From the NCBI GenBank assembly GCA_018060885.1, contig JAGOVF010000001.1:2481-66480 (forward strand): DNA of 64,000 bases. Direction: 5' to 3'. Below are positions 1 to 64,000 of this stretch, one piece after another. Source of the stretch: Oligoflexales bacterium. Its GTDB lineage: Bacteria > Bdellovibrionota_B > Oligoflexia > Oligoflexales > JAGOVF01. Numbering within the stretch: the first letter of the stretch is position 1; each line of letters starts with the position of its first letter. The notes beneath the pieces are model-generated. The model was not told the DNA's origin. It worked only from the letters and a program-made list of their open reading frames with translations, and did no database searches. The position numbers and the translations under genes are program-made.

Positions 1-321
1 CTGCACATCTTCAGCTAGCATACTTTTTGAAACATCAATCGCGACGAAAATATCAACGCCTTTAGTGCGAACTTCCTGCCAGGTATAATCCCATCGTGGT
101 TGTGCGAGACTGAGAATTAAAAACAAAAAGGCCACCAGTATTAATAAAGCGCGCAGCCAAAAACGAGAGAGTTGTAATTGCGGAAAACTATAAGACCAGG
201 CACTTTTCGCGGCAAAAAGCTCTAAACGACGCAAATAATTCTTTTGCGCCCACCACAATAAAAGAGCAAGCACTGGCAGAACCCAAATCAAAAATAAATA
301 TTTATTATGTGCAAATTCCAT
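1..321 (-). CDS. BatB-like VWA-domain membrane protein, N-terminal part (gene runs off the window start)
   Basis: My own minus-strand translation from the ATG (complement of 319-321) gives MEFAHNKYLFLIWVLPVLALLLWW...RTKGVDIFVAIDVSKSMLAEDVQ. This is TM helices followed by the start of a DxSxS VWA motif. It lies directly downstream of the batA-like gene. Confidence 0.7.
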   Translation of the reverse strand, partial: MEFAHNKYLFLIWVLPVLALLLWWAQKNYLRRLELFAAKSAWSYSFPQLQLSRFWLRALLILVAFLFLILSLAQPRWDYTWQEVRTKGVDIFVAIDVSKSMLAEDVQ

Positions 322-373
322 TTAAATCTCTTCCAAAACTACGCAGTTTACTTGATTGCTCAAGTAGACTGTT

Positions 374-1369
374 TTAAGGCACCCGCCGAAAACGACTCAT
401 ATTGAAAAGCAGCTCGAAAATTAAAAAGATCAAGGCAGCCAAAGCAAAAGGCGCGTAAGCCTCATCATAGTGACGATAGATTTCTGCCTCACTTTCGCTT
501 TTCTCTAACTGATCTATCGTTTGATAAACTTGCTGTAAACTAGAGGTATCTTCAGCATTAAAATAGCGTGCCTGTGTTTGCTGTGCAATGTTCTCTAACA
601 AGGCCCGATCTACTTTAAAGCGGGCTCTTTGAATGCGGCCATACTGATCTGCAACCGGCACTATGCCATCCGTCCCCATTGCAATGGTATAGACTTTAAC
701 CTGATAAGTCTTGGCGAGTTCAATCGCGGTGGCAGGAGTGATGGAACCAGCTGTGTTCTCTCCATCGGTGAGTAAAATAATGAGGCGGCTTTTCGCTTTC
801 AAATCCTTAAGTCGCTTAATCGACGTCGCCATACCTTCGCCAATTGCTGTTTGGTCGCCAGCAACGCCGATCTCAACACCATCGAGAAAGAACTTAAGTA
901 CTTCGTGATCGTAGGTTAGAGGCGCAACTGTAAATGCATGCGTACCAAAAACAACTAAACCGAGGCGATCGTCAGGACGATGATCGATAAAGTCTGCAAG
1001 CACTTGTTTTGCAACATCTAGGCGTGTTTTGCGCTCGCCATTTAATTCAAAATCTAATGCTCGCATACTGCCCGAGGCGTCGACCGCAAGAATAATATCG
1101 AGGCCTTCAATTTTCTTGCGCGATTCACTATGCACTAGCTGAGGGCGGGCAGCGACGATTACAGCAGCGATTAAAGCCAAACTGCGCCAGAATCCACCTA
1201 AATAACTTAAAAGGTGCAGCCTTGAATGCACTAGTTTTTTTATTTGTGCTGCCTGGGAGAATTTTAAATGTGCAACTTTCGATTTCCTTGTCCAGTGCCA
1301 CCAAAGCAAGGGTAAAAGCAGCAGTAATAAAAACATCCAAGGCTCTTCAAAATGCAAGTCATGCAGCAA
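374..1369 (-). CDS. BatA-like VWA-domain membrane protein
   Basis: ORF track 374..1498. The VWA MIDAS motif ILAVDASGSM and LLTDGENTAG are present. The N-terminus HFEEPWMFLLLLLLPLLWW is typical of BatA. The listed upstream extension overlaps the preceding gene, so the start is probably TTG 1369, TTG 1357 or ATG 1336, just after the upstream stop at 1372-1374. Confidence 0.8.
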   Translation of the reverse strand: MLHDLHFEEPWMFLLLLLLPLLWWHWTRKSKVAHLKFSQAAQIKKLVHSRLHLLSYLGGFWRSLALIAAVIVAARPQLVHSESRKKIEGLDIILAVDASGSMRALDFELNGERKTRLDVAKQVLADFIDHRPDDRLGLVVFGTHAFTVAPLTYDHEVLKFFLDGVEIGVAGDQTAIGEGMATSIKRLKDLKAKSRLIILLTDGENTAGSITPATAIELAKTYQVKVYTIAMGTDGIVPVADQYGRIQRARFKVDRALLENIAQQTQARYFNAEDTSSLQQVYQTIDQLEKSESEAEIYRHYDEAYAPFALAALIFLIFELLFNMSRFRRVP

Positions 1370-1371
1370 AA

Positions 1372-2043
1372 CTATGGCTCTCCCTGCAAGTTTGAATTTA
1401 AAGCTTCTGATTTTATTGATGATGCAAGAGAAGATTGTGCGGGTGTAGAAATTGTCAGCGAAATAGGCTTTGGTATTAAATTCTTTAATAGTGCACATAA
1501 TTCTTGATGCGCAGTCTGTGCTTCTGGATAGTTTGATTTTCTATCAGCGAATTTCACCAGATCGCTCAAACTTAGAAGACTGTAAAGCTTTTGATATTTC
1601 TCCTCACTTAAAGGCAGCTTGTTTTTCAGAGGGAATTTCAGCTCACCTAAAGTCATATCTGTAGCTGGAAAATGAAAAGTGAGTTCAATGAATAAACGCG
1701 CAGCTAAACTCAAACGATAGTAATAATCCCTTTGTACTTCATAGTCAGAGAATTCTTTTGGAGGTGAAGTCTTTAAAAGCTCATCTAAGCAAGCATGGCG
1801 TAAATCTAGCGCAAAATTAACCGGAATAATTTTCACGTTTTTAGACTTTTTATGCCGCCACCAATAGACAAAAGCAAAAACTAGCAAACAAAGTAAAAAT
1901 AAAATAGCTCCCCAAAATACATAGTCAAAATAAAAAAATTCGACCAAGCCCTGCACATCATGCGGAGGTCCCTGCACGTCAGGAGTTGGCAGGGTGTTTG
2001 GCTGAATTTGTGCTTGGGCTGTCTTTAAAAAATTATCCTGCAA
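1372..2043 (-). CDS. Single-TM membrane protein, DUF4381-like by position in the Bat operon
   Basis: 223-aa ORF with one hydrophobic helix (FWGAILFLLCLLVFAFVYWW). It sits between the DUF58 and BatA genes, where DUF4381 proteins usually occur. The family assignment rests on synteny only. Confidence 0.55.
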   Translation of the reverse strand: MQDNFLKTAQAQIQPNTLPTPDVQGPPHDVQGLVEFFYFDYVFWGAILFLLCLLVFAFVYWWRHKKSKNVKIIPVNFALDLRHACLDELLKTSPPKEFSDYEVQRDYYYRLSLAARLFIELTFHFPATDMTLGELKFPLKNKLPLSEEKYQKLYSLLSLSDLVKFADRKSNYPEAQTAHQELCALLKNLIPKPISLTISTPAQSSLASSIKSEALNSNLQGEP

Positions 2044-2911
2044 GCTCTCGCCTCCGCAGATAACGCACTAAGACTGGAACTGCCGGCTCATTGGTATTCA
2101 CTGTAAATTGATTGACGTTATATCTTCGAAGCATTTCTTTGGTATATTTTTTGGTCAGCATGATTTGTTCGTTATGTTTTTTTTGGAATTCTCGTGAAGA
2201 CGTATCGACCAAAACATACTCGCCGCTTTCAAGGTCTTTTAGTTGCACGACGCCAATTTTCGGAACTTGTTGTTCGTTTGGATCTTCTATAGAAATACAA
2301 GTCAAGTCATAACGCCGCGCCGCCAGCATGATACTTTTTTCATAGGAATCCGCCATAAAGTCGGACAAGAGAAAACAAGTCGCTTTTCTTTTTTGGACCT
2401 TTAATAAAAAACTTAAAGCCGCATTTATATCTGTTCTACCGGCGGCAGAATCGCGACTCAAAATCTGCCTAATAATATTCCAAACGTGGGCACGGCCTTT
2501 TTTTGGTGGTATGTAATGCTCGACCTTATCGCTGAACAAAAGAATTCCGACTTTATCGTTGTTCCTAATCGCCAAATAAGCCAGCAAAGCCGCAAGTTCT
2601 GCAGCAATAGAAATCTTTTGCCGCTTTCGTGAAGTAAAATGCAAAGATCCGCTGACATCTACCAACAACATAATCGTCAATTCGCGTTCTTCGCGGAAAA
2701 CTTTCACAAAAGGCTTTTGCATTTTTGCTGTCACGTTCCAATCGATCGCTCTCACATCGTCGCCCGGAACATATTCGCGAACTTCTTCAAACTCCATACC
2801 AATGCCGCGAAACGCGCTGGCATACTCACCCGACAATGCAGAATTAGCCAAATAACCGGCTTTTATTTGCACTTCTTTAATCTGACGAATGAGCTCGGCG
2901 TCGAGTATCAA
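2033..2911 (-). CDS. DUF58 domain protein (MoxR partner)
   Basis: Motifs VREYVPGDDVRAIDWNVTAK and LLVDVSGS. It overlaps the moxR stop by 4 nt, as in operons. Confidence 0.85.
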   Translation of the reverse strand: MILDAELIRQIKEVQIKAGYLANSALSGEYASAFRGIGMEFEEVREYVPGDDVRAIDWNVTAKMQKPFVKVFREERELTIMLLVDVSGSLHFTSRKRQKISIAAELAALLAYLAIRNNDKVGILLFSDKVEHYIPPKKGRAHVWNIIRQILSRDSAAGRTDINAALSFLLKVQKRKATCFLLSDFMADSYEKSIMLAARRYDLTCISIEDPNEQQVPKIGVVQLKDLESGEYVLVDTSSREFQKKHNEQIMLTKKYTKEMLRRYNVNQFTVNTNEPAVPVLVRYLRRRELAG

Positions 2912-3906
2912 GGTACGTCCACTCCTTCAAGCAGCCTTGTCACTATATGATCCGTGCTAATATTATCTGCTTCTGCCTCAAAGGTTGGAGTGATGCGGTG
3001 GCGCAGTACATCGAGTGCGACGCTTTTAACATCTTGAGGAGTGACAAAACTACGGCCCTCAAACAAGGCATTTGCCCTTGCGGCTTTTTCGAGAAAGATC
3101 GATGCCCGCGGGCTCGCGCCAATTTCAATGAGTTTTTCGAGTTCCTTCAAACGTGCTCGCGGTTCTCGAGTCGCGAAAACCAAATCGACAATATAAGTAC
3201 GCACTTTATCGGCGACGTGGATTGATAATAATGCTTGCTGCATTTCTAATAGTATATTCGCATCAATAACGGCATTGATACTTACTTGCGATTTTTGCAT
3301 AGCGCGCCGCATAATTTCAACCTCATCGACCGCCGAGCCATAACTCACTTTGACTTTAAATAAAAATCGGTCTACCTGCGCCTCAGGTAAAGGGTAGGTG
3401 CCTTCTTGCTCGATGGGGTTTTGCGTGGCTAATACCATAAACGGCTTATCAAGAATAAAGGTCTGGTCACCTAAAGTGACTTGTTGTTCTTGCATACATT
3501 CGAGTAGAGCTGACTGAACTTTTGCGGGGGCGCGATTGATTTCATCAGCTAATAAAAGATTGGTAAAAACTGGGCCTTTTTTGACTTTGAAATCGCCACT
3601 TTTGGGCTCATAAATCTGAGTTCCCAACACATCTGCTGGTAACAAATCTGGAGTAAATTGTATGCGCTTAAAAGCAAGATGGCAGGTCTGAGCTAGGGCG
3701 TTTATTGTTGTCGTTTTTGCCAAGCCTGGCAAACCTTCTAATAATACATGCCCGCCACAAATTAAAGCCATCAATAAACGATCGCTTACAGCGTCTTGAC
3801 CGACTATTTTCTTTTTAATTTCCTGGCGCACTTGTTGAATCTTTTCGCCAAAACGCAGCAATGTCTTTTCAAACTCAGGACTAACAGTGTCTACAATCTG
3901 ATTCAT
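2908..3906 (-). CDS. MoxR-family AAA+ ATPase
   Basis: Walker A GLPGLAKT, Walker B LLADEINRA, and VLATQNPIEQEGTYPLPEAQVDRF. RBS AGAGGA lies upstream of the ATG. Confidence 0.9.
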   Translation of the reverse strand: MNQIVDTVSPEFEKTLLRFGEKIQQVRQEIKKKIVGQDAVSDRLLMALICGGHVLLEGLPGLAKTTTINALAQTCHLAFKRIQFTPDLLPADVLGTQIYEPKSGDFKVKKGPVFTNLLLADEINRAPAKVQSALLECMQEQQVTLGDQTFILDKPFMVLATQNPIEQEGTYPLPEAQVDRFLFKVKVSYGSAVDEVEIMRRAMQKSQVSINAVIDANILLEMQQALLSIHVADKVRTYIVDLVFATREPRARLKELEKLIEIGASPRASIFLEKAARANALFEGRSFVTPQDVKSVALDVLRHRITPTFEAEADNISTDHIVTRLLEGVDVP

Positions 3907-3997
3907 GAAAATCCTCTAAGCAAAATGAGCTCAAATACAAAATTTAAGCTTATTTTAGACAAACTCAGAGGAAAGACAAGTATCCAGTTGCATGAGA

Positions 3998-4987
3998 TTA
4001 TTGTAGGAGGCGTAATCCCTGCAAATAGCCGGGTACTGCGTTGCGCGATTGGTAGTAACTACTACTTAGAGATAGCCCTTGTTGCGACTTAATGGTAGGA
4101 GATTCTTCGCTATTGCCCAAAACGCTATAAGGTGCAACTTTTGAGTTTGCATCATAAGGCGTTGAGCTATTATGCAGCATCATTCCTGGGGAGCTAAAAA
4201 TAAAGCCTGTTTCTAGGATCGACAAATCATTTTGAATTTGTGTATTTTGCATTTCAGCACTTTGCCCTCGCAAAATTGCAGAGCTCTCACTAAAAACCAC
4301 AGCCTTTGCAGGAGCACTTAAAACTTGTAAGTAAGCTTTTTGTCTGCCGATCGCTAAATCTTCAATTTTAAATTGATCATTTTCCTGATTAAAGCTTACT
4401 TTTTGCAGCGAATTTTTCGCGCTTATTTCTTTTAGAGCTCCGTCATCATCTGGCATAAGAAGTGCCAAAACATAAGAGCGGGCAGAATCCAATTTTGAAA
4501 GATTTGCTAGAACGATGTCAATTGTTATACCCGCATCTGAAAAATCGACAGGTAACAGATTAGAAGACGAACTTAATAAACTAAAATTAATTTCATAAGC
4601 CATAGATACAACTTCTAAGTCTTCCTCTAACAAATCACTAAAAATTTTTTTTACAATTCTATGCGTCGAATTATTTTCAAGCATAAGCGGTTCAACTTGC
4701 AAAACGCCATCTTCAAATGGCCAATTGCTTACATTGATCACAAAATCAACTTGTGAATCTCCGACTTGCAGCTGTCTAAGCTGCTCATCGCCGTAAGGAT
4801 CACCATGTTGGTTGATTAATAGGCTGCGCTCTCCATTGATGGGAGTCATAGCATCCGATTCCCCGCTATTGTTTGTGGAGCCCTTACATGAAGAAGCAAG
4901 AATTAGATAAAATATAATTTTGTGTTTATTTGAGATCACGGAAGCGCTCCTTGCCTTATTACTTTTTTTGTAACATTCAAAATTCAA
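3998..4987 (-). CDS. Secreted protein or probable lipoprotein, function unknown
   Basis: 329-aa ORF. The N-terminal hydrophobic segment ends in ...LILASSCKG. No recognisable catalytic motif. Confidence 0.6.
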   Translation of the reverse strand: MNFECYKKSNKARSASVISNKHKIIFYLILASSCKGSTNNSGESDAMTPINGERSLLINQHGDPYGDEQLRQLQVGDSQVDFVINVSNWPFEDGVLQVEPLMLENNSTHRIVKKIFSDLLEEDLEVVSMAYEINFSLLSSSSNLLPVDFSDAGITIDIVLANLSKLDSARSYVLALLMPDDDGALKEISAKNSLQKVSFNQENDQFKIEDLAIGRQKAYLQVLSAPAKAVVFSESSAILRGQSAEMQNTQIQNDLSILETGFIFSSPGMMLHNSSTPYDANSKVAPYSVLGNSEESPTIKSQQGLSLSSSYYQSRNAVPGYLQGLRLLQ

Positions 4988-5076
4988 TTCGGAGCTTCGG
5001 GAAATAACTTTAGCGAAATGGCAATAAATTATTTTTTTAGCTATTTTTTTCGAATGCTATTTACTGTTCGTTTATG

Positions 5077-5117
5077 CCGAGCCTAGCCACGCTTTCTAAA
5101 GTAACTCTCAGAGAAGC
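5077..5117 (+). repeat. Motif D, copy 1 (41 nt; 36/41 identical to 23284-23324)
   Basis: ccgagcctagccacgctttctaaagtaactctcagagaagc versus ccaagcctcgccatgctttctaaagtaactctcagaaaaac. Each copy is followed by a small hairpin. Confidence 0.7.
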
Positions 5118-5283
5118 TGTTTGTATCACACAGCTTTAGATATACGAATCACGTTTAACACAGTCATTCTTGTTAGAACATTTAGTATGGAAGAGTGCAG
5201 CACGGAGAATCTGGTGCTAAGGAGTAAGTTAAAAAACAAAGCAGAACGTGTTGCGAATATTATGCACCCAGAACTGAAGCTTA

Positions 5284-5429
5284 CTTATGTAATAAGACCT
5301 GACTTGTCTTAGCCGCCAGAGGAACTGGTGAGGGCAGGACGCCCGAACCGGTAGCGATAATTTTGCCATGGATGGCATAAAAATTGAGCGGTCCTCTGGC
5401 GGCTAAGACAAGTCAGGCTTATTACATAA
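5284..5429 (+). repeat. Family A structured repeat, copy A1 (84-nt conserved core 5316-5399 on a 30-bp copy-specific stem)
   Basis: The core is CCAGAGGAACTGGTGAGGGCAGGACGCCCGAACCGGTAGCGATAATTTTGCCATGGATGGCATAAAAATTGAGCGGTCCTCTGG. Arm 5285-5315 pairs with 5400-5429, with one bulged A at 5297. The element lies 56 nt downstream of the stop of the minus-strand gene 5485..6873. Confidence 0.85.
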
Positions 5430-5484
5430 ATGAAAATCGATTAAATATGTGAACTACCCAGAAATTAATTTATTGATTTTTAAT

Positions 5485-6873
5485 TTAGCTAAAAATCGTC
5501 TCTTCGAGGCCAAAATCATCGAAGCCTTCAAGATTATTTTTATTTCCCGCAGATTGGGATTGAGAGTCTTCAGAAAAATCATCTTCAAAAGGTGATGGTA
5601 TAGTTTGGCCACTCGGTGTTCCGGCAATACGTTCTTCTACACCTTCAATCGTGTAAGTCATATCGCCTTGTTTTTTGCGTGAGTCATCCGAAACGATCGT
5701 ATAACCACTTCGTTTGATAATGCGATCCATCTGATCTAAATTGGCTTGCGCCACACTATAGTCTGGATCGCTGCGACAGGCACTTTCAAAACAAATCTTT
5801 GCATTCTGCGGATCTTTTTGTCGGCGATAACCGACACCCATATTAAAAAAGAGCTTAGCTTGGGTGCGTGGGCTTTTATCGCCAACAGCGTTGATGGCAG
5901 CATCATAAAGTTTCATACCGGCATCGAAATTTCCACGTCGAATTAGCATCACTGCGGAAGAATTAAACATCGCCGCAAGCTCGACTGGAGAAACTGAACC
6001 TTGCACGATTTCTAAGGCTTCGTTAATCTCGCCATCCATCAGCCGAACTTTACCTTTGCCTTGTAAAGCCTCTTTGTTATTAGAGTCTAGAGCCAATGCA
6101 TTATCAAAAGCTTCAGCGGCCTTTTCATTTTTGCCTACATTGAGCAAAACTTCCCCAAGGCCAACGAGCTTTTCTGGATCAAATGGATTAAGCAAAGTGA
6201 TTTTTGAGTAAATTGCCTCAGCTTCCTTATAAATACCAACTTTCATGAGAGATCTAGCATAAATGTGCAGATATTTAATATTTGGCGGATTCATTTCTGG
6301 AAGCGGCGTTAAGATTTTTAAAGCTTCTTTTGCCAAACCATCTTGGAAATAGGACTCTGCAAGCTCAGCTCTTAAATAAAGGCTGTCTGGATTTTTATCA
6401 CAGAGATCTGTCAAGATGCGTTTCATCCCGGTAAAATCTTGCGCAATCCGTGCTCGCTGCACCCGTGTCAAATCATCCTTAAAAGCAGACCGCGCAGTGC
6501 CTCGACGAATGGTGTGACCTAAATTTGAAGCCAGTTCTTTTGCTTCATAAGCACCAATATGTATTTGTGTTACACCAAATTCCAGCGCAACAGAAATTAA
6601 ACTATCACTCATTTGTAAACTTGCTAATAAAATGGGTCGAGATGCTAAGCCACCTAAAAATACACATTTTTTCAGAATGCGAACACAAGCCGCCTCGTCA
6701 CCGTTCCAATCCAAAACAAAAAGACCGGTAGGAAAACGTTCAACACTATAAAGGGCATCATTAACAGAGCTTTGCTCGACAATGTTACTAATGGCTTTAA
6801 GCTGCAGCTGATTGCGCACAACTTCAGCAAACTGCTTGTCGCTACTAAAAATTATTGCGTCTACTACTGCCAT
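5485..6873 (-). CDS. TPR-repeat protein with an N-terminal CheY-like (possibly pseudo-) receiver domain
   Basis: The N-terminal ~120 aa look receiver-like (..GLFVLDWNGDE..) but lack the usual N-terminal acidic pair. The middle has multiple TPR-like AxxxYxxAL repeats. The tail is acidic. Confidence 0.65.
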   Translation of the reverse strand: MAVVDAIIFSSDKQFAEVVRNQLQLKAISNIVEQSSVNDALYSVERFPTGLFVLDWNGDEAACVRILKKCVFLGGLASRPILLASLQMSDSLISVALEFGVTQIHIGAYEAKELASNLGHTIRRGTARSAFKDDLTRVQRARIAQDFTGMKRILTDLCDKNPDSLYLRAELAESYFQDGLAKEALKILTPLPEMNPPNIKYLHIYARSLMKVGIYKEAEAIYSKITLLNPFDPEKLVGLGEVLLNVGKNEKAAEAFDNALALDSNNKEALQGKGKVRLMDGEINEALEIVQGSVSPVELAAMFNSSAVMLIRRGNFDAGMKLYDAAINAVGDKSPRTQAKLFFNMGVGYRRQKDPQNAKICFESACRSDPDYSVAQANLDQMDRIIKRSGYTIVSDDSRKKQGDMTYTIEGVEERIAGTPSGQTIPSPFEDDFSEDSQSQSAGNKNNLEGFDDFGLEETIFS

Positions 6874-7042
6874 TTTTTAACCAACCTTAATTCAACTCAA
6901 ACTAAGCTACTTTAGAGTTTAGCTTTAAAAAATTAAAAGTCTTCAGACGGCTAACCCTAAGATGGCGCATCGGCAAATTTAGTAAAAACTAAAGGAAATT
7001 TAGGGGCCCAGATGCGGGCTGAAATAAAATTTATGAAATCAG

Positions 7043-8035
7043 CTAGTTATCACTATACAAATGGCAAGCGACTTGGTGAATATTATCGACCCCGAGACTG
7101 TTAGTCTTAGGTACTGTAAGCTCCGGAACCCTGGTTCGGCAGAGATCCATAACTTTTGGGCAACGCGTATGAAAAGGACAACCCGCCGGAGGGTTGCGAG
7201 GAGAAGGGACATCACCTCGAAGTATGATACGTTGAGTTTTTTTTCTTTTAGGATCGGGCTCGGGTATAGCCGAAATAAGTGCCTCAGTGTAAGGATGAAG
7301 GGGCTTATTATAAAGCTCTTCGGAACTTGCAAATTCGACGACCTTGCCTAAATACATCACTGCTATTTTATCAGAAATATGTTTTACCACTGCGAGATCA
7401 TGCGCGATGAAGATGTAGGCTACGCCCATTTCTTTTTGAATATCTAAGAGTAGGTTTAATATCTGCGATTGAATCGAAACATCAAGAGCAGAGACAGCTT
7501 CATCACAAACGATTAATTTTGGTTTTAAAGCTATAGCCCGCGCAATACCAATACGCTGTCTTTGGCCACCGGAAAATTCATGTGGAAAGCGCGCAGTAGA
7601 AGATGCGGGTAGTCCGACTTTTTCTAACAAGCGCTCAACCATCTCGACGCGTTCACTTTCTTTGCCGATATTATGGATGTCAAAAGGCTCGCGCAAAATA
7701 TCGCCTACCGAAAGCCGAGAATTGAGTGATTCAAAAGGATCTTGAAAAATAACCTGCATTTCGCGCCTGAGTTTGCGCAATTCTTTTTCGCTGCGTTCAG
7801 TTAGTTCGATACCATCGAAAACTACTTTTCCTGAACTTGGTCGATACAACTGCAAAATCGCGCGTCCGACCGTGGTCTTGCCACAACCAGACTCGCCAAC
7901 TAATCCTATTGTTTCGCCGGCAGAGACAGAAAAAGATACGCCATCTGCTGCATAGACGGTTCCAACACGACGGTAAAATATTCCACCGTGGACGGGAAAA
8001 TGAACTTTCAAATCTTTAACTTCTAAGAGGCTCAT
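7043..8035 (-). CDS. Peptide ABC transporter ATP-binding protein (OppF/DppF-like; second half of a split YejF)
   Basis: Walker [10 protein letters not shown], signature FSGGQRQR, Walker [13 protein letters not shown], and the C-terminal oligopeptide-type extension (HPYT...CPF..RC). Confidence 0.9.
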
Positions 8036-9108
8036 TAAGTTATTACCTTAACATCATTTATTTTTGCTTTAGCGTCCTTTATTTTTGACTTAGCTTCATT
8101 TATTAATGCCTTATCGGAGCTAATTTTTTGCCAATGATGGCACGCCGTCGCATGGCCTATATTGATAGTTTCTAATTCAGGATTTTTCTCGCGGCAAATG
8201 CTTGTCGCATGTGGGCAACGGTTTTCATAACGGCAGCCACGTGGCCAATCAAAAATCGACGGAACCATGCCGGCAATTGTTGGAAGTACTGTTTTCGGTG
8301 TGCTATCGAGGCGCGGAATGGAGCGCAATAAACCATGCGTATAAGGATGACAGGGATTGCTAAAGACTTGATCGACTGAGCCCGATTCGACGACACGCCC
8401 CGCATACATAACAAGCACTTCATCGCTGATTTCCGCGATAACACCAAGGTCATGAGTGATAAAAATCACCGCCATGCCGCTGTCTTTTTGTAACTGGTGA
8501 ATCAACTCAAGAATCTGTGCTTGTATCGTGACATCGAGCGCAGTTGTAGGTTCATCAGCGATTAAGATTTTGGGTTCACAAGCTAAAGCAATGGCAATCA
8601 TGACCCTTTGCCGCATACCGCCCGAGAGCTGGTGCGGATAGGCATCAAGCTTGCCCGCAGGATCAGGAATACCGACTTTTTCCAGCATGGCGATAGAAGC
8701 ACTATGAACCTCCTTAGAGGACATTTTTGGAAAATGTAGCTCATAAACTTCACCTAATTGCCGCGCAATTTTCTGCACGGGATTAAGCGCCGTCATCGGC
8801 TCTTGAAAAATCATGGCAATTTCTTTGCCACGGATTTTAGGCAAACGACTCGCGGGCAAAGTTGCGATATTCTCACCTTGGTAGTTTATCTCACCAGCGT
8901 CAATATGACCGGCTGGTTGTGGAAGTAAACGCATCAACGACAAGGTCGAAACACTTTTGCCACAACCCGACTCCCCGACTATGCCTAAGACTTTACCTTT
9001 ACGAACTTGAAAGCTAACGCCATCAACCGCACGCGCTGTACCCTGCTCAGTCTTAAATGAAATCGTTAGATTTTTTACATCAAGAAGTATCTCGTTGTCG
9101 ATCGCCAC
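8035..9108 (-). CDS. Peptide ABC transporter ATP-binding protein (OppD/DppD-like; first half of a split YejF)
   Basis: Walker A GESGCGKS, signature LSGGMRQR, and [11 protein letters not shown]. It carries an unusual K-rich 7-aa-repeat tail. Confidence 0.9.
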
Positions 9109-11006
9109 TACAGCACCTGGCCTTCTTTACTCTTAGCCTTAGCAGCTTTACCCGATGTTTTGCGCTTGTAAGTGGTATCAATTTTAACTACAGCTGGAAA
9201 AGATTTACCGGTTTTCATGGCTTTTTTAGTTTCGTCATAGCGTTGTTGATCAAACCAGTATAATCCCCCATAAGTTGCTTCGAAAAAACCATTCGCTATA
9301 TCGAGAGATGACTTTGAAAAAGCTATTTCAGGAAAACGCCACCAGCGCCAATAGGCATAGCGAAAATATGGTGCGACATAGAGTGGTATAAAAGCGCCAT
9401 TTTCGTGAATTATTTCTTGGATGCGATGCGCAATTTTTACACGATTTTTATGTTCAGATTCGATTTTAAATTGATCGGCTAATTTTGAAATTTCATCGTC
9501 TACGATATTCGTAATATTATTAGTTTGTGGAACATTTGCATTATCCTTGTGCACTGATTCCCAGTACTGAGGGCGATCTCCCACTACCCAAGCCCAAAAA
9601 GCTATTTCATGTTTTTTTTCCATGACTCGTTTATAGTAACTTGTTGAATCCATTAACTGTAAAGCTAAATCGACACCAGCTTTTTTTGCTTCTTCCTTTA
9701 AAACTACAAAGCGCGGTGTCAAGCCATCATCACGGTATGCCAAATTTATTTCGAGGCGCTTACCATCTTTTGTCAATATTCCGTCTGATCCTCTTTTTTT
9801 CCAGCCTGCTTTTGCAAAATACTCGCCAGCTTTTTTTAGATCAAACTCTCGGGCTTTAATTTTTGGATTATCAAATTCCCCGAAACCGAAAGTATCACCA
9901 GGCAGTCGATCATACTCATTTCGCAGTAAGGTCTTTAAGAGTTTTTCCATATTTATCGAGTGGGCAAGACCCAAGCGTACATTTCGATCTTTTAAAATTT
10001 CTGTGCTTTGATTAAGATACAATCCATAGGGCATTTCTGGGCGTTGGCGATAAAACCAGAGTTTCTCGACATAACCTTTATCAAAAACCTCTCCCTTCGC
10101 CCACTCATTCCAGTCTTCAGGTGGCGTTATGTTGCGAAAATCTAAGTTGCCTTTTAAGAAATACTCTTTTGCGATTTTATCTTCTCTGACAACTTCGAAT
10201 CGTACTTTATCGACATTAAAGCGATTTTTAAAATAGCGCAGTTCCTTTGCCCACCAGTCTTTTTTGCGGGTCAATTCAATATATTTGCCTTTTTCAATTT
10301 TACTGACTTGATATGCACCAGTGTTTGGCTCTAGTTTCCAGTTATAAGCAGTAACAAAGTCTTTTGGAACAATGCCTTTGTAAAAGTGTTTTGGACGAGG
10401 AGACAAAGGTAAATAATATTCAAGATCAGCGACGGCATGCACTGCATGTACCGATAAAGTGCGATCATCATACTTCACAACTTTTTCAATAGTATTGGTG
10501 TAGTAGTCATTATACCAAGGTGCAACAATATTTTTCGAACGCATAAATTCAATTGCAAACAAAAAGTCATCTGCGGTAACAGGCACTCCATCTGACCATA
10601 CTGCCGCGGGATGCAACTTAAAATACATCGACTTCTTATCCAAACCAAAAGCCCACTCCGATGCTAGCATAGGAATGAGTCGATCTGTATTGGGATGCAT
10701 TGCTAATAAAGGTAAATGCAAATCGCCGATAACACTACGGAAGCTGTTGTTTGAGTCTGGACCAACTGTCCGCAAGGTAGGAGGGAAACTAAGCATTTTT
10801 TCTCTTACGATTCCACCCTTTTTGGCATCAGGTGAAGAATAAACAGGGTCCGTCTCATTAGTCAGCCAAGTTAAGCCGTCAGGCAATTTTGCTGCTTCTG
10901 TCTTTGCAAATGCCTGGCTGTTGATCTGATTCCAAGCGACAAAACTTAGTAAAATAGTAAGAAACTTTAGTCCCAAATTTTTTCTAAAAGTACGCATTAA
11001 CAACAC
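9108..11006 (-). CDS. ABC transporter substrate-binding protein, family 5 (YejA-like)
   Basis: 632 aa with a signal peptide (..NSQAFA) and a long SBP_bac_5-type sequence. It sits inside the permease/ATPase operon. Confidence 0.85.
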   Translation of the reverse strand: MLLMRTFRKNLGLKFLTILLSFVAWNQINSQAFAKTEAAKLPDGLTWLTNETDPVYSSPDAKKGGIVREKMLSFPPTLRTVGPDSNNSFRSVIGDLHLPLLAMHPNTDRLIPMLASEWAFGLDKKSMYFKLHPAAVWSDGVPVTADDFLFAIEFMRSKNIVAPWYNDYYTNTIEKVVKYDDRTLSVHAVHAVADLEYYLPLSPRPKHFYKGIVPKDFVTAYNWKLEPNTGAYQVSKIEKGKYIELTRKKDWWAKELRYFKNRFNVDKVRFEVVREDKIAKEYFLKGNLDFRNITPPEDWNEWAKGEVFDKGYVEKLWFYRQRPEMPYGLYLNQSTEILKDRNVRLGLAHSINMEKLLKTLLRNEYDRLPGDTFGFGEFDNPKIKAREFDLKKAGEYFAKAGWKKRGSDGILTKDGKRLEINLAYRDDGLTPRFVVLKEEAKKAGVDLALQLMDSTSYYKRVMEKKHEIAFWAWVVGDRPQYWESVHKDNANVPQTNNITNIVDDEISKLADQFKIESEHKNRVKIAHRIQEIIHENGAFIPLYVAPYFRYAYWRWWRFPEIAFSKSSLDIANGFFEATYGGLYWFDQQRYDETKKAMKTGKSFPAVVKIDTTYKRKTSGKAAKAKSKEGQVL

Positions 11007-11019
11007 TCCTCATTAAAAA

Positions 11020-12078
11020 CTACTCAAAAACTGTATGTTTCTTTGGATCAAAAGCCTCTCGAACCGCTTCACCAATAAAAGTCACTAAAGTTAATATCAC
11101 GATCATCGCCACTACAACAGACATCACGATCCAAGGCTTATCAAATTGCGAAGTCCCTTGCGATAGAAGCTCACCCCAGCTAGGTGTTGGAGGTGGTAGC
11201 CCATAACCCAAATAATCTAATGCAGTTAAAGCCGTGATGCCTGAAGTCACTGAAAAAGGAATAAAGGTTACTATCATCGAAATCGCATTTGGCACGATGT
11301 GCCGGAAAACAATGCGATGCGGAGTTGCTCCCAAAGAGCGTGCCGCAAGAGCGTAATCACGAGTTTTTTCTTTATAAACCGCTGTTCGCATATACCAAGT
11401 CATATGCATCCAACCGAAAGAAACCATGATGAGAGCCAGCGTAAAAAAATTCGGCACGACGATAGAAGAAACGATCATAACGATATAAAGAAAGGGGATA
11501 TTGCTCCAGATTTCGATCAATCTTTGGCCAACGAGGTCTAGCTTGCCGCCAAAATAACCCATAAGACTGCCTATTGCTACGCCGACCATATAATTACAAA
11601 TCACATAAAAAAGCGAAAATAGAATACAAATACGAAATCCAAACACCAGCCTTGCTAGCACATCCCGCCCGGCTTTATCTGTGCCGAGAAAATGTTGTGA
11701 CTCCAGAGACGGAGCTGTAGGCGGGTACTCGCCTTCCGGCAAATCATTTTCAAAGGCATTGTAAGGCACAGGCGGTAGAACGACGAAATCATCGCCACCT
11801 TGAGTTGCAAAATGTTTTTTTAAATCGCGGTAATTTGTTTCGTAGTCATAATCTAAACCAAACTCAGTTCCTGGGATGACTGCGCCATAAATTGGAAAAT
11901 ACCATTCGCCTTTATACTGGACAAAAAGCGCTCGGCTATTGATAAAAACTTCTGCGAACATAGAAAAAACAAAGGCCAGCGAGAACAATAAAAAAGAATA
12001 ATACCCACGCTTGATCAGGCGAAAGCGATGCAAACGCCGCCGCATAATTGGATCTAGTTTTAGCCATGTAAAATTCAT
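11020..12078 (-). CDS. ABC transporter permease (YejE/OppC-like)
   Basis: Multi-TM protein with the conserved YALAARSLGA loop. I place the start at ATG 12076-12078, which forms an ATGA overlap with the upstream stop. The track's longer 12114 start overlaps the preceding gene. Confidence 0.85.
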   Translation of the reverse strand: MNFTWLKLDPIMRRRLHRFRLIKRGYYSFLLFSLAFVFSMFAEVFINSRALFVQYKGEWYFPIYGAVIPGTEFGLDYDYETNYRDLKKHFATQGGDDFVVLPPVPYNAFENDLPEGEYPPTAPSLESQHFLGTDKAGRDVLARLVFGFRICILFSLFYVICNYMVGVAIGSLMGYFGGKLDLVGQRLIEIWSNIPFLYIVMIVSSIVVPNFFTLALIMVSFGWMHMTWYMRTAVYKEKTRDYALAARSLGATPHRIVFRHIVPNAISMIVTFIPFSVTSGITALTALDYLGYGLPPPTPSWGELLSQGTSQFDKPWIVMSVVVAMIVILTLVTFIGEAVREAFDPKKHTVFE

Positions 12079-13091
12079 TCGAATTGCACCCGCGGATCTA
12101 CTAAAGCAACACAAACATCTGACAATATATTTCCAACTAATAGAAGGAGAGAAGAAATCACCAAGATACCAAGCACCACCGGGTAGTCCCGCTCGACTAT
12201 GGCCTCAAAACCAAGCAGACCTATGCCGCTAATGTTAAAAATTTTTTCAATCAGAAAAGAACCGGTGAGTATCAGGGAAATATTGTTACCAAAATGTGTT
12301 GCGAGTGGAATCAAGCTATTGCGCAAGGCGTGGCGCAAAATCGTTTTTTTATAAGGCAGCCCCTTTGCCACAGCCGTTCTTACGTAATCAGCCGCGATAT
12401 TATCCATCAAGCTATTCTTCATTAACATCGTCATAACGGCAAAACTACCAATAAGATACGAAACAAGAGGTAAAGCGCCATGATGTAACATATCAAACAT
12501 TTTTTCAGAAAAACTCAAATCGTCAAAACCTTCTGAAACAAATCCACCCATAGGGAACCATTCTAAATTCGATGCGAATATAAAAATTAAAAATATTCCG
12601 AAAATATAGGAGGGAATGGCATAACCGACAAAAACAAACAATGAAGACAAAGTATCAAAGTGAGAGTGGTGCCGCACACCTTTTATGATCCCAAGAGGGA
12701 TAGAAATTAAATAAGTTAAAAAAGTCGTCATCAAGCCGTAAAAAAGCGAAATTGGTAAGCGATCTATAATGGTATCAATTACCGGGTCTTGGTAGCGGGT
12801 CGACAGGCCAAAATCTAAGACCACAATTTTTTTCAGCCATTCTAAATACGAAACTAAAATCGGCTTATCAAATCCATAGTATTCCCGAAGTTCTTGCAAT
12901 TGAGTTTCAGACAAAACCTCGCCGCCTCGAGACTGAGAGCCTCCGCTTTCAGTCGCAGCCATTTGATACTCTGCAATCATGCGTTCCAAGGGCCCGCCAG
13001 GTACAATGCGGGTCACAGCAAAGACAAGAAGTGTGATCCCAATAAAAGTGGGGATTATAAGAAAGAAACGACGAATAAAATATGCTGTCAT
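12075..13091 (-). CDS. ABC transporter permease (YejB/OppB-like)
   Basis: MTAYFIRRFFLIIPTFIGITLLVF... and the DYVRTAVAKGL loop typical of BPD_transp_1 peptide permeases. Confidence 0.85.
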   Translation of the reverse strand: MTAYFIRRFFLIIPTFIGITLLVFAVTRIVPGGPLERMIAEYQMAATESGGSQSRGGEVLSETQLQELREYYGFDKPILVSYLEWLKKIVVLDFGLSTRYQDPVIDTIIDRLPISLFYGLMTTFLTYLISIPLGIIKGVRHHSHFDTLSSLFVFVGYAIPSYIFGIFLIFIFASNLEWFPMGGFVSEGFDDLSFSEKMFDMLHHGALPLVSYLIGSFAVMTMLMKNSLMDNIAADYVRTAVAKGLPYKKTILRHALRNSLIPLATHFGNNISLILTGSFLIEKIFNISGIGLLGFEAIVERDYPVVLGILVISSLLLLVGNILSDVCVALVDPRVQFE

Positions 13092-13268
13092 TTCATGTCC
13101 TTAGATAGAAATCGCCTATTGCGCGCCTCAATATAGCCAAACGATCTGAGATTTTATGTCGCTTGAAAGAAATACTCCACAACAACTTTCGAAATTTTAA
13201 AAGAGTATTAATATTTTTAATAGAATTCCGAAAGATCAGCGACTTCCTTATAACTATAGGAACATGAA

Positions 13269-14330
13269 ATGTTAATTGAACTTACCTTCAAGCATTTACA
13301 GCTACGTGGTTTCTACTTTATTTTTTTACTATTAATTGGGACTTTTAGCTGCTCAAAAGCTGGGTTTGTTGGCAAAAATCGCAACAGCTCGGCTAAACCG
13401 GCACCTTCTATAAGTGGTGATTCGAAAAGTACAGTTTTACCTACTACACCCACCAAAGGGTCGGAGCCCAAGACTCAAGTTTTTGAACTGCAAAGTTATA
13501 GCTCTGGACTTGATATGGTATGGGTAGTGGATAATTCTGGATCGATGAAAGATGAAATTGACCAAGTAAGTCGAAATTTGACCGGTTTTGCTGAAAGCCT
13601 TAGTCGAGACATCGACCTCAAATTCGCTCTCATTTCAGGGACTCAATCTTCTTATGAAAAGTACGCTTTAAAGATACCAGATAATTTCCCACCACAAGTT
13701 CATAGACAACAAGTTGATCGTTATGTGGATAGTTATGATGGAATGGAACTTGCCGCATTTGCAAGCTGCCCGAGTGAGTCAAGCGATAGGAATCGTCTTT
13801 GTGGAAGTGAATTTGTTGTATTAGCTCCGAACGGCAGACCCGAGATCGGCTTAGCTCACAATATAAAAGGCGCCTTGCACAGCTTTTTCCGACCTAGGAC
13901 TAAGCGCATTTATGTATTTGTGAGCGACGATGAATCGACGCGTATGACTGACAAGGAGTTTCAAATACGAATCACTCCATATTTACAAGGATCGAGTATT
14001 GTTGTTTATGCATTTGTGGGTATTCCAAATATTAGTCATTGTGCAATTGTAAATTCAGGTACTGCTTATTTAAAACTCGCGACGAGTACCGGCGGAAAAA
14101 CCTACGACCTTTGCCAGCCAGATTGGAGCCGACATTTTGCCGAACTCACTGCTGATGTCAGAACGAAAGTGAAAAATGAATTTATTTTGGATCTAACACC
14201 TAAGCGGATTTTGTCTGTGAAAATAAACGACTTAGTTCTTAGCAGTAACGAATATAGTTTGGTAGGAAATGCTCTTCGTGTCCATCGCCAAAACGAAACT
14301 TTAGGCACGCTCACTGTTGTTTATGAGTAA
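13269..14330 (+). CDS. Secreted VWA-like domain protein
   Basis: N-terminal hydrophobic signal, and the DxSxS motif VVDNSGSMKDE followed by a VWA-like alpha/beta pattern. Confidence 0.65.
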   Translation: MLIELTFKHLQLRGFYFIFLLLIGTFSCSKAGFVGKNRNSSAKPAPSISGDSKSTVLPTTPTKGSEPKTQVFELQSYSSGLDMVWVVDNSGSMKDEIDQVSRNLTGFAESLSRDIDLKFALISGTQSSYEKYALKIPDNFPPQVHRQQVDRYVDSYDGMELAAFASCPSESSDRNRLCGSEFVVLAPNGRPEIGLAHNIKGALHSFFRPRTKRIYVFVSDDESTRMTDKEFQIRITPYLQGSSIVVYAFVGIPNISHCAIVNSGTAYLKLATSTGGKTYDLCQPDWSRHFAELTADVRTKVKNEFILDLTPKRILSVKINDLVLSSNEYSLVGNALRVHRQNETLGTLTVVYE

Positions 14331-14352
14331 GTTCAATTTGGATAGAAGAGTC

Positions 14353-15195
14353 CTACTGTTGCAACAGTGACAAAGCCATTTGTGGAATGCTGTTTGCTTG
14401 AGATAAGACCGAGATTCCCGCTTGGGTTAAAATTGAATTTTTAGTCAATTCAGCTGTTTCTGCGGCAATATCGACGTCTTTAATACGTGAGCGCGCTGCT
14501 GATAAATTCTCAATTGAAATAGATAAATTTCGAATCGTCGAGGTTAAACGGTTTTCGATGGCACCGAGTTTACCGCGCGTCGAAGAGACGTGTTCGATTG
14601 CACTGTCAATAACCGACAAACTCTGCTGCGCATCGAATTTTGTACCGACACCTAGATCAGCCAAACCCATTTGATCGGCATTGACGTCGAGTTGGAAAGC
14701 ATCAAAAGAAATTCGGTCGACACCCAACACGTTGCTACCACCAGTGTTGACTTGAAAATCTAAAGAGCCGCCTGTACCGTCTAACAAATAAGTTCCATTA
14801 AATTCAGTTGAGTTTGCAATTCTATCCATCTCTTCTATGAGAGATGAATATTCTTCCTGTAGATAGCGTCTTTCTTCTGGACCGATAGTATCACTTGCCG
14901 ACTGGACTCCTAATTCTCGTAAACGTACTAAAATATTTTGAACTTCGTTTAAACCACCTTCAGCAACTTGAATCAAAGAAACACCATCTGAGGCATTACG
15001 CTGAGCTTGAACAAGGCCTGTTACTTTTGCACGTAGTTTTTCCGTGATTGCCAAACCGGCGGCATCATCACCAGCTCGATTGATCCTATAACCACTCGCT
15101 AAGCGCTCTAACGATTGATCCAACAATCGGCGCGTTTGCTGTAAATGGCGCTGTGATGTTAACGACGATACGTTCGTCGCAATCCGTAATCCCAT
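14353..15195 (-). CDS. fliC: Flagellin
   Basis: N-terminus MGLRIATNVSSLTSQRHL...LASGYRINRAGDDAAGLAI and C-terminus ...ILTQAGISVLSQANSIPQMALSLLQQ are canonical flagellin D0/D1 segments. RBS GGAGG. Confidence 0.95.
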   Translation of the reverse strand: MGLRIATNVSSLTSQRHLQQTRRLLDQSLERLASGYRINRAGDDAAGLAITEKLRAKVTGLVQAQRNASDGVSLIQVAEGGLNEVQNILVRLRELGVQSASDTIGPEERRYLQEEYSSLIEEMDRIANSTEFNGTYLLDGTGGSLDFQVNTGGSNVLGVDRISFDAFQLDVNADQMGLADLGVGTKFDAQQSLSVIDSAIEHVSSTRGKLGAIENRLTSTIRNLSISIENLSAARSRIKDVDIAAETAELTKNSILTQAGISVLSQANSIPQMALSLLQQ

Positions 15196-15256
15196 GACGA
15201 CCTCCGATTAAAAACAACTCGGCACTTTCCGGGCTCTTCGTCTAGGTTCACCATAT

Positions 15257-15264
15257 TTATTGGC
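15257..15264 (-). promoter_or_regulatory. Possible sigma28-type -10 element (GCCAATAA) upstream of flagellin
   Basis: The minus strand reads ..ttgttcGCCAATAAatatgg.., about 60 nt upstream of the ATG. It matches GCCGATAA at 7/8, but I see no convincing TAAA -35 at the expected spacing. Confidence 0.3.
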
Positions 15265-15421
15265 GAACAAATTCTAAGACAAACATCACAACACAAAATA
15301 ATTTCGATGTATTATCCATCTTAAATGCTATCACAGGAAGAATTCAGTAAACAAGTTCAGCAAGCGAGGAGTGAACTATTAGCTTCGGGGAATTAAAAGA
15401 AACACACATTTTTCTAATAGT

Positions 15422-16456
15422 TTATTGGGCTTGTAGCATCTTTTCTACATCTGAGTTTACTGTGACAAACCGACTCGCAGAAAGCGCTGCATAGCTTTTT
15501 AAAAAGGAACCAGTAACCCAATATTCTGACTTTTGACCTTCTATCTTCATTTTTTTGAATACCATCATTTCTGGTGGACGAGTCTTGTGACGACAAGTTA
15601 AGGAAAAAAGTTCTGCTTGTGATTCAAGTTGAGATGCAATTTCTGCACCCGCATAATTATCAATTCTAAGTTTTTCGATATTTTCTAACCAAATGTCAAA
15701 CTGCACGTTATTTAGTGCTTTTGCTTGATCTGGCCCTAACCATGACGATAATTTATTTTGCTCACCCGCAACTTTGTTAATCTGCACCTTCTGATCACCA
15801 CGCTTGATTTCGCAAGCTTCAAAATCGTCAAGATAACTAGACAAGATCCCGCGCTGAAATAATTTTGTTTTGGCGCCTTCAATGATTTCAATAAGTTCAC
15901 CATCTAACATCGTGAGTGTTTGTTTTTCCTGGTAATAAGCATAATACTGCGCACCGCCGACGACTTTATTACCAATCCACAGTTCCGCCGCTAAATCACC
16001 ATTTGATTTGTAAAGACGCAGCTTTGTCTTTGCAGCATCTAATCCATAGTCTTTTAACTTTTCTGTGTCTTTAATTTCACCAAGGTTTCTGCGACCGAAT
16101 AAGGGAGAAAATAATTTTACATATTCAGTCACTGAGTCGTTAGCACGAAAAGACTCTGGCTCATTAGTGCCGCTTTCACCTTCAGCATTTTCGCTTTTTT
16201 TTGCCGACCCCTTGCTTTCAACAGTAAGCCAAAAGAAGTCTTTTTCTTTCTGTTCCAAAACACTACGCTGCTTTTCACTTTCAAATTCTATGCGTCCAAT
16301 TTCTTCGATACCTATACTTAAAATCGGGAATTTCTCTTGCGCGTCTTCTGACTTCGGCAAAGAAGCCCAATAAGCCAAACCCAATGATGCTACAAATAAT
16401 AGACCGTAAGCTATAGTTTCAATTTTCTTGCTAAACACGCTTTCCCTCACCATCAA
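15422..16456 (-). CDS. DUF4340-like protein (accessory to the GldG-type ABC module)
   Basis: 344 aa with an N-terminal TM anchor. It sits immediately downstream of the GldG-like gene, where DUF4340 proteins typically occur. The family call rests mainly on synteny. Confidence 0.55.
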   Translation of the reverse strand: MMVRESVFSKKIETIAYGLLFVASLGLAYWASLPKSEDAQEKFPILSIGIEEIGRIEFESEKQRSVLEQKEKDFFWLTVESKGSAKKSENAEGESGTNEPESFRANDSVTEYVKLFSPLFGRRNLGEIKDTEKLKDYGLDAAKTKLRLYKSNGDLAAELWIGNKVVGGAQYYAYYQEKQTLTMLDGELIEIIEGAKTKLFQRGILSSYLDDFEACEIKRGDQKVQINKVAGEQNKLSSWLGPDQAKALNNVQFDIWLENIEKLRIDNYAGAEIASQLESQAELFSLTCRHKTRPPEMMVFKKMKIEGQKSEYWVTGSFLKSYAALSASRFVTVNSDVEKMLQAQ

Positions 16457-16503
16457 TCCGAATACAACACAATCATTCTGGCAAATAACATTGAATTTAA
16501 ATT

Positions 16504-18534
16504 TTAGCCTCTTTTAGAGCGACGTCTTACCAAACTCATAACAAAAGCACCAATTAACATCACAATTATGGGCGGCGCAAATAAACTACCATAGTAGAAC
16601 AACAGTTCTTCGTCCCGCTTAAGCATAATTTGCACATCTTCTTCACTTTTTTCCGCTCCCACTAACTCAGAAGTTCCAGCTAACCAATTGAGCGATTCTA
16701 CAGCAAAGAGCTGGTTACCGGGCGAATTGATTAAAAGAACATCAGAAAGCATATGGGCATCGGCAACTGCGATAATCCTAGCCGACTTATCTGCTTCTAC
16801 TTCTTCTTTTGCTTCCGTGTTTTTATTGTCTGAAACTTTATTATTATCTTGGGCTTTTTTATTTTTGCGCTCAATAGCAACGCCTAAAATATTACCTTCT
16901 TTTTTCTCTGCATCTTTATCGAAAGTATAATTTTTATTTAAATCGACGAAAGTAGAAGGATAACTTCGGATTGTCTCTGCTGTTGTCCAATTATTTTCAT
17001 TCTTTGCTATTTCAAAACTACCAGACTTAAACAACAAGACAGCTACGCGCGTGTCCATTTTTGAAAGATTGCGCACAGAATCATGTGAGGTAAAGGTGTT
17101 GGTAAAGATAAACCAACGATCACTTAAAGTACCTGTCGCTTTTGCATAACGCTGTTCGTCAGCGAGTACATCAGGACTGTATTTTAAATTCCATTCTTGG
17201 AGAAGTTCCAACAATGGGTTCGGAGTTTGAGCTGTGCTCATCGCCTCGGAATCTTCGTCATTATCCAATGCAAGAAAGAGCTTACCTCCGCCATCGACAT
17301 AACGTCGTATTGCCGCGACTTCTTCTGCCGCAAAGGGGCCCTTCGGACCAACGATAGCAAGAAAAGTTGCATCATCGGGCACCTTTTCCATACTGCCATC
17401 TTGAATACCAAAACGCTTAACTTTATAGTTTTGTCGGCGCAGATGCTCGTATAATAAATTAATTGATGACAAAGGATCTTTTTCGCCAAACCAGTACTTC
17501 TCTCCGTGCCCAACACTAAAATATGCTACCTGAGGCTTAGCAACTAAACTAGCTAAGCTTGAGCGAAAAAGCTCATCCAGCTTAGCGATATTTTTTCGAC
17601 TTTTTTCGATGGTGTCGCCAATTGCAATTTTTTTGTCAACGCTCTTTGATTTTGAATCTTCATTCTCTACTGGATTCTGGAGTTCTTCTCCATTTATTGC
17701 TTCCGTATTTTCTGGAGTACTATCTTGAGCTTTTTCTTTTTCTGCGACCTCTTCTTTAGTAGCGATAAGTAAAATCTCACCATTAGCTCGAACTTTATGT
17801 TTTTCTGCAACCACTGGATTTAAGTCTTTGTCGAGTTGCTCTATCGTGAGTTGAGGGTATTTAGATTTTAAGTTAAAGAAATACTCTCGCACAAAAGGCA
17901 GAACTTCGTTATCTCGAGTGAAAAATAATTTTGCTTCTACAGGTTTGCCATAAGCTTCGAGAGCTCGCACTGTTGCATCGCTTGGGCTCGTAACTTTTAA
18001 GTAACTCCAATCAAATGTCTTATCAAAACGATTTGCTGAGAAATTTATGCCAAGTAAAGAAGCGCATAATAAACCAGCTAAGGACCATGATCGTGCGGCT
18101 GCCCAGATTCTTTTTGGTTCAGCGTTTGCACCAAGTCCAAACTCTTTGAGCGCCATTTCAACGCCCACAAGAAAAAACAAACCTACGATCGATAGAGATA
18201 GCCACGCGGCTAACGCAGCTTTTTGCGCTAGAGTTTCTACAGCTGCAGCATCTTCCATCACCTTGCCATAAAACATGCCAGCAAGCATGGCCAGAATCAG
18301 AACAAACTTCCAAACTAAGCTTGGATAAAAAGCCCGGCTTTGCTCAGTGCCAGCAGGCTTAAGTGTTACGATTAAGAGCACTGTAAAAGTCAGTGCTGCT
18401 AAAACCAAAAAGGCCGCACTCCCGACAAACATGAGATAGGCATCGGTATTAGGATAGTAGCGCACCCCAAAAAACAATACGGCTAAACCAAGCAAGAAAA
18501 GCGGAACACGCATTTGAATCAAAATATTTTTCAT
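16504..18534 (-). CDS. GldG-like ABC-transport auxiliary protein with a multi-TM N-terminal extension
   Basis: TM-rich N-terminus, a large soluble region resembling ABC_transp_aux (..FFTRDNEVLPFVREYF..), and a C-terminal TM plus RRRSKRG. I place the start at ATG 18532-18534, just after the upstream stop. Confidence 0.7.
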   Translation of the reverse strand: MKNILIQMRVPLFLLGLAVLFFGVRYYPNTDAYLMFVGSAAFLVLAALTFTVLLIVTLKPAGTEQSRAFYPSLVWKFVLILAMLAGMFYGKVMEDAAAVETLAQKAALAAWLSLSIVGLFFLVGVEMALKEFGLGANAEPKRIWAAARSWSLAGLLCASLLGINFSANRFDKTFDWSYLKVTSPSDATVRALEAYGKPVEAKLFFTRDNEVLPFVREYFFNLKSKYPQLTIEQLDKDLNPVVAEKHKVRANGEILLIATKEEVAEKEKAQDSTPENTEAINGEELQNPVENEDSKSKSVDKKIAIGDTIEKSRKNIAKLDELFRSSLASLVAKPQVAYFSVGHGEKYWFGEKDPLSSINLLYEHLRRQNYKVKRFGIQDGSMEKVPDDATFLAIVGPKGPFAAEEVAAIRRYVDGGGKLFLALDNDEDSEAMSTAQTPNPLLELLQEWNLKYSPDVLADEQRYAKATGTLSDRWFIFTNTFTSHDSVRNLSKMDTRVAVLLFKSGSFEIAKNENNWTTAETIRSYPSTFVDLNKNYTFDKDAEKKEGNILGVAIERKNKKAQDNNKVSDNKNTEAKEEVEADKSARIIAVADAHMLSDVLLINSPGNQLFAVESLNWLAGTSELVGAEKSEEDVQIMLKRDEELLFYYGSLFAPPIIVMLIGAFVMSLVRRRSKRG

Positions 18535-18535
18535 A

Positions 18536-19264
18536 CTAACCTCGCCAGCGGCGGGCATCGAGAACCCGAACAGAAAATTCTAAGAACAACCAAATAAAAC
18601 TAAAATAATAAATTAGGCTGCGCGTATGGATTATTCCATTCGCCATACCATTAAAATGATCGTTATGAATCGCCAGATAGGCAAAAATATTTTTGAATGG
18701 TGGATCAACCTTGTCTGCCAGCATCCAAATCATTAAGAAAACAGCGATCAAGACCGCACCTAAAATGGCCGCAACAAGTTGATGGCTGGTCGCAGTAGAC
18801 ATAAATAAAGTGACAGCCAAAGCACAAGAACCGAGCAGCAGTAAACACAAATAACCAGCCGCTAAATGACCTAAGGAGATCTTTCCATAAACATAGATCA
18901 AAGCGGGCATATATGCGGACATAAGTAACAAAATCATTAAAATAATAAGAGACGAAAGAAACTTACCATAGATAATTTGGCGTGCCGATATGGGCGAAGT
19001 AAAAAGCAGCACTGCCGTTCCTAATTGTTTTTCTTCAGCAATTAAACGCATGCCGAGGAAAATTGCCGCGGCGATGATGACTCCGCCAGGAAAATAAAAA
19101 AAATCATAAAGCATTTGGTTAGAAAATTTTGGCTGACTTCCTGCAACCATCGCATGGAATAGAGAGCTCGTAATCACCAAATAGGCGATCGTAATAATGT
19201 AACCAGTCCAGGTATTAAAATAAGCCGCAATTTCGCGACGCGCAATTAAACTAACCGATGACAA
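18536..19264 (-). CDS. ABC-2 type permease (GldF-like)
   Basis: 242 aa, about 6 TM helices, within the operon. Confidence 0.75.
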   Translation of the reverse strand: MSSVSLIARREIAAYFNTWTGYIITIAYLVITSSLFHAMVAGSQPKFSNQMLYDFFYFPGGVIIAAAIFLGMRLIAEEKQLGTAVLLFTSPISARQIIYGKFLSSLIILMILLLMSAYMPALIYVYGKISLGHLAAGYLCLLLLGSCALAVTLFMSTATSHQLVAAILGAVLIAVFLMIWMLADKVDPPFKNIFAYLAIHNDHFNGMANGIIHTRSLIYYFSFIWLFLEFSVRVLDARRWRG

Positions 19265-19320
19265 TTGAACTCCTCCGTTCCCAGGCTTTTAACTTCCAAT
19301 TTCAATCCCATTTCCAACTG

Positions 19321-20313
19321 CTATTTTTGCTGCACAAGTTGCAAAAACAGCTTCTCTAAGCCCGCAGCTTTGCGCTCTAAGCCTAACAAGTCTGCCCCTG
19401 AAGAAATAATCGTTTTTGCAACCATAGCTCGAACATCATCCTCTGCGGTAATTTCGAGAAGCTTCTCTCCGCGTTCTCCGCGTTCTCCGCGTTCCGAGCC
19501 AAAATCTTCTAAGACGATAACTCCCTGCACACCGGCGAGGCCTTTGAGTTTTGCTTCTAGATCCGCCCCAGCTTTTGCGACACGGCAAAGCAGTGAACCG
19601 CCGCGCGCAAGCTCTTGTTCAATTTGCTTTTCAGCACCTTGCACCACAAGCTTTCCGCGATCGATCATCATGATACGATCACAGGTTTTAGTAATCTCCG
19701 ACAAAATGTGACTAGATAAAATAACTGTATGTGCGCCGCGTAGGGAATTTATTAAGTCGCGGACTTCAACTATTTGAATCGGATCTAGACCAGAGATGGG
19801 CTCATCGAGAATTAACACCTTCGGGTCATTAACCAAGGCTTGCGCAATTCCAACTCTTTGGCGATACCCATGCGACAAGACCGCGATTTTTTCGTGACGC
19901 ACTTCCAACATATGTGTACGTTCTAAAACATAGTCCACTCTTGCCTCGACCTGACGGCTGGCAACTTTTTTCAGTCTCGCAACAAAACGCAAATACGCCT
20001 CAACGGACATTTCTTCATAAACTGGCGGCGTATCTGGAAGATAACCAATCAATTCACGAATTTTATCTGGGCGCTCTTCGACATTAAATCCGGCAATTTC
20101 AGCACGGCCAGCTGAAGGCAACAAAAAAGTCCCTAGAATTTTTAAGATAGTGCTTTTACCTGCACCATTCAGCCCTAAAAGCCCGACGATTTCCCCTGAT
20201 TTGATTTCAAAGGATACACCATCTAAGGCTCGCGTTTGATAATAGCTTTTTACCAAGTTCTCTGCGACAATCACGGCGATGCGACCTATTGTTATTTCAT
20301 AATTGACAATCAC
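19321..20313 (-). CDS. ABC transporter ATP-binding protein (GldA-like)
   Basis: Walker A GLNGAGKST, signature LSHGYRQR, Walker B LILDEPISGLD. An alternative GTG start at 20274 gives a more typical N-terminus. The gene contains an ERGERGERGE repeat. Confidence 0.9.
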   Translation of the reverse strand: MIVNYEITIGRIAVIVAENLVKSYYQTRALDGVSFEIKSGEIVGLLGLNGAGKSTILKILGTFLLPSAGRAEIAGFNVEERPDKIRELIGYLPDTPPVYEEMSVEAYLRFVARLKKVASRQVEARVDYVLERTHMLEVRHEKIAVLSHGYRQRVGIAQALVNDPKVLILDEPISGLDPIQIVEVRDLINSLRGAHTVILSSHILSEITKTCDRIMMIDRGKLVVQGAEKQIEQELARGGSLLCRVAKAGADLEAKLKGLAGVQGVIVLEDFGSERGERGERGEKLLEITAEDDVRAMVAKTIISSGADLLGLERKAAGLEKLFLQLVQQK

Positions 20314-20338
20314 TTATTTAAGTTCAAGTCACTATAAA

Positions 20339-21298
20339 ATGTCAACCTCCTTCATGAAAAAAAAATATTTATATTTTCTGACAAATTTTTTTTTAGTATC
20401 TAGTTATTCATTTAGCAGCAGCTCTGACTTAAAAAATAGCTCAAATGTTCTGCCTAAAGTCGTTTCACTTAGCATAGCAAGTGACGAATTATTATTTGAG
20501 CTTTACTCAAGAAGCAAGCAGCTCAGTCGCATTCTCGCTTTTTCAAAACTCGTCGACGACCCACGTTACAGTAATATAGCGCAACAAAGCGCAATTTTTT
20601 CCAATAAAGAACGTTACGGCGGAAGTCTAGAGCATCTTTTAAAACTTGCTCCGGAACTCGTCGTACTGGCTGACTTCAATCAGCCCGAGCTCGTCCACAA
20701 TCTCAAGAAGTCTAAAACTCCAATCTTCGAACTTAAAAGCAGCAACACACTCGTGGGTTTATTAGAACTTATCAAAAGTCTTGGAAATCGTCTCGGAGCT
20801 TCCGAGCATAGTACTGCACTTACTCTAGAACTCGAAACGAAGCTCACCAAAATCAAAAAAAATGCAAATGGCATGAAAAATAAACCTCAGGTGCTTTTCC
20901 TTTTAGCAGATGGCACAAGTGCAGGAGAAGACACACTCATTCATGATTTGATCGTTCAAGCTGGTGGAATTAACTTTGCGAGTTCTTTTCAATTAAAAGG
21001 CTGGCCGCACATCAGTACAGAGCAGCTCCTTAAGAGCCAAGCGGATTTAATTCTTACTATTGGCAAAGATCAAAACATCGAAACTAGGTTTTTTCAAAAA
21101 CACCCAATTTATAAAAATCTAATAGCAGTACAAAAAAATCAAATTATATTAATCAATGAGGCTAAATTGTTCGCAATGTCTCACTTTACTTTTGCTGCCT
21201 GCGAAGAGCTGCAGAAAAATCTCCTCATTTGGTCTAATAATATGGAAACTACAAAAGCAACTCGCCATCGCAATCAGTCTACAAGGGCGAAAAAATGA
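20339..21298 (+). CDS. Periplasmic binding protein of a BtuF/FhuD-type (Peripla_BP_2) ABC importer
   Basis: Signal-like N-terminus (MKKKYLYFLTNFFLVSS). It lies in an operon with a FecCD permease and an ATPase. The start is uncertain (20303, 20339 or 20354). Confidence 0.75.
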   Translation: MSTSFMKKKYLYFLTNFFLVSSYSFSSSSDLKNSSNVLPKVVSLSIASDELLFELYSRSKQLSRILAFSKLVDDPRYSNIAQQSAIFSNKERYGGSLEHLLKLAPELVVLADFNQPELVHNLKKSKTPIFELKSSNTLVGLLELIKSLGNRLGASEHSTALTLELETKLTKIKKNANGMKNKPQVLFLLADGTSAGEDTLIHDLIVQAGGINFASSFQLKGWPHISTEQLLKSQADLILTIGKDQNIETRFFQKHPIYKNLIAVQKNQIILINEAKLFAMSHFTFAACEELQKNLLIWSNNMETTKATRHRNQSTRAKK

Positions 21299-22347
21299 GG
21301 CCAGAAAGTGTTTTGCCAACATCAATTCTTAAAAGCCCCCAAATATATATCGTAATTTTTGCAATTTTGGTCTTTTTTTTGAGCCTATTCTACGGCGTCG
21401 TTGATCTTGATATTTTTTCTATCATCATGACAGATGCTAAAATGACATCTTATCTCTTTTCAAATACAAACGATTCATTTATTCTTTTTCAAGTGCGTGT
21501 ACCGCGTATTTTTTCAGCTTTACTCGCCGGAGCTTGCCTTGCAGCGGGCGGCGTATTAAGCCAAGGACTTTTTCGCAACGAACTCGCGAGTCCATCTATT
21601 CTGGGCACGAGTGCTGGTGCAGCTTTTTTTGCAAGCTTGGCTTTTTATTTTGCTTGGGCACAAAGTCACTTCTTAGCTGTAGCTGGATCGGCTTTTTTAG
21701 GCGCACTTCTAGCTACATTTATTCTGTTAACACTTTTAACAGGAGTTCATTACACACGTTACAGCTTTTACTTACTGCTCGGAGGATTTGCGCTTTCTAG
21801 CTTTCTTGGCGCATTAAGCAGCTTTATTGTTAGCTTTCTTATGCGCGAACAAATTCAAGCTTTGGCAGTTATGCGTTGGCTTTTGGGCAGCTTCAACTCT
21901 AGTACTTTAGAACAAGTGCAGTTTGCCTTACCTTTGGCGATCTTGGCTTTTATTTTTTCTCTGAAAATTAGTAGAGCATTGAACATTTTGGCTTTAGGGG
22001 AAGACAGCGCCGGCAACCTTAGTATCGACATTAAAAAACTACAGGTTTTATCTTTGCTGCTTATCGCTTTTTTAACGGCTATTGCTGCGGGTCTAGGTGG
22101 AATCATTCCTTTTGTCGGATTAGTCGCACCGCACCTCACGCGCCTTATTCTTGGACCTGAACATCGACAGCTTTTGATCTATAGCAGCATCAATGGAGCG
22201 AGTCTTCTAGTGCTAGCAGATTGGTTCGGCCGAGTAGTGAATCCACCTTATGAACTTCAGGTAGGAATTATTACCTCGCTGTTGGGCGCGCCATTTTTTC
22301 TGCTACTCATTCGTCGCCAACTTCGACAGTCGAGAGAGGCTACATGA
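21295..22347 (+). CDS. FecCD/BtuC-family permease
   Basis: About 9-10 TM helices, conserved GVLSQGLFRNELASPSILGTSAGA, and a 4-nt overlap with both neighbours. Confidence 0.9.
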   Translation: MRPESVLPTSILKSPQIYIVIFAILVFFLSLFYGVVDLDIFSIIMTDAKMTSYLFSNTNDSFILFQVRVPRIFSALLAGACLAAGGVLSQGLFRNELASPSILGTSAGAAFFASLAFYFAWAQSHFLAVAGSAFLGALLATFILLTLLTGVHYTRYSFYLLLGGFALSSFLGALSSFIVSFLMREQIQALAVMRWLLGSFNSSTLEQVQFALPLAILAFIFSLKISRALNILALGEDSAGNLSIDIKKLQVLSLLLIAFLTAIAAGLGGIIPFVGLVAPHLTRLILGPEHRQLLIYSSINGASLLVLADWFGRVVNPPYELQVGIITSLLGAPFFLLLIRRQLRQSREAT

Positions 22348-23126
22348 TCAAAGTGATGAATAAATTCGATCTTTGTTTTGGAACGAGCAAAATCCTTTCG
22401 CAAATCGAACTAGAATTGGCCGAGGGATCATTGACAGCCCTTATAGGCAAAAATGGCTCCGGAAAAACTAGTCTTTTAAAATGCTTAACGGGGTTTTATC
22501 CTTATCTTAATGCATCAATTCTTGTTGGCCCTGAACTAAAACCTCTTTCAGAATTCGACCCAACTCAGCGCGCCAAAACCATTGCGTGGTTGGCAACCAA
22601 TCAGCAGCTCGCTTTTGACTTTACCGTCGAGGAAATTGTCGCTATGGGACGCTACCCATGGTCAAAAGGCTATTTATCTCATCATGATAAGCAGTTGATT
22701 GAAAACTCTCTACAACAATTGGATCTGCAGAAATTACGCCGAAAAAGAATTTTTAGTCTCAGTTCTGGAGAGCAGCAGCGAGTTTATATTGCAAGAATTT
22801 TTGCTCAGGACACGCCGATTATTTTTTTAGACGAGCCCTTTGCAAATTTAGACCTTTGCTACAGCTTGGAGTTTTTTGACTTATTAAACGCGCTTAAAGA
22901 CAAAGGGAAAACAATAGTTCTTAGTATCCACGACTTGCATTTTGTTCAGCAAAATTTCAAAAAAGCTCTTGTGATGCAACAAGGCAAGGTCCTCATCCAC
23001 GATGATATTGAGCAATGCTTTCGCAATGAAGTGTTAAACAAAGCATTTGAACTATATGCCTCGCCTAGCTCGCCAGTCCAAGCACTGTCTTTACAACGAG
23101 TTCATCCACGTGATGTATCCACGTGA
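22344..23126 (+). CDS. ABC importer ATP-binding protein (BtuD/FecE/HmuV-like)
   Basis: Walker A GKNGSGKTS, signature LSSGEQQR, Walker B IFLDEPFANLD. Confidence 0.9.
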   Translation: MIKVMNKFDLCFGTSKILSQIELELAEGSLTALIGKNGSGKTSLLKCLTGFYPYLNASILVGPELKPLSEFDPTQRAKTIAWLATNQQLAFDFTVEEIVAMGRYPWSKGYLSHHDKQLIENSLQQLDLQKLRRKRIFSLSSGEQQRVYIARIFAQDTPIIFLDEPFANLDLCYSLEFFDLLNALKDKGKTIVLSIHDLHFVQQNFKKALVMQQGKVLIHDDIEQCFRNEVLNKAFELYASPSSPVQALSLQRVHPRDVST

Positions 23127-23151
23127 TGCACACTTTTTTGAGCGACTTTCA

Positions 23152-23308
23152 TTTAGAAAGCATTTCGAGGCTTGGATGAACGAGCTGCCAGAGGACCGCT
23201 CAATTTTTATGCCATCCATGGCAAAATTATCGCTACCGGTTCGGGCATCCCGCCCTCACCAGTTCCTCTGGCAGCTCGTTCATCCAAGCCTCGCCATGCT
23301 TTCTAAAG
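23152..23308 (-). repeat. Family A structured repeat, copy A2 (core 23188-23271, inverted relative to A1/A3; 36-bp stem)
   Basis: The reverse complement of 23188-23271 is identical to the A3 core. Arm 23152-23187 pairs with 23272-23307, apart from a 2x2 mismatch at 23164-23165. The element starts 26 nt after the stop of the plus-strand gene 22344..23126. Confidence 0.85.
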
Positions 23309-23324
23309 TAACTCTCAGAAAAAC
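23284..23324 (+). repeat. Motif D, copy 2 (its first 24 nt form part of the right arm of A2)
   Basis: See 5077-5117. Homology to locus 1 extends leftwards through the whole A2 right arm (compare 5066-5101). Confidence 0.7.
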
Positions 23325-23493
23325 AGGCAGCACGCTGTTCCAAGCACATAATTAGCACAAAATCCTGCAACCTTGCAGATCATTTGGCATAGAAGTCTGC
23401 AGTTCGGCAAGATCTGCAGGTGTGAGTATGTTGAAAAACAAATGCCTTATTTGTGTATTGATCTGCGTATGCACCCTAAGCTGACAATCACTT

Positions 23494-23645
23494 GAGTCTA
23501 TAGCAAAGGCCTTGTATTGGCCGCCAGCCAGAGGAACTGGTGAGGGCGGGATGCCCGAACCGGTAGCGATAATTTTGCCATGGATGGCATAAAAATTGAG
23601 CGGTCCTCTGGCTGGCGGCCAATACAAGGCCTCTGCTATAGACTC
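23494..23645 (+). repeat. Family A structured repeat, copy A3 (core 23528-23611; 34-bp stem)
   Basis: The core is identical to rc(A2) and 82/84 identical to A1. Arm 23494-23527 pairs with 23612-23645, with one mismatch at 23506. The element lies 52 nt downstream of the stop of the minus-strand cyclase gene. Confidence 0.85.
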
Positions 23646-23696
23646 TATGAAATTCGTTTAAATGTGTGCATCACCAAGTTAAAAATACGCAAAAAA

Positions 23697-26168
23697 CTAC
23701 TTGTGTTTAAACGTATAAACACCATCCCAATTATCACCAGGAGGATGCTCACGGTAGTATTGAATTCGGTTTAAATAAAGCAAACTTGGGCCATCATCTG
23801 GACGGATTTTAATGCATTGCATAAAAAGTTTTTCAGCATCGTCCCATGCCTGTTTCTGATATGCCAAACGTCCTGCTGCGAAGCTTTGAACCATTTCTGA
23901 AATTAAATGTTGCTGACGAATGACATCAGGTCTAGTCACTTCAAATACTCGTACCGGTTCATTCTTTCCTTTGACGCGAATATCATCTAAGTCCCTAGTA
24001 ATGAATTTGCCAGGAGTTAGCTTTGCATGAGTGAACTCGCTAATCATGATTTTAATTCCATACTCTTTAGTCAAACCCTCTAAGCGCGCACCCAGGTTTA
24101 CCGCATCACCCATAACAGTATAAGTAAAGCGTTCTCCTGAACCCATGTTGCCGACCGCCATAGCCCCAGTATTAAGCCCCATTCCAATATCAATTTCTGG
24201 ATAACCACGCTGGCGAAAGTCATGTTTGAGAGCATCCATGGCATAAAGCATTTGCACAGCAGCATCGACACCCAGATCAGGATGCAAGGGTGCTTCAATG
24301 GGGGCACCCCAAAATGCCATGATGGCATCTCCGATATATTTATCAAGTACGCCACCGCTGCGCAGGATTATACTCGTCATCGGTGTAAAATAGTCATTCA
24401 TCAATTCACAAAGCTTTTCTGGCGAAAGGCTCTCAGAAATCGTCGTAAATCCCCTGACGTCAGAAAAAAACACAGTAAGTTCTTTCTTTTCTCCGCCTAG
24501 TTTTAAAGCTCCTGGATTATCGAGCAATTGAGAGATGACCTCTGGACTCAAATAGTGGGCAAATGCGCCTTTGACTTTTTTACGTTCCTGTTCTTCGGTA
24601 AAGTACTTGTAGAGAGTTATCACAATAAAAAGACCAGAAATCTCAATAAATGGAACTCCCATATAAGTCCAAACACCTTTGGCGTTGAACATATAAAAGC
24701 GATCAAAAAGATAATAACCCAATAAAAAGAGCACGACCAAAACACCGGCATAGGCCGCACGGCTAAATAAAATAATCGGCGTGAAAATAAGTCCAACTAT
24801 CAAAATGATATAAAGTTCTTGAGCATAAACACTTGCTGGACGCTTCAGAAATTCACCGCTCAAAATATTGTCCAAGGCCGCGGCATGGTTTTCGACACCA
24901 TCCAGAGCTGGGTCAAAAGGATTGGGCCTTTGATCGTTGCCTCCGATGATGGTCGCACCGAGCATCAAAACTGCACCTTTGAGATTCTTTTTTTCTTCCG
25001 CAGTGAAGCTATTGTGATAAGCATCTGCGAGACTGTAATGATGAAAGCTGCGCCCAGGTCCACGATGATTGAGCAGCAGCCTGCCTAAGCCATCTGGATC
25101 AACTGGTATATCTATAGTGTTGGTATCATCTTTGCGATCTACTAAACTGATAGATTCCACACCGTTTTGATCAAAGAATGCGACGATATCACGCTCTGCA
25201 GCTTCCGCCGCGACTTTTAAGGCCATCGAAGGCATCAGATTTCCATCGATTACCGAGACGAGACTTACCCACCTGGCTATAGCGTCATTGTCAGAATTAT
25301 TACTAAAAAACCCGAAATGCGGTGATGCAGCGGAAATGACCGGAATGTTTGTTACGGCTGCGGGAATTTGCAGTTCTTTATAATCAGTCAACTCTTTACC
25401 TTCTGGCAAAATGACTGCCTGGATCGCCGATCCTTCTGCCATCGTGTCGACACCTTCGTAGCGCCGCTCAGTTCTGCCAGCTGCCTTGACCTCATGTTCC
25501 ATTCCGAAATAAAAGTAGCCAAGTACAATATTGCCAAAATTCTGAATGCCCCTAGCAAAACTAAGATCTCCTGGGCTTTGCTCGAGCATTTTATCGAGTT
25601 CGGCGAAAGGGTTCTGCCACTCATTGGCTAAAGACTTCTGTGTTTTATTCTGGCGAATTTGTTTGAGCAACGGCAACACATCTGAAACACTAGCTTTTTC
25701 GGCCTCACTGAATATTGCGTCAAAAGCAATCCAAGATACGCCGAGTTTTTTAAGGTTATTAAAAGCTTGTTCGTAATAACGGCGAGAAAAAGGAAAACGG
25801 CCAAATTCGTTGATTGCTTTTTCATCTATGGCTAAAATACCAATGTTTTTCGTGGGTTTTTTTGGCCCGCGCACCGTAAATCGATGGTCGAGGAGCTTGG
25901 TTTCCATACTAAATATAAAATCATTCTTTCGCCCAAAGTTTTGATAGTGTATGAAGGTCAGATAGTAAAGACTCCCAACTATTACAGCGGCTACAATTAG
26001 AATTGGGGTTTTCTTTTTAAGTTCTGATAGCCATGCTTTTTTTTTCTGGTTTTTTGCAGTCACGAATTTATTGTCCTTCAAATGTTGAAATATATTAAAC
26101 CGATCTTTGCCCTTCGAGGAATATATGAGAATAAATAGAACAAATCGAAACGAACAAAAAAATTTCAA
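23697..26168 (-). CDS. CHASE2-sensor class III adenylate/guanylate cyclase
   Basis: N-terminal TM, a periplasmic CHASE2-like region, a TM cluster, then the cyclase core LTVFFSDVRGFTTISE...KYIGDAIMAFWGAP and a conserved C-terminal tail. The exact start is uncertain (possible internal TTG/GTG). Confidence 0.85.
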   Translation of the reverse strand: MKFFCSFRFVLFILIYSSKGKDRFNIFQHLKDNKFVTAKNQKKKAWLSELKKKTPILIVAAVIVGSLYYLTFIHYQNFGRKNDFIFSMETKLLDHRFTVRGPKKPTKNIGILAIDEKAINEFGRFPFSRRYYEQAFNNLKKLGVSWIAFDAIFSEAEKASVSDVLPLLKQIRQNKTQKSLANEWQNPFAELDKMLEQSPGDLSFARGIQNFGNIVLGYFYFGMEHEVKAAGRTERRYEGVDTMAEGSAIQAVILPEGKELTDYKELQIPAAVTNIPVISAASPHFGFFSNNSDNDAIARWVSLVSVIDGNLMPSMALKVAAEAAERDIVAFFDQNGVESISLVDRKDDTNTIDIPVDPDGLGRLLLNHRGPGRSFHHYSLADAYHNSFTAEEKKNLKGAVLMLGATIIGGNDQRPNPFDPALDGVENHAAALDNILSGEFLKRPASVYAQELYIILIVGLIFTPIILFSRAAYAGVLVVLFLLGYYLFDRFYMFNAKGVWTYMGVPFIEISGLFIVITLYKYFTEEQERKKVKGAFAHYLSPEVISQLLDNPGALKLGGEKKELTVFFSDVRGFTTISESLSPEKLCELMNDYFTPMTSIILRSGGVLDKYIGDAIMAFWGAPIEAPLHPDLGVDAAVQMLYAMDALKHDFRQRGYPEIDIGMGLNTGAMAVGNMGSGERFTYTVMGDAVNLGARLEGLTKEYGIKIMISEFTHAKLTPGKFITRDLDDIRVKGKNEPVRVFEVTRPDVIRQQHLISEMVQSFAAGRLAYQKQAWDDAEKLFMQCIKIRPDDGPSLLYLNRIQYYREHPPGDNWDGVYTFKHK

Positions 26169-26199
26169 TTCAGGCGAAGTTTCAAATTCTCATTTTAAC

Positions 26200-26904
26200 A
26201 TGAACGAAGCAGCAGCGAAAACTATTGGCGCAAACCTCGACCAATCAGAAGGCAAAAAATTAAAGGCAAGAATTAGCCCGAATGCAGCCCTAGAAATTAA
26301 TCAATTTGTGACAAAATTTCAGATTAAAAAAAGTGATATATGGCAGCTTATACGTCACGGTGAGCTCGCAGCAAGGATCGCTGAAGGGCAAGTTTATGTT
26401 TTCGGCGACCTACCGCAAGATTACCCTGTGATATTTTCAAATGAATCTCTCGAAATTGAATCGAATTTGTCAGCAGCAAACCAATCACCTATTTACCAAA
26501 ATCTCGATCCACAAATCAAAATTTCAGAAAAAATAAGATCTTTCTTTCCGACAAACGATCATGATCCTGAAATAACAGGCCCAGAAAGCCTAAGCGCGGA
26601 AATCGAGCCTAAAAATCTCGCTTCTAGCTCAGATAGAGGCAGTGAAATCTCGCTTCTACTTGATCATCTAAGTTTAGCGAAAGAAGAAAATCTTGAAATT
26701 TTGCGCTTAACTCAATCCGCCATAGAAAGAGTGACTCGCATGAGCGAGCAAGTTCTTTCACTTAAAGAAGACGCTTTGGCTTTGGAAAAAGAACGTAACA
26801 AATTACTTCAAATGAAGTTGGATGAACAATTTGCTTTGACTCAAAAACTCAAACAAGAAAAAGAAGATCTAGAAATGTTGGCAGATTCGCTGACAAGAGA
26901 ATAA
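26200..26904 (+). CDS. Hypothetical protein: excisionase-type HTH-like segment plus C-terminal coiled coil
   Basis: KKSDIWQLIRHGELAARIAEGQVYVF resembles HTH_17/excisionase-family helices. The C-terminal ~70 aa are heptad-rich. The track start 26107 overlaps the cyclase start, so I prefer ATG 26200. Confidence 0.5.
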   Translation: MNEAAAKTIGANLDQSEGKKLKARISPNAALEINQFVTKFQIKKSDIWQLIRHGELAARIAEGQVYVFGDLPQDYPVIFSNESLEIESNLSAANQSPIYQNLDPQIKISEKIRSFFPTNDHDPEITGPESLSAEIEPKNLASSSDRGSEISLLLDHLSLAKEENLEILRLTQSAIERVTRMSEQVLSLKEDALALEKERNKLLQMKLDEQFALTQKLKQEKEDLEMLADSLTRE

Positions 26905-26920
26905 TTGTCCTACTGAGCAA

Positions 26921-27026
26921 TGCGTCGTCATTCTGAACCCTGAGCCTAGCGAAGGGGAAGAATCTATTTTTTTCAGCCGAAAATATTGTTTCATTAGATC
27001 TTTCGCTTCGCTCAAGATGACGCGCA
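26921..27026. repeat. Family C hairpin repeat (GTCATTCTGA..GAGC..AGCGAAG..AAGAATC / inverted partner)
   Basis: The left arm 26921-26964 and right arm 26997-27026 are imperfect inverted repeats. The reverse complement of the right arm is tgcgcgtcatcttgagcgaagcgaaagatc. The element begins 17 nt after the stop at 26902-26904. Confidence 0.7.
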
Positions 27027-27129
27027 ACCATCTAATTTTATTTATATTTATTTAATATTTTCAGCATAACATCAATTATATAGCCCCACCCTTTCAAGAT
27101 CCCGAACCACCCCACCGATAACAAAGCTG

Positions 27130-28392
27130 ATGCAAAACACCGGTTTAAAAAACTTACTCTATATTTTGAAACGCACTAGCAAGTCTTTAGCGTTGATGAT
27201 TTTTCTATTTTTACAAATTTCACCTTCTCTTAGCGCAGAAGAATTACCAGAATTTTTTACTCCTGTTGGCCCCATGGGTATGGGCGGAGCTTTCACTGCG
27301 GTAGCTAATGACGAAAATAGTGTATGGACAAATCCCGCGGGAATCTCTCGTGTACGTAAAGCCCGCGCTCGCAGCAAGCTTCATTTAGCAAAGTTCCCCA
27401 ATCTCATTGCAGGAGCCAACTCGGCTAGCCGCAGTTTTTATTCTGGTGTTCAAAGTTCGCAAAGCACAAGCTCAAGCACAGTTCTTGCCAACTCAGAAGA
27501 ACTCGATACCAAACCCTTTTGGGCGCGTGTTGCCATAGCTCCTATGGCATTTTTCGAACTTGGAAAAAACAATCCAGCCGCTTTTGGAATTTTTATGAAT
27601 ACACAAGCAAGTGCCGTCATCACTGCGGAAGATCCAGAAAGAGCCCAGGTAAAAAGCACCTCTGATCTTGGCGCTATTTTTGGCTGGAGCTTCTCGAACC
27701 AAAGTAATCGTTTTAGTGCTGGATTTAATGTTCGGCCGGTTCATCGTTATGCTTTCGAAGACAATATCGCGACATCGCTATTAACAGACCACACTGAGAT
27801 GACCAAGCTCATGCAAGATGGTTCGAATACCTCCACTGGCCTTGGTGTCGATTTAGGCATGATCTACACGCTTGCAGATTATTGGTTTCCGACTTTTGGA
27901 GTATCATTACTTAATGCACCACTTGCTTGTAAAGATAACTACCTCAATCCCTTCAGCGAAAAACGCGAGACTGTCTGCGGCACTGTCTATTCAGGTTCAT
28001 TTGCCAACGAAGATGCCTTGTCTACAATCGATCCTACTGATATTCGTGCCGGTCTCTCTATCACACCTAGACTTTCGCGAACAATGGCTCTGCGCATTGC
28101 CATCGACATGCATCATATCCACTTTGCATCAGGGACTAGCAACTACGGTTTAAGCGGAGTCGATGCCGGAAAAACTTTGCATGCTGGTTTGGAATTGCTT
28201 TTTGGCAATCCGCTTTTACCAAGTCCATTTAGTTTAAAATTTGGTGCGAATCAGGGTTTTATCACCACCGGAATGACACTAAGAATGCCGTACTTTAGCT
28301 TCGAACTTGTTTCTTACGGTACGGATCTGTCCAGCCAAGCTAAAACGAAAGAAGACCGCCGGATAGTGAGCTCCCTTTCCTTCGATTTCTAA
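27130..28392 (+). CDS. Outer-membrane beta-barrel protein (TraF_2/UPF0164-like)
   Basis: Signal peptide ending ..PSLSA. N-terminal GMGGAFTAVANDENSVWTNPAGIS motif. Alternating beta-strand pattern and a C-terminal aromatic residue (..LSFDF). Confidence 0.65.
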   Translation: MQNTGLKNLLYILKRTSKSLALMIFLFLQISPSLSAEELPEFFTPVGPMGMGGAFTAVANDENSVWTNPAGISRVRKARARSKLHLAKFPNLIAGANSASRSFYSGVQSSQSTSSSTVLANSEELDTKPFWARVAIAPMAFFELGKNNPAAFGIFMNTQASAVITAEDPERAQVKSTSDLGAIFGWSFSNQSNRFSAGFNVRPVHRYAFEDNIATSLLTDHTEMTKLMQDGSNTSTGLGVDLGMIYTLADYWFPTFGVSLLNAPLACKDNYLNPFSEKRETVCGTVYSGSFANEDALSTIDPTDIRAGLSITPRLSRTMALRIAIDMHHIHFASGTSNYGLSGVDAGKTLHAGLELLFGNPLLPSPFSLKFGANQGFITTGMTLRMPYFSFELVSYGTDLSSQAKTKEDRRIVSSLSFDF

Positions 28393-28517
28393 GGGATTGT
28401 CGTAAATCGACGATAACGGCGTTAGGACTCATTCGAAAATCCTCATGTACTTATGAAGTACACTGCGGTTTTCTCATTTCATCCTGCCTTGTTCTCCTCG
28501 ATTTTCAACAATCCCTT
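28391..28517 (+). repeat. Family B structured repeat, copy B1 (79-nt core 28419-28497 between a copy-specific outer stem)
   Basis: The core gcgttaggactcattcgaaaatcctcatgtacttatgaagtacactgcggttttctcatttcatcctgccttgttctcc is about 66/79 identical to 39824-39902. The outer stem aagggattgt (28391-28400) pairs with acaatccctt (28508-28517). The left arm overlaps the stop codon at 28390-28392. Confidence 0.8.
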
Positions 28518-28625
28518 TACTCTGTTCTAATGGATTTGTGCAATAATGGGACTGTTGAAAATTAGTGTCAACTAAGCTAGTTTTCAACGGTCTCTTTATT
28601 ATTTTTCTTGCTGGAGCATTTTGAC

Positions 28626-29705
28626 ATGCGTTTCTCAAAAGTTTGCTATTCTCGCGCCCGCTCACTAGTTCTCCTAAATAGTGCTGCGTTTTTTGTATTA
28701 CATTGCACAAGTACCCAAACAAATCTGCAAAATCAGCCCGCAGATCATTTAAAGTTGGAAAAAAAAGATAAAACTGCTGCAACACCTCTTCAAAAGTCGC
28801 AAGAATCGGCTGTTTTAAGCAAAGGCAAGGCACAAGATCTTTATAGCCGACTTTCTAATTCCATAACAGCCTTAAGCCCAGCAGATCGTGAGATTCGTAA
28901 TAGCTTGAGCTCGCAAAATAATCGCAACACCCTAGACAATGCTGTGCTCTATTTGCTAAACGTGCATTCGATACTGCATCCACTAGGAGGCACTAGCGTC
29001 GTCAATGAAAGCCCACTGGATGACAGTAGCACTCCAATAGCCAGTGCGGGATCTGGCGCTATTAGCTTTGAAGATTTTAGTCAGGATGAAAATTTTGATT
29101 TTGTAAGCAACTTTCGCGACAATCCTTATTTACAGGATAAAGAAAGTATCGCTAAGCTCACTTTAGATGCCGCAGAGCGAGGGCCGAAAGATTCTATAAT
29201 CAGCCAACAATTGCGTGATCTGATTTCTCAACGCGCGGCGAACTGGCTATCTCTGACACAAAAATATCAGCTCGGGCAAAACCAGGCACCAAACGGCGAA
29301 ACACCTCCTGAAGCAGAAGCGAGCACGACACCGAAAGCTCCTCTTGCCATGGGCGATTTACGCGATTCAGATGAAGTCCTCGATATAGCTCAACAGCTCG
29401 CGAATCAGGGGAAACTTAAAGAAGCTAATACCGAGCTCTCAACAATTGGCGAAGATTCACCTCTCTACGAAACTGCCCAGGAAAAAGTAATACAGTACAG
29501 CAACCAAGGCGCTGCGGAACTGCGTCAACAAGCTGCGCAAGCCTTTCAAAGCGCCATGGCGAATTTTAATATGACTTCTAGAAAAGATTATCTTGAACGC
29601 GCAAAGAAACTCTTGCAACAAGCTCTGACTGACTTTCCCCGCACAGAAGATAAAGAGACAATCGAAGCGAATTTGGTGGTTATCGAGAGAGAGCTGAATA
29701 AGTAA
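28626..29705 (+). CDS. Secreted or membrane-anchored hypothetical protein
   Basis: ATG 28626 gives MRFSKVCYSRARSLVLLNSAAFFVLHC... (signal/anchor). The rest is Q/A/S-rich with a helical C-terminus. The track start 28608 is also possible. Confidence 0.6.
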   Translation: MRFSKVCYSRARSLVLLNSAAFFVLHCTSTQTNLQNQPADHLKLEKKDKTAATPLQKSQESAVLSKGKAQDLYSRLSNSITALSPADREIRNSLSSQNNRNTLDNAVLYLLNVHSILHPLGGTSVVNESPLDDSSTPIASAGSGAISFEDFSQDENFDFVSNFRDNPYLQDKESIAKLTLDAAERGPKDSIISQQLRDLISQRAANWLSLTQKYQLGQNQAPNGETPPEAEASTTPKAPLAMGDLRDSDEVLDIAQQLANQGKLKEANTELSTIGEDSPLYETAQEKVIQYSNQGAAELRQQAAQAFQSAMANFNMTSRKDYLERAKKLLQQALTDFPRTEDKETIEANLVVIERELNK

Positions 29706-29733
29706 AAGTAAATTGGCATAAATTCTATTTGAT

Positions 29734-29765
29734 AAAAAAAAGCCGAGTATAAACTCGGCTTTTAT
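29734..29765. terminator. Bidirectional rho-independent terminator between convergent genes
   Basis: aaaaaaa-AGCCGAGT-ataa-ACTCGGCT-tttat. An 8-bp GC-containing stem is flanked by an A-run and a T-run. Confidence 0.8.
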
Positions 29766-29785
29766 AAATTAAATTGAATCTTATA

Positions 29786-30460
29786 TTAGAAATTAAATCT
29801 TAGAGTAGCTAAATTTAAATTCAAAGATGTCTCAGTGACATCCGACTCAGCACCAGTTATTTTTTTTTCTGTTGTAGTAGTACTGTAACCAAGTCCTACA
29901 CCATAGTGCAAATTTTTTGCAATTGGCATAAAAGCAGTTGCGGCGAAAAATATTTCCATAGAAGTCGCATCTGAAGTATCTACGCTATTAGTGCTCGCTT
30001 TTTCCGTTCCCATGTTGATACCAAAGTCTAACTCTACATTTGCTGGTCCTAGATTGTTCAAATAATATTTAAGGTAAGGACCATAGGAATTCGTAGTAGA
30101 ATCAGAATCAGTAGTATTGTCTTCATTATCATTATCAGTTGAATTTAAAGAAATGTTCAAACCTACTTCTAGCTCAGGCATTACATAATACCCAACACCA
30201 AAGGGCACACTGGAATCCGTTGGATAAACATAAAATGCCATATTTTCAGTCGTTGCAGAAATACGCAAAGAATTGCCCATTGTTGCCATTTCAGTCGACT
30301 TATCAGTTGTAGTAGCTCCGACTTTTGGCTTGTCTTTAGTAGTCATAGACTTATGGCTTAATACCCCTTGCTGAATTTGAAAAGCTGGCTCTAAAGAAAA
30401 TGCTTGAGAAGCAGAGAACAAAAACGACCCCAACACAACCGAACGTACAAGTAAACGCAT
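29786..30460 (-). CDS. Small outer-membrane beta-barrel protein
   Basis: ATG 30458-30460 gives MRLLVRSVVLGSFLFSASQAFS (signal peptide). The C-terminus is ..LATLRFNF. The track's 5' extension to 30610 overlaps the next gene and lacks signal logic. Confidence 0.7.
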   Translation of the reverse strand: MRLLVRSVVLGSFLFSASQAFSLEPAFQIQQGVLSHKSMTTKDKPKVGATTTDKSTEMATMGNSLRISATTENMAFYVYPTDSSVPFGVGYYVMPELEVGLNISLNSTDNDNEDNTTDSDSTTNSYGPYLKYYLNNLGPANVELDFGINMGTEKASTNSVDTSDATSMEIFFAATAFMPIAKNLHYGVGLGYSTTTTEKKITGAESDVTETSLNLNLATLRFNF

Positions 30461-30539
30461 ACAGATCCCCTTCTTCAATTTAAAAAAACAACACCATATC
30501 GTAAACAGAAACACTATAAAATGACAATACTTTTCGGCA

Positions 30540-31076
30540 TTAATTTTTTTTTGAAAATTCTTTGAGGCTGAGAAACATCTTTTGTAAGTATTCGCGCGTG
30601 GCTTGATCAATTAATTTTCCTTGAGCGTCAAACTTCTGTAACGCTTCTCCAATCATCACTTCAGGCTTATTCATGATGCGCAAATCTAAAAAAACTCCGA
30701 TTTGTCGCAAATGGTATTGAGCACGAGCTGTTCCGATTTTTCCAGGCGACGCACCTAAGATTGCGGTCGGCTTTCCGGCAAAAGCTAGCGAAGGATGTCG
30801 AGAAACCCAGTCAATAGCATTTTTTAAAACACCAGGCACTGAATAATTGTATTCAGGTGTAGCAATAATCAAAGCGTCTGCTGCTTTTATTTGCTGCGTT
30901 AGCTTTTCCACTGCGGAGGGAAATTCTTTTTCATGATCGGGATCGTAGATTGGTATGGGTCGTAGATCAGCAATAATAAATTCATCGTCTGCGCTCTTCA
31001 GCTCTTCTAAAACCTTTAAAACAGCCATATTCATCGATGCACGACGCAAACTTCCGCAGAGAGCTAAAATTTTCAA
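30540..31076 (-). CDS. NADPH-dependent FMN reductase family protein
   Basis: MKILALCGSLRRASMN... and ..ATPEYNYSVPGVLKNAIDWVSR are typical of the FMN_red family. Confidence 0.85.
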   Translation of the reverse strand: MKILALCGSLRRASMNMAVLKVLEELKSADDEFIIADLRPIPIYDPDHEKEFPSAVEKLTQQIKAADALIIATPEYNYSVPGVLKNAIDWVSRHPSLAFAGKPTAILGASPGKIGTARAQYHLRQIGVFLDLRIMNKPEVMIGEALQKFDAQGKLIDQATREYLQKMFLSLKEFSKKN

Positions 31077-31846
31077 TTGTCAACCGCCTTTAAGAGCATA
31101 GGAACTTCAATCGCTAGGATTTTTGTAATTGTAGCAGAAGTATCTTTATTAATTACAGTGGAAGCGCTTATCGCAAAGCTATTCCCGCTTTCAAAAGCAA
31201 TGGCATCTCGATAGGAAAGCTTTTCGCTTTCTATCTGTACTTCTCCGTTTATAACGAAAAAATAAACGCCGCTGTTGTTAGGAAATTGAGTTAACTTTTT
31301 TTCATAAGAAATTTTTTCACCAGCCTTAAGCTGCACAACTGAAAAATAAGCATCCTGGTTAATACTCAAACTTCCATCTACGCCTTCTGGCGAAACAAGC
31401 ATTTGAAAACCGCTTTTGTTTTCTAATTCTTTAAAACTTTTTTGCTCATAGGAAGGTGTGATGTTCAAACACTTCGGCAAGACCCAAATCTGCAAAAGCT
31501 GTGCAGCTTCGTCTTTTGAATGGTTGTACTCTGAGTGCTGAATACCCGTCCCAGCCGACATCCTTTGAACTTCTCCGGCACGGATTTCAGCTCGGTTTCC
31601 CATGCTGTCTTCGTGCGTCAAAGTGCCAGCAAGCATGACTGTAACAATTTCCATATTTGCATGTGGGTGGGTGCCAAAACCACTGCTAGGCTTTATATCA
31701 TCGTCATTGATCACTCTGAGACAACCAAAACCCATACGAGCAGGATTATAGTAAGAGCCAAAGCTAAAACTATGCCAGCTACGCAACCAGCCCATGTTCA
31801 CTTCACCGCGACTATGTGCTTTATGTATCGAAAATGAATGCGGCAT
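31073..31846 (-). CDS. Pirin family protein (YhhW-like)
   Basis: Cupin metal-site motif FGTHPHANMEIVT..L.G...HEDS, and MSAGTGIQHSEYN. Confidence 0.85.
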   Translation of the reverse strand: MPHSFSIHKAHSRGEVNMGWLRSWHSFSFGSYYNPARMGFGCLRVINDDDIKPSSGFGTHPHANMEIVTVMLAGTLTHEDSMGNRAEIRAGEVQRMSAGTGIQHSEYNHSKDEAAQLLQIWVLPKCLNITPSYEQKSFKELENKSGFQMLVSPEGVDGSLSINQDAYFSVVQLKAGEKISYEKKLTQFPNNSGVYFFVINGEVQIESEKLSYRDAIAFESGNSFAISASTVINKDTSATITKILAIEVPMLLKAVDN

Positions 31847-32316
31847 TAAAAAGACAAATCCTGAATGTCAGAATCATAATCGAGCTTGTGCGAGTATCTT
31901 GAACGAATCAAGTTAATAGGCTCGCCGTAAGTCAAATTTAGTTCTGGTTGGACATTTTCTTGGCCAATGAGTTTTTTAAGAACCACGATCGCATCTTCAG
32001 GTATACGAAAAATGCTATTTTCGGCTCTATAGTCATAAGAACAAATCAACTGTTTTGCTCTTTCCATCACGCCCGCAAATAAAAAAGGAATGGGCATACG
32101 TTTTCTGAGTTGCACCAATTCTTCGACCATTGATGGGCAAAGCTCTTTTTCATCTTGGAAATCTAAAATGATGTATTTTTGTTCAGAAGCAACCAGCCAA
32201 TTATGTATACCGATAACCAATTCACGGCAATCTTCACACTCAGCACCTAAACCACAAGAACCGCTTATATTACAAACGATCGCATCATCAACATTTTCTG
32301 GAATAATTTCTAACAT
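31846..32316 (-). CDS. Hypothetical protein (weak STAS/anti-sigma-antagonist-like pattern)
   Basis: 156-aa ORF with a good RBS (AAGGGG about 9 nt upstream). Its stop abuts the pirin start. The fold suggestion is only pattern-level. Confidence 0.5.
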   Translation of the reverse strand: MLEIIPENVDDAIVCNISGSCGLGAECEDCRELVIGIHNWLVASEQKYIILDFQDEKELCPSMVEELVQLRKRMPIPFLFAGVMERAKQLICSYDYRAENSIFRIPEDAIVVLKKLIGQENVQPELNLTYGEPINLIRSRYSHKLDYDSDIQDLSF

Positions 32317-32499
32317 ATTTTATTTCCCCTTACTTTCCTTCATCTCTTCTTTCGCCGCTCTGCTTTCCTGAATCTGCTTTATCAGATAAACACTCGAACC
32401 ATGCGGCTCCGGCTTGATACCTGAAAAGGCAATTTCCGTCAAGTTATTGCTGCATAAATTATCGTTATTTCAACATAATCCATGATTTACCTAATTAAC

Positions 32500-33069
32500 T
32501 TAACTATCTTTACCATCGGCTGCTGCCTGCGCTCCAAAGCGACAGACTCGATCAACCCACTCAACAACGAGCTTGCGCTTAACCACTTGCATATCTGTCA
32601 CTTCAAGTTGTTGACGTAAAATCGGCAAGAATTCGACCAATATTTTTCGCGCATCTTGCTCATCGGCAACAAAATATTCAAGACGGCGCAGTTGCAAGGG
32701 TAAACGATTTTGCTGGAGAAAACTTAACAAACGTTGATCTTCGCTTTTATGCAAAACTTGGCTGCGAAGGAGCTCTTCTGCATCAACCATCGTATGCACA
32801 TCTAATTGCAAAACCCAATTTTTCGCTTCACCCAACTCTATCGGACGCAGAAGATCATTTCTGTTTTTTTCTAAATCGGCATCCCACTTTATTTTTTCGG
32901 CTTCTCGACTGCGTAAGCTAAATTTAATTTCAACCTGCCAGACTAACCCATCTTTATCCCGTAAATGATGATAGTCATTGTGTTTCATCCACTCACTAAC
33001 TTTTTCAATTGCTGAACGCAAAGATGCGACGACCGGGCGACTTAATTTTGTTTGTTTTTGTTCTAACAT
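32500..33069 (-). CDS. Hypothetical protein
   Basis: 189-aa ORF with no motif I recognise. Confidence 0.5.
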   Translation of the reverse strand: MLEQKQTKLSRPVVASLRSAIEKVSEWMKHNDYHHLRDKDGLVWQVEIKFSLRSREAEKIKWDADLEKNRNDLLRPIELGEAKNWVLQLDVHTMVDAEELLRSQVLHKSEDQRLLSFLQQNRLPLQLRRLEYFVADEQDARKILVEFLPILRQQLEVTDMQVVKRKLVVEWVDRVCRFGAQAAADGKDS

Positions 33070-33229
33070 ATATCACGCCCTCCCTTGCTTAAAAATACGT
33101 CCCTGGCCTGAAATAGAACTCGCTCTTTGTCTTGCACAAGACTGCTAAGTTTTCTAAGCTGCAATATAAGGAATTTCGCTAATGATACTCCGGAGCCAAA
33201 GAATTCACCAGGTTTTTTTAAGCAAAAAG

Positions 33230-33835
33230 ATGTATTTTTGCCTGCTTCTATCATTCGTCTCGATTGCAGCGTGCTCATACAGATTCACTAACTATTATAG
33301 CCAAATTCCTGGAAATGCGCGGAGTATTGCCTTTGAATCTATTTACGATATTTCGCGCAATGTGATAGCGCACGAACTTATCTGGCATGAATTACAGAAA
33401 AAATTCGCCGAAAATGGGCGCCTTATAATCACTAGTAAAAAACAAGCGGATTTATTGCTCAGAGCTCAGTTATCTGAATCTGCAACCTTCCAATTTGGAC
33501 GGCAACAAAGCATAAATGAACAAAAAGACCCTTCAGATATTTTTGCCAGTCCAGAAACAGTTACACCGCACCAACTCAGAGACTTATCTCGTGCTTGGAA
33601 TTTGGCGTCGCAAGAACAAACTATTTTAAAAGTGGATATAGAAATTTGGGATTTGCGAAGTAAAAATATTATCTACTCAAACAGCTTTAAGCGCACCCAC
33701 AGCTACAGAATTCCTCAGGTTAAAAATAAAGCTATAGTGCATTTGCGCTCGGAAGAAGTTAAAGACGATGCAATCATACGCATTGCAAATGACATAGCAG
33801 ATCACGTTATCCGCGGCTTTATCCACAAAATTTAG
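33230..33835 (+). CDS. LptE-like lipoprotein
   Basis: ATG 33230 gives MYFCLLLSFVSIAAC-SYRF (lipobox IAAC). The spacing of hydrophobic segments and ..KKQADLLLRAQL.. resemble LptE. The gene is convergent with lptD and overlaps its stop. Confidence 0.45.
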   Translation: MYFCLLLSFVSIAACSYRFTNYYSQIPGNARSIAFESIYDISRNVIAHELIWHELQKKFAENGRLIITSKKQADLLLRAQLSESATFQFGRQQSINEQKDPSDIFASPETVTPHQLRDLSRAWNLASQEQTILKVDIEIWDLRSKNIIYSNSFKRTHSYRIPQVKNKAIVHLRSEEVKDDAIIRIANDIADHVIRGFIHKI

Positions 33836-36800
33836 TCGTATTGCTCTTCTGCATTTGGAATGCGGCGCGCATAGGTTCTGGGAGTCGCATCCTTTGCAAT
33901 ACTGCGGCCCATAAAGTCGACTCGCAGCCGCACATAGTAGCGGGGCTGACGGCCATATTCATAATGTAAGCTTTCTGTGCGTTCAAATTCGAGACCCCAG
34001 CACTTCGATGGGTTGCTATAAGCTAATTTAAATCCAGTGTCATTTATTTGGCCAGCATCGCTTATTTTTCTATTTGCTTTTATTTCTGCGTAATAATTGT
34101 CGAAGTAAGTAGAGCCGAGTATTCCTCCGAAATCACGGGTTTGCCGAAATCCAGAAACTTTACTACGTTCGGTTATTCTTTCCTTATTAATGCGGTAATT
34201 CAATCCGAAGGTGCTCGAAAAAATGGGGGGTAAATTAAGGCCAAACTCGGTGTATTCGGTAAATTTATCTGAAATATTATAACTGACGCTATTTTTTAGA
34301 CGCCATGACTCAAAAATCATCCAACCCTCACTTAAAAAATTGCTCCATGGAAAATTTTTTTCCACTGCATCTGAATCGTTAAGCTTTTCAGCCTCTCGTC
34401 TCTGCTGCTCCTTATAATAATCGTAGCTAATATCAAATTGTAAATCTGCAAATTGCGACGACCTACCTTCAATAAAGGAATAAGTTGTGTAACTTTCTTT
34501 GCCAGAGCCTGAAAAAATATTAGTATCTTTTACCGCCTCGTCATTAAGAAGCAAAAGCTCGCGCATCACCCGATCACTATCAATTTCTTGCAGACTGTCT
34601 GCGTCTTCCATTTTTTCAGATTTTGCTTCTTCCTTATTAGCCGCATCCATGTTTACGTTTTCATTTTGCACTTTTGCAGTGGCAAGTTTTGTATTCCAGC
34701 TTCCTTGAGCAGTTCCCCAAGTCTGCTTAATGCGAAACATGGCAAGCTGCTGAGGATCCACAAGGTCTTTGGAAAAATAGGCAAATTCTCCATCATCTTG
34801 GCTTAACTGATCATACGCCCCCTCCTTCACGACACTCGGACGCCAACTTAAATCTAAAATAAAATCAACAGTATGATTTAAATATCGTTGTGCGTTTAGC
34901 CCTTCCACAGAAGGATCGTCAATATTAGATTCATTTTTTTGAATTTCAATTTTGCCATCGATGGGCAAACTAAAACGAAATCCATTATTCCAGGTGTTTA
35001 TTGTCGAAACACCGCCATCGTCTTTAAAGCGAACTTGGCGCGCCTCAAGATTTGCAAAATAATTCATCACAAAAAAACTATCTGTAATTAGTGGCGAGAT
35101 AAAACCCATATTGTAGTTTTGCCAACTACCTTCACCAGGTCGCTGCGGCAATTCAACATCAGCTTGTAGCAAATCTGGAACTATGTTGCCTTCGAAATCA
35201 TGGATTCGAATTTGAGAAAAACCGGCCTTGCCATAAATTTTAAAAATTTCTTGACCTGGAAATAGATCAAAATAACGCGTTTCAATTTTCAACTGGGCTG
35301 GAATTTGCTGCCCTTCAAAACGCTTTTCTAAATTGAATGAATCTGAAAAACTATTGCCCAATCCTGCATAGAAATTAGGATTGTCAAAATGCAACTGCAA
35401 TTTTGTTTTGCTATATGTTTGCGCTAATTCATCGCTACCAAACAGCAAATCAGTAAATTGAGATTTGTTTAAAATCTGAGCTTCATTTTCAAGATAGAGG
35501 TCTTGTGGAACGCGATGGTCTGATAACAATTCACCCTGACTCACAATTGAAAAGCGCGGTGTTAAGAAAGTCTGGCCACGCCAGTGCGCAGCCGAACGCA
35601 TATTATTATCTGGAGTTTTTAATAAGTTGCGAATGGTTTCCTTACAATACTCAAGATTTTCGCCTCCTGGTTCGAGACAAAGCTGCGCTGTCGCTGAGGC
35701 CTCTTTACCCCAAAACTGCTCCATATTTCTCGATTGCCAATAATCACTTTGTTTTAACCGTTCACGAAAATAATCTTTGCCTTGTAACCCTTCCAGACTA
35801 GGAGCCGGAGATCCTGAATCTATTTCTCCTTGGCTTGCATCTAGTCCATTTAAGAAATAAGTACTAAGTTCGTCTCGATCCGCACGGTCCTCAATCCACT
35901 TTTTGTCGCGAATGCCTTGCAAATTTAATAGCCAACCTGAATTCGAAGCTTGCTCAATGCGAAATTCTCCACCCAACTTGAAACCACGCTTTTGAAAAAA
36001 ATCGAATTTAAACGTTGCATCATAGTGTTCATCCAAAGCTAAAAAAACCGGCTGTGAAAAAATCGCGCCCGATTCAGAATCATCGCTCAGATAAGGCAGC
36101 AAAAAACCAGACTGGCGCTCGGACTTAAGGGGGATTTTTAGATAAGGGATATAGAGTATTGGCACACCTTTGACTTCAAGAAGCGAATGTTTCATAGTTA
36201 TGTAGCCTCCTGTTTGCGCAAAGGCAGAGCGAGAGCGAAAAGCCCAAGCCGGAGCTTCGTCTTCCTCACAAAAACAGGGCGTCCATAGCGCATCGTTTGC
36301 AGTATAGTCGTTATCATTCACCCGAATAAGTTCGCTTCCAGATAGCGTAAAATAAAAACTCGCTGATACCGGACTTGCGCCTATTAACGCCAATTTTTTC
36401 TGACGCTGCTCCGTCCAGAACTTACGCCGACTTTCAATACGAGCTCCCTTCAGAGCTTTTTGTTGTTCTGTATGGGGATTCTTTCTTGCTTTAATAATCT
36501 GCTCTTGCTCCAGCAATACCCGAAATCGCTCAGTCAATTCCATACTAGGAAGTTCGCTTTCTTTAACTTCTATTATTGCCTGTTTTTGTAACTGGGCTTT
36601 TTCTTTTTGAATGCGTGTCAATGCTTCGCTGCGAGACTTCTCAAACTCCAACTCTTGAATTGAAAATCCCAGCAGTCTGTCAATATGTTGAGATGATTTT
36701 TTAAGATCGTTTAGTATCATCATGGCATCTTTCAGAACAAAGTCGCCACTACTAAAATTATAAACAACATCAGTTCCGGAATAGACATAAGCGCCGCTAA

Positions 36801-37077
36801 CCAGCAGAACATGGCCGTTCGCATGCAGTTCTTTTCTAGCATTGTCGACAGCTATTTCATCCGCAGAGATTATTATTGATGGACCGATTGCAACGACGTC
36901 GCCTTTAAAACTTTGTTTTTGACCTTCTCGATCGAGTAGAGTCGAATTCGCATCGATAAATAAATCGCCTGCCCCCTGGAAAGCAAATGCTGAGGTACAC
37001 AAAATTAACTGGCTGTAAACCAAAACTCTAGGTAAGAAATTCGCCATTTTTTTCAAAATAAACAAGCGTTTCACCAA
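33832..37077 (-). CDS. lptD: LPS-assembly outer-membrane protein LptD (unusually long form)
   Basis: N-terminal OstA-like beta-jellyroll (..GDVVAIGPSIIISADEIAVDNARKELHANGHVLLVSG..) and a long C-terminal beta-barrel region. An alternative start is ATG 37047 (MANFLPRVLV...). Confidence 0.8.
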   Translation of the reverse strand: MVKRLFILKKMANFLPRVLVYSQLILCTSAFAFQGAGDLFIDANSTLLDREGQKQSFKGDVVAIGPSIIISADEIAVDNARKELHANGHVLLVSGAYVYSGTDVVYNFSSGDFVLKDAMMILNDLKKSSQHIDRLLGFSIQELEFEKSRSEALTRIQKEKAQLQKQAIIEVKESELPSMELTERFRVLLEQEQIIKARKNPHTEQQKALKGARIESRRKFWTEQRQKKLALIGASPVSASFYFTLSGSELIRVNDNDYTANDALWTPCFCEEDEAPAWAFRSRSAFAQTGGYITMKHSLLEVKGVPILYIPYLKIPLKSERQSGFLLPYLSDDSESGAIFSQPVFLALDEHYDATFKFDFFQKRGFKLGGEFRIEQASNSGWLLNLQGIRDKKWIEDRADRDELSTYFLNGLDASQGEIDSGSPAPSLEGLQGKDYFRERLKQSDYWQSRNMEQFWGKEASATAQLCLEPGGENLEYCKETIRNLLKTPDNNMRSAAHWRGQTFLTPRFSIVSQGELLSDHRVPQDLYLENEAQILNKSQFTDLLFGSDELAQTYSKTKLQLHFDNPNFYAGLGNSFSDSFNLEKRFEGQQIPAQLKIETRYFDLFPGQEIFKIYGKAGFSQIRIHDFEGNIVPDLLQADVELPQRPGEGSWQNYNMGFISPLITDSFFVMNYFANLEARQVRFKDDGGVSTINTWNNGFRFSLPIDGKIEIQKNESNIDDPSVEGLNAQRYLNHTVDFILDLSWRPSVVKEGAYDQLSQDDGEFAYFSKDLVDPQQLAMFRIKQTWGTAQGSWNTKLATAKVQNENVNMDAANKEEAKSEKMEDADSLQEIDSDRVMRELLLLNDEAVKDTNIFSGSGKESYTTYSFIEGRSSQFADLQFDISYDYYKEQQRREAEKLNDSDAVEKNFPWSNFLSEGWMIFESWRLKNSVSYNISDKFTEYTEFGLNLPPIFSSTFGLNYRINKERITERSKVSGFRQTRDFGGILGSTYFDNYYAEIKANRKISDAGQINDTGFKLAYSNPSKCWGLEFERTESLHYEYGRQPRYYVRLRVDFMGRSIAKDATPRTYARRIPNAEEQYD

Positions 37078-38398
37078 TCGCCATCACAGATCCACAAATG
37101 ACCCAGGGAACATCTGGCTTTTGCTTTTCTATTTTCGCCTGCTGCTGCCAGGCTGCACCAAAGTCTGAAAAGCATTTTAAATCATTGTGTTGAGCATTAA
37201 GTTGATCTCTACTAAACGTACGCTGATTGTTAATTTGAAACAATATTATTTTATTAAAAAAACTTCTGAGCTGGTCTAACATCTCATTAATTGCTTTTTC
37301 CCGCAAAATTGAAACGAAACATATTGTGTTTTTAAGATCGTCTGCATGTGGGAGTCTTTTCACCGCATCTAAAAAAACTTCTATTCCACTTATATTGTGA
37401 CAAACATCGAGTAGTAGTAAATAATTCTCTTTCGACCGATTAGTTTGAAATTTTCTTGTTTCAAAGCGCCCAACTAGACTTGGAGGCCGGGGCAAGTTTT
37501 TATTTTTAATGGCTTCAAGGGCCGCGTTCTCCATTTCATTTGTATAACTCTTGTGTGCTTTATTTTCCTGGCGCTTACGACTCAAGCTAAACTCGCGAAA
37601 TGCCGCGAGTGCGACACAGTAATTTTGCTGCAAGAAACGCGGCAGTGACTCCGCTTGTTTCGAAAGTTTTAATGTGTCGCCATCTTTAAACTGGCATTCT
37701 CCATTTTTCAGCCAAAAATCTCTGCCATAGATGTGAAGCTCGGATCCAGTTTTTTCTAGTAACTCAAAAAATCGCTCAAATCCAGGCTCTCCCCAAATTG
37801 GCCCGCCACCATAAAAAAGAGGCTTGCCCGCCCGTGCTATACCCAACTTTTCTTTAGCTATGCTTAACAAGTCATTACCTAAGTATTCTTGATGATCATA
37901 ACCAATCGATGTGACGATACTGATATCGGGAGCTAAGCTATTTGTTGCATCAAAACGTCCGCCAAGTCCAACTTCGAAAACTTCTACATCTAATTTTTTA
38001 GAGTAAAAAATTTCAATTGCCAATAAAGTCGCAATTTCAAAAAAAGTCAGTTCATCCCAGATATTTTCGCGAAGTTTTTCTTGTATAGAGTTAGCAGTAT
38101 TTAAAAGTTCTTGATTCGTGCAGGCTTGCGGAAAGCATAAAAATCTTTCAGCAAAACTCTTGATATGCGGAGAGGTGTACAAGCCGCACGAAAATTTAGC
38201 CTGCGCTAACATCTGCCACAGAAACGCCGCCGTTGAACCTTTGCCATTTGTACCGGCAATCAGCACCGTAGGTTTATGCGGGCGCTGGGCATATTCAAAA
38301 GCGGATAACGCCGCATTCATCCGCTCTAAACCAGGAAGAATTTGTCCTCGAGTGCGCGCGAATATCTCAATACAAAGGGCTTCAAAATCCGTCTGCAT
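37028..38398 (-). CDS. folC: Folylpolyglutamate synthase / dihydrofolate synthase
   Basis: P-loop IAGTNGKGST and Mur-ligase-type middle and C-terminal domains. Located downstream of accD, as in many bacteria. Confidence 0.85.
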   Translation of the reverse strand: MQTDFEALCIEIFARTRGQILPGLERMNAALSAFEYAQRPHKPTVLIAGTNGKGSTAAFLWQMLAQAKFSCGLYTSPHIKSFAERFLCFPQACTNQELLNTANSIQEKLRENIWDELTFFEIATLLAIEIFYSKKLDVEVFEVGLGGRFDATNSLAPDISIVTSIGYDHQEYLGNDLLSIAKEKLGIARAGKPLFYGGGPIWGEPGFERFFELLEKTGSELHIYGRDFWLKNGECQFKDGDTLKLSKQAESLPRFLQQNYCVALAAFREFSLSRKRQENKAHKSYTNEMENAALEAIKNKNLPRPPSLVGRFETRKFQTNRSKENYLLLLDVCHNISGIEVFLDAVKRLPHADDLKNTICFVSILREKAINEMLDQLRSFFNKIILFQINNQRTFSRDQLNAQHNDLKCFSDFGAAWQQQAKIEKQKPDVPWVICGSVMAIGETLVYFEKNGEFLT

Positions 38399-38410
38399 TT
38401 AAATTATCAG

Positions 38411-39262
38411 CTATTTATTTTTTACTAATATAAACTCAATAAGCTCTGCGAGCTTAGCCTTCATTTCTAAGCGTGGACATATCATGTCGAGCATTCCATG
38501 ATCGAGTAAATACTCTGAACGCTGAAATCCTTCAGGCAATTGTTGGCGTATGGTTTGTTCAATGACTCTCGGCCCTGCAAATCCGATTAATGCATTCGGT
38601 TCTGCTAAATTGATATCACCTAACATTGCAAAACTCGCGGCAACTCCGCCAGTAGTTGGGTCAGTTAACACTGAAAAAAAGGGCATCCCTGCTTCTCTTA
38701 ACCTAACGAGTGCGGCACAAGTTTTTGCCATTTGCATTAAGCTTAAAATTCCCTCCTGCATTCTCGCCCCACCCGAAGCCGTCACAATAATTGCTGGCTG
38801 TTTTTTTTCCGCGCCACGCAAGAAAACACGGGCAATTTTTTCTCCAACGACGGAGCCCATGCTTCCACCCATAAAAGCAAAGTCAAAAACACCGAGTTGC
38901 ACTTCATGGCCGAAAATACGACCTTCGCATGCAATGAGTGCGTCGTGATTGCGATTTAGTTTTTTTGCCGTTTCTTTGAGGCGAAGGGCATAAGACTTTT
39001 GATCAATAAAGTTGAGCGGGTCAACGCTGCTCAGGTCTGTATCCATAAATTTACAAGTATTTTCATCTAGCAACATTTCAATGCGTTTTAATGCAGGAAA
39101 AGGATAATGATAAGCACATTTGATACATATATAATGATTATCTTCAAATTCTTTGCGAAAAATCACCTCGTGGCAGTTACTACATTTGATCCAAAGACCT
39201 GCAGGTGTATCTGCTTTCTGACCACGTGATAGCGGCGCTTTTTCTCGTAGCAACCAAGCCAT
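38411..39262 (-). CDS. accD: Acetyl-CoA carboxylase carboxyltransferase beta subunit
   Basis: N-terminal zinc ribbon CSNCHEV...CIKCAYH, and GGSMGSVVGEK...SGGARMQEG. RBS GGAGGG. Confidence 0.95.
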   Translation of the reverse strand: MAWLLREKAPLSRGQKADTPAGLWIKCSNCHEVIFRKEFEDNHYICIKCAYHYPFPALKRIEMLLDENTCKFMDTDLSSVDPLNFIDQKSYALRLKETAKKLNRNHDALIACEGRIFGHEVQLGVFDFAFMGGSMGSVVGEKIARVFLRGAEKKQPAIIVTASGGARMQEGILSLMQMAKTCAALVRLREAGMPFFSVLTDPTTGGVAASFAMLGDINLAEPNALIGFAGPRVIEQTIRQQLPEGFQRSEYLLDHGMLDMICPRLEMKAKLAELIEFILVKNK

Positions 39263-39340
39263 ATTTCGCCCTCCGATAAAATTTCCATAAACCTACTATA
39301 AGCAGAAATTTTTGCGACATAAAATTTTCTCGATAAAAAC

Positions 39341-39368
39341 TTGCATCCTTTATTTAATTTGATATCAT
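39341..39368 (+). promoter_or_regulatory. Sigma70-like promoter candidate for the small Cys-rich ORF
   Basis: TTGCAT, a 16-nt spacer, then TATCAT, about 85 nt upstream of ATG 39454. Confidence 0.35.
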
Positions 39369-39453
39369 TGGGGAAATTCCAATTTAAAAGAGACAGGGAC
39401 GTGTAACAAGCAAGCACTAATGCTCGCGCTTGGCAAAGTAAGGAGGCTTTGAA

Positions 39454-39759
39454 ATGACTTGCGTACGAAAATGCCCACATTACATTCGGCATGGCTACCT
39501 CGCACAAGATGGCAAAACGATTCAGTTCAAAGACATGTGCGGGCTCAGCATGCGAAAAACTGAAATCCCACGTCCGAAAGTTGCGGAGCAAGAATGCTCC
39601 CATCATCCCTTTGTCAAAGGATTTGAATATTCAAGTTGTGCGACTTATTTAGCGGTCTTTAAGACTGGCGACCAACGCAATAATGCGAGTCCAACTAGCG
39701 ATTTTCAATTTTCTGATGCGTTAGCGGGTGGGTCATTGGCAGACATGGAACTCTTTTAA
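39454..39759 (+). CDS. Small Cys/His-containing hypothetical protein (101 aa)
   Basis: Strong RBS (AAGGAGG 7 nt before the ATG), and a hairpin follows the stop. No family recognised. Confidence 0.55.
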   Translation: MTCVRKCPHYIRHGYLAQDGKTIQFKDMCGLSMRKTEIPRPKVAEQECSHHPFVKGFEYSSCATYLAVFKTGDQRNNASPTSDFQFSDALAGGSLADMELF

Positions 39760-39767
39760 CTTCTTAC

Positions 39768-39786
39768 GAGACTGCAAAGCAGTCTC
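39768..39786 (+). terminator. Terminator-like hairpin after the small ORF
   Basis: GAGACTGC-aaa-GCAGTCTC, an 8-bp stem, followed by tacCTTT. The U-tract is weak. Confidence 0.35.
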
Positions 39787-39796
39787 TACCTTTGGC

Positions 39797-39921
39797 GAGG
39801 CTGCAGGGGAATTAACGATTACTGCGTTAGACCTAACTCGAAAATCCTCATGTACCCAAAAGGTACACTGCGGTTTTCTCATTACGGTCTGCCTTGTTCT
39901 CCTTAATTCTTCTGCAGCCTC
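39797..39921 (+). repeat. Family B structured repeat, copy B2 (core 39824-39902; 19-bp copy-specific outer stem)
   Basis: The outer stem gaggctgcaggggaattaa (39797-39815) pairs with ttaattcttctgcagcctc (39903-39921). Two of these pairs are G:T only on the plus strand. See B1 for the core. Confidence 0.8.
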
Positions 39922-39930
39922 TAATGTTTT

Positions 39931-39980
39931 GTCATTCTGAGCGCACCCCGTGTCATCCTGAGCCACAGGCGAAGGATCTC
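39931..39980 (+). repeat. Family C repeat fragments (GTCATTCTGAGCGCA + GTCATCCTGAGCCACAGGCGAAGGATCTC)
   Basis: This is the same word family as 26921-27026, but here only same-orientation halves are present. It is followed by a third occurrence of CGAAAATCCTC (39983-39993). Confidence 0.6.
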
Positions 39981-40073
39981 AACGAAAATCCTCTTGGGTT
40001 CAGTCCTATACCAATTTAATATTTACAACTCCCGATCTTGGTTGCGTTGAAGAAAATGGCTGGTTCTTTCTGT

Positions 40074-41645
40074 TTAGAGTTGGCCAGGTGCTGGTGAGTT
40101 CTTGTAACGACTTCGAGCGCGCACCAGGATGTTGAACCGACAGGAACAAACTTTTCCATCGGGTGCTAAGCAAGGACTGGTGAACTCTGCATCGAAAGGA
40201 GCTTTTGCGATGAGAGTTGGTTTATATTGATTGGGGCCCGACATCGGTATTTTGAACAAGGCATTGCGTTTAAATTCTGCATAAGGGCCTTTGCCCAACA
40301 TCTTTTCAGTCACATCCGTGGTCAGCCATAAATCACCGTGAGAATCAAACATTAAATTGTCTGGGCAATAAAAGCCAGACTGCTGTCCCCCAGCAATAAA
40401 TGGTTCGGCATTGAAATGCCTTCCCGAATAATCTTCTTGTTCGCTTATACGAAGCACATAGCCGTTGTAATTGCCACGTGAAACACTGTTTGTGAGGGCC
40501 ACATAGACTGCGCCGCTCTTAGGGTCAATCTTAATGTCTTCGGGGCGTTCCATCGCAGTGCCGCCAATCAGGCGAGCTGCGGCATGACAATTAATTAACA
40601 CGTCCAATTGAGATTTGAAGTTCTTCTTTAGATCGGCATTTTTATCTATATCAAGAGCAAGCCATTCACCGCGGTCTATACTTGCTACATAAAGCGTTCC
40701 GTTATCTAGAGATGTAGCAGTATCTGAGACAAATTTATAAATACAACCGCCATCGCGATCATTTCCACTATAGGCCACAGCTCTTTTATCTTTGCTAATT
40801 ATTATCGTGGCACCTTCATGACGAAAACGGCCAAGTGGAATTAATTTTTTTGCCGAGCCATTAAAAGGATTGATTTCCGTCAACCAGCCGTAATGTTCGG
40901 GCGGTCTTTTGTCGAGAGTTTCCCAGCCAAAGCTCGATGACGAAAAGTCTCGCTTTCCTGTTTGCATATTCAAGACTTGATCACCAAAAAAATCTTGGTA
41001 ATTTTCTTCTCCAGAAATAAAGGTTCCCCAAGGAGTCTTACCGCCAGAGCAATTAGCGAGAGTGCCCTTTGCAAAACTCGATCCAGCTATCTGTTGTTGC
41101 CCACTAAATTCTATAATTGTATTTGCATCTAGACGACGATTGTAAGGATCATTTTCGATAAATTGCCAAAATCCATTTTCTCTCTTTTCTACCGCGATGA
41201 TACTCACTCCGACCGCATGCATCTCCTTTTTCAGATGTTCTGGCGAGACAGGCTCATTTTCGGAACGTCCACTCACATACAAGGGATGAAATTCTTCGTG
41301 ATTTATTCCGAGTAAGGCAAATCTCAGCGAGTCCTTGTTGGGGTAAGGAAAACAGGTGATCAAATCATTGCAATCACCAAAAACATCCTTTTTGTGGCTT
41401 AGAACATCGCCGTAGTTGATGAGTAATTTAGCTTCATACCCAGGAGCTAGACTGAGTTCATCAGAATCTTGCTCTAAGGTATTCGAAAATTTGCTTTGAA
41501 TGTTTTTTGACTTTTTATTAGTAGCTTTGTGGTCTGCAGCAAAGGCACTAGGAAATTGCAATAACAAAGGCAAAGACGCGCCTAACTCAAAGGATTTGAT
41601 AAGTGCCGATCTTCGTTTAATTTGATTTTTTCCCGATAATTTCAC
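40074..41645 (-). CDS. phoX: PhoX-type (DUF839) Tat-secreted alkaline phosphatase; 3' end frameshifted
   Basis: Twin-arginine signal (KRRSALIK...AFA). Family motifs GGKTPWGTFISGEENY, GRFRHEGA, ERPEDIKIDP and PDNLMFD. GTG start with RBS GGAGG. The conserved C-terminus continues in the -1 frame to 40006 (see finding). Confidence 0.85.
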   Translation of the reverse strand: MKLSGKNQIKRRSALIKSFELGASLPLLLQFPSAFAADHKATNKKSKNIQSKFSNTLEQDSDELSLAPGYEAKLLINYGDVLSHKKDVFGDCNDLITCFPYPNKDSLRFALLGINHEEFHPLYVSGRSENEPVSPEHLKKEMHAVGVSIIAVEKRENGFWQFIENDPYNRRLDANTIIEFSGQQQIAGSSFAKGTLANCSGGKTPWGTFISGEENYQDFFGDQVLNMQTGKRDFSSSSFGWETLDKRPPEHYGWLTEINPFNGSAKKLIPLGRFRHEGATIIISKDKRAVAYSGNDRDGGCIYKFVSDTATSLDNGTLYVASIDRGEWLALDIDKNADLKKNFKSQLDVLINCHAAARLIGGTAMERPEDIKIDPKSGAVYVALTNSVSRGNYNGYVLRISEQEDYSGRHFNAEPFIAGGQQSGFYCPDNLMFDSHGDLWLTTDVTEKMLGKGPYAEFKRNALFKIPMSGPNQYKPTLIAKAPFDAEFTSPCLAPDGKVCSCRFNILVRARSRYKNSPAPGQL

Positions 41646-41648
41646 ACC

Positions 41649-41679
41649 AGGCCTCCATTAATATTCATTAATGAGGCCT
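41649..41679 (-). promoter_or_regulatory. Hairpin sequestering the phoX Shine-Dalgarno
   Basis: The minus strand reads AGGCCUCAUUAAU-gaau-AUUAAUGGAGGCCU, which is 13 bp with one bulged G. The GGAGG SD (complement of 41652-41656) lies in the 3' arm, 6 nt before the GTG start. Confidence 0.5.
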
Positions 41680-41716
41680 AGTCTATGTGATTTAGAGAAA
41701 CAAACTAAGTGCAAAT

Positions 41717-44479
41717 TTACTTATGAGCACCCAAAGCTTTTGTAGAGCTAACGCCACCAAATGCAGCTTTTTGCGCCGAGCGCTTTTGCTGGTATTCTGT
41801 AAACCAAACTAGAATAACAGGAGCAATAAATGTTGTAGATAGGGTTGCAAGACAAACGCCAAGTGCCATAGCCATTGCAAAATCCCAAATTTGTCCTGTC
41901 CCAAAAATCAAAATACCAACCAAAGATAAAAAGGTCGAAATTGAGGTGTTTATTGACCGAGCAAGTACTTCATTTAAAGATAAATTAACAATTTCTGCGT
42001 AGGACCTGCGACCTTGTATGGCCGTATTCTCTCTAATTCGATCGAAAATAACGATAGTGTCATTTACTGAATAACCGACCACTGTTAAAAAAGCTGCCAC
42101 TGTCGTCAAATCAAAAGAGCGCCAAAAGAACACGTACATTCCCATTAATAAAAATACGTCTAAAAACATTTTAGCTACCGCACCAGGTCCATAACGAATA
42201 TCAAAACGAACCGCGATATAAAGCAGAATAAAAAATATGGCAATAAATACTGAAGCCACACCCTGATTGCGCAACTCTTTTCCAACTTGTGGTCCAACAA
42301 AATCGACTTGCAATATCTCGGGGCGAGATTTTTCGAACTTTTCTAAAACTAGAGTCTGTAGCTTTTGAACATTTAATGCATCTTTCACATTACTTTGCTC
42401 TTGTTCTACTTTTGAATCCTTTCCATTAGCATTATTGGCACCTGCCCGATCAAAGCGCAAAAGGTACTGCTTTTTGCCGCCCTCTAAAGCTTGCACAGAC
42501 ATGGAATCAATCCCAGCTTGCTCCGCAACTTCGCGAATTTCACCGGGCTCAACATTTTCACCAAAGCCCAGCATAAGTTCAGTGCCACCGGCAAAATCGA
42601 CGCCCCAATTGACACCTCTAACTCCTGCTAGTCCAACGATAAAAACAGATAAAACTATGCAAGCTGCAGTAATGGTTTTACCGAGACGAAGAAAATTAAA
42701 ATTAAATACATGCGAGTTAGAAGTTTCTCCCAACCAGGTGCGAATTGCTGCATCTGACTTTGCGCGCGACAAGGCTAAATCAAACAACCATTTTGTCACC
42801 GCAAGCGAAGTGAACATCGAAACTAATAAGCCTATCATCAATGTGACGGCAAATCCGCGAATTGGACCGGAAGAATTCGTTTCTAGCAAGACTAAAGCCG
42901 CGATCAAAGTCGTCACGTTTGCATCAAAAACCGTCCAAAAAACTTTGTTATATGCAACTTCCACTGCTTTTTTTGCATTTTTACCTGACTGCAACTCTTG
43001 CCTGATTCGCTCGTTAATTAAGACATTCGCGTCGACCGCCATCCCCAAAGTCAAAATAAATCCGGCGATACCCGGCAAGGTCAAAGCGAAGCCAAATACC
43101 GCCATTAGCGCTAACAAAAATATGCCATTTAATACCAAAGCAATACAGGCTATGACTCCTGGTCGACGATAGTAAAATACCATAAAAGCCAAAACTAAAC
43201 CGAGCCCGAGCAATACTCCTTTAACACCTTGATTCGCGAGTTCAGGACCAAGAGAGGCTCCGACTTGGCGTTCTTCAAGAACAGTAATTGTTGCAGGAAG
43301 CGCGCCTGATTTCAGAATCAAAGATAAGGCCTGCGCCTCTTCTAATGCTTCGTTGTAACCACGACCACTGCCGAGAGTTATAGAAGCCGCGCCGGTAATT
43401 TTTGTTTTCAAAACCGGAGCAGAGAAAATAACGTTATCTAAAATAATAGCTAAACGCTTATTGATATTTTCGCCGCTGACATCGCCCATCCGTTTACTAC
43501 CTGGGCCAGTGAATTTCAAACCGACTTCTGGAAAGGGATCAATGTCGCCACCTTGTTGCACAAAAGCGTCAAGGATGTCTTCGCCCGTCATAGCAGTCGA
43601 AGCTTGCACGACATAACTGCGATAACGCGCTTTGTTTTTATTACCCGCAATTTCCTCGCGTTCGAAAAGAAGTTCTAAATTCTCAGGAACTAGGGGCTTC
43701 AAAAGAGTCGTAAGTTGTTCCTGATTTTCAGATAAAAAATGCGTTTGCTGTCCACTGCGCTCTGTTGTGACTCCAGCTGGCAATTGATTAGTCAAACTAT
43801 CAAAGGCGGTAAAATCTTCAGCTACAAGTTTGAATTTTAACTGAGCTGTTCGCCCCAATAATTCTTTCGCTTTTTGTGGATCGCGAAAACCAGGCAACTG
43901 CACAAGGATGGAATTGTCGGCTCGACGATTGATGAGCGGCTCAGTTACTCCCCACTTGTCGACCCGACTGCGAATCACGCGCTCAGCTTGCTCAATAGCA
44001 CTCGCCTTCACTTGTTTTACCTGCTCTTCGTCATATTTGAATTCGAGGTTGCGACCTTCTGACCCAGCCGCAACTAAACCAAAAAACTCTTTTTTAACTT
44101 CGTCAGCAAATTTTGCGGCGTCAACACCTTCTTCTAATTCTACACGTAAAACCTGTCTCTCTCGGACTAAATAAGCTGGTTTTACTTTGTACCCTTTACC
44201 TTCAGCCCAACGCGTTATTTCAACACTGTCTCGCGCCAACTTTGTATCGACAGCCTCTGCTGTGGACACTCCTAAAACAAGTTGAACGCCACCTTGAAGG
44301 TCAAGTCCAAGCTTCACATGCGAATCCGGCATCCAATTTGGAATTTTTTCTGCCAAGACTTTTTGATCATTTCGTACTTCTTTTGGTTGGCTGAAATACA
44401 CCAACGAAGGCCCGATGCCCCATAGAGCAAGGACTGTAAGGAATGCGAGAAAAGTGAAGCGCCATTTTGTAGCTTGCAT
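41717..44479 (-). CDS. secDF: Fused protein-export membrane protein SecD-SecF
   Basis: 920 aa with two 6-TM SecD/SecF-type modules, each with a large periplasmic loop. Conserved LGLDLQGG, VQLPG and GPSLG-type segments. Confidence 0.9.
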   Translation of the reverse strand: MQATKWRFTFLAFLTVLALWGIGPSLVYFSQPKEVRNDQKVLAEKIPNWMPDSHVKLGLDLQGGVQLVLGVSTAEAVDTKLARDSVEITRWAEGKGYKVKPAYLVRERQVLRVELEEGVDAAKFADEVKKEFFGLVAAGSEGRNLEFKYDEEQVKQVKASAIEQAERVIRSRVDKWGVTEPLINRRADNSILVQLPGFRDPQKAKELLGRTAQLKFKLVAEDFTAFDSLTNQLPAGVTTERSGQQTHFLSENQEQLTTLLKPLVPENLELLFEREEIAGNKNKARYRSYVVQASTAMTGEDILDAFVQQGGDIDPFPEVGLKFTGPGSKRMGDVSGENINKRLAIILDNVIFSAPVLKTKITGAASITLGSGRGYNEALEEAQALSLILKSGALPATITVLEERQVGASLGPELANQGVKGVLLGLGLVLAFMVFYYRRPGVIACIALVLNGIFLLALMAVFGFALTLPGIAGFILTLGMAVDANVLINERIRQELQSGKNAKKAVEVAYNKVFWTVFDANVTTLIAALVLLETNSSGPIRGFAVTLMIGLLVSMFTSLAVTKWLFDLALSRAKSDAAIRTWLGETSNSHVFNFNFLRLGKTITAACIVLSVFIVGLAGVRGVNWGVDFAGGTELMLGFGENVEPGEIREVAEQAGIDSMSVQALEGGKKQYLLRFDRAGANNANGKDSKVEQEQSNVKDALNVQKLQTLVLEKFEKSRPEILQVDFVGPQVGKELRNQGVASVFIAIFFILLYIAVRFDIRYGPGAVAKMFLDVFLLMGMYVFFWRSFDLTTVAAFLTVVGYSVNDTIVIFDRIRENTAIQGRRSYAEIVNLSLNEVLARSINTSISTFLSLVGILIFGTGQIWDFAMAMALGVCLATLSTTFIAPVILVWFTEYQQKRSAQKAAFGGVSSTKALGAHK

Positions 44480-44637
44480 ATCTTAAAAAACTCCCAAAAT
44501 AAAAAAACATCTTCCCAAAGCAACGAGCAGCTCACAGCTACCCGCGATTTAAGGCACCAACCAAGGCTCAACATCATAACCTAAAAGAATTAAATATTAA
44601 ATGGGCAAATTAAAGCATGAGGATCAAAAAGTCATAT

Positions 44638-47600
44638 TTATATTTGCAACAAATTGGCGATCTCGCGAGCAGTCAAGTGAGACTGAGTTTGTTGTCCGCT
44701 GTCTTCTTCGTCGCCCAGTATTTCGGACATAAGTTGGCGTTTACTTTCTTGGAGTTGCAATATCCCTTCCTCAATCGTCCCTCTCGCCACAAGGCGATGC
44801 ACCATGACCTTCTGCGTTTGACCTAAACGATGCGCACGGTCCCCTGCCTGATCTTCGACAGCAGGGTTCCACCAGGGATCAAAAATAAAAACATGCTCCG
44901 CAGCAGTTAAATTCAAACCCAGACCACCAGCTTTAAGCGATATTAAAAAGATTTTTGCGTCTGTTTTGTTTTGAAACTGCTCGACCAATTCCGCGCGGTT
45001 CTTCGTTTGCCCATCTAAACGTAAATAATTCATTCCTCTTTGGGTAAGTTCTTCACCAATTAGATCTAAAAGTCCGGTCCATTGTGAAAAAACCAGACCT
45101 TTCTGCTCATTTGCTACCATGCTTAATAGACGCGCAATCAGCGCATCTACTTTTGAAGAACCTATAAAACCCTTATGCCCCGGAAGAAGGGCGGGATGGC
45201 AAGCTGCCTGCCGCAAGCGTAAAATTAATTCAAGCGCCTCTATCATCCCCTTTCCTTCAGCCAAGCGGCGCTTTAGCTCACTCACATCTTGTTGCAACAA
45301 AGAATCGTAGATTTGTTTTTCTTGATCAGAAAGTTCGATATAAAGAGTCAGTTCTGTTTTTTCAGGCAACTCAGACAAAACTTCGCGCTTTAAACGCCGC
45401 AATATAAAAGGCCGTATTTTTTTCTTGAGGTCTTCAAAAGCGCTTGTCCCAGAATTTGCACTAAAATCTGATCCAGAGTCTTGTAAATAATTTTTTTGGA
45501 ATTCTTTCAGACTACCCAATAAACCAGGATTTAGGAAACGGAACAAGCTCCAAAGTTCTTCGAGATTATTTTCAATCGGCGTGCCGGTGAGTGCAAATCT
45601 TGAGTCTGCCGCCAGCTCAAAAATCGATTGAGAAGTCAGGCTTTGCGGATTCTTAATAACTTGCGCCTCATCTAAAATAATTAGATCCCATTTTTTTTCG
45701 ACAAATTTTTCCAAATCTAGCCGCAAAGTTGCATAGCTTGTGACCACAACATTTTTATCTTCAAACAATTGCCTATTCTTACCGTGGTACAACGCAACTC
45801 TGAGCTCTGGTCGAAAGCGTTGAATTTCTGATTGCCAATTAAACAGCAAGCTGCGAGGTGCGACAATAAGGGTGTTACCCTTAATCGCAGAAATCGCCTG
45901 CAAAGTCTTTCCCAAGCCCATATCATCAGCTAAAAGCGCTCCACTTCCAATTTCGCGATGCCGACTTAGCCAGGCAAAGCCATAGAGTTGATATGCGCGC
46001 AGCTCGACAGAAAGGTTTGGTTTTTCATAATCAGAAATTTCAATTGGAGTATTCAATAACAAATTCGCACTAGCTACTAAAGAGCGGGGCAAAAGTTTAC
46101 CCTCTTTTAAATACCAATCTGTTAATAAGAGTTTTTTAGAACTTGAAATCTTTTCAAGATCTAATTTATTTTCACCACTTTTAAGATCTGAAAATATTTC
46201 CGAATAACTTTCTAACCACTTTTCAGGTATCCGTGCAAAACCTCCTTTAAAAAGCGGCACGTAATTTTTACCTGAGCGCCAAGCCTGAAAAATTTCAGCA
46301 ATGTCATATCGCTGCTTATCTACGTCAGAATGCGCAGCGACAGAAGCTAGGGAATGTTTAGCTTCTAGTAAAAACTTCAATTCGAGAGTCTTGCCATTCT
46401 CTCTATCTTCTAAGTAAGGACTAAGCTCACCGGCCCAAAAATAGTCTGCAGCAGCCCCTTTTAAATAAACACCAGCCGCTTTAAGTTTCCCAAGGACAGC
46501 AATTGCTTCTGGCGGACTAAATTTATAAATCTTGTTGATCTCAAACTGCAAATTTTCGATCTTTTGCAAAAGCTGCTTTTCGGCCAATGGGTTTCTCAAA
46601 GGAATATTATCAGGACTTTCAGTTCGCAATTGATCATTTTCCCATCTAGCCAGGGGAGGATCACCATAATATATTCGCAATACGAGCTGCATATGCTCGG
46701 AGTCTTTTTGCACTTCTGCTGCTAGATAAACCTCTACTTGTTCGATGGATACTTGGCGCTGCAAATTTTGCGAAATAGCTATTCCTGATTTTTCTATTTT
46801 GGGTAATAATTCACCAAACAAAAATGCTACTTCTTTCTGGCTAAAGAGACTTGCTTCTAACAAATATTTTTTATCAAACAAATTAAAGTCAGGCAGCCTA
46901 ATACTTGCCAAACTCCCATCCAATAGTAGAGCCGCGCCATTTTCAAAAAGCGAAACAATCTGCGGATTTCTTTCAATAGTCAATTTATATGTCGTGTCAA
47001 TCTTTTCAACTTTTCCGGTATAGGTCGGAATATTTTGTACTAAAAAAACTTTTTTTTCGTTAAAAAACAAATCCGTTTTTTCGGCAAGTAACTCAAATAT
47101 CTTTCGCCAAATTTTATGATTTATTTCAGATGCAACTAAGCCAAATATTAATTGATCGACATTCGTGTCAATACGATCTGCTAAAAACTTAGGCGCAGCC
47201 AACCTACCACTTTGATAGGACGATATTGTTGAAGAAATAATAAATTCACTTTGGCCCTCTTGAATTAAAAAGCGAGTTAGACACAATTGATTAGCTGCGT
47301 TGACGGAGAATCGGTAATTTATTTGTGCAAGTGAGTTCGCAATACTCTTGCCTCTCGGCACTTGATAGTTTTGCGTCTTCAAAAAAAGCAACGCTGCGAC
47401 GACATGAGGGCAAGGGTGATTTTTATAGCGTTTTTCGCAGAGAGGCAAATCACAGTACCAATCGCCTGTCTCTGGATTTAGAGTGACTGCCGCGCTAACA
47501 GACGCATCAGCCTGTGCTATCTTAAAGAAATAATCGCCGTCCTTATATTGATCCCAAACGACTAATTTGCTGCGATTTAATTGCACTCCTAGTGACCAGA

Positions 47601-47658
47601 TTGCCGGCGGGCATTCCTCTTGTAATCCAGTATAAAAATCGTTCCAAATTTCTGTCAT
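44638..47658 (-). CDS. SNF2-family helicase with N-terminal SWIM zinc finger
   Basis: SWIM CDLPLCEKRYKNHPCPHVVAAL. SNF2 motifs LADDMGLGKT and DEAQVIKN. Helicase-C motifs ..SLKAGGLGLNLTAAEHVFIFDPWWNPAVEDQAGDRAHRLGQ. Confidence 0.9.
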   Translation of the reverse strand: MTEIWNDFYTGLQEECPPAIWSLGVQLNRSKLVVWDQYKDGDYFFKIAQADASVSAAVTLNPETGDWYCDLPLCEKRYKNHPCPHVVAALLFLKTQNYQVPRGKSIANSLAQINYRFSVNAANQLCLTRFLIQEGQSEFIISSTISSYQSGRLAAPKFLADRIDTNVDQLIFGLVASEINHKIWRKIFELLAEKTDLFFNEKKVFLVQNIPTYTGKVEKIDTTYKLTIERNPQIVSLFENGAALLLDGSLASIRLPDFNLFDKKYLLEASLFSQKEVAFLFGELLPKIEKSGIAISQNLQRQVSIEQVEVYLAAEVQKDSEHMQLVLRIYYGDPPLARWENDQLRTESPDNIPLRNPLAEKQLLQKIENLQFEINKIYKFSPPEAIAVLGKLKAAGVYLKGAAADYFWAGELSPYLEDRENGKTLELKFLLEAKHSLASVAAHSDVDKQRYDIAEIFQAWRSGKNYVPLFKGGFARIPEKWLESYSEIFSDLKSGENKLDLEKISSSKKLLLTDWYLKEGKLLPRSLVASANLLLNTPIEISDYEKPNLSVELRAYQLYGFAWLSRHREIGSGALLADDMGLGKTLQAISAIKGNTLIVAPRSLLFNWQSEIQRFRPELRVALYHGKNRQLFEDKNVVVTSYATLRLDLEKFVEKKWDLIILDEAQVIKNPQSLTSQSIFELAADSRFALTGTPIENNLEELWSLFRFLNPGLLGSLKEFQKNYLQDSGSDFSANSGTSAFEDLKKKIRPFILRRLKREVLSELPEKTELTLYIELSDQEKQIYDSLLQQDVSELKRRLAEGKGMIEALELILRLRQAACHPALLPGHKGFIGSSKVDALIARLLSMVANEQKGLVFSQWTGLLDLIGEELTQRGMNYLRLDGQTKNRAELVEQFQNKTDAKIFLISLKAGGLGLNLTAAEHVFIFDPWWNPAVEDQAGDRAHRLGQTQKVMVHRLVARGTIEEGILQLQESKRQLMSEILGDEEDSGQQTQSHLTAREIANLLQI

Positions 47659-47706
47659 TCTATTCTAAAAGCTCCTGCCTTTGTCAGTATGACCAGTCAA
47701 TCTCGA

Positions 47707-47736
47707 CAAAAAAAAGCACCTAAAGAGGTGCTTTTT
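47707..47736 (-). terminator. Rho-independent terminator after gene 47800..48198
   Basis: AGCACCT-aaag-AGGTGCT, a 7-bp stem flanked by A8 (plus strand, which is a U-run on the minus transcript) and T5. Confidence 0.75.
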
Positions 47737-47799
47737 ACATAGAAAAATAATTTAGTCTAAATATTAATGACGGAATGAGAAAAAACTAATTGGTATCGT

Positions 47800-48198
47800 C
47801 TAAGGCCGTTTTGCCATAATTCCGTTATCTATTGTACTTTCATCAACATTAAAGGTTCTAGGCTGCGCATTTGATGTGCGTATCAAGCTTCTCTGTTGAT
47901 TCTGAAGGTATTGCACGACACCTTTATTTGCAGGGTCTTTCTTCAGATTGTCGATTTCTCTCTGTATGTCATTTAGCCTGTCAACGTCATCCGGGTTTTT
48001 GTAGATTTCATCTAGAATGGTGTTGTACTTTTCCTTGTCTAATTCATTTAAACCCGTAGTATTTGCATAGCGATGGTATTTATGAATCGACATAGGCTCG
48101 GTGTCGATCACGACTGATCCGTCTTGTTTCTTTTCTACCACAACACCTGGTTTTGTATAAATTCCCGCCTTCGAGACGAGATCGCCGATTTGAACCAT
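47800..48198 (-). CDS. Hypothetical protein (132 aa)
   Basis: The ORF has RBS GGGGGA and its own terminator. No recognisable motif. Confidence 0.6.
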   Translation of the reverse strand: MVQIGDLVSKAGIYTKPGVVVEKKQDGSVVIDTEPMSIHKYHRYANTTGLNELDKEKYNTILDEIYKNPDDVDRLNDIQREIDNLKKDPANKGVVQYLQNQQRSLIRTSNAQPRTFNVDESTIDNGIMAKRP

Positions 48199-48424
48199 TT
48201 TATTTCCCCCTATTGCACAGACTGGCTAATATGCTGTACCTTTATTCTAACAAACACAGACTTGTATGATGGAATATTGGCTCGCTGCTGAACTTTTTGA
48301 TTTACGATGTCTGGGCTAATTTATGGGTGTTATTCAATCATTAGACTCACTAAAGTTTTGTTTAAAAAAACCGATAACACCCTAGTCAGTAGTCTCAAAC
48401 CATGGCCCAAGGGGAAAAATCGCA

Positions 48425-48604
48425 ATGATTACAAATGACAAAGAAAAGACTCTTCGTCAAAAACACAACCAAGAACTTTTATCACGTATGCAAAATGGTG
48501 AGGATCTTAGAAAATTCAATCCAGAAGCTAGCTGGTATCCGCCGCGTCCTATAGTGAAAAAAGATAAATCAGCACTGACCCGTCTATTTCCAGCACAGAA
48601 ATAA
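48425..48604 (+). CDS. Small hypothetical protein (59 aa; below the ORF-track cutoff)
   Basis: My translation is MITNDKEKTLRQKHNQELLSRMQNGEDLRKFNPEASWYPPRPIVKKDKSALTRLFPAQK. AAGGGG lies about 9 nt upstream of the ATG. Confidence 0.35.
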   Translation: MITNDKEKTLRQKHNQELLSRMQNGEDLRKFNPEASWYPPRPIVKKDKSALTRLFPAQK

Positions 48605-48617
48605 CCAAATCACTTTA

Positions 48618-49631
48618 TTAGTTTAAGAGCCCAGAATAGTCGGATTCAAATCCGACTAAAGGCTTTATTGAGTTTTCGGAAAGAATGAGCGCAAGTAAAC
48701 GATCAAATCCAAGCGCATTTCCACAAACTTCGGATGAAAATTCCCGCAAACTTGCAAAAAAATTCTCATCCCTAGGAATCTCGTCATAGCCCAATTTCAG
48801 TCGATTTTTGTTCGTTGTTTTTAAGCGGAGCGTGACCTCAGCTTCAGACATCTCTTCAAGATATCCATTGCTCAATTCCACTCCAAATAAATAAAACTCA
48901 AAGCGTTGAGCCCGACCATTTATGACCTTCGATAATGCCGACTGCGAAGGCGGAAAGTCGAAAAGAACACAGAACTCCAGCTGCTCCAATTTTGGCTCTA
49001 TTTTTTCTATGAGAATTTTAAAATAAGCTGTTTCAAAATCATCGTTTGGTTTAACGGAAATGACCCCACTTTGTATAGCCTTTTTAGCCAAATCGACATC
49101 ACCATCAACGAGTACTATCCCGACAAATTCACGCACTGCATCAAAGACACTTATTCTTTTGAGTGGTGGCAATTTATTTTTTTCAATTTTAGAACCAGAA
49201 AAATTATTTAATCGAAATTCTTCCCAGACCGTCCGAATGAGCTCTTCAGTGTCTGCCACGATCTTATTTAACGAAGCACCAACTTCGTACCATTCGAGCA
49301 TGGTAAATTCTGGGTGATGCCATTGACTATATTCTCCGCCATTGCGAAAACATTTGCCGATTTGATAAATACGCGGCATTTTTTCACTCAACAAACGCTT
49401 CATGTGCAGTTCCGGACTTGATCGCAAAAAAAACGATTGCTCCTGTCCATCATAATAGCGCCATTTTGTGGAAAAATATTGTTGATGAACTTCTATACCC
49501 GGTGCTTGCACAACAACAGGCGTTTCGACATCTAAAAAACCTCGCTCTTCAAAAAAAAGACTGATCTTTTTTTTTAAAAAATTCCGCGATTTTTGTGCCG
49601 CAAACATCTGGTCTGTTGGTACTAGGGCCAT
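48618..49631 (-). CDS. epmA: EF-P (R)-beta-lysine ligase (PoxA/GenX; truncated class II LysRS paralog)
   Basis: Class II aaRS motifs: FLDVETPVV, LRSSPELHMKRLL, IYQIGKCFRNGGEYSQWHHPEFTMLEWY, and GNALGFDRLL. Confidence 0.85.
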   Translation of the reverse strand: MALVPTDQMFAAQKSRNFLKKKISLFFEERGFLDVETPVVVQAPGIEVHQQYFSTKWRYYDGQEQSFFLRSSPELHMKRLLSEKMPRIYQIGKCFRNGGEYSQWHHPEFTMLEWYEVGASLNKIVADTEELIRTVWEEFRLNNFSGSKIEKNKLPPLKRISVFDAVREFVGIVLVDGDVDLAKKAIQSGVISVKPNDDFETAYFKILIEKIEPKLEQLEFCVLFDFPPSQSALSKVINGRAQRFEFYLFGVELSNGYLEEMSEAEVTLRLKTTNKNRLKLGYDEIPRDENFFASLREFSSEVCGNALGFDRLLALILSENSIKPLVGFESDYSGLLN

Positions 49632-52267
49632 TTCTTCCTTCTCGCACTAGACTTTTTGTCAAGCGGCTGCGGCAAACCACCTGTGTGCAAATAGAGATTT
49701 TTACGGCTTTCATGAATTTTATGCAGTTTTTTGCTTATGATTTGCAAAGCTGATTTGTCTTCAAAATTTTTCACATATATATTTTTTGCGCCAAATTCAA
49801 CGCCAGTTGTAATTTCAAATGCTTGGAAAAAATGCGCCACCGGATATATTTTTAAAAAACCTTCGCCTATTGCATCTCGGACAAATTTATGTAGCATGAG
49901 GTTATCAACATTTTGATGTGGAATAACGACTCCATAACTTTTATTTTCTCCAAGCAACTTACAAGTTTTTAAAAAGCCCTCAATTTTTTCATTTATACCA
50001 CCAACTGGCTGCACGTCGCCAAGCTGGTTTAAACTGCCTGTCACAGCGAAATTTTGTTTGACCGGAATCCCAGATATTGAACTAATAACCGCAATAAGTT
50101 CTGCAATCGTCGCACTGTCCCCATCAATAATGCCATAGGATTGTTCAAAACAAACGCTAGCAGAAAATCCTAAACTCGATTCTCTGGCAAGCAAAGCGCT
50201 CAAAAAACCGCTTAAAATATACACTCCTTTGTCATGAATGTTTCCAGAGAGTTTACTCGCGCGCTCGACATTTAAAATTCCTTCTTCATTCATAGATGTT
50301 GTGCAGGTAATGCGACCAACGCGGCCAAAAACATGATCGCCAAAATCATAAACAGAAAGTCCATTAACTTGACCGACCCGCTCGCCATCTACACTTACTA
50401 AGTAATCTTTAGATTTAATACTATCCATGAGCTGTTCTTCGACTAAATCGACGCGATGAATTTGATTTTCAAGCGCCAATTCGACATGTTGTCGAGTGAT
50501 TTGTTTCTGCTTAGTGTGTCGAGCAATAAAATCAGCCTCAATCAAAAGATCCTTTATAGTGCCGAATTGAGTAGACAGATAATTATGATCCTCAACCAAA
50601 CGACTACCATATTCAATAATTGAGCATACCGCTGACTTCTGAACCGGCAACAATCCTTCCACCAAGGCCCGATTAATAATAAAGTCAGCATAAGAATTCA
50701 TATTAAGTTTTGTGCGCGGCATTTTATAATTGAAATCAGCTTTGATTTTAAAAATTTTGCGAAAATCTTCATCTTCATCATATAAAATATGATAAATATC
50801 ATCGCTACCTATGATGATAACCTTCAGATCGAGCGGAATGGGTTGCGGCCTAAGACCAGAAGTCGGCAGCAAAGAATATTGCTCGCCCATATCTTCGATA
50901 AAAGCTTTTTGATTTTTTAAAACACGTTTTAAAAACTCCCAAATTGAATCGGCCCCACCCCGAAATATATCAGAAGCATTTAATACTAAATATCCACCGT
51001 TAGCACGCTGAACTGCACCTGATTTAAGCATAGTAAAATCAGTTCTATACATTCCGTACTCGACATTTTTTTCAATGCGACCAAATAAATTATAGTAAGT
51101 TGGATTTGTTTCTATCACGATAGGTGCGTTGGACTTCCCTGTATTATCTACAAAAAGATTTACTTTATATTTTACGAAGCGATCTTTGATTTCTATATTG
51201 TGCCTCAGGCTTTCTTCAGAAGCCTGACCGTCGTCGCTTTCTTCTTCAACGAACTCCAAAAGATTGTCGATAATATCTTTGCTGACCTCTTCAAGGTAAT
51301 TTTTTATTTCTTCGTTCTTTGCATAATAATCAAACATAAGCGTCAATTGCGAATTAACGACCTTCTTTCCCAATTCTTTGCGCAAATCTTCTATGTAACT
51401 TGTGCTTTTTATTTCAATTTCACGAATTTTGCGTGCAAAATCAAGAATAGAAGGCTCTAGCTGCGATCGTTGTTTTTCAATCTCTGCCTTCTGCTGATTA
51501 TCTAACTTATTATATTCTTTTTCGGTGAGTGCCCGGCCATGTACAACAGGAATCGTTTCAATTCCAACCCGCGTCGACTTTATAGTAAATCCCATTGTCT
51601 TTGCTTTATTTTCTAACTTGGAAAATAATTTCGATTTTTTATCATTTGAAGTCGAAAGAAATAAATTTGCAGGATTTTCATATTCTTCACTATGTAGCAC
51701 TTTGGTGATTTGATCTCGCAAAGATTTATTGAGCTGATCCATTCTTTTTTTGAAAACTCTTCCTTCTCCTGCTTTTAGCTTAATAGCTTTCGGGGTTTCA
51801 GGATCTTGAAAGTCATGCACATATACCCAATCAAAGGGAGATGGCGCTCCTTTAGACCAGGCTTCGAGGAAGTTGGTAATAACGCTTAATTTGCCAGTGC
51901 CCGCACTACCCGCTACATAGATATTATAACCAGGCTTACGAATTCCAAGTCCAAGATTAATTGCCTGCACCGCACGATCCTGGGCGATAATTTCATGCGA
52001 TTTTTTTGCACTTTGGCGTTTAGGTAAATCAAAATCTTTATCATTGCATTTCATATAAACAAGAGCTGCATCAAGTGGTTTTGCGGCACTCGAAGTTGCA
52101 ATTGATGATGCAAACACTTTAGGTTTACGAGCAGCTTTCTGGCTAATTCTCACTGCTTTTTTCTTAAAAGGCATTCTCTTCTCCCTATGATGAGACGCCA
52201 TTGTTTCTTGTAAATGGCTCTTTAAAAAATATTTTGGCAGAATACCGCTATCAAGTATTCTGGGCAT
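49622..52267 (-). CDS. Lon-like ATP-dependent protease (COG1067-type AAA+ with a C-terminal Lon S16 domain)
   Basis: Walker A VAGSAGTGK. C-terminal Lon proteolytic-domain pattern ..IDGDSATIAELIAVISSISGIPVKQNFAVTGSLNQLGDVQPVGGINEKIEGF. The true start may be an internal Met. Confidence 0.75.
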   Translation of the reverse strand: MPRILDSGILPKYFLKSHLQETMASHHREKRMPFKKKAVRISQKAARKPKVFASSIATSSAAKPLDAALVYMKCNDKDFDLPKRQSAKKSHEIIAQDRAVQAINLGLGIRKPGYNIYVAGSAGTGKLSVITNFLEAWSKGAPSPFDWVYVHDFQDPETPKAIKLKAGEGRVFKKRMDQLNKSLRDQITKVLHSEEYENPANLFLSTSNDKKSKLFSKLENKAKTMGFTIKSTRVGIETIPVVHGRALTEKEYNKLDNQQKAEIEKQRSQLEPSILDFARKIREIEIKSTSYIEDLRKELGKKVVNSQLTLMFDYYAKNEEIKNYLEEVSKDIIDNLLEFVEEESDDGQASEESLRHNIEIKDRFVKYKVNLFVDNTGKSNAPIVIETNPTYYNLFGRIEKNVEYGMYRTDFTMLKSGAVQRANGGYLVLNASDIFRGGADSIWEFLKRVLKNQKAFIEDMGEQYSLLPTSGLRPQPIPLDLKVIIIGSDDIYHILYDEDEDFRKIFKIKADFNYKMPRTKLNMNSYADFIINRALVEGLLPVQKSAVCSIIEYGSRLVEDHNYLSTQFGTIKDLLIEADFIARHTKQKQITRQHVELALENQIHRVDLVEEQLMDSIKSKDYLVSVDGERVGQVNGLSVYDFGDHVFGRVGRITCTTSMNEEGILNVERASKLSGNIHDKGVYILSGFLSALLARESSLGFSASVCFEQSYGIIDGDSATIAELIAVISSISGIPVKQNFAVTGSLNQLGDVQPVGGINEKIEGFLKTCKLLGENKSYGVVIPHQNVDNLMLHKFVRDAIGEGFLKIYPVAHFFQAFEITTGVEFGAKNIYVKNFEDKSALQIISKKLHKIHESRKNLYLHTGGLPQPLDKKSSARRKKWP

Positions 52268-52301
52268 AAATTAATGTAATGCCAAGAAATTTCTTCCGAT
52301 T

Positions 52302-52339
52302 AAAAATAAAAAAAGGTTTCTTGAGCAAGTCAAGAAACC
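52302..52339 (-). terminator. Rho-independent terminator after gene 52383..53081
   Basis: GGTTTCTTGA-gcaag-TCAAGAAACC, a 10-bp stem. On the minus strand it is followed by UUUUUUUAUUUUU. Confidence 0.8.
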
Positions 52340-52382
52340 AAAAGTTAGTTTAAGAGGACATTTTAAAAAAATTAAAATTTAA

Positions 52383-53081
52383 CTATGCTCGCAAATCGCC
52401 GCCCAAACCTTTAATCACCTGCATGTAATTACCGGACAGACCAAATTCGCCGACTGGTTCTCTAAGAGTTTTTAACAAATTCGAAATGAATTTGCGTCCA
52501 TTACTGTTTGTATCATTATAAAAATATTCACCATAAGCATCAATAAAATCAAGGGCTTCTTCAAGGCCATCTTTGTTGGGTGGATTGCAACAAATAGCGA
52601 CAGCTTTACTCAACCAGCGACCCAGCTCTTGCAAATTTTCATTAGATTTAATTCCAAGGCGTAAGGCTTCGCCATAGAGCGATAACAAAATATCTTTAGG
52701 CAAATCAGTTTCACAAGTCCCAATAAATGTACTAACAGTCCGATAGGCATTCGGCCAATTTTTTGCTTGCTGAAGCACACGAATTTTTTCCATAGCGCCA
52801 TCATAGGATTTAACAGCTTTATCTTGTCGCTGTTTTAAAATTCTTTGATGCGCTTCAATTTGTGGACGCATTCTTTCTTTTAATAAAGCCACAGCTCGCT
52901 CGACTTCTTCTCGGTGTATAGTTGCGTTTAATTCAAACTCTACACCCAAAACATCAGATAGCACATCAACAACATGATCGAGCGTTTCACCACTTTTTTC
53001 TGCCAGTTGACTAAAGTTCCATTTTGTATGCGGTAGCCAATCAGAAAACGTTGCTTCCATCTTGAAGATAAAGTCCAGCAT
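52383..53081 (-). CDS. Hypothetical helical protein (232 aa)
   Basis: The ORF has its own strong terminator. No family recognised. Confidence 0.55.
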   Translation of the reverse strand: MLDFIFKMEATFSDWLPHTKWNFSQLAEKSGETLDHVVDVLSDVLGVEFELNATIHREEVERAVALLKERMRPQIEAHQRILKQRQDKAVKSYDGAMEKIRVLQQAKNWPNAYRTVSTFIGTCETDLPKDILLSLYGEALRLGIKSNENLQELGRWLSKAVAICCNPPNKDGLEEALDFIDAYGEYFYNDTNSNGRKFISNLLKTLREPVGEFGLSGNYMQVIKGLGGDLRA

Positions 53082-53304
53082 CGCGGCAGTTCTCCCGTCA
53101 GTCCAGTTTTTGGTAAATTTTTATTTGGTGTATCTAATTATGATTTTACTTTGGCTGAGTTCGGAAAGCAAAATTTTCTCTGCAAAATATCTTGGAGAAG
53201 GGCTTAGCGAGGAATTTTGTATCTGCATAAGAAGTGAAAATCTGAGGACTTATTATGAACCTTTGTGTAGCCATAAAATGACAAAATAAATTAACTCATT
53301 TTTC

Positions 53305-53350
53305 AAAAAAATACCCCGGGCTCCTCAATTATTCACTGAGAAGCCCGGGG
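53305..53350 (-). terminator. Rho-independent terminator after the small basic ORF
   Basis: CCCCGGGCT...AGCCCGGGG, a 9-bp GC stem plus 4 further pairs. On the minus strand it is followed by UAUUUUUUUG. Confidence 0.8.
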
Positions 53351-53371
53351 ATTTGAGTCAATTAAATTCTA

Positions 53372-53488
53372 TTATTTAGTTCTTAAAAGCCTTCGCATAC
53401 GCATCATACGACGCTTTTTACGACCAACTTTTCTCCGGCCTTTTGGATGTTTGCGTTTGTGTCTAGATCCGTGCACGTTTTTCTCCAT
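53372..53488 (-). CDS. Hyper-basic micro-protein (38 aa from ATG 53488, or 34 aa from GTG 53476); possible bS22-like ribosomal peptide
   Basis: My translation is MEKNV-HGSRHKRKHPKGRRKVGRKKRRMMRMRRLLRTK*. GGAG lies 6 nt upstream of the internal GTG. A dedicated terminator lies 21 nt downstream. This ORF is not in the ORF track because it is under 60 aa. Confidence 0.55.
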   Translation of the reverse strand: MEKNVHGSRHKRKHPKGRRKVGRKKRRMMRMRRLLRTK

Positions 53489-53656
53489 TCTCTGACTAAG
53501 AGCCTTTATGACCGATAGCCGTATTGATATTTCTTAAAAATTGCGTTAAACCTGCAAACTGAGGGGAAGAAAATAGCTTCAAGTCCCTAAAAAAGCAAGT
53601 GATTTACCAAACCATTACAAGCATCTAAAATTACTATAATAATTGGACAATTAGTC

Positions 53657-54736
53657 ATGTCGTCTGCGTCTGCCCATCTACTTTCATTTCGCTTAAAAGA
53701 TCTTGAAAATCTTTGTAGCGACATTGGGTATTCTGTACACCATGCCAAGACAATACTTCGGCAAACTTATAAATTCCACAAAACTCATTTTTCAGAGCTT
53801 GAAAATTTTCCACAAAAGCTGGCTACGCACATCCAAGAAAAATTTAGTTTTGAACTTCCGGAAGTTGTAGAAACACAAGTTTCTGCTTACGACAATAGTG
53901 TAAAATTTTTACTGCGGCTTTCAGATGGAGGCCTTATTGAGGCCGTATTAATGCCAGAAAAAACTCGCATCACTCTCTGTGTATCTTCTCAATTTGGTTG
54001 TGCTCAAGCTTGCAGTTTCTGCCACACAGGTCGCATGGGTTTAATTCGAAATTTATATCGTCACGAAATAGTCGCACAAGTCATGATTGCAAATAAGTGG
54101 ATTGATGTACATGTACCTTGGCTTAAAAAACTGCGTTTAGACCCTGAAAAACGCGTCACCAATGTCGTTTTTATGGGTATGGGAGAGCCACTGGACAACG
54201 TTGATGAAGTTGCAGCAGCTATCGATATTCTCAGCGAACCCTTTGCTTATAATTTGGCCGCCAGAAAAATTACGGTATCAACAGCAGGACATTTAGCTGG
54301 CTTAGAAAAATTGCTGTCTTTAAATAAAAATTTTAGTTTAGCTTTAAGTTTGCATGCTTCTAGCGACAAGCAGCGTAGCAAAATAATGCCGATTAATAGA
54401 AGATGGCCGCTGAGCGATTTAGTAGAAAAACTAAAATTTTATAACGACCTTTCTGGTCGCGATATATTTATTCAGTACACATTAATTAAAGGGGTCAACG
54501 ATAGCATTCATCATGCTGAAGAAGTTGCACAATTACTCAAAGGCCTGCGAGTTAAAATCAATTTAATACCCCTAAACCCGATCGACCCAAGCTTACTCGA
54601 AGCACCGGAAGTGGAGGCAATCGAATTTTTTAGAAAAATCCTCCAAAATCATGGATATCGCGTCATGGTGCGCTATAGCAAGGGACAAGATATCAGCGCC
54701 GCCTGCGGCCAACTCGTCTCAGAGGCGTCAATATGA
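53657..54736 (+). CDS. rlmN: 23S rRNA/tRNA (adenine-C2)-methyltransferase, radical SAM
   Basis: The CxxxCxxC cluster in CVSSQFGCAQACSFCHTG, together with MGMGEPLDN and the C-terminal ..DISAACGQL. Confidence 0.9.
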   Translation: MSSASAHLLSFRLKDLENLCSDIGYSVHHAKTILRQTYKFHKTHFSELENFPQKLATHIQEKFSFELPEVVETQVSAYDNSVKFLLRLSDGGLIEAVLMPEKTRITLCVSSQFGCAQACSFCHTGRMGLIRNLYRHEIVAQVMIANKWIDVHVPWLKKLRLDPEKRVTNVVFMGMGEPLDNVDEVAAAIDILSEPFAYNLAARKITVSTAGHLAGLEKLLSLNKNFSLALSLHASSDKQRSKIMPINRRWPLSDLVEKLKFYNDLSGRDIFIQYTLIKGVNDSIHHAEEVAQLLKGLRVKINLIPLNPIDPSLLEAPEVEAIEFFRKILQNHGYRVMVRYSKGQDISAACGQLVSEASI

Positions 54737-54767
54737 GCAAAAAATCAGTTAATTAAACTTAACCAGC

Positions 54768-54794
54768 TAAATTTTAACTAAAAGCTGCCGATAC
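54768..54794 (+). promoter_or_regulatory. Sigma28 (FliA)-type promoter upstream of the FapA-like gene
   Basis: TAAA (54768-54771), exactly 15 nt, then GCCGATAC (54787-54794). The consensus is TAAA-N15-GCCGATAA. The element lies about 33 nt before the GTG at 54827. Confidence 0.6.
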
Positions 54795-54826
54795 TTTCCC
54801 TGAACTCAATATAGATTAGGTGAAGA

Positions 54827-57517
54827 GTGGCAAAGCTAAAATTTGTTCCATCATTGCTGCAGATGCGTGTAACTATCTCTCAAAGTGAGATTGATAACTC
54901 TCGCTTTGTCGAGCAGCTCTTATTAAAGACGAAAAATAAATTTAATGAATTACAACAATCGAGCTCAGTAATAAGTTTTAAACTCTTTCCAGAAAATTTT
55001 AAATCTTTAGCTAACAGAAAAAACGAAATTTTACTAAATTCCGAAAATACATATACCGTCATATGCGGCCAGGCACGCCCAGAACTTCCTGGTCTGACTT
55101 GTGAATTTAAAATGGCAAATTTACCGTCAATCTTGCTAAATTTTTCTGCTAATCAAGAACTAGCGAAAACATGGAAATGGGAATGGCTTAATCTCTTTGT
55201 AGAAGAGCAACTTCCAGATAACGCATCGAATTTGCAAATCAATCAGTCGCAAATTTTGCTCGCCCTTGTAAGCAAACAAAACTCAATCGAGCTCAATGAA
55301 TTTCATATTGAATTTCTCGAAAAAAATCGCGAAAAAAATCCACTTCGACCTTTCAAAATTTTAATACATCCACATAGCCGAGAGATAAGTCTGCAGATAT
55401 TGAACTTTGAAAAAACTTTTCAATCGTCTTTAGATGTTCTATCAAAAAGCCTTGAGCAATTTATAATTCGCTATAACTTAGAAAAAAATAGCCACTTCAC
55501 ATTTTTAAATTTCTGGTTCGATAAACAATGCCAAGCACTTTTTCGCTCGCCCAATCTTTTCAATGACGAATTTAAGCATGAAATTTTAGTCGGGTTTGAA
55601 TTTAGCAAACAAAAAATACCCGAAGATATAGCTACGCAAGAATTTCAACATGAAGATTCTTTTAATGACGACCTTACTAAAATTGAGGCTCCCGTATTAC
55701 CTGACGAACTCTCTTTCATTTTAGAAAGCAAGCATCATTTTGATGAACAAAGTCCTGAAATCTCTACTCAGCCTTCAACGCAATCTCTATCGCAACCTTC
55801 AACGGTGTCTGCATCGCAGTCGAACGCGGATATAGAATTCGCATTAGATACTTTGGATGACTCGCTCGAACCTGAAGCCATAGGAGAAGAAGTAATAGCA
55901 GTTAAGCCACAAAAAAACTCAGGATCACTTGCAGAGCAAAAATCAGCCGAGCAAAATTCTGCGGAGCAGGAACATCTAGGGCAAGACTCGCTTGAACAAG
56001 AGCCTTCTCACATTCTCACTCGAACATCTAAAACCAAACTTCTTATCGACGAAACAAGCTTCAATATTCTAGTAAGCTGCGTTCCCATCGAACTTCAAAA
56101 CAAAGACTACGAAGCTGCAGTTGGAGATTTCGACGATAGTATATATCAACAAAATTTCGATATGGATGAAACAAAATGGGTCAACTACCTTAAGACTCTT
56201 GGCATAGCCTTTGGAATTAACGAAAAGCTAGTTTCGGGAATTATATCGAATTTCAGAGCTAGAAAAAGTCTAAAAGACTTGGTGGTCGCACAAGGAATTC
56301 CTGCAACAGGAAACTCTCTGCCCTTTCTCTATCATAGCCATGCCTTTTCATATCAGCAAAAAGTTGCCGAAAACTCAAAAGTAGATCTACGAGAATTACA
56401 GCAAAGAAAAATCGTCAAAGCTGGTGAGCTCGTTGCAGAGGTGCGCTATAAAAAACTTGCTCGCAGTGGTATGACAGTTTTAGGTAAAAAAACTCCCCCA
56501 TTACCACCACAAAAATTCGTTGTCACGATAGGTGAAAATCTCATCGAAAAAGAACCAGGTTTTTACTATGCGCGTTTTGATGGTCAGCCAATTATTAAAA
56601 CTGACTACGTTTTCTTATCGACTACAATAGTCCATAATGGCGATGTCAACTTAGCGACTGGAAATATACATTTTAGTGGTGATATCGAAATTAATGGCAA
56701 TATAGAACGCGGTGCACATGTGACTGCTGGCGGCAGTATAACTGTGAATGGGAATGTTCTCAGTGGTCGAGTAAAAACTGGTAAAGATTTAATTGTCAAA
56801 GAAGGCATTATATCTGCAAAAGATGGCCCAATAAAAGTCGGTGGTAGCCTCACTGCTGGTTTTATCGAAAACTCTTCTTTGGTTGTCACTGATAAAATAA
56901 CCGTTAAGCGCAATATCTTAAACTCGATTATAACTACTGGCTCTCATGTTATTTTACAAAATGGAGATAGTGTTATCGCAGGTGGACGCTGCTTCTCCTG
57001 GGGCAGTGTCGTTTCTTACAATGTTGGTTTAAAACGAGGCTTACCGACTTGTATTAGCCTTGGAGTCAGTCCCTTAATCGAGAAAAGAATTGCAAATCTA
57101 AATTCAAGAATAGAATTGGTAGACAAACTTCAAGAAGAAATGAAGATAAAACAGACAGAAGCTCTCAAAGGCAAAGCCGGCTCTTTGAAGAAAAAAGGTG
57201 GAGCAACCGAAGAAGCCGAAGTTTGTCGAAAATATCTAATAAGAACGCGTCGAGTCATAGATAAATTAACCAAACAACGCGACCTTGCTATTGCAAGACG
57301 AGAGTATAATCACAATGCTCATTTAGTGGTGAAGAAACATCTCTATGGGAATACAAAAATCGAAGTTTGTGGGAAGTACACGCCACTAAATTCTGATATG
57401 GTAAGCGTAGCCGTGGTTTCTCGTAAAAAGCTTAGGGATAACGTCATACGACTTGAGCAATTATCTACTATAGATCTTAAGACTACTGACGAAGATGTAG
57501 AAGCTGAGGCTTCTTAA
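54827..57517 (+). CDS. Giant FapA/DUF342-family protein
   Basis: The C-terminal ~400 aa show the DUF342 beta-helix pattern (GDVNLATGNIHFSGDIEINGNIERGAHVTAGGSITVNGNV...) and a terminal coiled coil. The N-terminal ~450 aa are unique, with low-complexity repeats. The start is GTG 54827 or ATG 54863. Confidence 0.75.
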   Translation: MAKLKFVPSLLQMRVTISQSEIDNSRFVEQLLLKTKNKFNELQQSSSVISFKLFPENFKSLANRKNEILLNSENTYTVICGQARPELPGLTCEFKMANLPSILLNFSANQELAKTWKWEWLNLFVEEQLPDNASNLQINQSQILLALVSKQNSIELNEFHIEFLEKNREKNPLRPFKILIHPHSREISLQILNFEKTFQSSLDVLSKSLEQFIIRYNLEKNSHFTFLNFWFDKQCQALFRSPNLFNDEFKHEILVGFEFSKQKIPEDIATQEFQHEDSFNDDLTKIEAPVLPDELSFILESKHHFDEQSPEISTQPSTQSLSQPSTVSASQSNADIEFALDTLDDSLEPEAIGEEVIAVKPQKNSGSLAEQKSAEQNSAEQEHLGQDSLEQEPSHILTRTSKTKLLIDETSFNILVSCVPIELQNKDYEAAVGDFDDSIYQQNFDMDETKWVNYLKTLGIAFGINEKLVSGIISNFRARKSLKDLVVAQGIPATGNSLPFLYHSHAFSYQQKVAENSKVDLRELQQRKIVKAGELVAEVRYKKLARSGMTVLGKKTPPLPPQKFVVTIGENLIEKEPGFYYARFDGQPIIKTDYVFLSTTIVHNGDVNLATGNIHFSGDIEINGNIERGAHVTAGGSITVNGNVLSGRVKTGKDLIVKEGIISAKDGPIKVGGSLTAGFIENSSLVVTDKITVKRNILNSIITTGSHVILQNGDSVIAGGRCFSWGSVVSYNVGLKRGLPTCISLGVSPLIEKRIANLNSRIELVDKLQEEMKIKQTEALKGKAGSLKKKGGATEEAEVCRKYLIRTRRVIDKLTKQRDLAIARREYNHNAHLVVKKHLYGNTKIEVCGKYTPLNSDMVSVAVVSRKKLRDNVIRLEQLSTIDLKTTDEDVEAEAS

Positions 57518-57572
57518 GATTCGATTCAATGAATTTAGGTAAACACCCTAAAACTTCCAAAAATAGAGCCTG

Positions 57573-58118
57573 CTATCTCTTTACATTTCCCGCAACAGGA
57601 ACTTTCGTTTTAGCGGCTTCTTTAACTTTTTCCATCGCTTGTTTGACTTCTTCAACCTGCGCTGAGCCAGACGCAGCTTCGCGTTTTTTCACTTCTTCCA
57701 TGATATTATGGCGGGTCGTGTACTCAACAGCTGACAAGATAATCTGTTTGCCTTTGCGATTTTTTAAATTAAAAATCAATGGTGCCTTTAGATTTGCAGT
57801 CATGTTTTGTGGATTAGTCGGCATTGTGATTATAACTGAAATAACCGCATCTTCTTCCGTTTGAATTTCAAGGTCTGCGACCTCTTCTTCATTTACTTCT
57901 ACTGCGTAGTCTGGCTTAAATAATAAGGGGTTTATCAGTACAAAAGCTATGGCGCCATCATCTAAAGACTGTAACCATTTAAAAGGAGACTCTTTGTCAT
58001 GATCAAGCAAGACATACTTTCTCAGTTCTGGAAAGCCGATCAATCCAGAAGGAAGTAAAATAAGGTCTTTCTCTTGAACCTCAATTTCGCCGAATCGAGA
58101 TGTTGCAACTTTCAGCAA
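57573..58118 (-). CDS. fliW: Flagellar assembly factor FliW (CsrA antagonist) with C-terminal extension
   Basis: ..SRFGEIEVQEKDLILLPSGLIGFPELRKYVLL...PFKWLQSLDD..AFVLINP... I place the start at TTG 58116-58118 (GGAG 6 nt upstream), which gives MLKVATSRFGEI. The track's GTG start is at 58145. Confidence 0.85.
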   Translation of the reverse strand: MLKVATSRFGEIEVQEKDLILLPSGLIGFPELRKYVLLDHDKESPFKWLQSLDDGAIAFVLINPLLFKPDYAVEVNEEEVADLEIQTEEDAVISVIITMPTNPQNMTANLKAPLIFNLKNRKGKQIILSAVEYTTRHNIMEEVKKREAASGSAQVEEVKQAMEKVKEAAKTKVPVAGNVKR

Positions 58119-58287
58119 AAGACTCTCCTCTTCACAAAAACTCACTTAAAGAACTTACAGCGCACACTAAAACTTATGCCTGTTTAGGCATTACTCTCTG
58201 TTGCCGTACACTCTGTTGCCACTTTTCCCGTTGCCGTTTTGCGACTTCAGGACTTATCTTGATACAATTTACTGGTGATCTCATGCT

Positions 58288-58316
58288 ATTCTAAATAATA
58301 TTTTTTGATAAATCAA
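58288..58316 (-). promoter_or_regulatory. Sigma70-like promoter in the csrA-fliW spacer
   Basis: The minus strand reads TTGATT, a 17-nt spacer, then TAGAAT. It is followed by a leader of about 160 nt before the fliW start. Confidence 0.45.
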
Positions 58317-58339
58317 CATCTAGCTTCTAAGTTCCAAAA

Positions 58340-58624
58340 TCAGGTCTGCTTTTTTGGTTTTTTGATTACAAAAGTACCGGATTTGCCTTCTGAACGCAGA
58401 CCGCCGGCGTCGACATTTAATTTACTAAGATCAGCAGGATCCGTCATCGATGCCGCCTTATTCTCTTCATGGATACGTTGGAAAATTTCTTCTCGATGTA
58501 CAACAGTGTTTGGGCTCGCTTTTATCCCTAACCTAACTTGCTTGCCCTTGATTTGCATGACGATTACCTTAATTTCATCGCCAATTGAAATCGCCTCTCC
58601 TATTTTCCGTGTCAATACTAGCAA
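58340..58624 (-). CDS. csrA: Carbon storage regulator CsrA (flagellar-type) with C-terminal extension
   Basis: MLVLTRKIGEAISIGDEIKVIVMQIKGKQVRLGIKASPNTVVHREEIF. TTG start preceded by AGGAGG at 6 nt. 94 aa. Confidence 0.9.
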   Translation of the reverse strand: MLVLTRKIGEAISIGDEIKVIVMQIKGKQVRLGIKASPNTVVHREEIFQRIHEENKAASMTDPADLSKLNVDAGGLRSEGKSGTFVIKKPKKQT

Positions 58625-58715
58625 GCGAACCCTCCTTGGTCTGCCAGAATTCCGAGATAGCTACTCTAAAAGCAAGCCGCCTAAAAAAATTACTTCAAAT
58701 TTAAAAGTTACCTTG

Positions 58716-58744
58716 ATTCTAGACGATTTTTTCCAACAGGTAAA
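58716..58744 (-). promoter_or_regulatory. Sigma70-like promoter candidate upstream of csrA
   Basis: The minus strand reads TTTACC, a 17-nt spacer, then TAGAAT, within the 138-nt flgL-csrA gap. Confidence 0.35.
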
Positions 58745-58762
58745 CCCTCATATCAATAACAA

Positions 58763-59662
58763 TTACTGCATAAAATTTAACAAGGAAGGTTGCAAAAGTT
58801 TATTTGAAGTTAATAAAGTACTTTGCAAAACACTTTCCGACTTTTTAAAATCTGAACTACTGCGGTAGATATCTGCATCTTCGATCGTCGAACGCATTTT
58901 TTCCGTTTGTTCTTCCTCAAAAAGTAGCCTTTCGGACGCTTTTTGCAAACTACTATGCATAGCGCCAATCGTCGCTTGCGTTGAAGTGACCTTCTCTAAA
59001 TGAAAGTCCATCTCATCTATAGAATTGTGAATGGTTTCTTTATCATTAGCTTCCAAGCCGTCACGCAACACTCTTAAGCTCTCTAAAAGATTCATATGCC
59101 CGCTTGCACGCTCGTCGGCATTTGGTTCAAACAATAAACGCCCTGGAATATTAACCTGCCTAAAATCATTGCGTCCAATCGGCAGAAAAATCTGCCCATC
59201 ATCGCCAACAAACTCGCCTTCACTTGCAAAAGCCGGGGTTCGCGTGCGAAATCCAGAAAAGAGATACCTATTATTAAACGAAGCATTCCCGAGGCTCATA
59301 ATCTCATTCATTATTTCGTCTATTTCTTTTGAAACTGCATCACGGCTGCCTTGCGCATAAGTATCGTTTGCCATTCCGATCGCAAGCTCCTTAGCGCGTA
59401 TGAGCTTATCTGAAAGCGTAGTCACAGCCGCCTCTGTATTCTCCAGATAGCCTTTACCAAAATCAATATTGCGCTGAAACTGGCGCTTATTCGAAGAATC
59501 GTTTTTTAGGCTTATCACAGTACTAAAGCCTAAGGGGTCATCTTCAAGGGCATTAATTCTTTTTTGGGTGCTGATTTGACCCAATAGTTTTTCATTTTGA
59601 GTCTTTGCATTATTGACTCTATCAGCAACTACGTCATATCTTTTACTATCGGAAACTCGCAT
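58763..59662 (-). CDS. flgL: Flagellar hook-associated protein 3
   Basis: Flagellin-like N-terminus MRVSDSKRYDVVADRVNNAKTQ...INALEDDPLG and C-terminus. Located downstream of flgK. Confidence 0.85.
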   Translation of the reverse strand: MRVSDSKRYDVVADRVNNAKTQNEKLLGQISTQKRINALEDDPLGFSTVISLKNDSSNKRQFQRNIDFGKGYLENTEAAVTTLSDKLIRAKELAIGMANDTYAQGSRDAVSKEIDEIMNEIMSLGNASFNNRYLFSGFRTRTPAFASEGEFVGDDGQIFLPIGRNDFRQVNIPGRLLFEPNADERASGHMNLLESLRVLRDGLEANDKETIHNSIDEMDFHLEKVTSTQATIGAMHSSLQKASERLLFEEEQTEKMRSTIEDADIYRSSSDFKKSESVLQSTLLTSNKLLQPSLLNFMQ

Positions 59663-59680
59663 AACATAAGCCTATTTAAA

Positions 59681-61105
59681 CTAGCGTTTTAGACTCAATA
59701 CAGTTTCTAACATTTCGTCTACTGTCGTAATGAGCTTCGACGACGCTGCAAAACTAGATTGCCATTTCATTAAGTCCATCGCCTCTTCATCGAGTGACAC
59801 ACCCGAGACTGCGTCTTTGCGTGACTTAATATCAGACAGCATTATATCGTTTGCGTCTTTTAAATTACTTGTTCTAACAACTTCCAAGCCTACTTCACCA
59901 ACTATTCCAGCATAATATTCCGTTAAGTTCGCATTTCCGCCTGAAAGAATTTTGCGATCTTTCAGTCCCACGAGCTCATTTAAATTAACATTATCTCCTG
60001 GAGCATTCACCGAAACAGCCGCGGCGATGGCATCCGTACTCATACTGATCTCATCACTCAAGCTTAGTCTTTTTGCAGCTCCAGGCTCGCTTCCAACTTC
60101 ATTGAAAAAATTAACCCCATTTATCTCTTTAAAATCATTTAGTCCAAAACCCTCACGGTGAATCTTATTGAACTCACCAACGAAAGTTGTGACCATTTCA
60201 TCGTTTTTTACTCGCAATTGAGGAATAAACTGATCACGCAAATCGAGCAAACCACGTAATTGTCCCGATCCGACTTTATCTGTAATAGCACGCTTGTAGC
60301 CATTTTGATCAACAACAACCAGATCCACCAAGGCTTGATTTTCGGCCTTTGATTCTGTGGTCAGCTCTACATGATGGGCACCTTCTACAAACAACATATC
60401 GCCGACACCACGCACTGTCATCATGCCGCGTTCGTCTTCGTAGTAATTGACATCCATTATATTAGCGAGTTTGTTGACAATAGTGTCACGCTGGTCGCGC
60501 AAATCATTGGCTTCACTTTTGCGTCCGGCTTCTGCTACTTGAATCTTTACATTGAGCCCCGCAATATCCTTTACAAGGTCAGATGCTTCCGTTGCTAGAT
60601 GATTAACCGATTGATTGAGTTGCATTTGATTAGAATCTAAGTCAGCATCGATTTTCCGAAATCCATTTATTAAATCTATTGCATTCTCTCGTACAGAAGT
60701 TCTTGCTGTCACGTCATCGGGAAAAGAAGATAAATCTTGCAGAGAGTTGAAAAACTTTGTCATTTCATCAGATAGATTGGCCGTTAATTCTGGCGAAAAA
60801 ATTTGTGAGATGTTTTTAATACCTTCGAATTTTTTTTCGCTCGCCCCAGCTTCCTGCTGCGACTGATTGTATTGCTTTTCGACAAATTTATCATGAACGC
60901 GGTTAATCGAACCGACGTAGACGCCGTTTCCGATCAATATTCCACCGCGAACATCTGTCGGATCTCTTTGCGCAACGTTGACGCGCTGGCGCGAATAGCC
61001 CTCTGTGTGGGCATTGGCGATATTGTGTCCGCTCGTGTCAACCCCTTGGCGAGACGTGTATAACGACTCGGCTCCTATCCCTAGAGTATGGAATAGACCT
61101 GACAT
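59681..61105 (-). CDS. flgK: Flagellar hook-associated protein 1
   Basis: N-terminus MSGLFHTLGIGAESLYTSRQGVDTSGHNIANAHTEGYSRQ and C-terminus ..VSLDEEAMDLMKWQSSFAASSKLITTVDEML. Confidence 0.9.
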   Translation of the reverse strand: MSGLFHTLGIGAESLYTSRQGVDTSGHNIANAHTEGYSRQRVNVAQRDPTDVRGGILIGNGVYVGSINRVHDKFVEKQYNQSQQEAGASEKKFEGIKNISQIFSPELTANLSDEMTKFFNSLQDLSSFPDDVTARTSVRENAIDLINGFRKIDADLDSNQMQLNQSVNHLATEASDLVKDIAGLNVKIQVAEAGRKSEANDLRDQRDTIVNKLANIMDVNYYEDERGMMTVRGVGDMLFVEGAHHVELTTESKAENQALVDLVVVDQNGYKRAITDKVGSGQLRGLLDLRDQFIPQLRVKNDEMVTTFVGEFNKIHREGFGLNDFKEINGVNFFNEVGSEPGAAKRLSLSDEISMSTDAIAAAVSVNAPGDNVNLNELVGLKDRKILSGGNANLTEYYAGIVGEVGLEVVRTSNLKDANDIMLSDIKSRKDAVSGVSLDEEAMDLMKWQSSFAASSKLITTVDEMLETVLSLKR

Positions 61106-61110
61106 AGGGA

Positions 61111-61719
61111 TTACACCTTTACTTTAAATATAGAATTTTGCTCAGATTGTTTTTGCATACCTGCGGCATTATAAGTTGCATCTGCTTCTGCGGCAAAATC
61201 TTGCCAAAATTGATAACTTTGGCGCACATTACGCAGTCCTTTTTGAACTACAATCGCATGGACATTGTAAATATTTTGGTATTTTAGCATCGCGTCTTTA
61301 AACGCATAAATGGCACTAGCTAAATCTGTAATAACAAGCTGCATCCTAGATTCTTGTTGAACATCATGATCAACTTCGCCACCAAAAGCACGATGTTCTT
61401 GTAAAGTTTGCATAACAGCAAGAACTTCACTGACTGTAAGCGGCCCCGGAGTTTGTTGGTCAATGAGATTTTCACTTTCTAGCTGCTTTTTTATTGCCAG
61501 GATAAGCGAAAAAATCTGACCTGATTCTAATTCAATTTTTGCAGCAAGTTTTTTTTTGGGTTGCGCCAATGATTCTACCACGGCGAGATCTGAGATTCGT
61601 AGCGCTTGCTGCTCAGTTTGTAAATATGTGGCGGCCTGGCTATAGTCTTCTGTAACCCTGAGTAAACAAGCATGTAAGCGCACACAGTCCTGGCGTAGGC
61701 CTTCAAATGAATCTGACAT
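61111..61719 (-). CDS. FlgN-like flagellar export chaperone (tentative)
   Basis: 202-aa helical protein between flgM and flgK, where flgN usually sits. Sequence similarity was judged only by general pattern. Confidence 0.5.
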   Translation of the reverse strand: MSDSFEGLRQDCVRLHACLLRVTEDYSQAATYLQTEQQALRISDLAVVESLAQPKKKLAAKIELESGQIFSLILAIKKQLESENLIDQQTPGPLTVSEVLAVMQTLQEHRAFGGEVDHDVQQESRMQLVITDLASAIYAFKDAMLKYQNIYNVHAIVVQKGLRNVRQSYQFWQDFAAEADATYNAAGMQKQSEQNSIFKVKV

Positions 61720-61781
61720 TAATTTCTACCTTTATAGTATTAGGAATTCTGAGAACCAGCTTTCCTAAGTCTGCACAAAAT

Positions 61782-62153
61782 CTAGAATTTTGCTGCTAGA
61801 TCATCACGGATTGCTTCTTTTAATATGCCGTCAGCAATCTTTTCTGGGTCAACATTATAGGTACCCGCTGCTATTTTTGCCTTGAGTTCGGCAACTAAAT
61901 CCGCCCGAACTGGATCCGTGTCTCGCGCGATATTTAAAGCCATATTGCGTTCTGCGGCACGCTTACGTGCAGTCGCAGAAAGTTCTACGTTATAATTTTC
62001 GCCACTTGCCTGTTCGCGCTTTTTTACTTGAGCGGCATGATCACCTTCAGGTGTATTAATGCTTTTAGCCTGATCAGCAGCTTGCTGACGACTGATTTCA
62101 ATTGGTTTAATTTGTGTTTGATTATTAATCGTTGAAGTTGTCATAAATTGCAC
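61782..62153 (-). CDS. flgM: Anti-sigma-28 factor FlgM
   Basis: The C-terminal ..VRADLVAELKAKIAAGTYNVDPEKIADGILKEA is the typical FlgM sigma28-binding helix region. The N-terminus looks disordered. Confidence 0.8.
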   Translation of the reverse strand: MQFMTTSTINNQTQIKPIEISRQQAADQAKSINTPEGDHAAQVKKREQASGENYNVELSATARKRAAERNMALNIARDTDPVRADLVAELKAKIAAGTYNVDPEKIADGILKEAIRDDLAAKF

Positions 62154-62199
62154 CTCTTTCTACCAATTAACCATTTAACACAACTGTTTGTATTCTCAC

Positions 62200-62631
62200 C
62201 TATTCAAGCTTTGAAGGCAAGGAATGAGCTCTATATTGCTGAAGTCCCTGAGTTTTAAGATTGGACAATAAGCTTGAATTATCCTTTGTTGTCGACCCCA
62301 TGAGCTGCTTTTCTAAGACATCTGCGAGGCCGGTAATACCAGTGCTTGCCATATTTTTCGCATATTCTTGGTCTAACATGCTTTGATAGATATCTTCCGC
62401 CGAGCCACCATCGATCAGCTCGCTCTTTATCACAGTGTCACGCATGGATTTTAAGACGAGCTCTAAAAACATCGACTCGAATTCTTGGGCAGATTCACGA
62501 AACTTGGTGCGCTGCCGAGCATCCTTGGCGTCTACCTCTATGGAAGTTGGCTCTGAAGGGCTCGCTTGTTGGGTTTTATTAAGACCCAAAGCTTGGAAAT
62601 TCTTGCCAATATATTGATCAACGCGGTTCAT
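62200..62631 (-). CDS. Rod-binding protein (FlgJ N-terminal-domain-only type)
   Basis: ESAQEFESMFLELVLKSMRDT.....YQSMLDQEYAKNMA matches the rod-binding domain pattern. No muramidase domain is present. Confidence 0.75.
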   Translation of the reverse strand: MNRVDQYIGKNFQALGLNKTQQASPSEPTSIEVDAKDARQRTKFRESAQEFESMFLELVLKSMRDTVIKSELIDGGSAEDIYQSMLDQEYAKNMASTGITGLADVLEKQLMGSTTKDNSSLLSNLKTQGLQQYRAHSLPSKLE

Positions 62632-62646
62632 AAACCCTCAAAACAT

Positions 62647-63753
62647 CTATAGTAATTTAAGCTCCGCCGGCAGAGCCCCGGCAGCATGCACGGCTTGAAA
62701 AATACTCACCAAGTCCTTTGGCTGGACGCCAAGCTGCAATAGAGTCTGCACCAACTCTCCGACTGTGACCTCAGTCGACATTTTATTAGGAGCGTTTTTT
62801 CCAGCTGGCTCTATAGTTTGTGTAGGTTTTGTTTCGATTTGCGCTTGTTCCTGGCCGGAGACTTCAGCAGTAGCTTGTTCAGATACTTCTACAGCTTCGG
62901 AATCCTTTATCTTTATCGCAATTCCGCCATGAGAGATTGTAATAGGGCGAATTCTGACTTTATCTCCCATCACCAAGGTGCCAGTTTTTTCGTTCAACAC
63001 GACTATAGCCTTGCTGTCCGTGAGCACTTGAATGGCTTGGAGTTCAGAAATAAAGTCGACTAAATTATCTTGGTAGAGCAAAGGCACCGTGACGTCGACA
63101 CTATTATGGTCTAAAGCTTTGGCATAAAATCCATTAAACCCTATATTAATCGCCTCGGCTATCCTACTGGCATTGGTAAAGTCAGCCTGCTTTAGGCTTA
63201 GCGTGATTTTATTTTCTGGAGCCAAGAAGGGGCGGAACTCTTTTTCTACTGTGCCGCCTTGTGGAAGGAAAGCTACTGTCTGTACGCCAGCACTTGCTCC
63301 AATTAAAACTCCTTGGGCAAAGGCAAAAATTTCACTATTACCTGCTCGCAAAGGTGAAAGTACTAAAGTTCCTCCGACAAGACTCTTCGCATCTCCCAAA
63401 GCCGAAAGACGCACATCGATTTTATCGCCATTGCGCGCAAAGGCAGGCAACTGCGCAGTCAAGACAACAGATGCCATGTTACCGGTGCTGATTTTCTCGA
63501 TTGGAATTTGCATGCCGAAGCTATTTAATAATTTCTTCGCAGCTTCGCTAGTCGACAAAAAAGCCTTTGAATCGCCAGTTCCGGGTAGCCCTACGACAAT
63601 ACCGTAGCCGATGAGTAGATTTTCTCTGACTCCGCGAATAGAAGTTAAATCCTTTATTCTTGTTTGAGCGAATACTTGACATGGGAAAAGCAAAAAACAA
63701 AAAGCTAGAGCTAAGTGTAAGTGCCATCTATTTAGCATTTTTGGCCTCCGCAT
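62647..63753 (-). CDS. flgI: Flagellar P-ring protein
   Basis: Signal peptide ..PCQVFA, then QTRIKDLTSIRGVRENLLIGYGIVVGLPGTGDS and a conserved C-terminus. The start may be ATG 63738. Confidence 0.9.
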   Translation of the reverse strand: MRRPKMLNRWHLHLALAFCFLLFPCQVFAQTRIKDLTSIRGVRENLLIGYGIVVGLPGTGDSKAFLSTSEAAKKLLNSFGMQIPIEKISTGNMASVVLTAQLPAFARNGDKIDVRLSALGDAKSLVGGTLVLSPLRAGNSEIFAFAQGVLIGASAGVQTVAFLPQGGTVEKEFRPFLAPENKITLSLKQADFTNASRIAEAINIGFNGFYAKALDHNSVDVTVPLLYQDNLVDFISELQAIQVLTDSKAIVVLNEKTGTLVMGDKVRIRPITISHGGIAIKIKDSEAVEVSEQATAEVSGQEQAQIETKPTQTIEPAGKNAPNKMSTEVTVGELVQTLLQLGVQPKDLVSIFQAVHAAGALPAELKLL

Positions 63754-64000
63754 TACCTTTTGTATTCTTTACGCTTTTATCTTGAGCTGCGGATGCTTGC
63801 GCTGAGGAATCTTGCACTGAGGAATCTTGCGTAGTAGCAGCTTGTGTTTCCGGCTCTTCCTTCGCTTCGGCTTCAGCCACTTTTGTGTTTAACTCGGCAA
63901 TTAATTTTTCTTGCTCTGCTTGTTTTTTCAATAAGGTTTCGCGTTCTTTCGCAAAAGTTTGTTTTTCTTTTCTGATATTATTAATTTGATTTTTTACACC
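63728..64000 (-). CDS. C-terminal part of a coiled-coil, K/E/Q/A-rich protein (gene runs off the window end)
   Basis: The frame is open from 64000 (GVKNQINNIRKEKQTFAKERETLLKKQAEQEKLIAELNTKVAEAEAKEE...NAK*). The TTG listed in the track is probably internal. It overlaps the flgI start. Confidence 0.5.
   Translation of the reverse strand, partial: GVKNQINNIRKEKQTFAKERETLLKKQAEQEKLIAELNTKVAEAEAKEEPETQAATTQDSSVQDSSAQASAAQDKSVKNTKGNAEAKNAK

Follow-up and report, generated by a model that had tools for sequence, protein, structure and literature searches.

Two hairpin elements of an Oligoflexales genome as probable copies of a dispersed, MITE-like repeat family with a conserved centre

Correia repeat-enclosed elements (CREE/NEMIS) of Neisseria are non-coding sequences of about 70-157 bp in which inverted-repeat ends enclose a directional conserved core. 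They are associated with a target duplication, occur in more than 100 dispersed, mostly intergenic copies and have no known transposase. CREE are also co-transcribed, and their hairpin is a substrate of RNase III (PMC2649163). Several other families, i.e., ERIC/IRU, RUP, BOX, Nezha, Chunjie and REP/REPIN, are likewise short intergenic sequences without coding capacity that form hairpins, occur in many copies and are often co-transcribed (PMC10969869, PMC3184786). The beta-proteobacterial repeat element BRE resides in the same Comamonadaceae lineages (PMC3110155) as the family described here. This family came to light through two hairpin elements, B1 and B2, which lie 11 kb apart amid housekeeping genes in the 64,000-nt stretch of an Oligoflexales genome that was analyzed (hereafter the window; Table 1). 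Elements of this kind are known, but this one is uncatalogued; CREE are its closest known relatives. B1 and B2 are probably two diverged copies of a non-autonomous transposable element (MITE) of about 125 bp that has inserted into intergenic DNA.

Both copies are imperfect hairpins of 125-127 bp. An earlier note on this DNA had delimited cores at 28419-28497 (B1) and 39824-39902 (B2), both 79 nt long with 66 of 79 positions identical, figures that were reproduced exactly. The repeat itself is longer and covers 99 nt (28405-28503 and 39810-39908), of which 80 are identical. The apical stems proposed in that note, GTACTT/AAGTAC in B1 and GTACC/GGTAC in B2, are borne out, and the differences between the basal helices are indeed paired changes, as are those between the outer stems. 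With a third copy added, from a metagenome (locus L122, positions 363-490), both-sided changes that keep the pairing are found in 11 of the 46 predicted pairs. The outer stems of B2 and the L122 copy measure 18-19 bp. Plus-strand folds of both window copies far surpass those of shuffled sequences (z = -7.5 for B1 and -10.2 for B2). A 17-mer shared by the copies has four matches in the window at three or fewer mismatches, including the exact B1 and B2 sites, a number that none of 100 shuffles reached. In the 64-kb window, a covariance model gives the two sites 62.7 and 59.8 bits and the next best 13.6 bits, and the window therefore contains exactly two copies; nhmmer and the covariance model found no extra ones, either there or in other Oligoflexales loci. 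The family of two copies with a conserved core and a covarying apical stem is real. Internal small ORFs, an IHF consensus, and SECIS, SRP-like and K-turn motifs were dropped as candidates, since they are not conserved between the copies, and a tRNA/tmRNA scan found none.

Table 1. Positions in the window of B1, B2, their parts and the features discussed in the text.
Feature	Positions	Strand	Remarks
B1 hairpin element	28391..28517	.	outer inverted repeat AAGGGATTGT / ACAATCCCTT
B2 hairpin element	39797..39921	.	outer inverted repeat GAGGCTGCAG / CTGCAGCCTC
B1 conserved core	28435..28473	+	GAAAATCCTC, apical hairpin, CTGCGGTTTTC
B2 conserved core	39840..39878	+	
B1 "CU-rich tail" CTGCCTTGTTCTCC	28484..28497	+	hairpin 3' strand, base-paired
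B2 "CU-rich tail"	39889..39902	+	base-paired as well
fadL-like outer-membrane protein gene	27130..28392	+	native stop TAA 28390-28392 abuts B1
Terminator-like hairpin and T-rich run	28545..28611	+	between B1 and next gene (ATG 28627)
101-aa hypothetical ORF	39454..39759	+	upstream of B2; convergent with phoX; called by gene caller
phoX	40074..41645	-	stop 152 nt from B2, opposite strand
TwoAYGGAY copy	5286-5428
TwoAYGGAY copy	23160-23298	-
TwoAYGGAY copy	23491-23648
Uninterrupted TwoAYGGAY site	23198..23222	.	window-type B element inserted at equivalent position in L122

Evidence for insertion comes from sites with and without the element. In the window, 234 nt separate the fadL-like gene from the next gene; the corresponding spacer of four syntenic Oligoflexales loci lacks the element and spans 63-90 nt. 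These four come from distant relatives (58% protein identity), in which exact junctions are not readable. The flanks of the L122 copy match window positions 23148-23207 and 23210-23236, segments that are just 2 nt apart in the window. Thus, for both the B1 site and the B-type copy of another metagenome, a filled site can be set against an empty counterpart. The interrupted sequence belongs to a family to which the earlier note had likened the architecture of B. This likeness holds, and the family in question is the Rfam TwoAYGGAY motif (RF01731), which occurs in the same genome, also in several dispersed copies, each with complementary stems that vary around a centre that is conserved. However, it has no sequence or model similarity to B and carries two AYGGAY loops instead of one apical hairpin. 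Since the L122 B-type copy is inserted inside a TwoAYGGAY copy, B and TwoAYGGAY are separate elements.

In Desulfobacterota and in the MAG CAYXKT01, which contains at least about 24 near-identical copies among the matches listed, the elements have the inverted repeats ACCTAAATTGAGCGAT / ATCGCTCAACTTAGGT and 3-nt direct repeats at their flanks (e.g., ATG, TTC, GTC, TCT, ATT). Such 3-nt repeats flank 13 of 110 copies, compared with 1-2 in offset controls. In other subfamilies the ends are GGG..CTGCAC preceded by TA, and TA is found at both flanks of 18 of 74 copies (1-7 of 74 in controls). B1 runs from AGGGATTGT to ACAATCCCTT between two TA dinucleotides (28390-28391 and 28518-28519), which as a target duplication is suggestive only, and none is demonstrable at B2. 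The members of the family are dispersed, multi-copy, non-coding and bounded by inverted repeats, with target-site duplications in one subfamily. With regard to the traits of MITEs, B1 and B2 are non-coding and shorter than about 300 bp, have terminal inverted repeats, as does the wider family in lineage-specific form, and are dispersed as two copies in 64 kb with no recurring neighbour gene. Counting against a MITE, an autonomous element with matching ends was not seen in the loci and plasmids examined; solo inverted repeats in the loci, considered as traces of such a partner, led only to variant MITEs, MITEs with deletions and an ORF of 757 aa that is unrelated.

The same features bear on the idea that the element is a structure-specific single-stranded DNA site, e.g., an attC-like or REP-like hairpin on which a tyrosine recombinase or an HUH enzyme would act, and not a MITE of the DDE type. 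The long imperfect hairpin with its conserved bulge and mismatch, the better folding of one strand in most copies and the frequent position directly after ORFs would agree with such a site, as would subfamilies whose copies are otherwise near-identical and yet differ in their outer stems. However, the 3-nt direct target duplications and the TA flanks suggest staggered-cut transposition, cassette arrays are absent, neither an integrase nor a RAYT is recurrent nearby, and the GTTRRRY / RYYYAAC boxes are not conserved, which together make this idea barely credible. An integron attC was rejected specifically because the R''/R' boxes (RYYYAAC / GTTRRRY) are lacking, GTTAGAC being present in B2 only and without a partner box, and there is no array. 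REP/REPIN, in which conservation is terminal, was rejected because conservation here is central and no neighbour gene is recurrent, a linked RAYT being expected.

Under the MITE interpretation, mobilization would occur in trans by a putative transposase encoded elsewhere. The central module consists of an irregular, conserved helix topped by an apical stem that covaries, and it may have been retained through recognition by the mobilizing machinery or by a host factor. A pattern search for the core, GAAAATCCTC-hairpin-CTGCGGTTTTC, gave at least 119 loci in at least nine phyla of assigned genomes, those among the matches listed being Pseudomonadota, Thermodesulfobacteriota, Bacteroidota, Bacillota, Synergistota, Acidobacteriota, Gemmatimonadota, Nitrospirota and Bdellovibrionota. 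A covariance model confirmed 105 sites in 100 loci and rejected a lone chance match within an ORF. The central 21 nt are identical over at least nine phyla and the termini are lineage-specific; the core is kept across phyla together with its asymmetric bulge and mismatch, and the stems covary. In the apical stem, 195 double-sided cells were counted, whereas shuffles gave 58 and slid controls no more than 60, and compensatory changes also occur within the otherwise invariant helix in divergent copies. Family hairpins have a median length of 163 bp and contain no ORF. In some subfamilies, copies that are otherwise near-identical nevertheless differ in their outer stems. Conservation that peaks at the centre and not at the termini is unusual for a MITE, a hint that the element has some role besides the binding of a transposase.

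Searches of databases and of gene neighbourhoods placed the family in no catalogued group. Neither the window, at the gathering threshold, nor 18 diverse loci had a match in Rfam (all 4227 families), and B1 had none even up to E 10. The core had 0 matches in 2.9 million viral contigs and 0 in E. coli genomes. Five plasmid records contain the core in unannotated matches, with IS66 and IS481 as chance neighbours. Clustering of 1013 ORFs around 126 matches revealed no protein family recurring within 3 kb. Literature searches returned primer coincidences only for the core words, and nothing matching for the topic of MITEs and a "conserved core".

The resemblance to CREE resides in relatives of B1 and B2 rather than in the window copies themselves. 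Six relatives (L040, L011, L041, L066, L096 and L017) align collinearly with short CREE over the blocks GACAAGGCGA, CCGCAG, apical hairpin, AGG and AACGCnGTA, in one orientation only and with scores that 0-12 of 3000 dinucleotide shuffles match (0-1 for the best four). With respect to the directional core of CREE, with its TCAGGACAA and CCGGTACGG ends, the Type I relatives share collinear blocks, at scores matched by 0-1 of 3000 shuffles. B1 and B2, in contrast, lack these blocks and are not significantly alignable with CREE (scores 11 and 10.5). They also lack the 26-bp Correia repeat TATAGTGGATTAA(C/A)AAAAA..; some relatives begin with TATAGTC.. only. Conversely, CREE have no GAAAA/UUUUC helix and are present in Neisseria prophage contigs, whereas the B core has 0 matches in viral contigs. 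The link to CREE was positive in targeted pairwise tests only; blastn against 0.93 Mb of loci was negative, as were the searches with an nhmmer profile and with the covariance model. Tentatively, and with more doubt than conviction, B and the Correia elements may be branches of a pan-bacterial superfamily of hairpin MITEs, in which a putative widespread mobilizing enzyme or host factor would recognize the central module, either as an RNA structure or as a fold of single-stranded DNA. The ERIC/IRU, RUP, BOX, Nezha, Chunjie and REP/REPIN elements share with B all the traits listed above, but each is limited to a single genus or family and has its strongest conservation at the termini. Judged by lineage, BRE might be the same thing as the B family.

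Small RNAs can derive from the 3'UTRs of mRNAs, CpxQ and SroC being examples. The earlier note had interpreted B1 and B2 in this way, as members of a plus-strand family of trans-acting RNAs in which the CU-rich tail would be an anti-Shine-Dalgarno-like seed. The tail, CTGCCTTGTTCTCC, is invariant as claimed, being identical in B1, B2 and L122, but it is not a free seed, because in all three copies it makes up the hairpin's 3' strand, whose pairing partner is GATAACGG or GATTACTG. Family-wide, only GCCTTG of this tract is conserved, TTCTCC being subfamily-specific. The placement after plus-strand stop codons, which the elements share with 3'UTR-derived small RNAs, holds for B1, at the stop of the fadL-like gene, and for B2, 38 nt past the 101-aa ORF; however, B2 is also 152 nt downstream of the stop of phoX on the other strand. 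The hairpins have no 3' end of their own, since no U-tract or terminator closes the putative small RNA; the terminator-like hairpin downstream of B1 (28545-28597) is a distinct structure, at which a simple terminator scan made no call. Across the family, the mean T content downstream of the hairpins (2.9 per 10 nt) equals that of the mirror control, and six or more T are found in 11 copies versus 7 in the mirror. Intrinsic terminators, or insertion into terminator loops, were rejected as explanations, with neither U-tracts nor A-tracts enriched.

Two further supports of the small-RNA model gave way. The earlier note had held that the pairing is valid on the plus strand only, whereas the minus strands of B1 and B2 fold at -55.4 and -60.3 kcal/mol, compared with -43.1 and -56.4 kcal/mol for the plus strands. 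The minus orientation is the more stable one in 82 of 101 family copies among the matches listed, and wobble counts vary between subfamilies. Attempts to assign the strand by folding energy, by wobble versus A·C counts or by the R23 position were abandoned, as their outcomes were contradictory or dependent on the pairing register. The match to GAAAATCCTC at 3907-3916 is unrelated to the element; it is the antisense of the Shine-Dalgarno sequence and ATG of the ORF at 2908-3906(-), and thus the ordinary ribosome-binding site of a minus-strand gene. The note had named a match to a known repeat as grounds for giving up the small RNA, and in that spirit the search returned a dispersed, multi-copy insertion element of many phyla with unrelated neighbours, a mobility and range that 3'UTR-derived small RNAs do not share. 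Compensatory changes in B1 and B2 are no proof of a trans-acting RNA, and the small-RNA model is now very improbable.

Transcription of the element as part of an mRNA is a different matter. Family-wide, among the matches listed, copies in plus orientation closely follow a co-oriented gene in 51 cases versus 24 for the mirror arrangement, i.e., about twice as often, which makes co-transcription in 3'UTRs plausible. When the Desulfobacterota MITE subfamily is set aside, copies in plus orientation just after a co-oriented stop still prevail (44 vs 18 for the mirror arrangement); the high-copy subfamily has no orientation bias (7 vs 6). Such a 2:1 bias relative to upstream genes is unexpected for a purely neutral DNA parasite. 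A domesticated cis-acting RNA, which was spread as a MITE and whose core is kept because the host uses the transcribed hairpin in 3'UTRs, e.g., as a 3'-exonuclease barrier, a point of entry for RNase III or a platform to which proteins bind, would account for the 44 versus 18 excess. It would also fit the conservation across phyla of the core, asymmetric bulge and mismatch with covarying stems, and the placement of B1, which has a stop codon on one side and a separate terminator-like hairpin on the other. However, B2 lies between convergent genes and thus has no single sense orientation, the high-copy subfamily is unbiased, wobble pairs cannot assign the strand, and the bias could stem from an insertion preference or from the co-orientation of genes and replication. 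Domestication, in each of the roles suggested, is an unlikely explanation. For a MITE, read-through from the neighbouring gene would place the element within the mRNA, where it would form a long imperfect hairpin. By analogy with the Correia elements of Neisseria, RNase III would cleave or bind this hairpin, and a resulting change in mRNA stability would be a side effect and not designed regulation.

In all, B1 and B2 are to be annotated as copies of a repeat or mobile element and not as small-RNA genes, which removes a false lead. In Rfam and in the literature, searched by words and topics, no description was found of a MITE family with a 21-nt centre identical in nine phyla and lineage-variable termini. 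Such elements break assemblies, as exemplified by the independent Logan contigs that stop inside or beside B2, and when located in 3'UTRs they can alter the fate of an mRNA. To our knowledge, what moves the Correia elements has been an open question since 1988. If the link to these elements is true, the family offers a comparative route to the mobilization mechanism of a classic element; and if the superfamily is true, the mover of the Correia elements would become approachable by comparing the phyletic profile of the core with those of protein families in thousands of genomes.

The window carries two copies, B1 and B2, of a non-coding element bounded by inverted repeats; both arrived by insertion, the centre of the element is under structural constraint, and the element is a new, uncatalogued MITE (small non-coding mobile DNA element). 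Both are imperfect hairpins that fold on the plus strand far better than dinucleotide shuffles (z = -7.5 for B1 and -10.2 for B2). Their 79-nt cores (28419-28497 and 39824-39902), which contain the conserved central module GAAAATCCTC-apical hairpin-CTGCGGTTTTC, share 66/79 positions and differ mostly at paired ones, both as the earlier note had it, and lie within a direct repeat of 99 nt (28405-28503/39810-39908; identity 80/99). The covariance model of the element, R1, scores B1 at 62.7 bits and B2 at 59.8, and because the next best site reaches only 13.6 bits, exactly two copies are present in the 64 kb. B1 adjoins the stop codon of the gene for a 420-aa FadL-like outer-membrane protein, and B2 is flanked by convergent genes, namely a 101-aa hypothetical ORF found by a gene caller and phoX on the minus strand.

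Features of the window, with positions and, where available, strand and Rfam score
Feature	Position	Strand	Remark
B1 hairpin, imperfect	28391-28517		B1 and B2 span 125-127 nt
B2 hairpin, imperfect	39797-39921		B1 and B2 span 125-127 nt
Terminator-like hairpin and T-rich run	28545-28611		separate, 3' of B1
TwoAYGGAY (family A)	5286-5428	+	Rfam 43.3 bits
TwoAYGGAY (family A)	23160-23298	-	Rfam 39 bits
TwoAYGGAY (family A)	23491-23648	+	Rfam 42.2 bits

Several further observations concern this sequence. A sigma-70-like site (TTGACA-17-CATTAT, 28543-28571, minus strand, 10/12 matches, by consensus only) is directed into B1 and falls within the terminator-like hairpin (28545-28597). The window has four copies of the motif GTCATYCTGAGC..GAAGGATCTC (including 39931-39980 and 26927-27021; a count reached by 0/100 shuffles), and a related Oligoflexales locus has it too (L125:1690-1712); near B2 the motif is followed by a further GAAAATCCTC at 39984. 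Over the whole 64 kb, C (22.3%) exceeds G (18.7%) on the plus strand, a marked negative GC skew.

Mobility is seen in the comparison of filled and empty sites. Four other Oligoflexales loci retain the order CHASE2-cyclase, small ORF, fadL-like gene and next gene; there the fadL-like orthologues share the SFDF-stop ending and the spacer to the next gene measures 63-90 nt and lacks the element, versus 234 nt in the window. The single window-type metagenome match (L122:363-490) has flanks that match window positions 23148-23207 and 23210-23236, which form an uninterrupted TwoAYGGAY copy; the inserted unit is thus the whole hairpin including its outer stem. In that other metagenome (L122:300-520 versus window 23148-23236), the B-type element is nested in the first AYGGAY hairpin of TwoAYGGAY. 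Independent short-read Logan contigs of the same genome or sample (L123, L124) stop in or beside B2, as expected at a repeat, which suggests more copies elsewhere in this genome.

Rfam holds no family for the element: neither the gathering threshold nor a cutoff relaxed to E = 10 gives a match to it, and the sole match within the window is TwoAYGGAY, which corresponds to family A, the other repeat family. In one genome per GTDB species, the pattern GAAAATCCTC-N10-28-CTGCGGTTTTC was found at no fewer than 119 loci, where chance alone would give roughly five on our own estimate; the covariance model retains 105 sites in 100 loci, with one in-ORF match discarded. Among the matches listed, carriers include, by record title, Comamonadaceae, other Burkholderiales, Rhizobium, Martelella and one Enterobacterales MAG, together with many Desulfobacterota, Bacteroidales (including Alistipes and Rikenellaceae), Lewinella, Clostridia, Synergistota, Acidobacteriota, Gemmatimonadota, Nitrospiraceae and Bdellovibrionales. 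Isolates occur only among the Proteobacteria carriers; the remaining phyla are represented by MAGs, which for Bacteroidales are many, independent and on long contigs. All copies have the layout ..YTGCGTT..(optional ~10-bp helix)..GAAAATCCTC-variable hairpin-CTGCGGTTTTC..(helix)..GCCTTG.., enclosed by longer, lineage-specific inverted repeats. No match to the core pattern occurs in 2.9 million viral contigs or in 5,426 E. coli genomes, and few occur on plasmids; clustering of 1013 ORFs located within 3 kb of matches gave no recurrent neighbour gene. Two plasmid copies (L129:2940-3105 and L130:2926-3103, Diaphorobacter and Cupriavidus IncP) lie ~100 nt upstream of IS66- and IS481-family transposase genes, which we take to be neighbouring insertions and not components of the IS elements themselves. 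Copies in Rhizobium and Martelella all have longer conserved flanks in common, including a terminator-like GCCCGGCCC hairpin, and in Rhizobium sp. FY34 an FMN riboswitch aptamer precedes one copy by ~20 nt, the two being on opposite strands (L049:236-397, 418-481).

The termini also carry marks of transposition. In Desulfobacterota and MAG CAYXKT01, the core sits within a 160-190-bp unit bounded by inverted repeats ACCTAAATTGAGCGAT/ATCGCTCAACTTAGGT and flanked by 3-nt direct repeats (13/110 copies versus 1-2 in offset controls); CAYXKT01 has at least ~24 near-identical copies, and many of its contigs terminate in the repeat. Other lineages (Burkholderiales, Clostridia, Bdellovibrionales and the plasmid copies) end in TA|GGG..CTGCAC.., with TA at both flanks in 18/74 copies versus 1-7/74 in controls. 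The copy-specific outer stems of B1 (TA|AGGGATTGT), L122 (TA|AGGGGCTGC) and B2 (GAGGCTGCAG) look like diverged termini of this type. The ACCTAAATTGAGCGAT-bounded unit of Desulfobacterota also occurs with other central modules or none (L063:2827-2925, L094:~6470-6551, L115:6463, L089:2250), behaving like a chassis with exchangeable centres, and the conserved core may thus itself be captured. A groundwater 'Deltaproteobacteria' subfamily (3' ends of L030, L037, L085, L097 and L109) has a tandem-duplicated right terminus, ..GCGTTCGTATGA..N12..ATGCGTTTGTATTA.

The consensus of 44 diverse copies consists of a GAAAA/UUUUC helix, a bulged U, CC/GG, a U·C mismatch, C-G, R·U and then the apical stem. 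Across 93 distinct sequences, the apical stem shows 195 double-sided covariation cells versus 58 ± 6 in shuffles and up to 60 in slid controls, counts that lean towards the model because the alignment had been fitted to it. In copies recovered by means other than the exact pattern (L038:845, L038:2491, L057:1383 and L130, which is on a plasmid), the helix that is invariant elsewhere has compensatory changes: G-C to A-U, C-G to G-C and A-U to C-G. Together, these changes indicate that the hairpin is selected, or corrected arm to arm, as a folded nucleic acid. The earlier note had read it as a plus-strand, 3'UTR-derived sRNA with a CU-rich anti-Shine-Dalgarno seed; the feature is real and was correctly observed, but that interpretation is overdrawn. 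Pairing is not confined to the plus strand, as the minus strands reach -55.4 (B1) and -60.3 kcal/mol (B2) versus -43.1 and -56.4 for the plus strands. The invariant CTGCCTTGTTCTCC is not an exposed seed: it makes up the hairpin's 3' arm, and in B1 and B2, as in a third copy, it pairs with GATAACGG or GATTACTG. A CU-seeded, trans-acting sRNA is unsupported. The GAAAATCCTC word at 3907, noted as a possible antisense match, is accounted for by ORF 2908-3906(-), whose GAGGA-N5-ATG start reads as this word on the opposite strand.

Family-wide, the measures of which strand folds point in different directions. Whole-hairpin energy is better in the minus orientation in 82/101 copies, and wobble pairs in the arms are also more in keeping with minus overall (358 vs 161), with one subfamily dominating and the sign reversed in others, including B2. 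The polymorphic purine beside the apical stem pairs with U on the plus strand in one register and, as Y, with G on the minus strand in another. No U-tract follows the hairpins on their 3' side in either orientation, and they are therefore not intrinsic terminators. In 51 copies a co-oriented gene ends no more than ~130 nt upstream of the core, and in 24 the arrangement is mirrored (44 vs 18 without the Desulfobacterota subfamily, itself unbiased); with crude gene calls and non-independent copies, this hints, at moderate strength, that 3'UTRs tolerate or favour the element in its plus orientation.

Family A looks like a mobile repeat as well. TwoAYGGAY copies have conserved outer termini (TTTAGAAAGCAT .. 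ATGCTTTCTAAA) external to their variable complementary stems, the observation also takes in 5077-5115/23284-23322, and a stretch of roughly 500 bp made up of an inverted pair and its spacer seems to be present twice, at ~4.9-5.4 kb and again at 23.1-23.6 kb.

The closest known family is that of the Correia elements (CREE) of Neisseria, and the functional analogy with them is close. In CREE, inverted repeats surround a directional conserved core; they duplicate their target, are non-coding and have no known transposase, and transcribed copies fold into hairpins cleaved or bound by RNase III (PMC2649163; PMC10969869). Family members without the spacer helix resemble the 105-bp CREE collinearly (GACAAGGCGA, CCGCAG, apical GTAC-type hairpin, AGG, AACGCnGTA). 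Against CREE copies taken from Neisseria prophage contigs, the best four alignments (L040, L011, L041, L066) score 18-22 versus a shuffle mean of ~9 (reached by 0-1/3000 shuffles), and L096 and L017 score 14-14.5 (reached by 6 and 12 of 3000); z exceeds 3 for 10/56 representatives in the aligned orientation and 1/56 in the other. However, the link was not recovered by R1, by an nhmmer profile of 18 spacer-helix-less copies or by blastn of CREE against 0.93 Mb of loci, and B1 and B2 themselves have no significant similarity to CREE. Given this division, homology is a real possibility, but one we stop just short of favouring, and the family is at most a candidate member of the Correia group. The beta-proteobacterial repeat element of Bordetella and Comamonadaceae (PMC3110155) is another candidate relative.

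The element would be mobilized in trans by a transposase encoded elsewhere, probably through 2-3-bp staggered cuts, with the core kept as a recognition module. By analogy with Correia elements and RNase III, transcribed copies may form long hairpins that affect mRNA processing. The family stands out for having the same centre in many phyla and for its possible Correia tie, and both deserve to be followed up.
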